Source: Anaeramoeba ignava BMAN
Taxonomy: Eukaryota; Protista; Anaeramoebae
NCBI GenBank assembly: GCA_028826165.1
Contig: JAPDFW010000119.1
Span: 105,526 to 169,525, forward strand
DNA: 64,000 bases
Reading direction: 5' to 3'
Shown here piece by piece: positions 1 through 64,000 of this stretch. How positions within the stretch are numbered: the first letter of the stretch is position 1; each line of letters starts with the position of its first letter. The notes under the pieces are model-generated. The model was given only the letters and a program-made list of their open reading frames with translations. It was not told the DNA's origin and made no database searches. The position numbers and the translations under genes are program-made.

Positions 1-1420
1 TACCTGATTTTCTATATTCTTCTAATCTTCTTTTTTGTGCCTTTTTTAATTTTGATTTTAATTTTGATTTTAATTTTTGGATTAAATTTTGATTTTAATT
101 TTGATTTTGATTTTGATTTTGATTTTGATTTTTATTTTTAATTTTAATTTTGATTTTAATTTTGATTTTAATATTGATATTGATTTTAATTTTAATTTTA
201 ATTTTAATTTTAATTTTAATTTTAATTTTAATATTGATATTGATATTGATTTTAATTTTAATTTTGATTTTAATTTTTGGATTTAATTTTAATTTTAATT
301 TTAATTTTGATTTTAATTTTGATTTTAATTTTAATTTTAATTTTAATTTTGATTTTGATTTTGATTTTGATTTCGATTTTGAATTTGATTTTGATTTTGA
401 TTTTAATTTTGATTTTAATTTTGATTTTGATTTTGATTTTGATTTTAATTTTGATTTTAATTTTAATTTTGATTTTAATTTTTGGATTTTGATTTTGATT
501 TTAATTTTGATTTTTGGATTAAATTCATTTTGATTTTTAATTTTATTACTTTTTTAGAGCAATAAACACAACAAGCTATCAGAATTATCAAACCAGCTAA
601 TCCTCCAAAAACTGCTCCAAAAATCTAATTTAATTTAATTTAATTTAATTTTAAGAATAAAGATAAGAATAAATATAAGAATACTGTTGCCATATATCCA
701 GGACAACTACTTGTTAGATGTTTCCAATCGCTGCAATAATCATAATCAGATCTTTTGTTTTCAAATTTAATATTAATTTTAATTTTAATTTTAATTTTAA
801 TTTTGATTTTAATTTTAATTTTAATTTTAATTTTAATTTTAATTTTGATTTTGATATTAATTTTAATTTTAATTTTTAATTTTAATTTTGATTTTTGGTT
901 TAATTTTAATTTTATTTTTGATTTTTGATTTTAATTTTAATTTTAATTTTAATTTTAATTTTTGGATTAGATTTTAATTTTAATTTTATTTTTGATTTTT
1001 ATTTTAATTTTGATTTTAATTTTAATTTTGATTTTAATTTTGATTTTGATTTTGATTTTAATTTTAATTTTGATTTTGATTTTAATTTTGATTTTAATTT
1101 TATTTTTAATTTTAATTTTTGGATTAAATTTTAATTTTAAAAAGATTAAAAAAAAGAAGAAGAACTTACACACTATCATAACAATGCTTATTAGTTTCAC
1201 ACCATTCACAATCAAAATCATCTAAACAAGAAGTACATTTTGTATAAGAACTGATCTCAAAATATTAATTTAATTGTTTATTTGTTTTAAAAAAGCAAAA
1301 GAGTTAATTTTTGTTTCTTTTTTTTTTATTTTTATTTTTATTATTTTTATTTTATTTTTACGTGCAAATTGTGCTAAAAACCGAACCAATAATTAATAAA
1401 AAATAAAAGAAAGTGATCAT
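1..1420 (-). CDS. PSI-domain single-pass membrane protein (PTTG1IP-like), copy A, 3' end outside the window
   Basis: Spliced manually: ATG at 1420 (MITFFYFLLIIGSVFSTIC), Cys exon CTSCLDDFDCEWCETNKHCYDS, exon SDYDYCSDWKHLTSSCPGYMAT, TM exon IFGAVFGGLAGLIILIACCVYCSK. GT-AG introns match those of the paralogs. Confidence 0.8.
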
Positions 1421-1632
1421 AATAAAAAAAAAAGAAAGAAAAAAAATGAAAATAAATTGATCGAAATAAATTTTTATTTTGATTGATTTTTTTTTAAATA
1501 TTTTTTTATTTTCGTTTTATTATTTTTTTTTTGGAAGAAAAAAATTGAAAGAAAAAAAAAGAAGAATAAAAAAAATCAATCAAAAAAAAGAAGAATAAAA
1601 AAAAAATCAAATCAAATCAAAAATAATTGATT

Positions 1633-3518
1633 TTAATTATTTTGAGTTGGATTTTGTTGAGGATTATAAGTTGAAAAATCAGGGAAATTCATTCCAACAG
1701 GACCTTGATAATTAGGAGGTTGAAAATTATTATCAGGTTGAGAGAAATTCATTCCAGTTGGTCCTTGATAATTTGGTTCTTGATAATTTAATTGGAAATT
1801 TGGTTGTTGATAATTTGGTTGATAACTTGGTTCTTGATAAGTTGGTTGATAACTTGGTTGATAAGGTGGTTCTTGATAAGTTGGTTCTTGATAAGTTGGT
1901 TGATAACTTGGTTGTTGAATTGTTGTTGTTATTGTAACTGGTTTTAAATCAAGTTTATTAGCTGATTTTCTGTATTCTTCTAATCTGTTGTTTTGTGCCT
2001 TTTTTATATTTTGATTTTAATTATGATTTTAATTTTATAAATGAATTTAAATTTTAATTTTAATTTTAATTATGATTTTAATTTTAATTTTAATTTTAAT
2101 TTTAATTTTAATTTTAATTTTAATTTTAATTTTAATTTTAATTTTAATTTTAATTTTAATTTTAATTTTAATTTTAATTTTAATTTTAATTTTAATTTTA
2201 ATTTTAATTTTAATTTTATAAATGAATTTTAATTTTAATTTTAATTATGATTTTGATTTTAATTTTATAAATGAATTTAAATTTTAATTTTAATTTTAAT
2301 TTTAATTATGATTTTAATTTTAATTTTAATTTTAATTTTAATTTTAATTTTAATTTTAATATTAATTTTAATTTTAATTTTAATTTTAATTTTAATTTTA
2401 ATTTTAATTTTAATTTTAATTTTATAAATGAATTTTAATTTTAATTTTAATTTTAATTTTAATTTTATAAATGAATTTTAATTTTAATTTACTCTTCTGG
2501 CGCAATAAACACAACAACATATAAGAATTATCAAACCTGCTATTGCTCCAAAAACTGCTCCTAAAATCTAATTTAATTTAATTTAATTTAATTTAATTTC
2601 AATATAAAAAAGTGGAATTTAAATTAAATAAAAATAAGAATGTACTGTTGCTAAATATCCCGGACAATTACTTTTGATATATTTCCAATCATTGCAATAA
2701 TCATAATCAGATCTTTTGTTTTCAAATTTGATTTTAATTTTAATTTTTAATTTTAATTTTAATTTTAATTTTAATTTTAATTTTAATTTTAATTTTAATT
2801 TTAATTTTAATTTTGATTTTGATTTTGATTTTAATTTTGATTTTAATTTTAATTTTAATTTTTAATTTTAATTTATAATTTTGATTTTATAAATGAATTT
2901 TAATTTTATTTTTGATTTTGATTTTAATTTTAATTTTAATTTTAATTTTAATTTTAATTTTAATTTTAATTTTAATTTTAATTTTAATTTTAATTTTAAT
3001 TTTAATTTTAATTTTAATTTTAATTTTAATTTTAATTTTAATTTTAATTTTAATTTTAATTTTAATTTTAATTTTAATTTTTATTTTAATTTTAATTTTT
3101 AATTTTAATTTTTAATTTTGATTTTAATTTTAATTTTGATTTTTATTTTAATTTTGATTTTAATTTTAATTTTAATTTTAAATTTAATTTTAAATTTAAT
3201 TTTAATTTTTATTTTTAAATTTAATTTTAATTTTAATTTTAATTCTTATTTTAATTTTAAAAAAAAGAAAAGAAAAATACTTACGTGCTATCATAACAAT
3301 GTTTATTAGTTTCACACCATTCACAAAATATATCATCTAAACAAGAAGTGCATTTTGTTTTTGAACTAATAAAAAAAAAATTGTTTATTTAAATTTTTTT
3401 TGTTTATTTAAATTTTTTTTTTTTATTTTTATTTTTATTAGTTCATTATTATTTTTTACGTGCAAGTTGTGCTAAAAACTGAACCAATAATTAATAAAAA
3501 ATAAAAGAAAGTGATCAT
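1633..3518 (-). CDS. PSI-domain single-pass membrane protein (PTTG1IP-like), copy B, 5 exons
   Basis: Signal peptide MITFFYFLLIIGSVFS; CTSKTKCTSCLDDIFCEWCETNKHCYDSTSDYDYCNDWKYIKSNCPG; TM ILGAVFGAIAGLIILICCCVYCARR; cytoplasmic (QEPTY/QPSY/QPNY)n tail ending PTQNN*. All four introns are GT-AG and keep the frame. Confidence 0.85.
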
Positions 3519-3651
3519 AATAAAAAAAAGAAAGAAAAAAGAAAGAAAAAAAATGAAAAAAAATTTTTTTAAAACAAAAAACAAAAAAAAAAGGGAAATT
3601 AAATTAAATTTAAATTAAGAATTGATTTGAATTTTGTGAGAAATAATAAAT

Positions 3652-5225
3652 TTAAAGATCATGATGACTCATTTCGACTTTATTTTCTAAATTATTATTT
3701 TGGAATTCTTGATAATTTGTTTCTTGATAACTTAATATTGGATTTAATTCTTGATTATTTGATTCATAATTTAATTCAGAATTTTGTTCTTTATTGTTTG
3801 GATCTGATATTATTGTTGGATTTGGAGAATCTTCTAATTTGAGATTATCGACAGAATTATGTTGTTTTTTTTTCGAAAAGGCTTTTTTCCTTGACTTATT
3901 TTTTTTTGGATTTTATTTTAATTTTCATTTTGATTTTGATTTTGATTTTAATTTTAATTTTAATTTTAATTTTAATTTTGATTTTAATTTTAATTTTAAT
4001 TTTGATTTTGATTTTAATTTTAATTTTAATTTTAATTTTAATTTTAATTTAAATTTTGGTTTTAATTTTGATTTTAATTTTTGGATTTAATTTTAATTTT
4101 GATTTTAATTTTAATTTTAATTTTGATTTTAATTTTGATTTTAATTTTGATTTTAATTTTGATTTTGATTTTGATTTTAATTTTGATTTTAATTTTAAAT
4201 TTTAATTTTGATTTTAATTTTGATTTTGATTTTGATTTTGATTTTAATTTTGATTTTGATTTTTGGATTTGATTTTGATTTTAATTTTGATTTTGATTTT
4301 GATTTTGATTTTGATTTTAATTTTAATTTTAATTTTAATTTTGATTTTGATTTTGATTTTGATTTTAATTTTGATTTTAATTTTAAATTTTAAATTTTAT
4401 TTTGATTTTGATTTTGATTTTGATTTTGATTTTGATTTTGATTTTGATTTTGATTTTAATTTTGATTTTGATTTTTATTTTTAATTTTAATTTTAATTTT
4501 GATTTTGATTTTGATTTTGATTTTGATTTTGATTTTGATTTTAATTTTAATTTTGATTTTAATTTTGATTTTGATTTTGATTTTGATTTTAAATTTTAAA
4601 TTTTGATTTTAATTTTGATTTTAATTTTGATTTTAATTTTGATTTTAATTTTGATTTTGATTTTGATTTTGATTTTGATTTTGATTTTAAAAATACTTTT
4701 TGAATCCAAAACAAAGAACAAATAATAATTAAAATAACAGCTGCTAATCCACCTAAATATGCTCCTAAAACCTAAATAAAAATAATTAAAATAAATAAAA
4801 ATAATTAAAATAATTAAAATAATTAAAATAATTAAAATAATTAAAATAATTAAAATAAATAAATACTGTTGGTAAAGATTCAGTGCATTGACTTGAATTT
4901 TCTTTCCATTCATCGCAAGAATTATAAAAAGATCTTTTAATTTTCAGTTTAAATTGGGATAGAAAATGTGATTTTGATTTGGATTTTTTGGAATTAAAAT
5001 AAAAAAGAAAAATAATTTACTTATTTTCATAACATTCATGATTAGTTTGACACCAATAACAATTAATTTCATTTGTACAAGAAGAACAAGTTTCTGAACT
5101 ATCCAAAGTATAAAATATAAAATATAAAATAAAAGAAAAGAAATTATTTTTATTTTTATTTATTTTTACATGCAATTTTGGTTCAAAACTGAATTAATAA
5201 ATAAGAATAAAAGAATAATTTTCAT
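3652..5225 (-). CDS. PSI-domain single-pass membrane protein, copy C (divergent), 5 exons
   Basis: MKIILLFLFINSVLNQNC / SETCSSCTNEINCYWCQTNHECYEN / SFYNSCDEWKENSSQCTESLPT / VLGAYLGGLAAVILIIICSLFWIQK / tail ending EMSHHDL*. Confidence 0.8.
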
Positions 5226-5369
5226 TTTAAAAAAAAAATGAAATTAAAATTTGTTTTTTTTTTCTTTTTCATTCAATAAAAAAAGCAAAAAAAAAAGAAA
5301 GTGGAACAAAAGAGGGCAAAATAAAGGAAAAAAAGAAAAATGAAAAGAGAAAAAAAGCAAATAGACTTT

Positions 5370-7542
5370 TTAATTATTTTGAGAAGGATTATAATTAGGA
5401 GGTTGAAAATTATTATCAGGATGAGGGAAATTCATTTGAAGAGGAGGTTGGAAATTATTATCAGGACCTTGATAATTTGGAGGTTGAAAATTTGGTTCTT
5501 GATAATTTGGTTGAAAATTGGTTGTTGGAAATTTGGTTCTTGATAATTTGGTTGAAAATTTGGTTCTTGATAATTTGGTTGATAATTTGGTTGATAACTT
5601 GGTTGAAAGTTTGGTTCATAATTTGGTTTGTAATTTGGTTCATAATTGGGTTCCTGTAATGTTGTGGGTGTAGTTACAGTTACTGGTTTGAGACTAATAT
5701 TATTGTTTGATGATGTATAAGATTGTAATTTTTTTTTCTGTGCCTTTTTTTTAAAATAAATTAATTTTTTAATTTTAATTTTGATTTTAATTTTGATTTT
5801 AATTTTAATTTTAATTTTGATTTTAATTTTGATTTTAATTTTGATTTTGAATTTTAATTTTAATTTTGATTTTGATTTTGATTTTGATTTTGATTTTAAT
5901 TTTGATTTTGATTTTGATTTTGATTTTGATTTTAATTTTGATTTTAATTTTGATTTTGATTTTTGATTTTGATTTTGATTTTGATTTTAATTTTAATTTT
6001 AATTTATATTTACTCTTCTAACTAAACAAACACAACAAATAGAAAGGATTATAACACCTGCTATTGCTCCAAAAACTGCTCCTAAAATCTAATTTAATTT
6101 AATTAAATTTAATTTAATTAATAAAAATAAAAAAATTGGATTAAAATTGAATTATACTTTTGCTAAATATCCAGGACAATCACTTTTGAAATATTTCCAA
6201 TCGCTACAATTTTCATTATCCAATCTGTGAATTTATTTCAATTAAATTGAATTGAATATTGAATTGAATTAAATATTGAATTGAATTAAATATTGAATTA
6301 AATTGAATATTGAATTAAATTAAATTGAATATTGAATTGAATTAAATATTAAATTAAATATTGAATTAAATTGAATATTAAATTGAATATTGAATTAAAT
6401 TAAATATTGAATTAAATATTGAAAATTGAATTAAATATTGAATTGAATATTGAATTAAATATTGAATTGAATATTAAATTGAATATTGAATTAAATTAAA
6501 TATTGAATTGAATTGAATATTGAATTAAATATTGAATTGAATTAAATATTGAATTAAATATTGAATTGAATTAAATATTGAATTGAATTAAATATTGAAA
6601 TGAAATTGAATTAAATATTAAATTGAATTGAATATTGAATTAAATATTGAATTGAATTAAATATTGAATTAAATTGTTGAATTAAATATTAAATTGAATA
6701 TTTGAATTAAATATTGGTTGAATATTGAAAATTGAATATTGAAATAAAAATAAAAATAAAAATGAATTGAATATTGTCATAAATTTTGAATCCTGAATAT
6801 TAAATTCAAAAATATTGAATTGAATATTGAAATTTAAATTAAATAAGGGAAAAATAAAAATTAAATATTAAATTGAATTAAAAAGAAAATTAAAAGAAAA
6901 AAAAAGGAAAAATTTTGAATTGAATTGAATATTGAATTAAATATTGAATATTGAATAAATATTGATTTAAATATAAAAATGAATATTAAATTAAATATTG
7001 AATTGAATATTAAATTAAATATTGAATTAAATATTAAATTAAATATTGAATTAAATATTGAATTGAAAATTGAATTAAATATTGAATTAAATTGAATATT
7101 GAATTAAATATTGAATTAAATTGAATATTAAATTAAATATTGAATTAAATATTGAATTGAATTGAATATTGTATTAAATTAAATTGAATTGAAAATTAAA
7201 GATGATCTGGAATTGATTTGAATTGAATTGAGTTGAATTATTGAATGTTGAATTGAATACTAAATTAAAAAAATAAAATAAAAAATGATTTACGTGCTGT
7301 CATAACATTTTTTATTATCCTCACACCAATCACATAAATAACTTGTCAAACAACTTTCACAAGAAGTTTGTGAACTATTTACAAAACAAAAAAAAAGGGA
7401 AAAATAAAAAAAATTGATAATTTGATGAAATTAATTAAAAAGAAAATGAAAAGAAAACAAAAAGGAAAAAAAAATTTTTTTCTTACGTGCAACTTGTAAA
7501 AACAGAACCAATAATTAATAAAAAAGTCAAGAAAATAAACAT
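5370..7542 (-). CDS. PSI-domain single-pass membrane protein, copy D, 5 exons
   Basis: MFIFLTFLLIIGSVFTSC; CESCFDKLFMCDWCEDNKKCYDS; CSDWKYFKSDCPGYLAK; TM ILGAVFGAIAGVIILSICCVCLVRR; (QPNY/EPNF)n tail. Confidence 0.8.
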
Positions 7543-7839
7543 CTTTAATTTAGAAAATAAAAAAATGAATTTCCAATTTTTATTTCATTTTTTTTATTTA
7601 AAATTTTTTTAATAAGAAAAAAGGAAAAAGAAAAAAGAGAGAATAAAAAGAAAATGAAATCAAAAGTGGCAAAAATGATAAAAAAAATTTAATTTTGTGA
7701 TCGTTTTTGTAAAAATTTTCTTCTTTATTAAAATGAAATCAACCAAACAAACAAAGAAAAGAATTGAAAAGAAAGAAAAGAAAAGAAAAGATTGAAAAGA
7801 AAAATAAATTCCAAAAACAAAAATGAATGAAAAATTTTT

Positions 7840-9848
7840 TCAGTTGAAATTTGAATTAAAATTTTGATTTTGAAAATCATTTTGGAAATTAGATTGAGAA
7901 AAATCCATTCCGATTGGACCTTGATAATTTGGATCTTGGTAACTTGGACCTTGATAATTTGGTTGAAAATTTGGATCTTGAAAATTCTTTGAAGGTTCTT
8001 GATAATTTGGTTGAAAATTTGGATCTTGGAAATTCTTTGAAGGTTCTTGATAATTTGATTGAAAATTTGGATCTTGATAATTTGGTTGGAAATTTGGTTG
8101 ATAAGTTGGTTGAAAAGTTGGTTGGTAATTTGGTTGGAAAGTTGGTTCTTGATAATTTGATTGATAATTTGGTTGATAATTTGAATCTTGATAAGTTGGT
8201 TGAAAATTTGGTTCTTGAATTGGTTGTGTTCCTACTTGTACTTTTTCAAGAGTAACTGAATTTCCAGCTGCTTGTCTTTGATTAGCAATATTTCTTGCTC
8301 TCTTTCATTTTTGATATTAAATTGAATATTAAATTGAATTGATTTAATGTAATTTGATTTGATTTGATTTGATTTAATTTGATTTGATTTGATTTAATTT
8401 GATTTGATTTGATTTAATTTAATTTAATTTAATTTGATTTAATGTAATTTGATTTAATGTAATTTTGATTTTGATTTGATTTAATGTAATTTGATTTAAT
8501 TTTGATTTTGATTTGATGTAATTTGATTTAATGTAATTTGATTTGATTTGATTTAATTTGATTTAATTTGATTTGATTTGATTTGATTTAATTTAATTTG
8601 ATTTAATTTAATTTGATTTAATTTGATTTGATTTGATTTTGATTTGATTTAATTTGATTTAATTTTGATTTGATTTGATTTAATTTTGATTTGATTTGAT
8701 TTGATTTGATTTGATTTGATTTAATTTTGATTTGATTTGATTTGATTTAATTTGATTTAATGTAATTTGATTTGATTTGATTTAATTTAATTTAATTTAA
8801 TTTGATTAAAATTTAATTGCAAAAAAATTACTCTTTGAGCAAAGCAAATACAACAAATCATTAGAATGATGCAACCTGCTACTGATCCAAGAACTGCTCC
8901 AATAATCTAAATGAATTAAAAAGTAAAAAAAATGAGAATTTCAAAATTTATCAAATCAATCCAAAAAAAAAATAAAGGAAAAATGAAAATAAAAAGATAA
9001 TTACAACTGCTACATTTTCTGGACATGAACTTTGATCAAAATACCAATCACTACAACTTGGATCATCAGACCTTTTAGAAGGAAATTGAATATTGAATAT
9101 TAAATATTAAATTGAATTGAATTAAATATTAAATATTGAATTAAATTAAATATTAAATTAAATATTAAATTGAATATTCAATATTGAATATTAAATATTA
9201 AATTGAATTAAATATTGAATATTAAATTGAATATTAAATTGAATTAAATATTGAATTGAATATTGAATTAAATATTGAATTGAATTGAATTAAATATTAA
9301 ATTGAATTAAATATTAAAAATTAAATATTAAATTAAATATTAAATTGAATATTAAATATTAAATTGAATTGAATTAAATATTAAATTGAATTGAATTAAA
9401 TATTGAATATTAAATATTAAATTGAATTGAATATTAAATATTAAATTGAATTGAATTAAATATTAAATTAAATATTGAATTAAATATTAAATATTAAATT
9501 AAAATGGTTAAAAAGAATTAATGACTCACATTAGATAATAACAATGTTTATCACTTTGACACCAATTACAACTATAACCTGAAACACAACTCTTACAAGA
9601 ACTTTCTGAACTAAATAGGAAAAATTTTTTTAATAAAATATTAAATTAATTTAATTTATTTTATTAAATTTTTTTTTTTGATGAAACAAAAAAGGAAAAA
9701 AATTTTTTTTGTTATTTCAAAATAATCAAAATCAAAATCAATAAAATAAAATAAAATGATCAAAAGAAATTTAAATAATTTACCTGCAAGTACTAAAAAC
9801 AGAATTAATCAAAAAAAATCCAATAAAGAAATAAATCAAAAATTGCAT
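7840..9848 (-). CDS. PSI-domain single-pass membrane protein, copy E, 5 exons
   Basis: MQFLIYFFIGFFLINSVFSTC; CKSCVSGYSCNWCQSDKHCYY; CSDWYFDQSSCPENVAV; TM IIGAVLGSVAGCIILMICCICFAQR; (QPNY/DPNF)n tail. The + strand ORF 7914-8255 is its antisense shadow. Confidence 0.8.
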
Positions 9849-10024
9849 AAAAAATAAATGAAAATGAATGAAAAAAAAATGATTTTTAAAAAAGATTAAA
9901 TTTTTAAATTTAATTTAAATTGAAATTTTGATTTTTAAAAAATTATTTGGAAAAAAAATATGGAAAAAATGAAAAATTTGTTTTTATTTTTTCTCATTTT
10001 TTTTCTCATTTAAATAAAAACAAA

Positions 10025-13000
10025 ATGAATATTTGGCAAATATTAGAAAAAAATGATATCAAATTATTAAATCAAATAGAATTCATTCCAAAAGCAAATT
10101 TAGTAAAAAAAGACAAAACATGTTTACATTTTGCTTGTAAAAAGAATTCTATTGAAATTATTCAATTCTTAATTAATAAAGGAATTGATATAAATGCAAA
10201 AACAAAAAATAATGAAAATTGTTTACATTTTGCTTGTAAAAAGAATTCTATTGAAGTTATTAAATTCTTAATTAATAAAGGAGCTGATATAAATGCAAAA
10301 ACAAAAAATAATTCAACATGTTTACATTTTGCTTGCCAAAATAATTCTATTGAAGTTATTCAATTTTTAATCAATAAAGGACTTGATTTAAATGCAAAAA
10401 CAAAAGATAATGAAAATTGTTTACATTTTGCTTGTAAAAAGAATTCTATTGAAGTTATTCAATTCTTAATTAATAAAGGACTTGATTTAAATACAAAAAC
10501 AAAAAATAATTCAACATGTTTACATTTTGCTTGTAAAAAGAATTCTATTGAAATTATTCAATTCTTGATTAATAAAGGAATTGATATAAATGCAAAAACA
10601 AAAAATAATTTGAATTGTTTACATTTTGCTTGTCAAAATAATTCTATTGAAATTATTCAATTCTTGATTAATAAAGGACTTGATATAAATACAAAAACAA
10701 AAGAAGATGAAAATTGTTTACATTTTGCTTGTAAAAAGAATTCTATTGAAATTATTCAATTCTTGATTAATAAAGGACTTGATTTAAATGCAAAGAACAA
10801 AAGATAATGAAAATTGTTTACATTTTGCTTGTCAAAATAATTCTATTGAAATTATTCAATTCTTAATCAATAAAGGAATTGATTTAAATACAAAAACAAA
10901 AAATAATGAAAATTGTTTACATTCTGCTTGTAAAAATAATTCTATTGAAATTATTCAATTCTTGATTAATAAAGGAATTGATTTAAATGCAAAAACAAAA
11001 AATAATTCAACATGTTTACATTTTGCTTGTCAATTTAATTCTATTGAAGTTATTCAATTTTTAATCAATAAAGGAATTGATTTAAATGCAAAAACAAAAG
11101 AAGATGAAAATTGTTTACATTTTGCTTGTCAATTTAATTCTATTGAAATTATTCAATTTTTAATCAATAAAGGACTTGATATAAATGCAAAAACGCATTA
11201 CAATTTGTCAGCATTACATTACTCTTCTTTCAATAACTCAAAAGAAGTTATTAAATTCTTGATTGATAAAGGAATCGATATAAATACAAAAACAAAAGAA
11301 GATGAAAATTGTTTACATTTTGCTTGTCAAAATAATTCTATTGAAATTATTCAATTCTTAATTAATAAAGGAATCGATTTAAATGCAAGAACAAAAGATA
11401 ATGAAAATTGTTTACATTTTGCTTGTCAAAATAATTCTATTGAAGTTATTAAATTCTTAATTGATAAAGGACTTGATATAAATGAAAAAATAAAAAATAA
11501 TTCAACATGTTTACATTTTGCTTGTCAATATAATTCTATTGAAGTTATTAAATTCTTGATTGATAAAGGACTTGATATAAATGCAAAAACAAAAAATAAT
11601 TCAACATGTTTACATTCTGCTTGTCAATTTAATTCTATTGAAGTTATTCAATTCTTAATTGATAAAGGACTTGACATAAATGCAAAAACAAAAAATAATT
11701 TGAATTGTTTACATTCTGCTTGTCAATTTAATTCTATTGAAGTTATTCAATTCTTAATTGACAAAGGACTTGATATAAATGAAAAAACAAAAAATAATTC
11801 AACATGTTTACGTTTTGCTTGTGAATATAATTCTATTGAAGTTATTAAATTCTTGATTGATAAAGGAGCTGATATAAATTCAAAAACAAAAAACAATGAA
11901 AATTGTTTACATTCTGCTTGTAAAAATAATTCTATTGAAATTATTAAATTCCTAATTGAAAAAGGACTTGATATAAATGAAAAAACAAAATTTGATACAT
12001 CACCTTTTCATCTTGTCTGCCAATATAATTCTATTGAAGTTATTAAATATTTAGTTGAGAAAGGAGCTGATATAAATGCATATACTTATTGGAAAGAAAC
12101 ACCTTTATATTTTGCTTGCCAATATAATTCTATTGAAGTTATCGAATATTTGGTTAATAAAGGAGCTGATATAAATGAAAAAACAAAATTTGATACATCA
12201 CCTTTGCATCTTGTCTGCCAATATAATTCTATTGAAGTTATTAAGTATTTAGTTGAGAAAGGAGCTGATATAAATGCGAAAAAAAAACATAATTTAAATT
12301 GCTTACATTTAGCTTGCCAATATAATTCACAACTTGAAATTATAAAATATTTAGTTGATAAAGGGATTGATATAAATGAAAAAACAGAAAATGATTTGAA
12401 TTGCTTACATTTAGTTTGTCAATATAATCCACAACTTGAAATTATCAAGTATTTATTTGAGAAAGGGATTGATATAAATGCAAAAACAACCCAAAACAAA
12501 ACAGCCATTTCAATACTTATTGAATTGAAAAATCAAAATGGCATCAAGTTTTTATTAATGAATGGCGCAGATATTACAGACTTGGAAAAAGAAAAATTTA
12601 CAAATGAATTTACTGAAATGCTTATGAAAGTTTATTCAATTAACCAAGATTTGAATAACTTGCTAAATTCACAAGAAGATTTCTTCGATTTCCAAATCAA
12701 ATGCAAAGATTCTTTCCATTTTCATCTCCATAAATTGATTTTATTATTAAGATTTGATAGCAATAACACAATTTTACAAAAATTTATCAACATTTGCCAA
12801 CAAAAACCAAAAGAAGATGTTCAACTTGCTTTGAATTTTATTTACACTGGGTTTTTTGATTTGGATCAATTCCAAAAATTAATCAACGAAAATGAAATCA
12901 TTTCAACATTTTTCAAAGAAATTGGATTGGATTCAAATTGGATTGAATCAAAAAAAGGAAGAAAAGGAATAATAAAAGATTTATCCAATTTATATCAACA

Positions 13001-13286
13001 AAACGAAACAAAAGATTTTACAATCATTTGCGAAGAAAAAGAAATCAAGGCTCATAAACTCATTTTATTCGCAAGAAGTGAATTATTTAAGGGAATGTTT
13101 TTAAATGTTCAAGATCCATCCAATAAAGTTCATGATTATTCAGGAAAATCATTTGAAACAATTCAACAATTGGTTTATTTTCTTTATCATGATCAATTTG
13201 ATGAAACAAAAGAAATCAAAGAAGAATTTGAAGATTTGAAAGATTATTATCAATTAAATCAAAATTCAATAATTGATTTAATTTGA
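10025..13286 (+). CDS. Ankyrin-repeat (~25 x 33 aa) protein with C-terminal tandem BTB/POZ domains; one frameshift at ~10793
   Basis: ORFs 9947-10807 and 10788-13286 join at an extra A (gcaaagaaca vs gcaagaaca in a sister repeat). Repeat consensus CLHFACxxNSIEIIQFLINKGxDINAKT. BTB motifs DFQIKC..FHLHKLIL and KDFTII..AHKLILFARSELF. Confidence 0.88.
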
Positions 13287-13345
13287 AAATTTATAAAGAA
13301 AAAAAGAAATGTTTGATTTTTTTGTTTCATTTTCGTTTTATTGGT

Positions 13346-16300
13346 TCATTTTTTTGAAGCTTTTAATTGATTTTGGAAATTCTCAATATTCAATAAAGAT
13401 TTGAATTGGAAATAAACTTCTTCTTTTTCATTTAATTTAAGTTTCAAAAGAGGTTTTAAATTTGAAAAACGAAAAACAAGATTTTCAATTAAAAAAGTGG
13501 ATTCTTCTTTAGGAGTTGCAATAACAAGAGAAATATCATCAACAAGCAAGAAAACCTTGTTTAAAATTTTGTTGCAAGAAGAACGCAAAACGCGAGCCAA
13601 AAAAAAGTTGCTTCGAATTTGGTTGAAAAAATGAATAAATTGAGTCAAAATTTGAGGATCAATCAATTCAAATGCAATTTTTGTAGCTTCAGAACGCAGA
13701 ATAATCATCTCCTCCTTTTGAATCAGATACAAAGATGGATCGGAGAATCGGAATTGCTTGACAATTTTGTTTTGCACTTTGCAGATGATGATTTTATGCT
13801 GATGGAAAATAACATGTCCTTTGATTTGATATTTTTTAGTAATAAAATTTGATTTGAATATTTTATTTTGAGAATCGTTTTGATATTCATCATTTTTTTG
13901 CGAGGAATCCTGCTCAGCTTCAACCTCTTCCATTTCAATTCCAAATGTCTCTGATTGAGTATTTGTGTTGTGAGTATTTTCTTGATTTTTGTTCTCAATT
14001 TCATTGATTTCGATCAAATTATCTTCCATTTCTTGATATTTATGCGCATTTTTTTCAAAACTTGAAACGAGATTTTTGGATCGAATAATTTCTGCAAAAG
14101 ATTGAATAAATTTATCTTTTTGTGCTTCTTCTGGAAAAGATATTTTGAATAACCGAGAAAATTTGGATAATTTTGTTCGAATTAAAAACAAATTTGGTTT
14201 TTTTGGATGAATAAAAAGAAGGCAATTGGAAGAGTATAAAAACTCGAAATAGGAATGTGGGAATTTCTCAAATGAAATGGAGAAGAAGGTGTCATTCAAT
14301 TCAATTGATGCATTTTGTTTTTCAGAATTTGCAATGTTTGCGAAAATTTGGATCGAAAAAGAACTTGGAATTGTGATTTTTGGTTTTGGATCACGAAATT
14401 CAATAAAATGAACCAAAACTAGTTTGAATTGGCTTGAAAACTCGTCTTTTGGCTCCAGATATGATTTGGATCGCTTATTTTTTTGGTCGAGAATCTTTTG
14501 GATCAACAAATTTTTTTGCGTTGAATTTTGACATTCAATGTTCATTTCGTGTTGATATTTTGAAGAGAAAAATTTGAGAGTTAAAGAGCGTTTTTCAAGA
14601 GGCGAAAAGAAGATCTCCAGCGCTTGATATGAAACCTTTCTTTGATTGCGACGGAAATGATAATGCAAATATGCTGGTTCTAGTCTTAGTTTTGTGGGTA
14701 AAACGACCTGCGTTTTTGTTACTAAATTCACATGAAATTCTTTTAATTGAAGCATTTGCCTTGAGTTTTTTAAGCAGAGCATAAACGCTTTTTTGTCCTC
14801 AATTTCAAAGAACTCGAAATAATAGCGTTGGCTTGAGTTGATCCATTCCAAAACATTTAAATTCTCAACAAAATATTCAGAATGCAAAATGCAATCTTTT
14901 TCAACTTCAATAAAACTTCTTTTTTTTGTATCGAGATCATCCACTTCAATAATGGTTCCCGAGTGGATGATTTGGAATACTTTTGGAAGTGGCTTCTTTT
15001 CGTTGGGGTCAAACATTCTGATCCTGAAAAATTTTCTGGGAAGATCCAGACCAGGAATTTGTTGGAACGCGAGTTGCTGACTTTTTTCTTCAGACAAATT
15101 AGGCAATTTTGATTGGATTGAGAAATCAACCAATTTGTCACCAGCTTCTTTTGGTGGCATACTTACTGAATCCATGAGAGAAAATATCTTTTTGAGCTTC
15201 CCAAATCTCTTCATAAACAAAATTCTGTTTTCTTCTGAGTCAAAACGAATAAAGATTTTTTCTTCATCAAATACAAAGAAAACCTCGCAATTTCGAGTGT
15301 AATCAACAAGCGGTTTAATTTGCGTGAGATTGAAGTCTCTTTCCATGTTTCCTTTTGTGATTAAAATTACGACTTTTCTTTGTTGCGGTTTAATTTTGAG
15401 AATTCCTTTTACAAATTTTGTGTGATGTTGAAGTGTGACTTGTATTGGATAGCTTGATCCATACTTGATAATCTGAGGAAACGCTGCGAGAATTTGCTGA
15501 ATGCTTTTTTCCGAATCAAATACTTTCATTGTCTGAACAAAATTATTTTTTATAGATGAATTTTCAAACTGAAAATGAAGTTCGGAAAAATTCCCCAATT
15601 TTTGGAATCTAATTTTAACATCTGAATCTGTGTTTTTGTGAGGCAATTCCTCACGATTCGGCAAGTGATATTTCGCAAATATCCCAAATTGGTTCAAAAC
15701 AAGAAGTGAGTCGAGCTTGAAAACAAGTGTTTGATTTTCCATTATTATTCCTTCTTGTGATATTGTTGATATAAACTTATTTTCCTTTTCTTCAATTTTG
15801 GAGAAGAAATAATCCTCTGCATCCAAATATAAAAGAAACTGCCTTTGATTGAACTCTAACATTTGCCGCGTATCCTCTGCCTTTTTGCTGCTAGAAAAAA
15901 CAAGGGCGATAGAAAAGTCTTTTGAAATTTTAATCATCAATTCATTTGATTCATTTCCTTTGTTTTTATCATCAATATAAAACTCCATTAATTGCGTGTA
16001 TTGCAAAGGAAAAACACAAGGTTTTGCATTCTTCTCCTTCGGATTTTCATCTTCATTTTGCATTTGATTATAGGAGTCATAAGTGATGATGTAAATAAGA
16101 TCTGGCGAAACAACAATTGATCCACTTTCGATTTTTGATTCATTTGTTTTGATTAAGCACTTCTTTGTTTCGTACAGATTTTCATTGCTAAACCAATTCT
16201 TGATAAATTGGTTCGAACGTTTCCGCAAAATTTCCAATTGCAATCCAAAAGAAACCGTTTCTTCAAAACTTGAGAAACGAAGTGAAACAAAATACTTTTC

Positions 16301-17687
16301 ATCAATTTGGAATATTATATCTTTTCCTCCAAAAAAAGGGTATTCTATATGTGAATATATCGAGTATTTCCTTGAAATGCTGATATTTTTATTGAAAATA
16401 TTGAAATGATTTCTATTGAAAACAACTTCAACTTTCCCTTGTTCAGATCCAATTGAATTGAGCAGAATTGGGTTGAAATGTGGATTTTGGATTCCAGAAC
16501 ATTCTAACTGATAAGTTAATATTAGAGGGATAAAACTTGTTTCATTCTGTAAAGTTTCTCTTTTAAGTTTGTGATCAAATATACTTTGATATTTATTCGT
16601 TTTTAAATTTGGATTGGAAATTGAATTACTTGCCATTTTTGAATGTATTTCTGGCATACTTGAATGAATTGAGCTTCGAACAAGTGAAATATTATTTTCT
16701 TGATTTGATTTCTTTCCGTGTTTTTCCTTTTCAACAGATTTTTGTTGATAAAAAATTAGATAAAGATTGACAAGGATATCTCTTTGTCTTGAATTTTTCA
16801 TTTCAATTAAAAATGATAAATCAGAATCAATTCTTATCATCAAATTCGATAAATTTGTTTTATCAAGAAAGAAATGAATGGCTTTTTCGTAATTAAATTG
16901 GTGCTTTTCATTTCGGGTTTTGTTTTGGATTGTGAATTGATTTGGTGATATTTGGATATTTCCTTGATTTTTATTTTTTTTGTGATTTTTTTGATATGAA
17001 ATGATTCTGATAGAAAATTTCTTTTTTTTCTTCAATAAAATTTGGGAAATCTTGTTCTGCAAATACATTTTTTGCTGAATGTTTGATTCCTGCATGATTT
17101 GTGATTTGATCATAAAATCATGCAAATTGGAAAGTGAAGATTCAAGTGATTGAATGACTTCAATTTCTTTATCACTTGCGAATTGAGTAAAAGTGAAAAA
17201 GTGGTTTAAATTGTTTTGATTTTCTTTTTTCAATTGATCCCTGTTTGTTTTTGCTTTGTTTATTTTTGATCATTGGAATAAACTGTTCGTTTCCTGTTTC
17301 TTTTCTTTGTTTTTTGGAAATTTCTCTTATTCTTGTTATTAATTCCAAAAAAATTCTCATTTGATCTTCTTTATCAATTTTTTTTGAATCAATTAAATAT
17401 TCATTTTCAATTCCAAATGAAATACAAGCTTTATTAAGAAGATCTATTAATTCTTCAATATTTTTTTTATGACTTATTTGTTTTTTTTTTGTTAAATCAA
17501 AAAGGAAAAAAAAAGGATTTGAATAAAATGAATAAAGTTACTTTTTAATTTCTTGAATTGAAATTAATTTTGAAATTTTATTCATTGCTAAACATAAATT
17601 TTGAATAATTTTTGCTGTATTTTGTTGAGGAGTGACAAGTTTTTTTGTTATATTACTTAGCCATTCAAAAGCAAATAAAATTTCCAT
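13346..17687 (-). CDS. Large protein with degenerate calponin-homology-like N-terminus and multiple PH-like beta-rich repeats; 1 intron, frameshift at ~17230
   Basis: ATG at 17687 (MEILFAFEWLSNIT..LCLAMNKI), intron ~17473-17541, then NKACISFGIENEYLI. It joins the 1295-aa ORF through an A-run frameshift. Domain names come from pattern resemblance only. Confidence 0.6.
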
Positions 17688-17836
17688 TATTTAAAAAAGG
17701 AAAAAAATGAAAAGGAAAAAAAAAATCAATTTTCGCAAAATTTGGGAAAATTGAAATCAGTAAAACAAAGCAAAACAAAATAAAATAAAATAAAACAAAA
17801 CAAAACAAAGCAAAACAAAACAAAATTGATTTGCCA

Positions 17837-19270
17837 TTTTTTATATTTATTTGTTAAATATTTAAATAATAAAATATTTAAATCTAAAACATTAAATTAT
17901 TATTTTAATAATAAAATTAAATATTAAATTATATTTTTAAATTAATTTATAAATTAAATATTAAATTAAATCTATTCTTATTTTTTATATTTATATGTTA
18001 AATATTTAAATAATAAAATATTTAAATCTAAAACAACAAATTATTATTTTAATAATAAAATTAAATATTAAATTATATTTTTAAATTAATTTATAAATTA
18101 AATATTAAATTAAACCTATTCTTATTTTTTATATTTATATGTTAAATAATTAAATAATAAAATATTTAAATCTAAAACATTAAATTAATATTTTAATAAT
18201 GAAATTAAATATTAAATTATATTTTTAAATTAATTTATAAATTAAATATTAAATCAAATTTATTCTTATTTTTATATTTATTTGTTAAATATTTTAAATA
18301 ATAAAATATTTAAATCTAAAACAATAAATTATTATTTTAATAATGAAATTAAATATTAAATTATATTTTTTAAATTAATTTTATAAATTAAATATTAAAT
18401 CAAATCTATTCTTATTTTTTATATTTATATGTTAAATATTTTAAACAATAAAATTATTTAAATCTAAAACATTAAATTATTATTTTAATAATAAAATTGA
18501 ATATTAAATTATATTTTTAAATTGATTTATAAATTAAATATTAAATTAAATCTATTCTCATTTTTTATATTTTTATGTTAAATATTTAAATAATAAAATA
18601 TTTAAATCTAAAACAATAAATTAATATTTTAATAATGAAATTAAATATTAAATTATATTTTTAAATTAATTTATAAATTAAATATTAAATTAAATCTATT
18701 CTCATTTTTTATATTTATTTGTTAAATATTTAAATAATAAAATATTTAAATTTAAAACAATAAAATTATTTTCAATAATAAAATTAAACATTAAATTATA
18801 TTTTTAAATTGATTTATAAATTAATATTAAATTAAACCTATTCTTATTTTATGTTAAATAAAATATTTAAATCTAAAACATTAAATTAATATTTTAAAAT
18901 AAAATTAAACATTAAATTATATTTTTAAATTGATTTATAAATTAAATATTAAATTAAATCTATTTTCATTTTTTATATTTATTTGTTAAATATTTAAATA
19001 ATAAAATATTTAAATCTAAAACATTAAATTAATATTTTAATAATAAAATTAAATATTAAATTATATTTTTAAATTAATTTATAAATTAAATATTAAATTA
19101 AATCTATTCTTATTTTTTATATTTATATGTTAAATAATTAAATAATAAAATATTTAAATCTAAAACATTAAATTATTATTTTAAACATAGAATTAAATAT
19201 TAAATTATATTTTTAAATTATTTTATAAATTAAATATTAAATTAAATCTTATTCTTATTTTTTATATTTT
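17837..19270. repeat. Tandem satellite, ~10 copies of a ~144-bp AT-rich unit
   Basis: Anchor gttaaata recurs at 17853, 17997, 18141, 18284, 18431, 18577, 18721, 18853, 18985 and 19129 (two units shortened to 132 bp). Confidence 0.92.
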
Positions 19271-19354
19271 TAAAATTATTAAAAATTAAATTGTGAATTA
19301 AGAGATTTAATGCTTCTTTTTATTGATTTGCTTTGACTTGTTTTATTTATTGAA

Positions 19355-22300
19355 TTATTTTTCAAAAATTTCATCAAAAACTTGTTGAAAAGTCTGAACA
19401 AAAACAGGAGAAATTCCTTGTTTTATAATAGGATTAATACGGTCCCACTCATTAATATTATCTCTTGGCAAGATGACGAAAAAGATACCAGCACGTTTTG
19501 CAGCAATAACCTTTTCCTGCAAGCCACCAATTGGCAAAACTAAACCTGTCAAAGTGACTTCACCTGTCATAGCATAACCAGGTTTAACAGGTTTTTGCAT
19601 AGCAAGGGATAAAAGGGAAGTAACCATTGTGATGCCAGCAGAAGGGCCGTCTTTTGGAGCAGCGCCATGAGGGATATGCATATGAAGAGAACGTTCAAAA
19701 TTTTTATTTTTTGGATCCAATTTATTCAAAAACTGTTTTGCAAAAGAAAAGGCAATTTGGGTGCTTTCTTTCATAACATTGCCTAAGCGTCCTGTGATCT
19801 TCAGACTTCCTTGTTTGTGGTACATTGAGTCTTTCTTATCAGACTTTCCTTTGTTAATGATATTTGACTGAAGATCGGAAAAAATTGTTTCGATGAAAAT
19901 GACCGACCCACCATAAGGTGTCCAACTGAGACCAGGAACCACACCTGGGCCTGGATGGGGATATATGTTCTCATCCTGGAACTCTGGTTTTCCGAGGTAG
20001 TCCATAATTTTCTGTTCATCGAGTCTTACTTGAAAATCCATTCTTTTTTTTTGATCTAAATCAACATATTGAAGTGCTATTTTTCTAAATATTTTTTCAA
20101 TTTGTTTTTCCAAGTTTCGAACACCTGCTTCTCGACAGTATTTGTCGATTATAAACTTGAGAATTTTGTCATCAAAAATTATTTTTGATTCTGGAATTGC
20201 AGTTTGAGTTGCAATTTTTGGAATTAAATATCGACTTGCAATTGCTTTTTTTTCATCTAAAACATAACCAGAAAGTAACATGATTTCGAGTCTATCTAAT
20301 AAAGCTGGTGGAATTGTATTTGTTTGATTTGCTGTTACTATAAAGAGTATTTTGGATAAATCAAATGGGATATCAAGATAATGATCAAGAAATGAACTAT
20401 TTTGAAGTGGATCCAAAACTTCAAGAAGTGCTGATGCTGGATCTCCTTTATAATTTGATCCAATTTTATCGATTTCTTATTTTAATTTTATAAATCAATT
20501 TTAATTTTATAAATCAATTTGAATTTTATAAATAAATTTTAATTTTATAAATCAATTTTAATTTTATAAATCAATTTTAATTTTTTATACCATCAATCAA
20601 AATAACTGGATTATTTGTTTGAACTACTTTTAATGCTTGAATAATTTTTCCTGGTAATGCTCCAACATAAACTCTTCTATGTCCTTTAATTTCTGCAAAA
20701 TCATCTAATCCTCCAACTTAAAATTATAAATTAAAATTATAAATTAAAATAATTAAAATAATTAAAATTAAAATAATTTAAAAATTCTTCTTCAAATTCA
20801 CCTGAAAAACGATAAAATTTCCTTCCAAGTGCTCTTGCAATACTTTTTCCAACTGATGAATTATGTGTAACACTAAAATCTCCTAATAAAAATCTTTGAT
20901 TGCAATCTAATTCAAATCCATAATAATTTCCATATCCAATATAATCAACTTTAATCAAATCAAACAAAATTTTATTCTTTTTTTCTTGTTGATTTCCAAT
21001 TTGTTCAAAATTTTCAATTATTATCCAATAAGAATCGTTTTGAGTTGAATTTCTTGAATAAAATTGATTTTTTCCAAATTTTGTTTCAATTCCAAGAGAA
21101 CGACACAAATAAACAACATCCATCAAAAAATTGTGAGAATTTATATTCATTTTAAAAGAATTTGTTTGATCTATTCTTTTTCCAATTGAATTCAAAATTC
21201 CCAATAAAATTTGGAAACGAATATTTCTATTATTAACTTTATAAGCATCTGGAATCTTCATTTGATCACAAATTTCAAAACATAAATCATGAGGAACTTT
21301 CTGGGAAATCAACGAGAAATAAACATCTTCAGATTTAGCTCCATTTTGATCTAATTCACAAAGTAAAGAACCGAGACGATAGGCATCAAGAGGAACTTTT
21401 TTATCAGGAAAATCTACAGAGACTCGAAAACCTGCATAATGCCTTTTCCAGTTCTCGGATTTCTTTAAATACTTCTTAATAGAAATATCAACAACATCAC
21501 CTTCCTTATTAACATTTTGATTTCCAAATAAATTTGATTTTGCAAATTGATTTGCTTTTTCCCAAATTTTTTGTTTTTCAATAACATAATTTTCTGAATT
21601 ATCAACATGAAATGCTTTTGAATGTTGAATATGGTTTTGAAACCACGAAACAATAAATGCTTTGGTTTTCTCATTCCAAACAATTTGATAAGAATCTCCA
21701 TGGAACATCAATGAAAGTACATGATTTTTGTTGACAATATATGATCCTTGGCTTGATAAATACGACACTTTGAAAAGCTTTCCAAATCCCTTTGAAATTG
21801 ATTTCACATTCCTTTCACTTGAATCATCTCCCATAATTTTATCACCACATTGAATATTTTGAACATTTTTAATTTTTCCATCAAAAAGTAAAATTTTGGT
21901 ATTAAATCCCAAACATTTGCCAACACCAGGAGGGCCCACCAAACAGACAATCTTTCCATAAGGGCCATCCCGAAGATTTTCCACTGCAATAAACTCCAAA
22001 ATTCTTTTTTTTAAATCTTCAAGTCCATAATGATCTTCATCAAGGATTTTTTTGGATTCCTCAAGATTTGTACTTGTTGGTGTAGTTATTCCCCAAGGCA
22101 ACGAAGAGATCCATTCAAGATAGTTTCTGATAACAACTGCGTTTGAATCAAATTTTTCTAATCCTGATAATTTTTCTAATTCTTCCTTGAATACTTTCAT
22201 TGCCATAGTGGATAATTTTTTTCCTTCAATTTTCTTTTGAAATTTTTTGATTTCTGGTTTTTCTTCCGTTAAAGATTCTTTTTCTAGATTGAGATCCTCG

Positions 22301-24073
22301 ATTTTTGATTTGATTAAATCTTGAAGAACTTTGTTTTTTGAAATTGGTTGTATTTGAATTTGGTTAATTTTTTTTGCAATTTCTATTTCCCTTTCTAATA
22401 AATTAATTGCTAGTTTAAGTCTAGTTAAAAGGTCTCTTGTTTCAAGAATTTCCTAAAAGAAATTTAAATTGATAAAATAATAAATCAATATTAAATCTAA
22501 AATATTTAAATCAATAATAAATATTAAATCTAAAATATTTAAATCAATAATAAATATATAAATCAATAATAAATATTAAATCTAAAATATTTAAATCAAT
22601 AATAAATAATAAAATCAATATTAAATCTAAAATATTTAAATCAATATTAAATATTAAATATTTAAATCAATATTAAATCTAAAATATTTAAATCAATATT
22701 AAATCTTAAATATTTAAATCAATAATAAATATTAAATATTTAAATAAATATTAAATATATTTAATCAATAAAATATTTGAATTTACTTGAAGTTGATCTG
22801 CTTCTGCTGTTGTAGAATAAGCAGCTAAACCTGATAACGTGAAAATATCAATTTTTCCAAAACTAGATAAGATTTTCTTTTATAAAAAAAAAAGAAAAAA
22901 AACCAATAAAAAAGTTATTCAAATTCTAATAATAAAAATATTTGATTTACTTCTATTTGTCCTTGAAAATAACTTGGAAGTTTTCGGAGTTTTTCTAAAA
23001 GTTGATATATTTTTTTTCTTTCAGGTTCTAATGTTTCAACTTTTATAGAATTTAAAGGATTCTAAAAAAAATAATAATTTTAAGTTTAATTTTAATTAAT
23101 ATCAAAAATCGGAAAAATATTTTTAATTCAATTTTAATTATAATTTTAATTTTAATTTTAATTTCAATTTTAATTTCAATTTTAATTTTAATTTTAATTA
23201 TAATTTTATAAATAAATTTTAATTTTAATTTTTACAGAAAAAAATTCAATTTTTGCATGTAATCGAGATGATTTAACTAAACTTTTGATACGTATTATTT
23301 CCATAGAACTTAAAGAACTATTCATAAAATTATAATCATTTTTACAAAAAGTTCCAATATCATGCAATTGATTTAAATCAGTAATTTCTATCACTTTTTT
23401 ATTTCGATGTTCTTTTCGAATTAGAAAAGCTCCAAAATAATTATCATTAAAATTTATTGGAATAATTCTTCCTCCACTCATAGAATGAGGATAACTAAAA
23501 GAAATTTTGGGAACAAATGGTCTTTTCTTTATTGGATAAATTGGAATAATATCAGATACTTTTTCAGGATCTTAAATTTTAATTTTAATTTTAATTTTAA
23601 TTTTAATTTTAATTTTTAATTTTAATTTTAATTTTAATTTTAATTTTAATTTTAATTTTAATTTTATAAATGAATTTTAATTTTAATTTTAATTTTAATT
23701 TTAATTTTAATTTTAATTTTAATTTTAATTTTAATTTTAATTTTAATTTTAATTTTAATTTTAATTTTAATTTTAATTTTAATTTTAATTTTAATTTTAA
23801 TTTTAATTTTAATTTTAATTTTATAAATGAATTTTAATTCTAATTCTAATTTTAATTTATAAATGAATTTTAATTTTAATTGTAATTTTAATTTTAATTT
23901 AATTTTAATTTTAGGAAAATTTTTTTTTGTTTTTTACTTGGATTTGTAAATGGTGTGTAAATTGCTTCTGAAAGAAAATCAAAATAATGATATTTTATTA
24001 TAGGATTTAATAAAATTTGTTTTCGGAAAGAATTTTGAAGAATTTTAAACTTTGGATAAGAATGTGATAACAT
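19355..24073 (-). CDS. LONP1: Lon protease, mitochondrial/hydrogenosomal type, 7 exons, intein-containing
   Basis: Exons 24073-23938, 23570-23236, 23061-22951, 22876-22787, 22452-20802, 20716-20591, 20475-19355. Motifs: [29 protein letters not shown], Walker [30 protein letters not shown], catalytic PKDGPSAG and GGLQEK. The N-terminus [19 protein letters not shown] resembles a presequence. Confidence 0.95.
20860..21915 (-). mobile_element. Intein (352 aa) in the Lon Walker A motif, with degenerate LAGLIDADG homing endonuclease
   Basis: GPPGVGK|[13 protein letters not shown] ... FSVTHN|[13 protein letters not shown]. Cys1, block B VNKNH, block [17 protein letters not shown], penultimate His, terminal Asn, Ser+1. 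Removing it restores the canonical Lon P-loop. Confidence 0.96.
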
Positions 24074-24153
24074 TTTAAAAAAGAAAAAAATGAAAATTAG
24101 GAAAAAAAATGAAAAAAAAAATTTCTTTTGTTTTTTTGATTTATTGAATTTTT

Positions 24154-26207
24154 TTAATCAAAAAAATCATAAAAAAAATCAAGATTAAGATCAGTATCAG
24201 TATCAGTATCAATATCATTTTGATTTTGATTTTGATTTTGATTAGTTGATTCAAGTTTTTCAATTTCATTTTGAAAAAAAGATAAATTATTGAAAAATTT
24301 AAGAATATTTTTAGATTCTTTAATTTCATAATTAGAACCAATAGCCAAATAAAAAATATTTTGAAAAGAATCAGCTAAAAAATAGGGAATTGAAGTTTTA
24401 ATTGGGAAATCAATAGCAACACTTAAAGCTGAAATATCTTGAATTGCATTAACAAGTAAAGAGTGAATAGTCTTGTTTGTGATACTAAGAAATTTAGGAT
24501 CAACAACCATTGAATCTTCATAAAAGGAAATAATTTGAGGTTTCATTTCTAAAGGTTTCAAATTTAATTTATTCATTAAATCCCATTCATTTTCTCCAAC
24601 TATTTGATTTTTAGTAATTATTTTTTGAGTATTCATAATTGTGACTGTTCCTCTAGTTATTTTTGTTGATAAATTTAATGTTTGGAAATAAGGCATAAAA
24701 TGTGGAGATATATTTGTTTGTCCAGCTTCAATTATAACATCTATTGGTGATACTTGATTCGGTTTAAGTGATGTCATGTATTTGTGTTTTTCAAATAAAT
24801 TTTCAAGTTCGTTTCCGCTTAAATTTGTGAATATTAATCCAATGGTTCCTTTCATACTGGGTATTAATTTTTCAAGATTTGGTTTTTTAGGTATTTGTTT
24901 TTTCAATCCTTTTTTTAACAATCTCTATTTAATTTTTTAATTTTGATATTTATATTTATATTTATATTTATATTTAGATTTAGATTTAGATTTATATTTA
25001 TATTTATAATTATATTTATATTTATATTTATATTTATATTTATATTTATATTTATATTTATATTTATATTTATATTTATATTTATATTTATAATTATATT
25101 TATTTTGATATTTATATTTATATTTATAATTATATTTATATTTATATTTATATTTATAATTATATTTATATTTATATTTATAATTTATATTTATATTTAT
25201 AATTATATTTATAATTATATTTATATTTATATTTATATTTATATTTATATTTATATTTATATTTTATATTTATATTTTATATTTATATTTATATTTTATA
25301 TTTATTTATATTTATATTTATATTTATATTTATATTTATATTTATATTTATATTTATATTTATATTTATATTTATATTTATATATTTATATTTATATTTA
25401 TATTTATATTTATATTTTTATATTTATATTTATATTTATATTTTATATTTATATTTATATTTATATTTATATTTATATTTTATATTTATATTTATATTTA
25501 TATTTATATTTATATTTATATTTATATTTATATTTATATTTATATTTATATTTTATATTTATATTTATATTTATATTTATATTTATATTTTATATTTATA
25601 TTTATATTTATATTTATATTTATATTTATATTTATATTTATATTTATATTTATATTTTATATTTTATTTAGATTTATATTTTATATTTTATATTTATATT
25701 TATATTTATATTTATATTTATATTTATATTTATATTTATATTTATATTTATATTTATATTTATATTTTATATTTTAAATATAATTATATTTATATTTTAT
25801 AATTTATATTTATATTTATATTTATATTTATATTTATATTTATATTTATATTTATAATTATATTTATATTTATATTTATAATATTTATATTTATATTTAT
25901 ATTTATATTTATATTTATATTTATATTTATATTTATATTTATATTTATATTTATATTTATATTTATATTTATAATATTTATATTTATATTTATATTTATA
26001 TTTATATTTATATTTATATTTATATTTTGAATTGATTTTTATTACATTTTGACCCATAAGTAAAATTCCTTTATTCAATAATTCTTTTCTTATAATTTGA
26101 ATATTGTAAGTTGGAATAGATTGAAAATTAACAACAAAAACATTATCAAATTGTTGGAAATAATTATCAATTTTTGAATAAAAAATAAGTTTTTTTTCTT
26201 TTGACAT
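24154..26207 (-). CDS. RPLP0: 60S acidic ribosomal protein P0 (uL10)-like, divergent, 2 exons
   Basis: Exon 26207-26046 ([16 protein letters not shown]) joined to 24924-24154 ([31 protein letters not shown]). Acidic tail ends DFFYDFFD. Confidence 0.82.
24925..26045. repeat. (TATATT)n microsatellite filling the 1.1-kb P0 intron
   Basis: Near-continuous TATATT units between the GT and AG on the - strand. Confidence 0.95.
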
Positions 26208-26888
26208 TCTTTAATAATGAAAAAAAATGAAAAAAAATGAAAAAAAAATGAAAAAAAAATTTTTTTCTTTTAAATTATTTTTTAAATCGATTTCTTAAAT
26301 AATAACCAATTAAAAATCCTTTTATTGAACCTATAATTGTATTAATTATTGTTATTTTTGAATTTTCCGATTTAATTTTTGTTAAAAAACCAATTAAAGA
26401 TCCAACTTGAAAATCAAGAAAAATTCTTCCAGTTTTAGAATTACAATTAAAAAAACGAGAACATCCAATAAAAAGTGAAGTAAAAAATATAAAATCAGAA
26501 ATTTCTTTTTTTTCTTTTTTTGATTTAAGAAAAAATTTTGGAAAATTTTGATTTTTTGAAAAATAAATTCCTTCATGAAATCCAATAAAAAATTGTTCTT
26601 TTAAATGATAAGGTTTTGGTTTTTTTAATTGAAATTGAGGTTTTTTATTCTGAAAAACTATATTTTGAGGAAAAATTTGTGAATCAATTTTCTATTTTTT
26701 TATTTTTTTAAATTATTTTAATTTAATAAAGAAATTATTGTAAAAAAATTGTATAACTTTAATTGAAAAATTTGTTGATTTTAAAGAAATTTTTGAATTC
26801 ATTTTTTTTAAAAAGAAAAAACTAAAAAAAAAATAATAAAATTTAATTTTCATTTTTTATTTTTTCATTTTTTTTGTTTTTTAAAAAA

Positions 26889-28665
26889 ATGAATGATTGT
26901 TTATTTTTTGGAAGAAATCAATTTCCAAAATTTTTTAAATTCAAACCATTTAAAATAACAAAACCAATTCAAATTGAAAATGAAAATGAAAATGAAAATG
27001 AAAATGAAAAACAAATTAAACAAATTTCATCAAATGAATATTCAACAATTTTCCTTTTTGAAAATGGAAAAGCAATAGAATATTTTACACCAATTCAACC
27101 TTATTCAAAAAAAACAATACTAAAAGCTAAAACAAAAATCCAAATTGAAGAAAATATTCAAAAAATAACTGTTGGTTCTGAAAATGAAGCTATTTTAACA
27201 TTAGAAAGAAATGTATTTGCCAAAGGAGAAAGGATTAATCCAAAAAATCCAAAAGAATTTATTAATATTTCATCATTAATTGAAGATCCAAATGATAGAA
27301 TAATTCAAGATGTCGTTTCTGGTGCTTATTCAATTTACTTATTAACTTCAAATCAAAATGCTTATGGATTTGGTTCAAATTCTTATGGTCAACTTGGATT
27401 TGATTTTAAAACACTTCCAAAAACAAAAAAACCAATTTTAATGATGAAAAATGTTTCTAAAATATTTTCAGGAATTTCTTCAGTTCATGTTTTTCTTTTA
27501 AATTCAAACCAAGAATTATTTGTATGTGGCAATAATTTTTGTAGTCAACTTGGATTAGGAGAAATCAAAAAAAGAAGAAACACAAATTAGAAAATTAACT
27601 CAAATACAAAATATTCCAAAAGGTAAAATAATTGATATTCAATGTGGAAGTACTTATTCAATAATGTTGATTGAAAATCAAAATCAAAATCCAAAAAGAA
27701 AACTTTATTCATGTGGAAGATATGATTATAATGGACTTGGCAAAACTGAACATACTTATGAATTTACTGAAATCAAATCATCTTTATTTGAAAATGATAA
27801 TATTCTTGAATTTTCTGTTGGATATGATCATGCTTTGATTTTAACAACAAATGGAAAGCTGATAGGATTTGGAAATAATAAATTTGGTCAATTAGGAACT
27901 GGAGATACAAATAATCAATCAATTCCAATTCAAATTGAACTTCCTAAATTAAGATTTAATGAAGAAATTTCTAATTATCATCTTTCTTGTGGATTTTTCA
28001 AATCATTTCTTTATTACTCTCCTTTTCTTTCTCCTTTTTCTAATCTTGAAGAAGATTTGATAAAATTATTTAGAAGAAAAGAATTTTGTGATATTTCATT
28101 TAAAACCGAAAATGGAGAAATAATTGAAGCTCATAAGTTAATATTGAAATATAGATTAAATCAAAATCAAAATCTTAAAGAAATTATTTCAACTAAATCA
28201 ATTAAAGAATCAAATCAAATATTTGAAATGATTTATTCAAATAAAATAATAAATCCAAAATTATATTCTGAAATTAAAGAAATTATAAATTACAATGAAA
28301 AAATTGAAGAAACAATGAAAAGAATTTATTTAAATGAAAATGAAAAAGATTTTATAATTGAAAGAAAAGAAAAACAATATAAATTTCCTAAATTAATATT
28401 AATAATGAGAAGTGAATTATATCGAGGAATGTTTTTATCTGTAACTGAAGATAAATCTAATAAAGTTACAGATTATAGTGAATTAAGTAATAAATCATTC
28501 CAAATATTTGAATATTGGATTTATTCAAATCAAATTAAAGATGAAATTCAAATTACACAAGAAATCATTAATGAAATTCAAATTGGAATTGATTATTTTC
28601 AATTAAATCAAACAAATCCAAATTTATTTGATTTATTAATTAACAAATTTAATAATCAAAATTAA
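26889..28665 (+). CDS. RCC1-repeat plus tandem BTB protein, paralog 1; frameshift at ~27563
   Basis: GSNSYGQLG, VGYDHALIL, GNNKFGQLGTG; BTB FCDISF..AHKLIL and KDFII..FPKLILIMRSEL. Extra A in ggagaaatca relative to the paralogs. Confidence 0.85.
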
Positions 28666-28907
28666 AATTAAAATTAAAATCAAAATCAAAATTATAATTC
28701 ATTTATAAAATTAAAATTAAAATTAAAATTAAAATCAAAATTAAAATTAAATTTAAATTTAAAATTAAAATCAAAATTAAATTTAAAATTAAAAATAAAA
28801 TTAAAATTAAAATTAAAATTAAAATTAAAATTAAAATTAAAATTCATTTTTTCATTTTTTCATTTTTTTCATTTTTTTCATTTTTTTCATTTTTCTATAA
28901 AAAAAAA

Positions 28908-30032
28908 ATGCAAGAAGATACAGAATCTATTGTAATAGATAATGGATCAGGAATAATAAAAACAGGATTTGGAGGAGAAGAAGCACCAAAATCAATATTT
29001 TCAACAATAATCGGAACACCAAAACACGAAGAAATCATAAAAGAAAAGCAAAAGAAAAAAATATACATTGGAGAAGAAGCACAAAAAGAAAGAGGATTTT
29101 TAAGTCTTGAATATCCAATAGAAAATGGAATAGTGAAAAATTGGGAAAATATGGAAAAAATATGGAATCAAATATTTGAGAAAGAACTCAAAATAAAACC
29201 TGAAGAATATTCTGTTTTAATAAATGAACCCCCATTGAATCCAAAAGGAAATCGGGAAAAAATGATGGAAATTATGTTTGAAAAATTTAACGTTCGAAAA
29301 TTTTATGTTTCGAATTCGGGAAATTTAACAGCAATTTCATCAGGAAAAAATGCAGCTATTAATGTTGAAATGGGAGACGGAGTTTTTTCAACTGTTCCTG
29401 TTTTTGGAGATTATACTTTGACTCATGCAATAAAAAGAATTAATTTTGGAGGAAGGGATCTAACTGATTATTTGACAAGAATTTTAACTGAAAACGATTA
29501 TTATTTTGAAACTTCAGGCGAAAAGGAATTTGTTAGAGAAATTAAAGAAGAATTATGTTATGTTGCTTTGGATTTTGAAAAGGAAATGCAAATTGCAAAT
29601 GAATCCAATGATATTGAGAAAACTTATGATTTGCCTGATGGCAATTCTATTAATATTGGCAATCAAAGATTTAGATGTCCTGAAGTTTTATTTAATCGAG
29701 AATATTTTTCAAGAACAAAATCAATCACTCAAATTATTTTTGATTCAATTATGGATTGTGATTCTTCTCTTAGAAAAACTTTTTTTGAAAATATTGTTCT
29801 TTCTGGTGGGAATTCAATGTTTCCTGGAATGAAAGAAAGAATTCAAAAGGAAATTTCTTTATTAGCTCCTCAAAATGTTAATGTTAATGTTATTGCTCTT
29901 CCTGAAAGAAAGTTTTTAAATTGGATTGGTGGTTCTATTTTGGTTTCTCTTGATGATTTTAAAAATAATTGGATTTCCAAAAAAGAATTTGATGAATTTG
30001 GGCATTTAATTGTTCATAAAAAATGTTTTTGA
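28908..30032 (+). CDS. Divergent actin / actin-related protein, intronless
   Basis: VIDNGSGIIKTGFGGEEAP, YPIENG, EPPLNPKGNREKM, GGRDLTDYL, NIVLSGGNSMFPG, WIGGSIL, IVHKKCF. Confidence 0.93.
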   Translation: MQEDTESIVIDNGSGIIKTGFGGEEAPKSIFSTIIGTPKHEEIIKEKQKKKIYIGEEAQKERGFLSLEYPIENGIVKNWENMEKIWNQIFEKELKIKPEEYSVLINEPPLNPKGNREKMMEIMFEKFNVRKFYVSNSGNLTAISSGKNAAINVEMGDGVFSTVPVFGDYTLTHAIKRINFGGRDLTDYLTRILTENDYYFETSGEKEFVREIKEELCYVALDFEKEMQIANESNDIEKTYDLPDGNSINIGNQRFRCPEVLFNREYFSRTKSITQIIFDSIMDCDSSLRKTFFENIVLSGGNSMFPGMKERIQKEISLLAPQNVNVNVIALPERKFLNWIGGSILVSLDDFKNNWISKKEFDEFGHLIVHKKCF

Positions 30033-30307
30033 GTCAATTCAATTCAATTCAATTCAATTTAATTCAATTTAATTTAAAATTAAAATTAAAATCAATTTAA
30101 AATTAAAATTAAAATTAAAATTAAAATTAAAATTCAATTAAAATCAAAATTCAATTCAATATTAAAATTAAAATTAAAATTAATAATTAAAATTAATAAT
30201 TAATTTAAAATTAAAATTAATTTAAAATTTGTTTTTTTCATTCATTTATTAAAATGAAAAAAATTAAAAGAAAAAGAAAAAGAAAAAGAAAAAGAATTTT
30301 CATTGTT

Positions 30308-32179
30308 TCATTTTTGTTTCATTTTACGTTTTAAATTAGCCATTTTCTCTTGAATTTGAACAAATTTTTCCCATAAAACCAAAATTCCACGTTCAAAAGC
30401 AAATTGAGACATAGCATAATCAAGAAATAAATTTTGGAAATCCTGTTGACTTTTATACTCAAATCCTTGAATTTCCTTTATCAAAACAGCGCACACTTGG
30501 TTGTACTTATCCTTAATCAGATCAAGACTTTTCTCAATTTTAACCAAATCTTCTTGGGCTTTTTCTTCTTTAACTCCTTGACCCGATAATTTTTGGAATT
30601 TTGTCTTTTTGCTTTCAAACTCTTTTGTGAGCTTGAGATACTGACTCAACAGCTTATCATAATAACTAAAGGCAGGTTTGCATCCGTCGTTTTGGCGCTT
30701 AAACTCGGCAATTTGCTCCTCAACAACCGTTCTTTCTTGATTCGAACGCTCGAGCAAAAGCGAGGCCACAAAAGAAATTGTTTCCGTAAAAGAAATCCAG
30801 AAAGTGTCTATCTTCTCATTGGAGGAGAGTCGCTCAATCACGCTCAAAAGACTGTCTGGAAATTGTTGATAAGATGTCCCGAATCCACTTTTAATTTCCG
30901 TTAGATTATTCATCATTTTGATAAGTTTGTCGGTTGACTTTTCCAAAGTCGAAAATTCTTTTTGCTTCTTGCTGATGTATTCAGCATCCACACTTGGGTT
31001 CTCGCCAATATAAACCTTGATCCATTTATGGAACTCTTCCTCTTCGTCCACATTTCGTTCCACTTTTCCCTTCCCGTATTTTTGTTTCTGAAGAAACACG
31101 GAGTCCTCAGTTTGGAAAAAAAGACTCACACATTTTGAATAAGGGAGAACAGAATGATTCGAGATGCGCACAAGAAACCTCTCCAACAAAACACGAAGAG
31201 ACTCGGGAATGTTTTCTTTGAATTGCTTTCTACTGATGTTATCGGGGATAACTGGGATGATAAACTCAGGCGCTTCCGCTCGAAGATTTGCCATCAACCA
31301 GATGAAATCTTCGTATTCTCTCTCAAGGAAATGTCCCATCCCAGTCTTTGTGTCTCGATACTTAACTCGATACACAACTTTATCCTTTTTTCCCTTTTTA
31401 ATTCTTTGTCCCTTTTCAAGTGATATCGAAAAATATGGTCCCTTGTTTTCTTTGTTTTCTAATGCCTCAGTCAAAAATGTGTCCTTGAATTCATCGTCTT
31501 CAGAATCCGAAGACAAAGACTCCACTTTCGGTTTTTCTTTTTCTTCTTGTTTTTCTTTTGGTTTTGTTTCTTTTGTTTCTTCCTTTTTTTTGTCTTTTTT
31601 TTTGACATTTTTTTTCGGTTGTTTTGTTTTGCTTTTTTTATCTGTTTTTTTGATACTTTCTTGCTTCGTTTTCTGTTCCACGAGATCTGTGCTTTTTTGT
31701 TCGTTGTTGCTTATCTTGGTTTTTGTTTCTTGTTTTTCCGATTTTTTAGTTTCGTTTATTTGCAGATTTTCAGTTTTTTCTTCAATTTTTTTTTCAGAAA
31801 TTTCAACATCTTTTTTTATTTCTTCATTTTGGATTTGTTTTGAATCATCTGATTCTACTTGATTAAAAGGTTCTTTTTGGATATTTTCAATTTGGTCTTC
31901 TTTATCTGATTGAGAAGTTGAAAAAGTGTTTGTATTAGTGTCAGTGTCAGTGTCAGTGTCACTGTAACTAGAAGAACGACTTCTACTTTGACTTTGACTT
32001 CTGCTACTTTTACTTTGACTTTTACTTCTACTTTTACTTTGACTTTTACTTTGACTTTTACTTTGACTTTTACTTTGACTTTTACTTTGTTTTTTAATTT
32101 GCTTTTCAATTTTATCATCTTCTGAATCTGAAGATGTAAGTGCCAAATCTAAATTTTCTCCACTATCTTCTGATGACAT
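30308..32179 (-). CDS. Sorting nexin (PX-BAR) with long Ser/Lys/Glu-rich N-terminus
   Basis: PX motifs VVYRV..EREYEDFIWL..PEFIIPVIP..LERFLVRISNHSVL, followed by a helical BAR-like region ending LWEKF. Confidence 0.85.
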   Translation of the reverse strand: MSSEDSGENLDLALTSSDSEDDKIEKQIKKQSKSQSKSQSKSQSKSQSKSRSKSQSKSSRSQSQSRSRSSSYSDTDTDTDTNTNTFSTSQSDKEDQIENIQKEPFNQVESDDSKQIQNEEIKKDVEISEKKIEEKTENLQINETKKSEKQETKTKISNNEQKSTDLVEQKTKQESIKKTDKKSKTKQPKKNVKKKDKKKEETKETKPKEKQEEKEKPKVESLSSDSEDDEFKDTFLTEALENKENKGPYFSISLEKGQRIKKGKKDKVVYRVKYRDTKTGMGHFLEREYEDFIWLMANLRAEAPEFIIPVIPDNISRKQFKENIPESLRVLLERFLVRISNHSVLPYSKCVSLFFQTEDSVFLQKQKYGKGKVERNVDEEEEFHKWIKVYIGENPSVDAEYISKKQKEFSTLEKSTDKLIKMMNNLTEIKSGFGTSYQQFPDSLLSVIERLSSNEKIDTFWISFTETISFVASLLLERSNQERTVVEEQIAEFKRQNDGCKPAFSYYDKLLSQYLKLTKEFESKKTKFQKLSGQGVKEEKAQEDLVKIEKSLDLIKDKYNQVCAVLIKEIQGFEYKSQQDFQNLFLDYAMSQFAFERGILVLWEKFVQIQEKMANLKRKMKQK

Positions 32180-32292
32180 TAATATTTATTATTATTGGAA
32201 AAAAAAAGAGAAAAAAAAAAGAAAAAATGAAAAAATGAAAAAACTTTTTTTCATTTTTTTTCTTCATTTCTTTTTATTTTTGTTTTGAAAAA
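32180..32292. promoter_or_regulatory. Putative 113-bp bidirectional promoter with back-to-back TCATT (Inr-like) motifs
   Basis: Lies between divergent ATGs at 32179 (-) and 32293 (+). Left half aaaaaatgaaaaaatgaaaa, right half tttttcatttttt..ttcattt. Confidence 0.55.
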
Positions 32293-33372
32293 ATGAATTT
32301 AAATAATTGGACAATTTTAAAAACAAATAATGAAAAAATTGCGAATAAAATTGAAAATAAATTATCAGCTTTTGAAAAAATTGGAAAAGGAAATCAACTT
32401 TCAGAAGAAAATGATAATTTTGAAAATTCTTTTATTGATGATTCCTTTGATAATCTTTCTATTTTAGAATCTGGAGAAAAACCTTTGCTTAATAATAATG
32501 AAAGAGCCAAGAATCTTTTAACTCAACAAATTGAAGATTTATTTAATCAAGTTTTAAAATTAAAAATTTAAAATTAAAATTAAAATTAAAATATTTTTTT
32601 TTAGTTTAATCAAAATTTACAAAATATGAAAAAAATACAAAAAAGAGATTCATCTCTTGTTTTAAAAGGAATTATTGAAAGAAATGAAACAAGATTACAT
32701 GATTTAATGTTAGAATTTAGAAAATTAAAAGTAAAAAATTAAAATTAAAAATTAAAATTAAAAATTAAAAATTAAAATTCATTTATAAAATTATAATAGC
32801 AAAGAATTTCCGAATTTCAAGAACGCTCAGATTTACTTGATTCAGTGAGAAATGATATTAAGTATTTATGAAAAAAAAAAAAATAAAACTTTATTATAAA
32901 TAAATTTAAATTTACTGATTAAAAAATTTGAAAATAAAAGACAATATAAAAAATCAAATAAAAATTTAACAACAACAGATCTTTTACTGAGAGAAAGAAA
33001 TTCATTAGATCAAACAGATCAAACATTATCAAATGTTTTAAAGTAATTTAATAAAAAAAAAAACGAAAATTAATGAAATTTTATTTTAAAAAAAAAAATT
33101 TTTTTTTGTTCCACTTTTTTCCGTTATTTTTCCGTTTTTTTTTTTTTGCTTTTTTTAATAGTTTGGCTAATTCAACAGATCAAAAAGTTAATGAACAAGG
33201 AAATCGATTTCAAGGAATTGGAGGAAAAGTTCAAAATGTTTCAGGTTTAATGCCTGGAATTAGTAATCTTTTAACTGCAATTAAAACTAGAAAAAATCTT
33301 AATGCTGTTATTCTTGGAGTCATAATTGGAATTTGTTTATGCATTTTATTTTGGTTTTGGTGGAGAAAATAA
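32293..33372 (+). CDS. GOSR1: Golgi Qb-SNARE (Gos1/GS28), multi-exon
   Basis: N-terminal W..IENKLSAF; exons ERSDLLDSVRNDI and DLLLRERNSLD; SNARE end MPGISNLLTAIKTRKNLNAVILGVIIGICLCILFWFWW tail anchor. Confidence 0.85.
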
Positions 33373-33458
33373 ACATTTTTTTTATTCAAAAATTATTTTT
33401 TTTTTCAAAATTTTTTTTTCATTTTTTTCATTTCTTTTTTTTTTAAAATTTAAATTCC

Positions 33459-35492
33459 ATGTTGTGTGTTCATTGTGGTCATCCAATAACACAAACTTAT
33501 AGAAAATTTCAAGGCGGACAAATTCGTTTAAATATTTGTGTAAAAACATTAACCCAAAATTGATATCATTTTGACAATTAAAATTTTCAAAATTTTTTTT
33601 GCATTAAAAATTTTTAAATTATCATCAAAATAAAAAAATTCAAAAGCCACATTGTCATCATCGCGCAGATGAATATATTGAACTTGATAATGTTGTTAAA
33701 TTCCTTGATTTAATTCTTCTTAAGAAAGAAGTTTATCGTCACATTTTATTCAATCATTTTGATTATCAAGATAAATTTATTCAAGTTAAAAATTAATTGA
33801 AAAAAAAAACAAAAAAAAATTTATACAAAAAAAAAGGATTTTTAACAGAAAAAAAAAACAAAATGTGTTTATAAAATGGAACAGAAAATAATAATACAAT
33901 TAGCTATTGTAATGATACTATTCATAACATATTCAAAAATGGTATTTGATCAAAGAAGTGAAGATTGTTCAATTCTTTATAATGAATGTGATAATGCAAT
34001 TAAAATTTTTTCAAGAAAAGTCAAAGACAAATTATTTTATTTTATTCTAGAATCTGCAGTAGAAATGATTGCTTATATTACAGGAATTCTTTTTGCAATT
34101 AGAATTTATTTGTTTTTATTCTTTAGAAATATTATACTTTTTAAGTAATTTAATTTAATTTTTATTTTATTTTATTTAAAATTTTTAAATTTTAATTTCT
34201 TTTTTTTTTTCTTTTAGATATAATTATGTTGTGATTGCTTTGATTTTTTCTTCATTTGGCCAATTATTTTTGATTTTACCAATGATTTGGAATTATAATA
34301 TTAATTTCTTTAAAATTATTGATTATTTTGTTATAATTTCGAATATTGTTGCTATTTGTGGTATATTTCAATTTAATTTAATTCAATTTAATTCAATAAT
34401 TTAATTTAATTTGATTTAATTTTTTATTTAATATTTTATTTAATATTTAATTTAATATTTAATTTGATATTTATTTAGTTTGATTTAATTTAATATTTAA
34501 TATTTGATTTAATATTTGATATTTAATATTTGATTTAATATTTAATTTAATATTTGATTTAATATTTAATTTAATTTTTGATTTAATATTTAATATTTAA
34601 TATTTAATTCAATATTTGATTTAATTTAATATTTAATTTAATATTTAATATTTAATTTAATTTGATTTAATTTGATTTAATTTTGATTTAATATTTTGAT
34701 TTAATATTTGATTTAATATTTAATTTAATATTTAATTTTATTTAATTTAATTTGATTTAATATTTGATTTAATATTTGATTTAATTTAATATTTAATTTG
34801 ATTTAATTTAATATTTAATTCAATATTTGATTTAATATTTAATATTTGATTTAATATTTAATTTAATATTTGATTTGATTTGATTTAATATTTAATTTAA
34901 TATTTAATTTGATTTGATTTAATATTTAATTTAATATTTAATATTTGATTTAATATTTAATAATTTGATTTGATTTAATATTTAATTTGATATTTGATTT
35001 GATTTGATTTAATATTTAATTTAATATTTAATTTAATTTAATATTTAATTTAATATTTGATTTAATATTTAATTTGATTTAATATTTAATTTGATTTAAT
35101 ATTTAATTTAATATTTGATTTAATATTTGATTTAATATTTGATTTAATATTTGATTTAATATTTGATTTAATATTTAATTTAATATTTAATATTTAATTT
35201 AATTTGATTTAATATTTAATATTTGATTTAATATTTAATATTTAATATTTAATATTTAATATTTGATTTGATATTTGATTTAATATTTGATTTGATTTAA
35301 TATTTAATATTTAATATTTAATATTTAATTTGATTTAATTTAGTGGTGGTTGAAGCAAACTTTCTAAAATCTGGTTTAATTGTTATGTTTGGATTGCTTT
35401 TCAAATATTTTAGTTCGAAATATTCAATAAATTGGTTAGCAAATAATTTTGGAATTTTTGGCTCTATTCCAACTTCAGAGATTAATTTTTAA
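33459..35492 (+). CDS. ARV1: ARV1 sterol/GPI homeostasis membrane protein, 5 exons
   Basis: MLCVHCGHPI..YRKFQGGQIRLNIC / PHCHHRADEYIELD..LDLILLKKEVYRHILFN (ARV1 homology domain), followed by TM exons including FGQLFLILPMIWNY. Confidence 0.88.
34361..35343. repeat. TTTAA/TTTGA/TTTAATA mosaic repeat filling the last ARV1 intron
   Basis: Seen directly; bounded by GT and AG. Confidence 0.85.
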
Positions 35493-35672
35493 AACGGAAA
35501 AAAAAAGAAGAACAAAAAAATAATAAAACAAAACAATTTTCTTTTTTTTTTTTCTTAATTTTTTTTCTTACTTTTTTTTTTTAAATAAAAATAATAAAAA
35601 AAAATTTTTTTTAATTTAAAAAAATCTTTTTCATTTTTTTTTTCATTTTTTTTTTTTCATTTTTTTAAATTA

Positions 35673-38600
35673 ATGGAAACAGATCGTAAAGGAGCTTGGG
35701 GAGAATTAGTTTCTCTCACAAAAAAACACCCAAATTTTCTTTTGAAAGGAGATGATCCAAGTAAATTTTATAAAAATGAAAAGATAAAATAAAAAAAATT
35801 AAATTAAATTGAATTGAAATTGAAATTGAAATTGAATTGAAATTGAAATTGAAATTGAATTGAAATTGAAATTGAAATTTTAAATTGATTTTTTTTATTA
35901 AGATTTTAAATTAATTTTAATTATAATTTAAATTTTAATTCAAATTGTTTTTTTATTTTAATAATAATTATTTGAAAAAATTAAAAATAACTTATAAGAT
36001 CAAATAACTTTTATTATTAAATTATTTTTTTTGGAATTATTTGCCTTCTTATTTAATTTTAAATATGGATTTACAAATTTTTTGCTTTTTTTTTTTAAAA
36101 ATCATTTATTGAATTTAATATTAATTTTAATTTTAATTTTAAATTTTAAATTTAAATTTTAATTTTAATTTTAATTTTAATTTTAATTTTAATTTTAATA
36201 TTAATATTAATTTTAATTTTAATTTTAATTTTAATATTAATTTTAATTTTAATTTTAATTTTAATTTTAATTTTAATTTTAAACATTATTAATATTAAAT
36301 TTTAATTTTAAATTTAATTTAAATTTAAATTTAATTTTAATTTTAATTTTAATTTTAATTTTAATTTAATTTTAATATTAATTTTAATTTTAATTTTGAT
36401 TTTAATTTTAATTTTAATATTAATTTTAATTTTAATTTTAATATTAATTTTAATATTAATATTAATTTTAATTTTGATTTTAATTTTAATATTAATTATA
36501 ACTTTAATATTAATTTCTTTTTTATAGTTACGATTGGAAGATTAAAAACTTGTTCATTTCGTATAAAAGATAGAAAAATGAGTGGAGTTCATTGTTCAAT
36601 CCAAAGAGTTAAAAATGAAAGTAATGATTTAACTCCTTATAATGTTGTGATTAAAGATTTATCAGCAAATGGAACTTTTATTAATGGACAAGTAATTAAT
36701 TTTAATTTTAATATTAATATTAATATTAATTCTAATTTTAATTTTAATTTTAATTTTAAATGAATTTTAATTTTTAATTTTAATTTTAAATTTTAATTTT
36801 AATTATAATTTTAATATTAATTTTAATTTTAATATTAATTTTAATTTTAATTTTAATTTTAATTTTAAATTTAATTTTAATTTTAATTTTAATTTTAATA
36901 TTAATTTTAATTTTAATTTTAATTTTAAATTTAATTTTAATATTAATTTTAAATGAATTTTAATTTTAATTCTAAATTTAAATTTAATTTTTAATTTTAA
37001 ATTTAATATTAATTTTAATTTTAATTTTGATTTTGATTTTAATTTTAAATTTAATTTTAATTTCGATTTTTAATTTTAATTTTAATTTTAATTTTAATTT
37101 TAATTTTAATTTTAATTTTAATTTTTAATTTTAATTTTAATTTATTTAGAGACTTGGAAAAGGAAATGAAAAAGAATTACTTCATTCATATGAAATTTCT
37201 TTCGTTTTCCCAAGAGGAAGAACTATTGCAGAACCAGGTAAAAAAAAAGCAATTAAATAAAAAAAATTATTGAAAAATTAAAACAAAATTTTTTTTTGCT
37301 TTTAATTTAATAGTTGGAGCATTTAGATTTACTGATTTTGAGATTGTTCCTCCTGATCATATTGAAGATGTTTGAAAATTTTTATCGAATTAAATTTTTA
37401 TTATTTTATCCTAATTTTTAAAAACAAAAAAAAAACAAAATTTAGACAACAATTCTTGAACATTACGAAATTAAACAACAACTTGGAGTGTAAAAATAAA
37501 TTAATAATAAATTAATAAAATAATAATAAATTATTAAAATAATAAATTAATAAATTAATAAATTAATAAATTAATAAATTAATAAATTAATAAATTAATA
37601 AATTAATAAATTAATAAATTAATAAATTAATAAATTAATAAATTAATAAATTAATAAATTAATAAATTAATAAATTAATAAATTAATAAATTAATAAAAT
37701 AAATAAATAAATAAATAAATTATTAAATTATTAAATTAATAAAATAATTAATAAATTAATAAATTAATAAATTAATAATAAATTAATAAATTATAAATTA
37801 TTAAATAAAAAATAAATAATTAATAAATTAATAAATTAATAAATTAATAAATTAATAAATTAATAAATTAATAAATTAATAAAATTAATAAATTAATAAA
37901 TTAATAAATTAATAAATTAATAAATTAATAAATTAATAAATTAATAAATTAATAAATTATTAAATTACTAAATTATTAAATTAATAAAATAATTAATAAA
38001 TTAATAAAATAATAAATTAATAAATTAATAAATAAATAAAATAATAAATTAATAATAAATTAATAAATTAATAAATTAATAAATTAATAAAATAATAATA
38101 AATTATTAAATTATTAAATTATTAAATTAATAAATTAATAATAAATTAATAAATTAATAAATTAATAAATTAATAAATTAATAAATTAATAAATTAATAA
38201 ATTAATAAATTAATAAATTAATAAATTAATAAATTAATAAATTAATAAATTAATAAATTAATAAATTAATAAATTAATAATAAATTAATAAATTATTAAA
38301 TTAATAATAATTAATAAATTAATAAATTAATAAATTAATAAATTAATAAATTAATAAATTATTTAATAAAAAATTAGTGGAAAATTCGCTATTGTTCGAC
38401 TTGGGATTAAAAGAGAAACTGGAGAAAAATTTGCAGTTAAAATTATTGATAAAAAGAAATGTTTTAATGAACAAGTAAAAAAAATCAAAAAATCAAAAAA
38501 TGAATGGAAAAAAAATTAATTGATTTTTTTTGATAATATTTTTTTAGTCAGCTAGAAGTGGAAGAGATAAAATGATGGATGAAGTAAATGTACTTAAAAG

Positions 38601-39914
38601 AATTAAACATGAAAATATTGTTTGCATTACCGAAATATACAATACAGATAATTACATCTTTCTTGTTCTTGAATTGTATTTTCTAAAAAAAAATTTTTAA
38701 TTTTAATTTTAATTATGATTTTAATTTTAATTTTAATTTTAATTATGATTTATTAGATGCACTGGTGGTGAATTATTTGATAAAATTATTGCTAAAGGAA
38801 AGTATACAGAAGAAGAATCTCGCCAAGTTACAAAACAAATCCTTTCTGTGGTGAAATATCTTCACAATCAGAATATCGCTCATCGAGATTTAAAAGTAAA
38901 AAATTATCAAAATTAAAATTAAAGTCAAAATTAAAATTTAAATTAATATCAAAATTAAAATTAAATAAAAATTAAAATTTAAATTAAATTAAAATTTAAA
39001 TTAAAATTAAAATTAAAATTAAAATTAAAATTAAAATTAAAATTAAAATTAAAATTAAAATTAAAATTAAAATTAAAATTAAAATTAAAATTAATATTAA
39101 AATTAAAATTAAAATTAAAATTAAAATTAAAATTAAAATTAAAATTAAAATTAAAATCAAATTTAAAATTAAAATTAAAATTAAAATAAAAATTAAAATT
39201 TATTTATAAAATTAAAAATTAAATGATTTTAAAAAAAAAACAAGCCTGAGAACATTTTATTAGTTTCACAAGATGATGACACTAATATCAAAGTTGCAGA
39301 TTTTGGACTTTCAAGATTCTTTTCCGATTCTGACAAATTAGTAACTTTTGCAGGCACTCCACAATATTTAGCACCTGAAGTAATTCGCTCAGCAAATCGA
39401 GATGGATATGGAAAAGCATGCGATATGTGGTCAGTTGGGGTTATTCTTTACATTTTGTAAAACAAACTATAAATCAACTTCAAAATAATTTCTCAAAGAA
39501 ATTATTAAAAAAATTTTTTTCTTTTTAAATTCTTTTGAAAAAATTAAAATAGAATTACTGGATATATGCCATTTGCTTCTGAAAACCAGAACCAATTATT
39601 AAATCAAATTTTAAACGGTGAAGTTGAATTTCCTGATTCAATTTTTCAAGGAGTTACTCTTGCAGGTAAAAAAAAAAATAACTGATTTTTTTTTGAAATT
39701 TTTCTTAAAAGATCTTAATTTAAAATTTTTGACACTTTTTTTTTCTTCTTTTTTTTTTTTCTTTTTAGCCCGAAATTTGATTAGAAGATGTTTAACTGTT
39801 GATCCAGAAAAGAGAATTACTGCTGAAGAAGCTCTTCAACATCCTTGGATTCTTGGTAAAAGTCAAGAAATTAAAGACGAATTCCAAAACGTTGAAATTC
39901 ACAAAAAGAAATAA
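35673..39914 (+). CDS. FHA-domain Ser/Thr kinase (Chk2/Rad53/Dun1-like CAMK), multi-exon
   Basis: FHA: [34 protein letters not shown]. Kinase: [63 protein letters not shown]. Confidence 0.88.
37490..38377. repeat. (TAAATTAA)n octamer repeat filling a kinase intron
   Basis: Seen directly; this intron splits the GxGxxA loop. Confidence 0.9.
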
Positions 39915-40070
39915 TTCTTCTTCTTTTCTTCTTTTCTTTTCTTTTCTTTTTCTTTTCGAAATTTCCTTTTTTTTTTTTTCTTAATTCTCTTTTTTCTTTT
40001 TTCTCATTAAAAACCAAATTTCAAAAACAAAAATTTAAATTCATTTTTTCATTTTTTTTCTTTTCCAAAA

Positions 40071-41941
40071 ATGAATGATTGTTTATTTCTTGGTTTAAAT
40101 TATAGTCCAATTCTTTTCAAAAATGAATCTGATATGATAACAAAACCAATTCAATTTAAATTTGAAAATGAAAATGAAAATGAAAATGAAAAACAAATTA
40201 AACAAATTAAACAAATTTCATCAGGAATTTTTCAACAATTTTCCTTTTTAAAAATGGAAAAGCAATAGAATATTTAAAAGAAAATGATTCAAAACAAAAT
40301 CCTCAAAAAATTGAAGAAAATATTCAAAAAGTATCTGTTGGTAATCAAAATGAAGCTATTTTAACAATAGAAGGAAATGTATTTGCAAAAGGAAGAAATA
40401 TTAATCCAAATAATTCAAAAGAATTTATCAATATTTCATCATTAATTGAAGATCCAAATGATAGAATAATTGAAGATGTTGTTTCTGGAAAAGATTCAAT
40501 TTACTTATTAACTTCAAATCAAAATGCTTATGCAATTGGTGATAATAAATATTGTCAACTTGGTTTTGATTCATATGCACTTAATAAAACAGAAAAACCA
40601 ATTTTAATGATGAAAAATGTTTCTAAAATATTTTCAGGAATTTGTTCAGCTCATGTTTTTCTTTTAAATTCAAATCAAGAATTATTTGGATGCGGTTGGA
40701 ATAATTATGGTCAACTTGGATTAGGAGAATCAAGAATAACAAAAACAATAATCAATAAATTAACCAAAATCCAAAATATTCCAAAAGGCAAAATAATTGA
40801 TATTCAATGTGGAGGATTTCATTCAATAATGTTGGTTGAAAATGAAAATGAAAACCAAAATCCAAAAAGAAAACTTTATTCATGCGGAGATTATCGATTA
40901 AATGCACTTCAGAAAGAATATAAAGATACTTATGAATTTACTGAAATCAAATTATCTTTATTTGAAAATGAAAATGATTATATTCTTGAATTTTCTGTTG
41001 GAGATCAACATACTTTGATTTTAACTTCCAATTCAAAATTAATAGGATTTGGAAGTAATTCTTATGGCGAATTAGGAACTGGAAATACAGAAAAAGATCA
41101 ATCAATTCCAATTCAAATTGAACTTCCTAAATTAAGATTTAATGAAGATATTTCTAATTATCATATTTCTTGTGGATTTTACAAATCATTTCTTTATTAT
41201 TATTCTTCTTCTTTTTCCAATCTTGAAGAAGATTTGATAAAATTATTTGAAAGAAAAGAATTTTGTGATATTTCATTTAAAACCAAAAATGGAGAAATAA
41301 TTGAAGCTCATAAATTAATATTGAAATATAGATTAAATCAAAATCAAAATGAAATTGAAAAACTTCAAGAAATTATTTCAAAAAAATCAATTAAAGAATC
41401 AAATCAAATATTTGAAATGATTTATTCAAATAATTCCAAAATAAATCCAGAATTATATTCTGAAATTAAAGAAATTATAAATTCAAATGAAAAAATAGAA
41501 GAAACAATGAAAAGAATTTATTTAAATGAAAATGAAAATGAAAAAGATTTTATAATTGAAAGAAAAGAAAAACAATATAAATTTCCAAAATTAATATTAA
41601 TAATGAGAAGTGAATTATATCGAGGAATGTTTTTATCTGTAACAGAAGATAAATCTAATAAAGTTACAGATTATAGTGAATTAAGTAATAAATCATTTCA
41701 AATATTTGAATATTGGATTTATTCAAATCAAATTGAAGATGAAATTCAAATTACAAAAGAAATTATTGATGAAATTCAAATTGGAATTGATTATTTTCAA
41801 TTAAATCAAACAAATCCAAATTTATTTGATTTATTAATTAAAAAATTTAATATTCAAAATCAAAAGAAAACTCAAAATCAAATCAAAATCAAAACAAACA
41901 AACATTTTTTAGAAAAAGAACACTTCAAAAAAAATAATTAA
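40071..41941 (+). CDS. RCC1-repeat plus tandem BTB protein, paralog 2; frameshift at ~40230
   Basis: MNDCLFLG start; a missing T in a T-run joins it to the 40607 ORF frame; same RCC1 and BTB motifs. Confidence 0.85.
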
Positions 41942-42208
41942 AATCTAAATCTAAATCTAAATCTAAATCTAAATCTAAATCTAAATCTAAATCTAAATCT
42001 AAATCTAAATCTAAATCTAAATCTAAATCTAAATCTAAATTAAAATTAAAATCTAAATCAAAATTAAAATCTAAATCTAAATCAAAATCAAAATTAAAAT
42101 TAAATTGAAATTAAAATTAAAATTTCATTTTTTTGATTGGAAAAACTAGAAAAAAATTTTTTTTTTCAATTTTTCTCATTTTAAATTTTTCATTTTTTTC
42201 TTTTCAAA

Positions 42209-44572
42209 ATGAATGAAATTTGGTTTTTTGGTCAAAATGAATACACACAACTTTTAAAAAATAAACCAGATAAAATAACAAAACCAATTCAATTAAATTT
42301 TGAAAATGAAAATGAAAAACAAATTAAACAAATTTCAAGCGGTTTTTTTTCAACAATTTTCCTTTTTGAAAATGGAAAAGCAATAGAATATTTAAACGAA
42401 GAATATTCAAAACAAAATCCTGAAAAAATCCAAATTGAAAATATTCAAAAAGTAACTGTTGGTTCTCATAATGAAGCTATTTTAACAAAAGAAAGAAATG
42501 TATTTGCAAAAGGAAAAGATATCAATCCAAAAAATCCAAATAAATTTATCAATATTTCATCATTAATTGAAGATCCAAATGATAGAATAATTGAAGATGT
42601 TGTTTGTGGTGGTGTTTCAATTTACTTATTAACTTCAAATCAAAATGCTTATGGAATTGGTTCTAATTTTTTTTGTCAACTTGGTTTTGAATTTCCTCAA
42701 AAAATCGAAAAACCAATTTTAATGATGAAAAATATTTCTAAAATATTTTCGAGAAATTCTTTTTCCGTTTTTCTTTTGAATTCAAATCAAGAATTATTTG
42801 GATGCGGTTGGAATCAATTCGGCCAACTTGGATTAGGTTCAACATTACAAGAATTCAAAGAATTGACGCGAATACAAAATATTCCAAAAGGCAAAATAAT
42901 TGATATTCAAACAGGATTTAATCATTCATTAATGATGATTGAAGAAGAAGAAGAAGAAAATCAAAATCCAATTCAAAATCAAAATCCAAAAAGAAAACTT
43001 TATTCATGTGGTCATTTAAGGTTTAACGGATTTGGCAAAAAACAAGAAACAACAGAATTTACTGAAATTGAATCTCCTTTATTTGAAAATGATGATATTA
43101 TTGATTTTTCTATTGGCGGTTATCATACTTTGATTTTAACATCAAAAGGCAAATTAGTAGGTTTTGGTGATAATCTAAATGGTCAATTAGGAAATGGAAA
43201 TAAAAAAAATCAATTAATTCCAATTCAAATTGAACTTCCTAAATTTTCCTTTCATATTTCTAATTATCATATTTATTGTGGTGATTTGAATTCATTTCTT
43301 TATTATTCTCCTTCTTTTTCTAATCTTGAAGAAGATTTGATAAAATTATTTAGAAGAAAAGAATTTTGTGATATTTCATTTAAAACCAAAAATGGAGAAA
43401 TAATTGAAGCTCATAAATTAATATTGAAATATAGATTAAATCAAAATCTAAATCAAAATCAAAATCAAAATCAAAATCAAAATCAAAATCAAAATCAAAA
43501 TCAAAATCTAAATCTAAATCTAAATCTAAATCTAAATCTAAATCAAATACAAAATATAAATCAAAATCAAAATATAAATCAAATTCTAAATCAAAATCAA
43601 AATCAAAATCAAATTCAAAATCTAAATCTAAATCAAAATCTAAATCAAAATCAAAATCAAAATCAAAATATGAATCAAAATCTAAATCAAAATCTAAATC
43701 AAAATCAAAATCAAATACAAAATATAAATCTAAATCAAAATCAAAATCAAAATCAAATACAAAATCTAAATCTAAATATAAATCAAAATCTAAATCAAAA
43801 TCAAATACAAAATCAAAATCAAATACAAAATCTAAATCAAAATCAAAATCAAATACAAAATATAAATCAAAATCTAAATCAAAATCAAAATCTAAATCAA
43901 AATCAAAATCTAAATCAAATACAAAATCTAAATCAAAATCAAAATCAAAATCAAAATATGAATCAAAATCAAAATCAAAATCAAAATCAAAATCAAAATC
44001 AAAATGAAATTGAAAAACTTAAAGAAATTATTTCAAAAAAATCAATTAAAGAATCAAATCAAATATTTGAAATGATTTATTCAAACAATTCCAAAATAAA
44101 TCCAATATTATATTTTGAAATTAAAGAAATTATAAATTCAAATGAAACAATCAGCGAAACAATGAAAAGAATTTATTTAAATGAAAATGAAAATGAAAAA
44201 GATTTTATAATTGAAAGAAAAGAAAAACAATATAAATTTCCTAAATTAATATTAATAATGAGAAGTGAATTATATCGAGGAATGTTTTTATCTGTTACAG
44301 AAGATAAATCAAATAAAGTTACAGATTATAGCGAATTAAGTAATAAATCATTCCAAATATTTGAATATTGGATTTATTCAAATCAAATTAAAGATGAAAT
44401 TGAAATTACAAAAGAAATAATTGATGAAATTAAAATTGGAATTGATTATTTTCAATTAAATCAATCAATTCCAAATTTAAATACAATGATTATTGATGAA
44501 TTTAAAAAACAAAAAAAAAGAAATTCCAAAAAAAAACAACAAACAAGAAAAGAAAGTTGTTTAATTTATTAA
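42209..44572 (+). CDS. RCC1-repeat plus tandem BTB protein, paralog 3, with ~190-aa Q/N insertion and CaaX (CLIY)
   Basis: Intact 787-aa ORF; basic patch KKQKKRNSKKK precedes ESCLIY*. Confidence 0.9.
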   Translation: MNEIWFFGQNEYTQLLKNKPDKITKPIQLNFENENEKQIKQISSGFFSTIFLFENGKAIEYLNEEYSKQNPEKIQIENIQKVTVGSHNEAILTKERNVFAKGKDINPKNPNKFINISSLIEDPNDRIIEDVVCGGVSIYLLTSNQNAYGIGSNFFCQLGFEFPQKIEKPILMMKNISKIFSRNSFSVFLLNSNQELFGCGWNQFGQLGLGSTLQEFKELTRIQNIPKGKIIDIQTGFNHSLMMIEEEEEENQNPIQNQNPKRKLYSCGHLRFNGFGKKQETTEFTEIESPLFENDDIIDFSIGGYHTLILTSKGKLVGFGDNLNGQLGNGNKKNQLIPIQIELPKFSFHISNYHIYCGDLNSFLYYSPSFSNLEEDLIKLFRRKEFCDISFKTKNGEIIEAHKLILKYRLNQNLNQNQNQNQNQNQNQNQNQNLNLNLNLNLNLNQIQNINQNQNINQILNQNQNQNQIQNLNLNQNLNQNQNQNQNMNQNLNQNLNQNQNQIQNINLNQNQNQNQIQNLNLNINQNLNQNQIQNQNQIQNLNQNQNQIQNINQNLNQNQNLNQNQNLNQIQNLNQNQNQNQNMNQNQNQNQNQNQNQNEIEKLKEIISKKSIKESNQIFEMIYSNNSKINPILYFEIKEIINSNETISETMKRIYLNENENEKDFIIERKEKQYKFPKLILIMRSELYRGMFLSVTEDKSNKVTDYSELSNKSFQIFEYWIYSNQIKDEIEITKEIIDEIKIGIDYFQLNQSIPNLNTMIIDEFKKQKKRNSKKKQQTRKESCLIY

Positions 44573-44736
44573 TTAATTAAAAAATAAAGATTAAAAATAA
44601 AAGGAGAAATTCCCCTTTTTATTTTTCAATAAATTAAAAAAAAGCAAAAAAATTTTTTTCATTTTTTTTTCTTTTTTTTTCCGTTATTTTTTATTTTGTT
44701 TTCCTTTATTTCATTTTATTTTCCTTTTTTATTTTA

Positions 44737-47700
44737 ATGGCAAATAATCAATTAACAACAATTTTTGACCAACTTGATTTATTTCCTTTTGAGGACAATA
44801 CACCACATATTGAATCAGGAGAACCAACAATTTATTATTCAACAGAAAATTCACTTCAATTTTTTGATAAAAATGCATATAAAGATTCACCAGTTCTTGA
44901 AGACATGATAATGATTGAACAATTTGTAAAGAAAAATTAAAAACCAAAAAAAAAACAAAACAAACATTTGCAAGGTATTAATTTTTGGGAATAATTTATC
45001 TGCATTTTTGGGTATTTATCTTTAACACAGCAAGAAACAGCGAGACTTGGAGAAGAGTTGTTTGTGAAGCTTTATGCGCATCGTAGCATCACAAAAACCA
45101 TCATTAATGTATAAAATCATTGCAATATTTTTACAATTCGGGAAAATTAATTTATTTTTATATTCAAGGCATTTAATGAAGCTAAATTTGACACGCAAAC
45201 AAAAAGCGATGAAGTTCATCGAAAACGCATGGATCTTCTTAAACCCCTTTTTAATACTGCAAGAAAACTTATTAAATTCAGGGATGAAACAACTGATTAT
45301 ATTTGCGATGTAATCTTTGTTACATCTTTTTATGTCTTAGTTTTATTTTTTCTGTTTTATTTTTTTTTATTTTTTTTTTATTAGATTGTAAGAAGAATGG
45401 TTTCTTCAAAAAATAGAGTTGTTTTTCAAGATATAATTGAAGCTCTTGGTGTTTTAATTGATAATTATGTTCTTCTTGATTTATTGCTTAATCAAAAGCC
45501 TTCTTTTGCGAATGATTTTTCACAATATAAACGGTAATTTTACAAAATTCATTTTAAAATTCATTTAAAACTAAATTTAGAATTAAAATTAAAATTCATT
45601 TTAAAATTCATTTAAAACTAAATTTAGAATTAAAATTAAAATCAAATTCATTTATAAAATTAAAATTAAAATTAAAATTAAAATTAAAATTCATTTATAA
45701 AATTAAATTTAAAATTAAAATTAAAATTCATTTTAAAATTCATTTAAAACTAAATTTAGAATTAAAATTAAAATTCATTTTAAAATTCATTTAAAACTAA
45801 ATTTAGAATTAAAATTAAAATTCATTTATAAAATTAAAATTATAAATTAAAATTAAAATCAAAAATCAAAAATCAAAAATCAAAAATTGAAATCAAAATT
45901 AAAATTCATTTAAAATTAAAATTAAAATTGAAATTAAAATTAAAATTAAAATTGAAATTAAAATTAAAATTAAAATTCATTTAAAATTAAAATCAAAATT
46001 AAAATTAAAAATAATATTAAAATTCATTTAAAATTAAAATTAAAATTAAAATTAAAATTAAAATTAAAAATAATATTAAAATTCATTTAAAATTAAAATT
46101 AAAATTAAAATTAAAAATAATATTAAAATTTAAAAAGAGAATTCTCTTTTATGCATGATGATGATACTGAAAGTGCAAATATTACTGAAGAAATGCATCT
46201 TATTAGTCTTTTTTTTGCTAATAAATATTCATTACTTACTCATCTTAAAACTAAAATTCAAGAAATTGAACAGTAAAAAAAATCAATTTATTATTTCTTC
46301 TTCAAAATTTAAATATTAATTCTATTTTTTTTTAAAGAACTGCTTCTGTTTTTGAAGTTATTATTAATCATTATCTTGATCTTTTTCTTAATCAATCTTA
46401 TATTTTACCAAATGAAAAAAATCGACAAGTTAGAATGATTGCAACTTGTTTAATTTTATTAGATGATCCAAAAAATGAAAAGAAAAATCCATTTAAATCA
46501 AAATCAATTCCACTTACAAAAATTGGAAAAATTTTCAAAGTATATTTTAAAATTAAAATTCATTTACAAAATTAAAATTAAAATTAAAATCAAAATTAAA
46601 ATTAAAATTCATTTATAAAATTAAAATTAAAATTAAAATTCATTTATAATCAAAATTAAAATCAAAATTAAATTCATTTATAAAAATAAAATTAAAATTC
46701 ATTTATAAAAATAAAATTAAAATAAAAATTTAAATTCATTTATAAAATTAAAATTAAAATTAATTTATAAAATTAAAATTATAATTAAAATTAAAATTAA
46801 AATTAAAATTAAAATTTAAATTCAAATCAAAATTAAAATTAAAATTCATTTATAAAATTTAAAATTAAAATTAAAATTCATTTATAAAAATAAAAATAAA
46901 ATTAAAATCAAAATTAAAATTAAAATTCATTTATAAAATTTAAAATTAAAATTAAAATTAATATTAAAAATAATATTAAAAATAAAATTATAATTAAAAT
47001 TAAAAATAAAATTAAAATTAAAATCAAAATTAAAATTTAAATTCATTTATAAATTTAAATTCATTTATAAATTTAAATTTAAAATTAAAATCAAAATTAA
47101 AATTAAAATTCATTTATAAAAATAAAATTAAAATTCAAATTAAAATTAAAATTAAAATTCAAATTAATATTAAAATTAAAATTTAAATTTAAATTCATTT
47201 ATAAAATTAAAATTAAAATTCAAATTAATATTAAAATTAAAATTAAAATCAAAATTAAAATCAAAATATTAAAAAATAGCAACAACCATTCTTTCTTTTA
47301 TTTGGGGATATGTCAATTAAAATTGAAGAATATTTACAACAAGCACCACATTTTTCAACAGTAATTTGGGGGTCATTAGAAGACAAAAAAACAATTCAAC
47401 AATATTTATTAACAAATTATTTAACACAAGAAAGAAAGCAACATAATTCATATGTATCTGAATTTACACAAAAAATCAATTCAATAAAAACTCAAAAAGC
47501 GAATTTGGAAAACTTAAGTCGAGATCAAAGAAAAGATGTTGTTGAACTTGTTCTTCGTGGAATTCGTTTGATTTCTTCTTGGACAAGTAAAATTTTGGAA
47601 CAAGCTGCTTATAAATATACTCATGCCACAGAAGATGCTAAATGTCCTCTTGGTGCAACAGATTATGAAAGAGTAGATTTTATATTTCTATTTTATATTG

Positions 47701-50700
47701 AAATTAAAATTAAAATCAAAATTAAAATTAAAATTAAAATTAAAATTAAAATTAATATCAAAATTAATATTAAAATTAAAATTAAAATTAAAATTAAAAT
47801 CAAAATTAAAATCAAAATTAAAATCAAAATTAAAATTAAAATTAAAATTAAAATTAAAATTAAAATTTAAATCAAAATTAATATTAAAATTAAAATCAAA
47901 ATCAAAATTAAAATTAAAATTAAAATTAAAATTAAAATCAAAATTAAAATTAAAATTAAAATTTAAAAATAAAATTAAAATTAAAATTAAAATTAGGTTG
48001 TTAGATACAATTATACAACAAAAGAATTATCTACATTGGTTGAATTTATTGCTATGGTTAAAGGTCTTTCATATTTTATGGCAAAACATGATTATTTAAT
48101 TTCAACTATATTTCGTTCATTTATTTATGAAGAAATTCAAGATTTTGTTCAAAACACTTTGAGACCTTCAATTAAAAAAGCAGCTAAAAACAAAAAGAAA
48201 CCACAAACAAGAGACAAGTTATTATTAATAAGAACTTTATTTGCGGATTGGGCAGATGAAAAAATACCCAATGATCCAGCAGTTATTGGAAAAAATTACA
48301 AAAACACTTTCCAAATTTTGAGTAAATCTGCTGGAATTTCTAAAACTCAATTGATTTTATTAAGATTACTTGCTGAAAATTTACTTTTTAGTCTTGGAAA
48401 GAAAGGAGAAGTTATTAAATGCAAAGAAATTTCAGCAAAAGCTGTTAAGGCTATTGAGGAGTTTTTACATAAAACTTTATATTTCCAGTATTTGGTAAAT
48501 TTTTCTGATATTGTTTATGAATCTTCAAATCTTTCTCATTTATGGTACAGAGAATTTCATCTTGAGCTTACAAAAACTATTCAGGTGAATTTAATTTAAA
48601 AACATATTAAAATTAAAATTAAAATTAAAATTAAAATTAAAATCAAAATTAAAATTAAAATTAAATTAAAATTAAAATTAAATTTAAAATTAAAATTAAA
48701 ATTAAAATCAAAATTAAAATTAAAATCAAAATTAAAATTAAAATTAAAATTAAATTAAATTAAAATTAAATTAAAATTAAATTAAAATTAAATTAAAATT
48801 AAATTAAAATTAAAATTAAAATTAAAATTAAAATTAAAATTAAAATTAAAATTAAAATTAAAATCAAAATTAAAATTAAAATTTAAATTAAAATAATTAA
48901 ATTAAAATTAAAATTAAAATTAAATTTAAATTAAAATAATTAAATTAAAATAATTAAATTAAATTTAAAATTAAAATTAAAATTAAACTTAAAATTAAAA
49001 TCAAAATTAAAATTAAATTAAAATTAAATTAAAATTAAAATTAAAATCAAAATTAAAATTAAAATTAAAATTAAAAATAAAAATCAAAATTAAAATTAAA
49101 ATTGAAATTAAAATTGAAATTAAAATTAAAATTGAAATAAAAGTTTCCAATCGAAATGTCATTACCATGGATCTTAACACATCATGCACTTTCAATGCGA
49201 TCATCATACGTAGCAGAGATGATGTTATTCCCACTCTCACTATACGACGATTCATGTGATTGTGCAGTAAAAATACTGAAGGAGCAATTTATATTTGAAG
49301 AAATACAAGCAGAAGTCAATTTATGTTTTGATCAACTTGCATTTGAATTAGCAGAATCAATGTTTCTTCACTATAAATACTGGTCATCAACAATCCTTCT
49401 TGACAAAGAATTTCGCGCCGAGATCCAGAAGCTAAAGACTGCGTCGAACGAACTAAATCCGCCCAAATCACGCTACCACATCTTAGCAGTTCAAAGACAT
49501 TTCTCACTTTTGGGAAGAACAATTAATTTAAATAAGTTGATTTCACAGAAAATGAACAACATCATCCGCGAAAATATCAACATCGCAATCCAACGCTTTG
49601 AATCGTCGAATATTTCCGGAATCTTCTTACTCGAAGAACTTCTGAAAAACATTAAAATGACACATTTTCTTCTTTCACAACATTTTGAGTTGGATGAATT
49701 TGACACCATTTTCAACGAGATCAACGAAAGCATATCCCTAGTGTCTCTGCAAGGACGTATCGTACTTCATTGCATCTTTGAATTTATTGCGGATGTGATA
49801 CCGAATTTTGTGTACAATTCAACAACACAACGTTTCACACGTTCGCCGAGAACTTATGCAGAAAAAGTGGTTCGGGATGCGCCACCACGAATTCCGCCAG
49901 TGTTTCTTTTCGGCTCAAAGTTTCTGAATGATTCTTATGAAAGCATTGCCGATTTGAAGTCGGAATTTTTTGGCATTCCACATATTCTTTCAATTCTTCG
50001 AATTATTGGCGAACAAAATCTGCCACTTATTGCTCAAGAGTGCTTGACAAATGTCGAACTAAAAATCCAAAACGTCCTTGCACCTTATGTCGAGGAGCTT
50101 CTTAACGGCATTTCCACAAAGACCAATCTGCCGTCAATCGATTATGGAATTGACGGTTGTTTCGGTTATTTCGAACTTCCTTTGGATCCTATAAGAAAAT
50201 ATGGTCCTTTAGAGTCTGAAGTTTTCCAGAACTTCAGAGAACTTGGAAATACTATCATCCTCATGCGTCTTTTTGAACAAGCAATGACTGAACCTCATCT
50301 TAAAACTTTCATCAATTCTGCTCCCTTTTTGTGTCTTTTTCCAGATAAATTTTCCTTCAATGATGATGACGATAATAATAATGATAATTCTGATTATTCG
50401 AATTTGATTAATTTCCAAAATAAAAATTCAAGATCTATTAGTATGGTTACTTCTCAGTTACAGAAAATTTTGGCTAATCCTGAGTTTTCTCAAGATTTTA
50501 TACCAATTCGAGATATTGAGAATTTTTCACAAAATACTGAATCTGTAAATTAAATAATATTAAATAATTTATCAAATATTTTATTAAATATTAAATATTT
50601 GATTAAATAATTTATTAAATATTAAATATTTTATTAAATAATTTATTAAATATTAAATAAAATAATAAATAAAATATTTTATTAAATATTAAATAATTTA

Positions 50701-52094
50701 TTAAATAATTTATTAAATATTTTATTAAATATTTTATTAAATATTTTATTAAATATTTTATTAATTATTAAATAATTTATTAAATAATTTATTAAATATT
50801 TTATTAAATAATTTATTAAATATTTTATTAAATAATTTATTAAATATTAAATAATTTATTAAATAATTTATTAATTATTAAATATTTTATTAATTATTAA
50901 ATAATATATTAATTATTAAATAATATATTAATTATTAAATAATTTATTAAATAATTTATTAAATAATTTATTAAATATTTTATTAAATAATTTATTAAAT
51001 ATTTAAATATTTTTCAAATATTAAATTAATTTATTAAATAATTTATTAAATATTTTATTAAATAATTTATTAAATAATTTATTAAATAATTTATTAAATA
51101 ATTTATTAATTATTAAATAATTTATTAAATAATTTATTAAATATTAAATGTCAAATATTTTCAAATATTTTATTAAATAATTTATTAAATATTAAATGTC
51201 AAATATTTTATTAAATAATTTATTAAATAATTTATTAAATAATTTATTGAATAATTTATTAAATAATTTATTAAATATTAATTATTAAATAATTTATTAA
51301 ATAATTTATTAAATATTAAATGTCAAATATTTTCAAATAATTTATTAAATATTTTCAAATATTAAATATTAAATATTAAATAATATATTAAATATTAAAT
51401 GTCAAATATTTTCAAATATTTTCAAATAATTTATTAAATATTTTCAAATGTCAAATATTTTCAAATAATTTATTAAATATTTTATTAAATATTAAATATT
51501 AAATATTAAATATTAAATATTTAATATTAAATTTTATTAAATGCCAAAAAGGTTTACAAAATTAAATCAAAACCTCTCTCCTTATTCAAAGCTGTTTTAA
51601 TGCACGTCAACAAAATGCTTGACCCAGTTAGAAGTAAATGGCTTGGAAACTTCCAACCAGGATTAATCAACTTCGATCGTTCAAATGAATTCTATCGATT
51701 ATGGAGTTGCTTGCAATTTATGTTCTGTTTAGCTCCTGCAGAAGAAAACGATGAAAATGAAAATGAAAACGAAAATGATAACGATAACTTATTTTCTCAT
51801 CAAGAAACTTTTGGAGATGGTTTCTCTTGGGCTGGAATGACTATTATTTACTTCCTTAACCAAAAAGAACTCTTTAATTCTCTTGATTTTTCTTACCATC
51901 TTCTTTATGCTAATGATATTCTTAAAGAAAAAGCTAAATCTGTTGAACAAACTTATTTTTTGGATAATGCAAAATATTTGCGTGATTTGAATAATTTGAT
52001 TTTCTCCTTTTTGGATTCTTACGTTCCTTTACCTGATCCTCAAATCCAATTCTTTGAACCTCCAACTGAAGAAGAATTACAAAAAATTAAATAA
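44737..52094 (+). CDS. CYFIP: CYFIP / Sra1 / PIR121 subunit of the WAVE regulatory complex, multi-exon
   Basis: LFGDMSI, LWYREFHLELT / FPIEMSLPWILT, LYDDS, EIQAEVNLCFDQL, QRHFSLLGRTINLN, FRELGN, EFYRLWSCLQF, FGDGFSWAG. Confidence 0.95.
50545..51551. repeat. (TTTATTAAATAA)n-type repeat filling the last CYFIP intron
   Basis: Seen directly; GT at 50545, AG at 51550-51551, in frame with the final exon. Confidence 0.85.
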
Positions 52095-52328
52095 GGAAAA
52101 AAAACACAAAATTTTTGTTTTGCTTTTTTCTTTTTTTTCAATTAAAAAATCAAAATTCACAAAAAAAAAATTTTTTTTTTCTTTTTGAGGAACATTTTTA
52201 TAAGAAAGAAAAAAATTTTAATTTACCAAAAAGAAACAAAGAAACAAAGAAAGAAATAAAGAAATATAAAAAAAAACAAATTTGAAAATTTGGAATTTGG
52301 GATTTAAAATAAAAAAATGAAAAAAAAC

Positions 52329-53403
52329 TTAATTTTTCTCAGTTTCATTTTTGCCAACATATTCAAATTCTAAAAATTCTCTTTGATAAGCATTTAAAAT
52401 TATAAAACCTTGTCTTCTAAAAGCAGAACGATAACATCTTCTTGCATAATCTTTGTTTTCTTTATTATTCTTAGTTTCCATATCAATCATACTTTTTTCA
52501 ATTACAAGAACATCTCTTTTTTTCATTCCAAGATTATTCCAACTGAAATCTTGTTTGATTTGAATTTTTTTGTTATTTCTCAAAATGTAAACGTGTTTTG
52601 TTCCGTATTTAAGTGCATTTTCTTTGATTCTTCGGATTGGTTTAGTTTCTCCTCTTGGTTTTTTTCCTGTGTTTGATTTTTTGGGAATTTCTTTTTGGAG
52701 ATCGTTTGGTTTTTTTCTTTTTTCTCGATTTTTTTTTGGAATTTTTGTTTCATTTGTTTCTTTTGCTTCATTTGTTTCTTTTGTTTCATTTGTTTCATTT
52801 TTGTTATTTGAATTTCTTGTAGTTCTTTTATTAGTATTGTTATTATTTTGTGAATTTCTTGAATTTCTTGTAGTTCTTTTATTATTTGGTGAATTTCTTG
52901 AATTTCTTGTATTTGGAAAATTTTTTGGATTTTTTTCTTCTTCTTCTTTTTTTTCTTCTTCTTTTTTTTCTTCTTCTTTTTTTTCTTCTTCTTTTTTCTT
53001 CTTTTTCTTCTTCTTTTTTTTCTTCATATTTGGGCAAAGCAAAATTTTCTAAATCATTTGAATCAGTTAAATCTGATAATCCTAAAAAATAATCCAAATC
53101 AGGATCTCTCAAATTATTGAAAGATTCGCGATCCATCAAAACATCTTCATCATCTAAAACAACAGAAAGATCCAATTCACTTGATTGTTTTAGTTCCGCT
53201 TTTCTTTGTTCTTCTCTTTTTTTGTTCTGTTCGAATCGTAAATTTGTTACATCAGAAAGAAACCATTTTGTAAATTGATCTGTTGGTGTTTCTTTTGGAA
53301 TGTTCAATTCAGTTTTTTTTTTTGTTTCTTCATTTACTTCAAAAATCACATCTCTTTCTATTTCTTCTAAATAAAAATTTGTTCCTTCAAAATTTAATTC
53401 CAT
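52329..53403 (-). CDS. Hypothetical protein: acidic N-terminus, K/E and TRNS/ETN repeats, basic C-terminal globular domain; frameshift in the KKEEE repeat at ~53000
   Basis: ORFs 52882-53403 and 52329-53042 overlap in a purine repeat. No recognised family. Confidence 0.6.
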
Positions 53404-54289
53404 TTTGTTCTATTTTTTTTTAAAAATTTAAAATTATTTTTTAAATTAAATTTAATTAAAATAAATTAAAAAAAAATTTTTTTTTACTTATTAAAAAAAA
53501 AAGGACTTTTTGTTTTAAAAACAAAATAAAGCAAAAAAATAAAAATAATAAATGAAATAAAAATAAAAAGAATTAAATGGAAAATTAAAAGAAAGTAAAA
53601 AAAAATGGAAGGAAAAAAATGAATAAAAAAAAAAGAAGAATTCTTTTTATTCTTTTTTTTATTTTTTTTTTTTAATTAAATTTAATTAATTTCGGACAAT
53701 TCATTTTCTTTTTTATATTCGATCTCTTTTAAACAATCTTAAGTTAATTTAATTCACTTTTCTATTCTTTTAACTTTTCAAAAGCGATCATAGTTTGTTT
53801 GATAATGAAATCTTGATTTTTTTTTTAATTTTTAATTTTTAATTTTTAAATTAAACTCGACAACTTTTTTTTTTTTAATTAAATTTTCTTTTTAATTTTT
53901 ATTTTTATTTTTTAATTTTTTTTGCTTTTTTTTTATTTAATTGATCAATTAATTTTTATTTATTTTTCTTTATTCTTTTTCTTTTTAAAATTAAAAGCAA
54001 ATCAATTAAATATTTTTTTCCATTTTTTTTTTTTTTTTTGAATTATCTTCTTTTTTGGTCTTTTCCTTCTTTTTTTAAGTTTTAAATTTTTTTTTAAAAA
54101 CAATAAAAAAAAAAAAAAAAAAAAAAAAAAGTCCACTTATAAATTATTTAGGATCCAGTTATTTTTAATTAATAAATAAATCCACCTCATTAAATCCTTT
54201 ATTTTTTATTTTAATTTATTTTTTATTTTAATTTAAATAAGAATTTATTTTCCAAAAAAATTTTTCTCCTTTTTTTCTTTTTAAAAATT

Positions 54290-55620
54290 ATTAATAAACT
54301 TATTTCAAAATTTAATATAAAAATAATCAAAATTAATAATAAAAATCAATTTAAATTAATAAATAGAAATGATCTAATAAAATAATATAAATTAAATATT
54401 AATTTATTTTGTTTATAAAATTAATAAATAATTTATATTATTTAATAAACTTATTTCAAAATTTAATATAAAAATATTCAAAATTAATAATAAAAATCAA
54501 TTTAAATTAATAAATAGAAATAGTCTAATAAAATAATATAAATTAAATATTAATTCATTTTGTTTATAAAATTAATAAATAATTTATATTATTTAATAAA
54601 CTTATTTCAAAAATTTAACATAAAAATAATCAAAATTAATAATAAAAATCAATTTAAATTAATAAATAGGAATAATCTAATAAAATAATATAAATTAAAT
54701 ATTAATTTATTTTGTTTATAAAATTAATAAATAATTTATATTATTTAATAAACTTATTTCTAAAATTTAATATAAAAATAATCAAAATTAATAATAAAAA
54801 TCAATTTAAATTAATAAATAGGAATAATCTAATAAAATAATATAAATTAAATATTAATTCATTTTGTTTATAAAATTAATAAATAATTTATATTATTTAA
54901 TAAACTTATTTCAAAAATTTAATATAAAAATAATCAAAATTAATAATAAAAATCAACTTAAATTAATAAATAGAAATAGTCTAATAAAAATAATATAAAT
55001 TAAATATTAATTCATTTTGTTTATAAAATTAATAAATAATTTATATTATTTAATAAACTTATTTCAAAATTTAATATAAAAATAATCAAAATTAATAATA
55101 AAAATCAATTTAAATTAATAAATAGAAATAATCTAATAAAATAATATAAATTAAATATTAATTCATTTTTGTTTATAAAATTAATAAATAATTTATATTA
55201 TTTAATAAACTTATTTCAAAAATTTAACATAAAAATAATCAAAATTAATAATAAAAATTAATTTAAATTAATAAATAGGAATGATCTAATAAAATAATAT
55301 AAATTAAATATTAATTCATTTTTGTTTATAAAATTAATAAATAATTTATATTATTTAATAAACTTATTTCAAAATTTAACATAAAAATAATCAAAATTAA
55401 TAATAAAAATTAATTTAAATTAATAAATAGGAATAATCTAATAAAATAATATAAATTAAATATTAATTCATTTTGTTTATAAAATTAATAAATAATTTAT
55501 ATTATTTAATAAACTTATTTCAAAATTTAACATAAAAATAATCAAAATTAATAATAAAAATTAATTTAAATTAATAAATAGAAATGATCTAATAAAATAA
55601 TATAAATTAAATATTAATTT
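54290..55620. repeat. Tandem satellite, ~9 copies of a ~152-bp AT-rich unit
   Basis: Anchor aaacttatttc (position of the first C) at 54299, 54450, 54601, 54753, 54905, 55058, 55210, 55363 and 55514. Confidence 0.92.
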
Positions 55621-55661
55621 TTTTCTTAAATTTTTTTTCATTTTTTTTTTCATTTTTTATT

Positions 55662-55904
55662 ATGTCTTTCTTATTCCTTAAACTTTTTACAAAACCACAA
55701 GAAATGGAAATTGATTGGGATTGTCCTTGTGTAAAATATTTAACAGAAGGTCCTTGTGGAAAAATTTTCAAACAATCTTTTGAATGTTATACAAAAAGTC
55801 ATTCAAAACCAAAAGGAAAAGAATGTATTGATTTATTTATCAATTTACAAACATGTTTAACAAAAAATGCTTCTTATTATGAAAAAAAAAAAAAGAATTT
55901 ATAA
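55662..55904 (+). CDS. MIA40: Mia40/CHCHD4 intermembrane-space oxidoreductase, minimal 80-aa form
   Basis: EIDWDCPC followed by twin CX9C (CGKIFKQSFEC, CIDLFINLQTC), with GPC and PKGxEC. Confidence 0.93.
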   Translation: MSFLFLKLFTKPQEMEIDWDCPCVKYLTEGPCGKIFKQSFECYTKSHSKPKGKECIDLFINLQTCLTKNASYYEKKKKNL

Positions 55905-56039
55905 TTTTTGATTAATCAAATAAATCTTTCTTTTCTTTTTTTTTTTGAGTTATTCCGTTCAAAATTTTCATTTTTGGATTCTTTCTTTTTTTTTTCTTCT
56001 TTTTTTCCAATTCTTCCTTTGATTCAGTTCGTTTGAATA

Positions 56040-56125
56040 AATCCAAAACTTTTCAAAAATAAATCAAATGAAATAACAAAACCAATTCAATTTAAATCCG
56101 AAAATCAAAATCAAAATCAAAATTA
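56040..56125 (+). pseudogene. Remnant of the 5' end of an RCC1-BTB paralog
   Basis: Reads NPKLFKNKSNEITKPIQFKSENQNQN, matching paralog N-termini (LFKNESDMITKPIQFKFENEN). No ATG; runs into a microsatellite. Confidence 0.65.
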
Positions 56126-57110
56126 AAATTAAAATCAAAATTAAAATTAAAAACAAAATTAAAATTAAAATTAAAATTAAAATTAAAATCAAAATTAAAA
56201 TTAAAATTAAAATTAAAATTAAAATTAAAATTAAAATTAAAATCAAAATTAAAATTAAAATTAAAATTAAAATCAAAATTAAAATCAAAATTAAAATTAA
56301 AAATTAAAATTAAATTTAAAATTAAAATTAAAATTAAAATCAAAATTAAAATTAAAATTAAAATTAAAATTCAAAATCAAAATCAAAATTAAAATTAAAA
56401 TTAAAATTAAAATTAAAATTAAAATTAAAATTAAAATTAAAATTAAAATTAAAATCAAAATTAAAATTAAAATTAAAATTAAAATCAAAATCAAAATCAA
56501 AATTAAAATTAAAATCAAAATTAAAATTAAAATTAAAATTAAAATTAAAATCAAAATTAAAAATCAAAATTAAAATCAAAATCAAAATCAAAATTAAAAT
56601 CAAAATCAAAATCAAAATCAAAATTAAAATTAAAATTAAAATTAAAATTAAAATTAAAATCAAAATTAAAATTAAAATCAAAATCAAAATCAAAATCAAA
56701 ATTAAAATTAAAATTATAATTTAAAATTAATATTAAAATTAAAATTAATATTAAAATTAAAATTAAAATTAAAATTAAAATCAAAATTAAAATCAAAATC
56801 AAAATTAAAATCAAAATTAAAATTAAAATTAAAGTTAAAATCAAAATCGAAATTAAAATTAAAATCAAAATCAAAATCAAAATCAAAATCAAAATAAAAA
56901 TCAAAATCAAAATTAAAATTAAAATCAAAATCAAAATCAAAATCAAAATTAAAATTAAAATTAAAATAAAAATTAAAATAAAAATCAAAATTAAAATTAA
57001 AATTAAAATTAAAATTAAAATTAAAATTAAAATCAAAATTAAAATCAAAATTAAAATAAAAATTTAAATCAAAATTAAAATTAAAATTAAAATCAAAATT
57101 AAAGTTAAAA
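56100..57110. repeat. (AAATTA/AAATCA)n microsatellite, the dominant intronic and intergenic repeat of the window
   Basis: Seen directly; the same repeat occurs in many introns at 1-6 kb, 23.6 kb, 36-39 kb and 45-49 kb. Confidence 0.95.
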
Positions 57111-57317
57111 TAAAAAATCCAAAAAAATTGTTTTAATAAAATATTTCCTTAATTGATTGAAAAAAAAAACATGAATCAGCAAAGAAAAAGATGGTAAAAA
57201 GAATTAAAAAAAAGATTAAATGATCCAATTTTAAAAAAAAAATCAAAATAAAAAAATTTTTTCCATTTTTTTTCTTTTTAAAAAAAAATTAAATCATTAA
57301 TAAAATTAATAAAGAAA

Positions 57318-59096
57318 ATGAATGATTGTTTATTTTTTGGTGAAAATAAATATACAATTCATATCAAAAATGAACCAAATGAAATAATAAAACCAACTCA
57401 ATTTAAATTCGAAAATGAAAATGAAAATGAAAAGCAAATTAAACAAATTTCATCAGGAGGTTTTTCAACATTTTTCCTTTTTAAAAATAGAAAAGCAATA
57501 GAATATTTACATGAAAATCCTCAAAAAATCCAAATTGAAGAAAATATTCAAAAAGTAACTGTTGGCTCTTATGTTGAAGCTATTTTAACAATAGAAGGAA
57601 ATGTATTTGCAAAAGGAATATATATTAATTCAAAAAATCCAAAAGAATTTATTAATATTTCATCATTAATTAAAGATATAAATGATAGAATAATTCAAGA
57701 TGTTGTTTCTGGATACAATTCAATTTACTTATTAACTTCAAATCAAAATGCTTATGGAATTGGTCCAAATGATTTTGGTCAACTTGGTTTTAATTCATAT
57801 GTAAATCATGAAACAGAAAAACCAATTTTAATGATGAAAAATGTTTCTAAAATATTTTCAGGAAATAATTCACTTTCTGTTTTTCTTTTAAATTCAAATC
57901 AAAAATTATTTGGATGCGGGAATAATGCTTATGGCCGACTTGGATTAGGAGAATCAAGAAAAGAAGAAAAAATCCAAAAATTAACCAAAATCCAAAATAT
58001 TCCAAAAGGCAAAATAATTGATATTCAAATTGGATGGGCTCATTCAATAATGTTGATTGAAAATGAAAATCAAAATGAAAATCCAAAAAGAAAACTTTAT
58101 TCATGTGGCTATTATGAATATAATGGACTTGGCAAAACTGAAGATACTTATGAATTTACTGAAATCAAATCATCTTTATTTGAAAATGATAATATTCTTG
58201 AAATTTCTGTTGGAAATCGACATACTTTGATTTTAACTTCCAATTCAAAACTGATTGGATTTGGATATAATTTATATGGTGAATTAGGAACTGGAAATAC
58301 AGAAAAAGATCAATCAATTCCAATTCAAATTGAACTTCCTAAATTAAGATTTAATGAAGATATTTCCAATTACCATCTTTCTTGTGGATCTCAAAAATCA
58401 TTTCTTTATTACTCTCATCCTTCTTTTTCCAATCTTGAAGAAGATTTGATAAAATTATTTAGAAGAAAAGAATTTTGTGATATTTCATTTAAAACAGAAA
58501 ATGGAGAAATAATTGAAGCTCATAAATTAATATTAAAATATAGATTAAATCAAATTGAAAATCAAATTGAAAAACTTGAAGAAATTATTTCAAAAAAATC
58601 AATTAAAGAATCAAATCAAATATTTGAAATGATTTATTCAAACAAAATAATAAATCCAAAATTATATTCTGAAATTAAAGAAATTATAAATTTAAATGAA
58701 AAAATTGAAGAAACAATGAAAAGAATTTATTTAAATGAAAATGAAAATGAAAAAGATTTTATAATTGAAAGAAAAGAAAAACAATATAAATTTCCTAAAT
58801 TAATATTAATAATGAGAAGTGAATTATATCGAGGAATGTTTTTATCTGTAACTGAAGATAAATCTAATAAAGTTACAGATTATAGTGAATTAAGTAATAA
58901 ATCATTTCAAATATTTGAATATTGGATTTATTCAAATCAAGTTAAAGAAGAAATTGAAATTACACAAGAAATTATTGATGAAATTCAAATAGGAATTGAT
59001 TATTTTCAATTAAATCAAACATATCCAAATTTATTTGATTTATTAATTAACAAATTTAATAATCAAAATCCAAATCAAAAATGCTTAATCTTCTAA
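57318..59096 (+). CDS. RCC1-repeat plus tandem BTB protein, paralog 4, CaaX (CLIF)
   Basis: Intact 592-aa ORF. Confidence 0.92.
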   Translation: MNDCLFFGENKYTIHIKNEPNEIIKPTQFKFENENENEKQIKQISSGGFSTFFLFKNRKAIEYLHENPQKIQIEENIQKVTVGSYVEAILTIEGNVFAKGIYINSKNPKEFINISSLIKDINDRIIQDVVSGYNSIYLLTSNQNAYGIGPNDFGQLGFNSYVNHETEKPILMMKNVSKIFSGNNSLSVFLLNSNQKLFGCGNNAYGRLGLGESRKEEKIQKLTKIQNIPKGKIIDIQIGWAHSIMLIENENQNENPKRKLYSCGYYEYNGLGKTEDTYEFTEIKSSLFENDNILEISVGNRHTLILTSNSKLIGFGYNLYGELGTGNTEKDQSIPIQIELPKLRFNEDISNYHLSCGSQKSFLYYSHPSFSNLEEDLIKLFRRKEFCDISFKTENGEIIEAHKLILKYRLNQIENQIEKLEEIISKKSIKESNQIFEMIYSNKIINPKLYSEIKEIINLNEKIEETMKRIYLNENENEKDFIIERKEKQYKFPKLILIMRSELYRGMFLSVTEDKSNKVTDYSELSNKSFQIFEYWIYSNQVKEEIEITQEIIDEIQIGIDYFQLNQTYPNLFDLLINKFNNQNPNQKCLIF

Positions 59097-59583
59097 ATCA
59101 AAATCAAAATCATAAATTAAAATTAAAGTTAAAATTAAAATTAAAATTAAAATCAAAATCAAAATTAAAATTAAATTCAAAATTAAAATTTAAAATTAAA
59201 ATTAAAATCAAAATTAAAATTAAAATCAAAATCAAAATTAAAATTAAAATTAAAATTAAAATTAAAATCAAAATCAAAATTAATATTAAAATTATAATTT
59301 AAAATTAAAATTAAAATTAAAATAAAAATTAAAATCAAAATTAAAATTAAAATCAAAATCAAAATTAAAGTTAAAATAAAAAATCCAAAAAAATTGTTTT
59401 AATAAAATATTTCCTTAATTGATTGAAAAAAAAAACATGAATCAGCAAAGAAAAAGATGGTAAAAAGAATTAAAAAAAAGATTAAATGATCCAATTTTAA
59501 AAAAAAAATCAAAATAAAAAAATTTTTTCCATTTTTTTTCTTTTTAAAAAAAAATTAAATCATTAATAAAATTAATAAAGAAA

Positions 59584-61386
59584 ATGAATGATTGTTTATT
59601 TTTTGGTGAAAATAAATATACAATTCATATCAAAAATGAACCAAATGAAATAATAAAACCAACTCAATTTAAATTCGAAAATGAAAATGAAAATGAAAAT
59701 GAAAATGAAAATGAAAAACAAATTAAACAAATTTCATCAGGAAACATTTCAACATTTTTCCTTTTTAAAAATGGAAAAGCAATAGAATATTTACATGAAA
59801 ATCCTCAAAAAATCCAAATTGAAGAAAATATTCAAAAAGTAACTGTTGGTGCTCTTAATCAAGCTATTTTAACAAAAGAAGGAAATGTATTTGCAAAAGG
59901 AAGATATATTAATTCAAAAAATCCAAAAGAATTTATTAATATTTCATCATTAATTAAAGATATAAATGATAGAATAATTCAAGATATTGTTTCTGGATAC
60001 AATTCAATTTACTTATTAACTTCAAATCAAAATGCTTATGGAATTGGTCCAAATGATTTTGGTCAACTTGGTTTTAATTCATATGTAAATCATGAAACAG
60101 AAAAACCAATTTTAATGATGAAAAATGTTTCTAAAATATTTTCAGGAAATAATTCACTTTCTGTTTTTCTTTTAAATTCAAATCAAAAATTATTTGGATG
60201 CGGGAATAACGAATGTGGCCAACTTGGATTAGGAGAATCAAGAAAAGAAAGAATAATACAAGAATTAACCAAAATCCAAAATATTCCAAAAGGCAAAATA
60301 ATTGATATTCAAATTGGATGGACTCATTCAATAATGTTGATTGAAAATGAAAATCAAAATGAAAATCCAAAAAGAAAACTTTATTCATGTGGAGATTCTC
60401 TATCTAATGGACTTGGCAAAGAATACAGAGAAGATACTTATGAATTTACTGAAATCAAATCATCTTTATTTGAAAATGATAATATTCTTGAAATTTCTGT
60501 TGGAGATCGACATACTTTGATTTTAACTTCCAATTCAAAACTGATTGGATTTGGATATAATTTATATGGTGAATTAGGAACTGGAAATACAGAAAAAGAT
60601 CAATCAATTCCAATTCAAATTGAACTTCCTAAATTAAGATTTAATGAAGATATTTCCAATTATCATGTTTCTTGTGGATCTCAAAAATCATTTCTTTATT
60701 ACTCTCATCCTTCTTTTTCCAATCTTGAAGAAGATTTGATAAAATTATTTAGAAGAAAAGAATTTTGTGATATTTCATTTAAAACAGAAAATGGAGAAAT
60801 AATTGAAGCTCATAAATTAATATTAAAATATAGATTAAATCAAAATGAAAATGAAAAACTTGAAGAAATTATTTCAAAAAAATCAATTAAAGAATCAAAT
60901 CAAATATTTGAAATGATTTATTCAAACAGAATAATAAATCCAAAATTATATTCTGAAATTAAAGAAATTATAAATTTAAATGAAAAAATAGAAGAAACAA
61001 TGAAAAGAATTTATTTAAATGAAAATGAAAATGAAAATGAAAAAGATTTTATAATTGAAAGAAAAGAAAAACAATATAAATTCCCTAAATTAATATTAAT
61101 AATGAGAAGTGAATTATATCGAGGAATGTTTTTATCTGTAACTGAAGATAAATCTAATAAAGTTACAGATTATAGTGAATTAAGTAATAAATCATTTCAA
61201 ATATTTGAATATTGGATTTATTCAAATCAAATTAAAGAAGAAATTGAAATTACACAAGAAATTATTGATGAAATTCAAATAGGAATTGATTATTTTCAAT
61301 TAAATCAAACATATCCAAATTTATTTGATTTATTAATTAACAAATTTAATAATCAAAATTCAAATCAAAAATGCTTAATCTTCTAA
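59584..61386 (+). CDS. RCC1-repeat plus tandem BTB protein, paralog 5, CaaX (CLIF); recent tandem duplicate of paralog 4
   Basis: Intact 600-aa ORF; the upstream ~220 bp is nearly identical to that of paralog 4 (period ~2266 bp). Confidence 0.92.
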   Translation: MNDCLFFGENKYTIHIKNEPNEIIKPTQFKFENENENENENENEKQIKQISSGNISTFFLFKNGKAIEYLHENPQKIQIEENIQKVTVGALNQAILTKEGNVFAKGRYINSKNPKEFINISSLIKDINDRIIQDIVSGYNSIYLLTSNQNAYGIGPNDFGQLGFNSYVNHETEKPILMMKNVSKIFSGNNSLSVFLLNSNQKLFGCGNNECGQLGLGESRKERIIQELTKIQNIPKGKIIDIQIGWTHSIMLIENENQNENPKRKLYSCGDSLSNGLGKEYREDTYEFTEIKSSLFENDNILEISVGDRHTLILTSNSKLIGFGYNLYGELGTGNTEKDQSIPIQIELPKLRFNEDISNYHVSCGSQKSFLYYSHPSFSNLEEDLIKLFRRKEFCDISFKTENGEIIEAHKLILKYRLNQNENEKLEEIISKKSIKESNQIFEMIYSNRIINPKLYSEIKEIINLNEKIEETMKRIYLNENENENEKDFIIERKEKQYKFPKLILIMRSELYRGMFLSVTEDKSNKVTDYSELSNKSFQIFEYWIYSNQIKEEIEITQEIIDEIQIGIDYFQLNQTYPNLFDLLINKFNNQNSNQKCLIF

Positions 61387-61626
61387 ATCAAAATCAAAAT
61401 CATAAATCAAAATTAAAGTTAAAATTAAAATCAAAGTTAAAATCAATTTCATTCTATTTTCTTTCAACATTTTTTTTGAGAAGAAACTTAAAAATAAGCA
61501 AAAAATAAAAAGAAAAAAGAAAATTAAAATTTTGTTTTTGGTTTTTTGTTTTTCATTTCAATCGGAAAGAAGTCAAAAAAAATTCAAAAAAAATCAAAAA
61601 GAAAAAAGAAAAAAGTGAGAGAGAAA

Positions 61627-64000
61627 TTAGAAAATGGTGATTTTTTTTGGAATAGGATCTCCAATTTGATCTGATTTTTCGAGAATTTGAGAAAAAAGAG
61701 AATGTTGATGAAGAGGATTGTTTAATTCATCTGCTAATGCAACTTTGTTTTGAGAAATAAATCGATGAAGTATTGCAAGAGAAACATCTCGAACATTTTG
61801 AGGAATTTCATGTCTCATTTCAATGTTTTCCAACAAATTAAACTTTTCAACATCAGAAAGAATACATCCAAAGAACTTGAAATTTTTGTTAAAAAAAAAA
61901 TAAATTTAATTAAAAATAATGAATAAAAAATAAATAATAATAATAAAGAAAAATTAAATTAGATTACTTTGTGAAAATTTTTATTATTTTTAATAAAATC
62001 AGTGGAATTGATCAACGATTCTTCTTTAAAAGATGATCCATTTAAAGAATTTTGAATGAATTTTGAAACGAGTGTTAAGATTTTCCTTTTTGTATCTTGA
62101 ATTTGTGAGTCGTGTTCTGTTTCTAGTAAAATTCCAAAACTTGAATGAGCTAGAATTGCCGGACAGAAAAATCTCAAAAATAAAAATCCACCCATCGCAA
62201 AATATCCACTATTTCCATTAAATTTAGAATTGCAAGACTTGTTCAACAAATAACAAATATACTTAAATTGATTAGGCATTTCTCCAATTCCAAAAATTTT
62301 AGTCAAAAACTCCTGTGCAAGTGACTCAATTTTGGATATATTTTCGGATAGAGTTGATTGAGCAACCAAATCAACTTGGAGATCGAAATTGTCTTCCAAA
62401 TTATCATCCAAATTATCATCCAAATTATCATCCAAATTATCATCCAAATTATCTTTCAACTTATTGGGATTTCTAGATTCCAAAATTAGTTTTTTATCTA
62501 ATATAATGTTGTCATATTTTTCCGAGGTGTAAACTTCAAAGATTTTATCAGCTAATACGCTATACAAATAAGGTAATCCAATGATTTTTGCATAAAAGCT
62601 CAATATTTTGCTTGATGGACTGTTTAAACGGAATAAAGTAGATTCTTGTTCAGTTTTTTCAACTTCATCTTTTATTAATTCCTCAATTAGCTTCTTGAAC
62701 AAATTATTATGAACAGCTAAATAAGTAACAGCTCTACAAACAGAATCCATATCATATACTTTGACAACTTTCAACATCCCACTAATAAATCTTAAACTAT
62801 CTGCTGTAGTAAAAATCAATTCTTCAAGATCTCGAATCGATTCCATTTTCTTGGCATTTTCACCTTTAAATTGCAAATTATACAATTTCTCTCCATAAAC
62901 GTAAGGCCCAAAATCATCAGGAGGAGGTGGTGCTTTTACTTCGTTTTTCTTTTCTTCTCACAACCAAAACCACCAAAACAACAATCAAAAACCAATCCAA
63001 ATCCTCCAACACTTGCTCCAACAGCAATAGGAATCGTGTTGTTTACATTGTTGCTTGTTGTTTGTTGCGGAACAGAAATCTCATACTTCACCAAATAGAA
63101 ATCTTCTGGCTTCTCTGTATTCGTCAAATTCACAACCAAATAATCAGTCTGCGCTCCTTCATTCCCTTCATTCGTTATGATCGTGAAGTTTGCTAATTGC
63201 TCATCAATTTCCTTCTTGCTTCCGTTCAACACCTTGTTTTGCGTCTCGTTGAAACTTGATGATTTCATCTCAAATACTGTTAATGAAAGTCTTATTACAA
63301 GTTCTGTTTCGTCAGGATCAAAAATATCAAACGAAATCATGAATTGGTTTCCTTGATAAATGAATTCTTTGTTGTTGTTTTTGTTTTCACAATCATCATA
63401 GCAAATTGCTTGAATTGTTGATTGATGATAAGTTTTTGTAATATCAAAAACAATTGTGAAGTTTTTAACTGCTTCTCCATTCTTCATCATAAAACTCAAT
63501 TCCAATGGATAAAAATAGTAAAGTGGTGCTCTGATATAAACCAACAAAGGATTCGCTTCATTGATTGATGTTCCATCTCCTTTTGTGATTACATCCCCAA
63601 TAGAAATATCACTGTTGTTTACTCGAATACTTGAATTTGAAATGTTCTCTCCAATCCATACAATTTCCCAAATAGAACTTAAATTTCCTGAAAATAAATC
63701 TGTAAATGTGAGATTGATTGGTGAATAATAATCTTCAGTTATGTTTCCTTCTCCTTTATTCATTTCAAGATTAGATGAATCAAGTTTCAATGTGATTTGA
63801 TTTGTTCTTGAATATCCACTATCTGATCCCTAACTTAGATTAAAAGAAATATCTGGAGAAATTATCTGTTTTGAGATATGTCATAGCCATAATCAAATGC
63901 CAAGATTTCCTGAATTTGACAGAAAAGAAAACTATTAGATAAATCCATTTGGCCCAAACAAGTTTTCCATTGCATAGTTGCCCTTAGGTAGTAGTAGGAA
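61627..64000 (-). CDS. Type-I membrane protein with cytoplasmic RasGAP domain; 5' end outside the window; several frameshifts
   Basis: Arginine finger STLFRLNS and GGFLFLRFFCPAI signature. Upstream beta-rich ectodomain with N-glycosylation sequons. TM IPIAVGASVGGFGLVLIVVLVVLVVRRK appears after correcting a T-run indel. One intron at ~61876-61967. Confidence 0.78.

Follow-up and report, generated by a model that had tools for sequence, protein, structure and literature searches.

A probable class-1 intein that splits the Walker A motif of a mitochondrial-type Lon protease, one of three paralogues, in Anaeramoeba ignava

A Lon protease gene of Anaeramoeba ignava BMAN is interrupted inside its Walker A motif by an open stretch of 1056 nt, which raises the question of what this insert is and how a gene that carries it could make a working ATPase. 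We examined this question in a window of 64,000 nt (the whole stretch of DNA analyzed: GenBank assembly GCA_028826165.1, contig JAPDFW010000119.1, positions 105,526–169,525 of the forward strand). An earlier note on the same DNA had described an in-frame, intron-free insert at positions 20860–21915 that splits GPPGVGK/S (here and below, a slash marks an insertion point), and this placement proved exact to the base. We conclude, with a probability of about 0.9, that the insert represents a PI-SceI/VMA-type class-1 intein, which splits the Walker A motif of a mitochondrial-type LonA, one of three paralogues.

The host gene was modeled as follows:

19355..24073, minus strand: whole LonA gene, with 7 exons and 6 GT..AG introns (gene model, with Lon_lid, Lon_C and LONP1 matches)
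24073–23938, 23570–23236, 23061–22951 and 22876–22787, minus strand: LonA exons 1–4 (gene model; without homology support)
22452–20802, 20716–20591 and 20475–19355, minus strand: LonA exons 5–7 (gene model)
20802..22452, minus strand: LonA exon 5, made up of 179 N-extein codons, the intein, and 19 C-extein codons plus 1 nt

The transcript structure is based only on GT..AG signals and continuity of the reading frame; a search of public sequencing runs found the locus in one, stored as contigs, and in no RNA run. Homology searches were run exon by exon (for exon 7, from position 20473 downwards), and the exons were joined for a check of frame and length; the model gives a Lon precursor of 1189 amino acids and a spliced Lon of 837 amino acids. 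By Pfam searches we found a Lon_lid domain (E = 1.3e-18) and a Lon_C domain (E = 2e-62) in the extein. The Walker B motif, ILIDEIDK, spans exons 6 and 7, and the translation contains PKDGPSAG and a second protease motif of 10 residues, the two motifs that hold the S16 catalytic Ser-Lys dyad. No Pfam match to the Lon N-terminal domain was found with exon 2 or with the N-extein part of exon 5, each searched singly. Over its first 30 residues the precursor is basic, with no acidic residue. A long repeat is present at 23673–23823 within the span of the gene.

The C-terminal exon matches human mitochondrial LONP1 with an E-value of 4e-110, compared to 3.5e-83 for the best bacterial Lon. When the N-extein was the query, the search returned animal mitochondrial and bacterial Lon proteins only, with no Anaeramoeba relatives, and the two types scored about alike, so the mitochondrial-type assignment rests mainly on the C-terminal half of LonA. 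Judged by its predicted structure and product, the host is a nuclear, intron-bearing, mitochondrial-type LonA protease; the 7-exon model and the LONP1-like extein agree with the earlier description of a nuclear, spliced, organelle-type Lon. The neighboring gene is ribosomal P0/Mrt4-like. A viral origin of the host gene itself was considered and ruled out by the presence of the genome's own introns, the full LonA protease domain and this P0/Mrt4-like neighbor.

The insert lies in exon 5 and consists of 352 codons without a stop or a frameshift. Its features are:

20860..21915, minus strand: intein of 352 amino acids (precursor residues 404–755), with a Hint domain, a PI-SceI-like DNA-recognition insert and a degenerate LAGLIDADG domain
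21913..21915, minus strand: Cys1 codon TGT, the N-terminal splicing nucleophile, directly 3' of the Lys codon of GPPGVGK
21721..21732, minus strand: block B, N62-x-x-H65 (NKNH), with N62 and H65 invariant in alignment A1 (the intein and seven relatives)
21184..21228, minus strand: second LAGLIDADG motif (R233...G239 ILNS I244 G245), from the PI-SceI profile alignment, column counts and a motif scan
20857..20865, minus strand: block G His351-Asn352 and the Ser+1 codon of the C-extein, from the sequence and alignment A1

Read on the minus strand, the intein starts with TGT (Cys) straight after GGTGTTGGCAAA (G-V-G-K), and ends with CAT AAT (His-Asn), which is followed by TCA TCA (Ser-Ser) of the C-extein. 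The insertion therefore separates K from S within the Walker A loop (GPPGVGK/C...HN/SS), and the termini of the intein are CLGFNTKI...GDFSVTHN. Its exact removal restores GPPGVGKSS; all of the 120 best Lon homologs (120/120) show GPPGVGKTS without an insert.

The full set of canonical splicing residues that the earlier note had named was found: C1, N62/H65, H351-N352 and S+1. Residues C1, N62, H65, H351 and N352 are invariant across the intein family of this genome. Column counts in an alignment of 201 inteins (35 from Anaeramoeba and 166 public), made with a fast MAFFT mode, give Cys1 in 35/35 Anaeramoeba members and 164/166 public members, or 199/201 together, and the block B His in 201/201. 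A search with Hint models had been suggested, and the Pfam model PF05203 (Hom_end_hint) matches the intein with an E-value of 1.9e-15 and a score of 57.9 bits, against a cut-off of 32.1. An AF2 model of the intein has a pLDDT of 87.3 and a pTM of 0.82. Foldseek searches with this model bear out the proposed VMA type: the best matches are structures of PI-SceI (1ef0, 1vde and 1lws), with E-values of 7e-20 to 1e-17 (about 1e-19) and TMq of 0.68–0.76 over the whole model, and the remaining matches are likewise inteins.

Could the insert instead be an unusual intron that is removed from the RNA, so that an intein-bearing protein is never made? LonA is otherwise intron-rich, but the ends of the insert are TGT...AAT, not GT..AG, and it does not contain the satellite-like repeats of the introns. 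Its GC content is 26.6%, compared to 3–12% in the six LonA introns and 30.8% in the exteins. The probability of a 352-codon open frame by chance, calculated from local base composition, is about 5e-16, and 0 of 20000 shuffles were open. The Hint match and the PI-SceI fold also argue against an intron, as does the conservation that the insert shares, at the protein level, with two paralogous inserts and with hundreds of public inteins, and we regard removal from the RNA as exceedingly improbable.

For an intein, the following route can be proposed. LonA would be transcribed, its six spliceosomal introns removed, and the mRNA translated into the 1189-residue precursor, with its P-loop split by 352 residues. 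Splicing would start with an N-S acyl shift at Cys1, after which the N-extein would be moved onto the hydroxyl of Ser+1; cyclization of Asn352 would release the intein, and an O-N shift would make the Lys-Ser peptide bond. The product would be an 837-residue Lon with GPPGVGKSS, capable of binding ATP. We infer both the splicing of the Lon precursor and its timing relative to import into the organelle. According to the main text of Gallot-Lavallee et al. 2023 (PNAS, PMC10710043), three other Anaeramoeba inteins splice experimentally.

Each of the genome's three Lon paralogues has a homologous intein at the same Walker A codon. The other two genes are on contigs C6 and C56, and their inteins are 38–42% identical. 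All three paralogues have common intron positions flanking the intein-bearing exon, and their inteins differ from each other about as much as the less conserved parts of the exteins do (37–38%); this similar divergence, together with the common intron positions, suggests a long residence of the intein in Lon. We found no intein-free Lon gene in the genome. Since all three copies are split, all organellar Lon ATPase activity would have to pass through splicing. The intein would persist because only a codon-exact deletion leaves a working P-loop.

The existence of three paralogues also makes it conceivable that one is dispensable, and that the copy studied here is a dead or ATPase-less paralogue with a splicing-dead intein, with Lon function carried by the other copies. 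Decayed, stop-bearing copies of the same intein family do occur, on contigs C92 and C137, and the endonuclease of the Lon intein is degenerate. However, the splicing residues of the Lon intein are all intact, its frame is free of stops and frameshifts, and the extein keeps its Walker B, lid and protease motifs. Furthermore, because both of the other Lon paralogues are themselves split by inteins at the same site, no intein-free copy could take over. We consider a dead copy very unlikely.

A different possibility is that the intein is maintained as a conditional switch, responding to redox state, oxygen or metal, that gates the activity of organellar Lon. The splicing dependence of all three paralogues in an anaerobic host would be in keeping with this, as would the presence of Cys1 and of a further block F cysteine (residue 338), at a position taken by Gly or His in the seven A1 relatives. 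The main text of Gallot-Lavallee et al. also describes experiments in vitro on another Anaeramoeba intein, in which TCEP was present or absent and Zn2+ and EDTA were among the conditions. But Cys1 is the default nucleophile, near-universal in the family, so it carries no special signal for a redox switch, and the family is found in dozens of unrelated proteins, as would be expected of a selfish element more than of a tailored regulator. A conditional switch is thus highly doubtful, and we give equally little credence to the more general idea that splicing was co-opted to gate Lon activation post-translationally, for instance with a sensitivity to redox state or metals, or with a timing set relative to import. 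If such a gate did exist, the Lon intein would no longer be just a stuck parasite.

The LAGLIDADG part of the intein has diverged from an active nuclease. In Pfam searches, PF05204 (Hom_end) scored 18.6 bits, below its cut-off of 21.1, and LAGLIDADG_3 gave no match in the intein. Cleavage by PI-SceI needs both of its catalytic acids. In a profile alignment to PI-SceI, the position of D326 is occupied by Ile244 in the Lon intein. The first LAGLIDADG motif is LGSLLCEL, with a Glu at the spacing of D218 and without the GDG turn; our reading of this first motif is uncertain, and a residual half-site is possible given that Glu. The Ile at the D326 position and the lack of a GDG turn in the first motif make cleavage activity unlikely, so the endonuclease of the Lon intein appears from its residues to be inactive, with its fold kept. 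Having lost the canonical catalytic residues, the Lon intein is probably an old, immobile resident. A rough motif scan found both catalytic acids in 0/35 of the family members extracted from this genome, compared to 69/166 of the public relatives. If this loss in 35/35 is true, the present spread of the family would require either a nuclease acting in trans, such as one from a virus, or a different route of recombination.

The earlier note had proposed to look for inteins at the same site in giant-virus Lon genes, and related inteins do occur at the matching K/T position in Lon-like AAA+ proteins from GVMAGs. Lon-like proteins are the hosts at 10 of the 80 viral intein loci (GVMAG contigs of IMG/VR). 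Insertion right after the GK of GxxxxGK[ST] is seen at 78 of the 80 viral loci, and at 136 of about 170 junctions in the best 150 public proteins. These viral Lon-like hosts have AAA and Lon_lid domains without a Lon_C protease domain, and are remote from LonA. The Lon intein is 26–47% identical to every public relative over the matched stretches, and 26–34% identical to giant-virus P-loop inteins over its full length.

By FastTree we found an Anaeramoeba-only clade of 18 inteins with a support of 97. In IQ-TREE (C20 PMSF, short search) most of this clade is unresolved and the third Lon intein is split off. An AU test did not reject a tree that unites the three Lon inteins (p-AU = 0.80), and this tree is 34.5 lnL units better than the free short search. 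The Lon intein is placed among other Anaeramoeba inteins and away from the viral Lon inteins, with weak support; a skewed amino acid composition in Anaeramoeba may be drawing its inteins together. The inteins of viral Lon-like genes fall into more than one group, and the starred branches in the tree force at least five origins for them. Because the intein trees are poorly resolved, we draw from them no donor and no order of events.

These relatives bear on the idea that a Lon-like gene carried by a giant virus was a recent, direct source of the Lon intein, which would have moved by allele-specific homing into the common P-loop site. Related K/T inteins in GVMAG Lon-like AAA+ genes, often with intact GDG and DSDG motifs, count in favor of such a donor, and the main text of Gallot-Lavallee et al. 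proposes virus-mediated spread of inteins, with promiscuity attributed to active endonucleases of relaxed specificity. The low identity to any public relative, the multiple origins of the viral Lon-like inteins and their failure to group with those of Anaeramoeba Lon, the signs of long residence, and viral hosts that are remote from LonA and have no protease domain all speak against it, and we think a recent viral donor unlikely. Of the suggestion in the earlier note that the intein is virus- or prokaryote-derived, the part that stands is the existence of giant-virus relatives at the same site; a direct viral donor is less well supported, the nearest relatives of the intein being poorly resolved in the trees.

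The same intein family occupies dozens of unrelated proteins. Prp8 of this genome has five inteins, including one at the site AKWK/TAEE, and there are also inteins in VMA and eIF5B. The Prp8 AKWK/TAEE site is the one that the main text of Gallot-Lavallee et al. gives for A. ignava BMAN, and the VMA and eIF5B inteins are BMAN-only there. That inteins reside in Anaeramoeba Lon proteases and have giant-virus counterparts is already known, having been published in 2023: the main text of that study includes Lon proteases among the Anaeramoeba intein hosts, with intein-bearing counterparts in Nucleocytoviricota. The earlier note had suspected that the Lon intein might already be catalogued. The three-paralogue pattern, the common intron positions and the endonuclease catalytic residues are absent from that main text. 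What we add is the presence of the intein in all three paralogues with common intron positions, the large family inserted after the GK of P-loops, which is abundant on giant-virus contigs, and the apparently dead endonuclease. With every Lon gene dependent on splicing, A. ignava offers a clean natural case for asking if an intein in an essential organellar ATPase is tolerated or exploited.

Among known systems, PI-SceI, the intein of Saccharomyces VMA1 (1VDE, 1LWS and 1EF0), resembles the Lon intein in consisting of a Hint domain, a DNA-recognition insert and a LAGLIDADG domain. Both start with Cys1 and end with His-Asn, and in both the block B His follows a polar residue at a distance of three positions. 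They differ in site (Walker A of Lon, compared to V-ATPase subunit A in PI-SceI) and in the +1 residue (Ser in Lon, Cys in VMA1), and the Lon intein is about 100 residues shorter, has about 15% identity to PI-SceI, has Ile at D326 and does not have the GDG turn of the first motif. Giant-virus P-loop inteins belong to the same family and have the same insertion point as the Lon intein, but many of them keep canonical GDG and DSDG motifs. Class 3 P-loop inteins (cluster 1 of Gallot-Lavallee et al., and those of mycobacteriophage terminase and DnaB) are likewise found in the Walker A motifs of unrelated proteins, and cluster 1 is the main example of non-allelic spread in the text of that study. 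According to the same text, however, the N-terminal residues of cluster 1 inteins are atypical and these inteins are apparently Class 3, whereas the Lon intein has a standard Cys1. This residue, and a match to PI-SceI rather than to class 3, place the Lon intein in a different group from cluster 1, and it probably corresponds to cluster 15 of Gallot-Lavallee et al.

A Lon protease gene on the minus strand has a stop-free frame that runs from window position 22452 to 20740 and reads, in order, [12 protein letters not shown], an insert beginning CLGFNTK and ending FSVTHN, and [19 protein letters not shown]. The limits of the insert are exactly 21915..20860 on the minus strand (1056 nt, 352 codons): its 5' end is a TGT immediately 3' of the P-loop Lys codon, and its 3' end is CAT AAT, followed by two Ser codons. 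The GC content of the window is 18.8% and a stop is expected about once per ten random codons; at the local composition a run of 352 codons would be open with a probability of about 5e-16, and shuffling the insert 20000 times never gave an open frame. An earlier note, made from the sequence alone, had reported an intein here, and on re-reading the frame, boundary codons and residues we found its coordinates and splicing residues to be correct. We rejected the reading of this segment as an intron, because it lacks GT..AG ends, has a coding-like composition and shows protein-level conservation. The surrounding gene was modeled from GT..AG signals and frame continuity as seven exons:

24073-23938, minus strand, Lon exon 1 (gene model)
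23570-23236, minus strand, Lon exon 2 (gene model)
23061-22951, minus strand, Lon exon 3 (gene model)
22876-22787, minus strand, Lon exon 4 (gene model)
22452-20802, minus strand, Lon exon 5, containing the intein (gene model)
20716-20591, minus strand, Lon exon 6 (gene model)
20475-19355, minus strand, Lon exon 7 (gene model)

The model predicts a precursor of 1189 amino acids, with the intein at residues 404-755, and a protein of 837 amino acids once the intein is removed. Database searches used single exons, and joining them served to verify the reading frame. By Pfam the last exon contains Lon_lid (1.3e-18) and Lon_C (2e-62) domains, and it matches human mitochondrial LONP1 at 4e-110, with the top bacterial Lon at 3.5e-83. 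Within exon 5, the N-extein portion matches animal mitochondrial and bacterial Lon proteins at 41-56% identity, and the Walker B motif ILIDEIDK arises at the join of exons 6 and 7; Pfam found no Lon N-domain in the early exons. The insertion site is uninterrupted (GPPGVGKTS) in all 120 of the Lon homologs listed. GC content is 26.6% in the intein and 30.8% in the exteins. The six introns (74-367 nt, 3-12% GC) consist mostly of short AT-rich repeats, and introns 4, 2 and 1 (22453-22786, 23062-23235 and 23571-23937) are almost entirely satellite-like, built of tandemly repeated AT-rich units (about 6-20 nt; 3-7% GC). The upstream neighbor (24157-24921, minus strand) encodes a ribosomal P0/Mrt4-like protein (RL10P_insert, 9.4e-15), whose C-terminal tail has acidic, Asn/Gln-rich repeats.

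The Lon insert is a class-1 intein with PI-SceI architecture. It scores 57.9 bits against Pfam Hom_end_hint (cut-off 32.1) and 18.6 bits against Hom_end, which is below the cut-off of 21.1. One intein used as query against PDB sequences matched PI-SceI and Prp8 inteins, and a profile of eight genomic relatives matched PI-SceI at 1.2e-23. An AlphaFold2 model built on the alignment behind this profile (pLDDT 87.3, pTM 0.82) had PI-SceI structures as its top Foldseek matches (1ef0, 1vde, 1jva and 1lws; E-values of 7e-20 to 1e-17, full-length TMq 0.68-0.76), and the whole model also matched 1gpp, the structure of PI-SceI domain I. Residues ~75-138 (window 21500-21690, minus strand) are modeled as strands at 76-81, 86-93 and 96-103 followed by a long helix at 110-129, and are probably a DNA-recognition region of the PI-SceI type; the intein has no Pfam match to the AP2 family at E-values up to 0.1.

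The splicing residues are complete (Cys1, Asn62 and His65 in block B, His351-Asn352, and Ser+1) and are invariant or near-invariant across the family. In the precursor, the P-loop would be unable to form before the intein leaves. Standard class-1 splicing would begin with a thioester at Cys1, after which the N-extein would pass to Ser+1, cyclization of Asn352 would release the intein, and an O-N shift would leave a peptide bond. The predicted product loop, GPPGVGKSS, differs from the Lon consensus only in having Ser for Thr, both of which are permitted in GK[ST]. From the intact residues, the essential site and the proven splicing of three other Anaeramoeba inteins, as shown by Gallot-Lavallee et al. 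(2023, PMC10710043), we infer that the Lon intein splices. The earlier note had gone on to propose that it could act as a redox switch, for which we found no evidence: the Cys1 that it invoked is the default residue of the family. The only local oddity of the Lon intein is Cys338 in block F, where its relatives in an alignment with seven other inteins of the genome (A1) have Gly or His.

The genome contains three Lon genes, on contigs C120 (described so far), C6 and C56. None is intein-free: in each, GPPGVGK or GPSSVGK is followed by a homologous intein, those of C6 and C56 being 38-42% identical. Their locations and divergence are as follows:

C6 Lon intein, G000:C6:54383-55402 (= L003:1501-2520), same Walker A codon as C120
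C56 Lon intein, G000:C56:335565-336575 (= L002:1501-2511), same Walker A codon as C120, P-loop GPSSVGK
C6 versus C120 identity: N-extein 37.5%, intein 38.4%, C-extein 56-59%
C56 versus C120 identity: N-extein 36.6%, intein 38.5%, C-extein 40-48%

Divergence between the inteins is about the same as that between the less constrained host segments. All three genes have introns at the same positions on either side of the exon that contains the intein, with a phase 1 donor located 19 codons + 1 nt downstream of the intein and an acceptor 178-182 codons upstream of Cys1. A tree uniting the three Lon inteins was not rejected by the AU test (p = 0.80), and was 34.5 log-likelihood units above the tree from a free (short) search. 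The simplest reading is either that the intein entered an ancestral Lon gene once, prior to the duplications, or that there was an old conversion between paralogs. The protease domains of the C6 and C56 proteins each contain a long Asn/Gln-rich low-complexity insert.

Relatives of the Lon intein in the same genome, 27-40% identical to it in alignment A1, are located directly after the Walker A GK of many other proteins (fetched loci L004-L010 and L019-L045, on many contigs). Naming hosts other than Lon from their flanking motifs alone, we found SMC-like proteins, eIF5B, EF1A-like GTPases, ABCA transporters, dynein heavy chains, MCMs, RecQ-like and XPB-like helicases, and other AAA proteins. 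The same family also occupies the DK/TGT loop of P-type ATPases, Prp8, VMA, and a site before the catalytic Cys of Cdc14-like phosphatases (VAVH/C...HN/CKAGLGRTG). One ABCA-like transporter intein (L009, G000:C126:867326-870871, minus strand) lies in two overlapping frames, the N part stopping close to the first LAGLIDADG motif and the C part being read in a different frame. This points to a 1-nt frameshift, caused either by decay or by misassembly of a T run. Dynein-type and SMC-type copies at G000:C92:283245-284248 (L043) and G000:C137:156693-157564 (L044) have internal stops and are decayed duplicates, consistent with the pseudogenized inteins mentioned in PMC10710043.

By searching 1.84 billion representative proteins we found 6778 relatives of the Lon intein, 288 of them below 1e-30, and in the best 150 of these 6778 proteins 136 of ~170 N-junctions follow GK. 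In IMG/VR, more than 537 stretches of viral contigs encode a relative, many on GVMAG giant-virus bins, and the insertion follows GK in 78 of the 80 viral loci fetched. The same-site inteins that the earlier note had suggested seeking in NCLDV Lon genes do exist, after GK in Lon-like AAA+ proteins on GVMAG contigs. Lon-like AAA+ hosts make up 9 of the 150 best public proteins and 10 of the 80 viral loci; in the 13 that we scanned (four viral and nine public) AAA is present in all and Lon_lid in most, and the Lon_C protease domain is absent from all. One 142-kb metagenome contig, L017 (JGI 3300043504, Ga0480319_0000040), is giant-virus-like: its Lon-like ATPase with a P-loop intein adjoins an Rpb1 gene broken up into three ORFs, which itself contains two inteins from another family (Intein_splicing + LAGLIDADG_3), and it also encodes HSP70 and many orphan genes. 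In our tree the inteins of viral Lon-like proteins are interspersed with those of other viral hosts, apart from the Anaeramoeba Lon inteins.

The endonuclease of the Lon intein looks decayed, judging from its motifs. In the profile alignment Ile244 is opposite D326 of PI-SceI (LLGILNSIG versus LAGLIDSDG), and the first motif, LGSLLCEL, has Glu at the D218 spacing and lacks the GDG turn. In a rough motif scan (regular expressions and a fast MAFFT alignment), both catalytic acids were kept in 0 of 35 family members from the genome versus 69 of 166 public relatives; many giant-virus relatives keep GDG and DSDG, and several viral Lon-like copies retain these motifs in canonical form. At least nine of the Anaeramoeba copies, inserted at sites unrelated to one another, have Ile at the D326 position (DSIG or NSIG). 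The missing acids and this common Ile call for an account of how the family spread.

The Lon intein is real and was rightly described by the earlier note, and cases of its kind have already been published for this organism. The 42.8-Mb genome (147 contigs) has at least 41 Hom_end_hint matches, five inteins in Prp8 including one at AKWK/TAEE, and inteins in VMA and eIF5B. These are exactly the features that PMC10710043 gives for Anaeramoeba ignava strain BMAN, which it credits with 103 inteins, five of them in Prp8 (with AKWK/TAEE as a new site), and with VMA and IF5B inteins that are exclusive to BMAN. It also states that Lon proteases host inteins in Anaeramoeba and have homologs with inteins in Nucleocytoviricota, so the Lon intein appears to be already catalogued. 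To this published picture we add the splicing dependence of all three Lon paralogs and the apparently dead endonucleases throughout the family; the shared Ile at the D326 position bears on the idea, put forward in that paper, of promiscuous active endonucleases.
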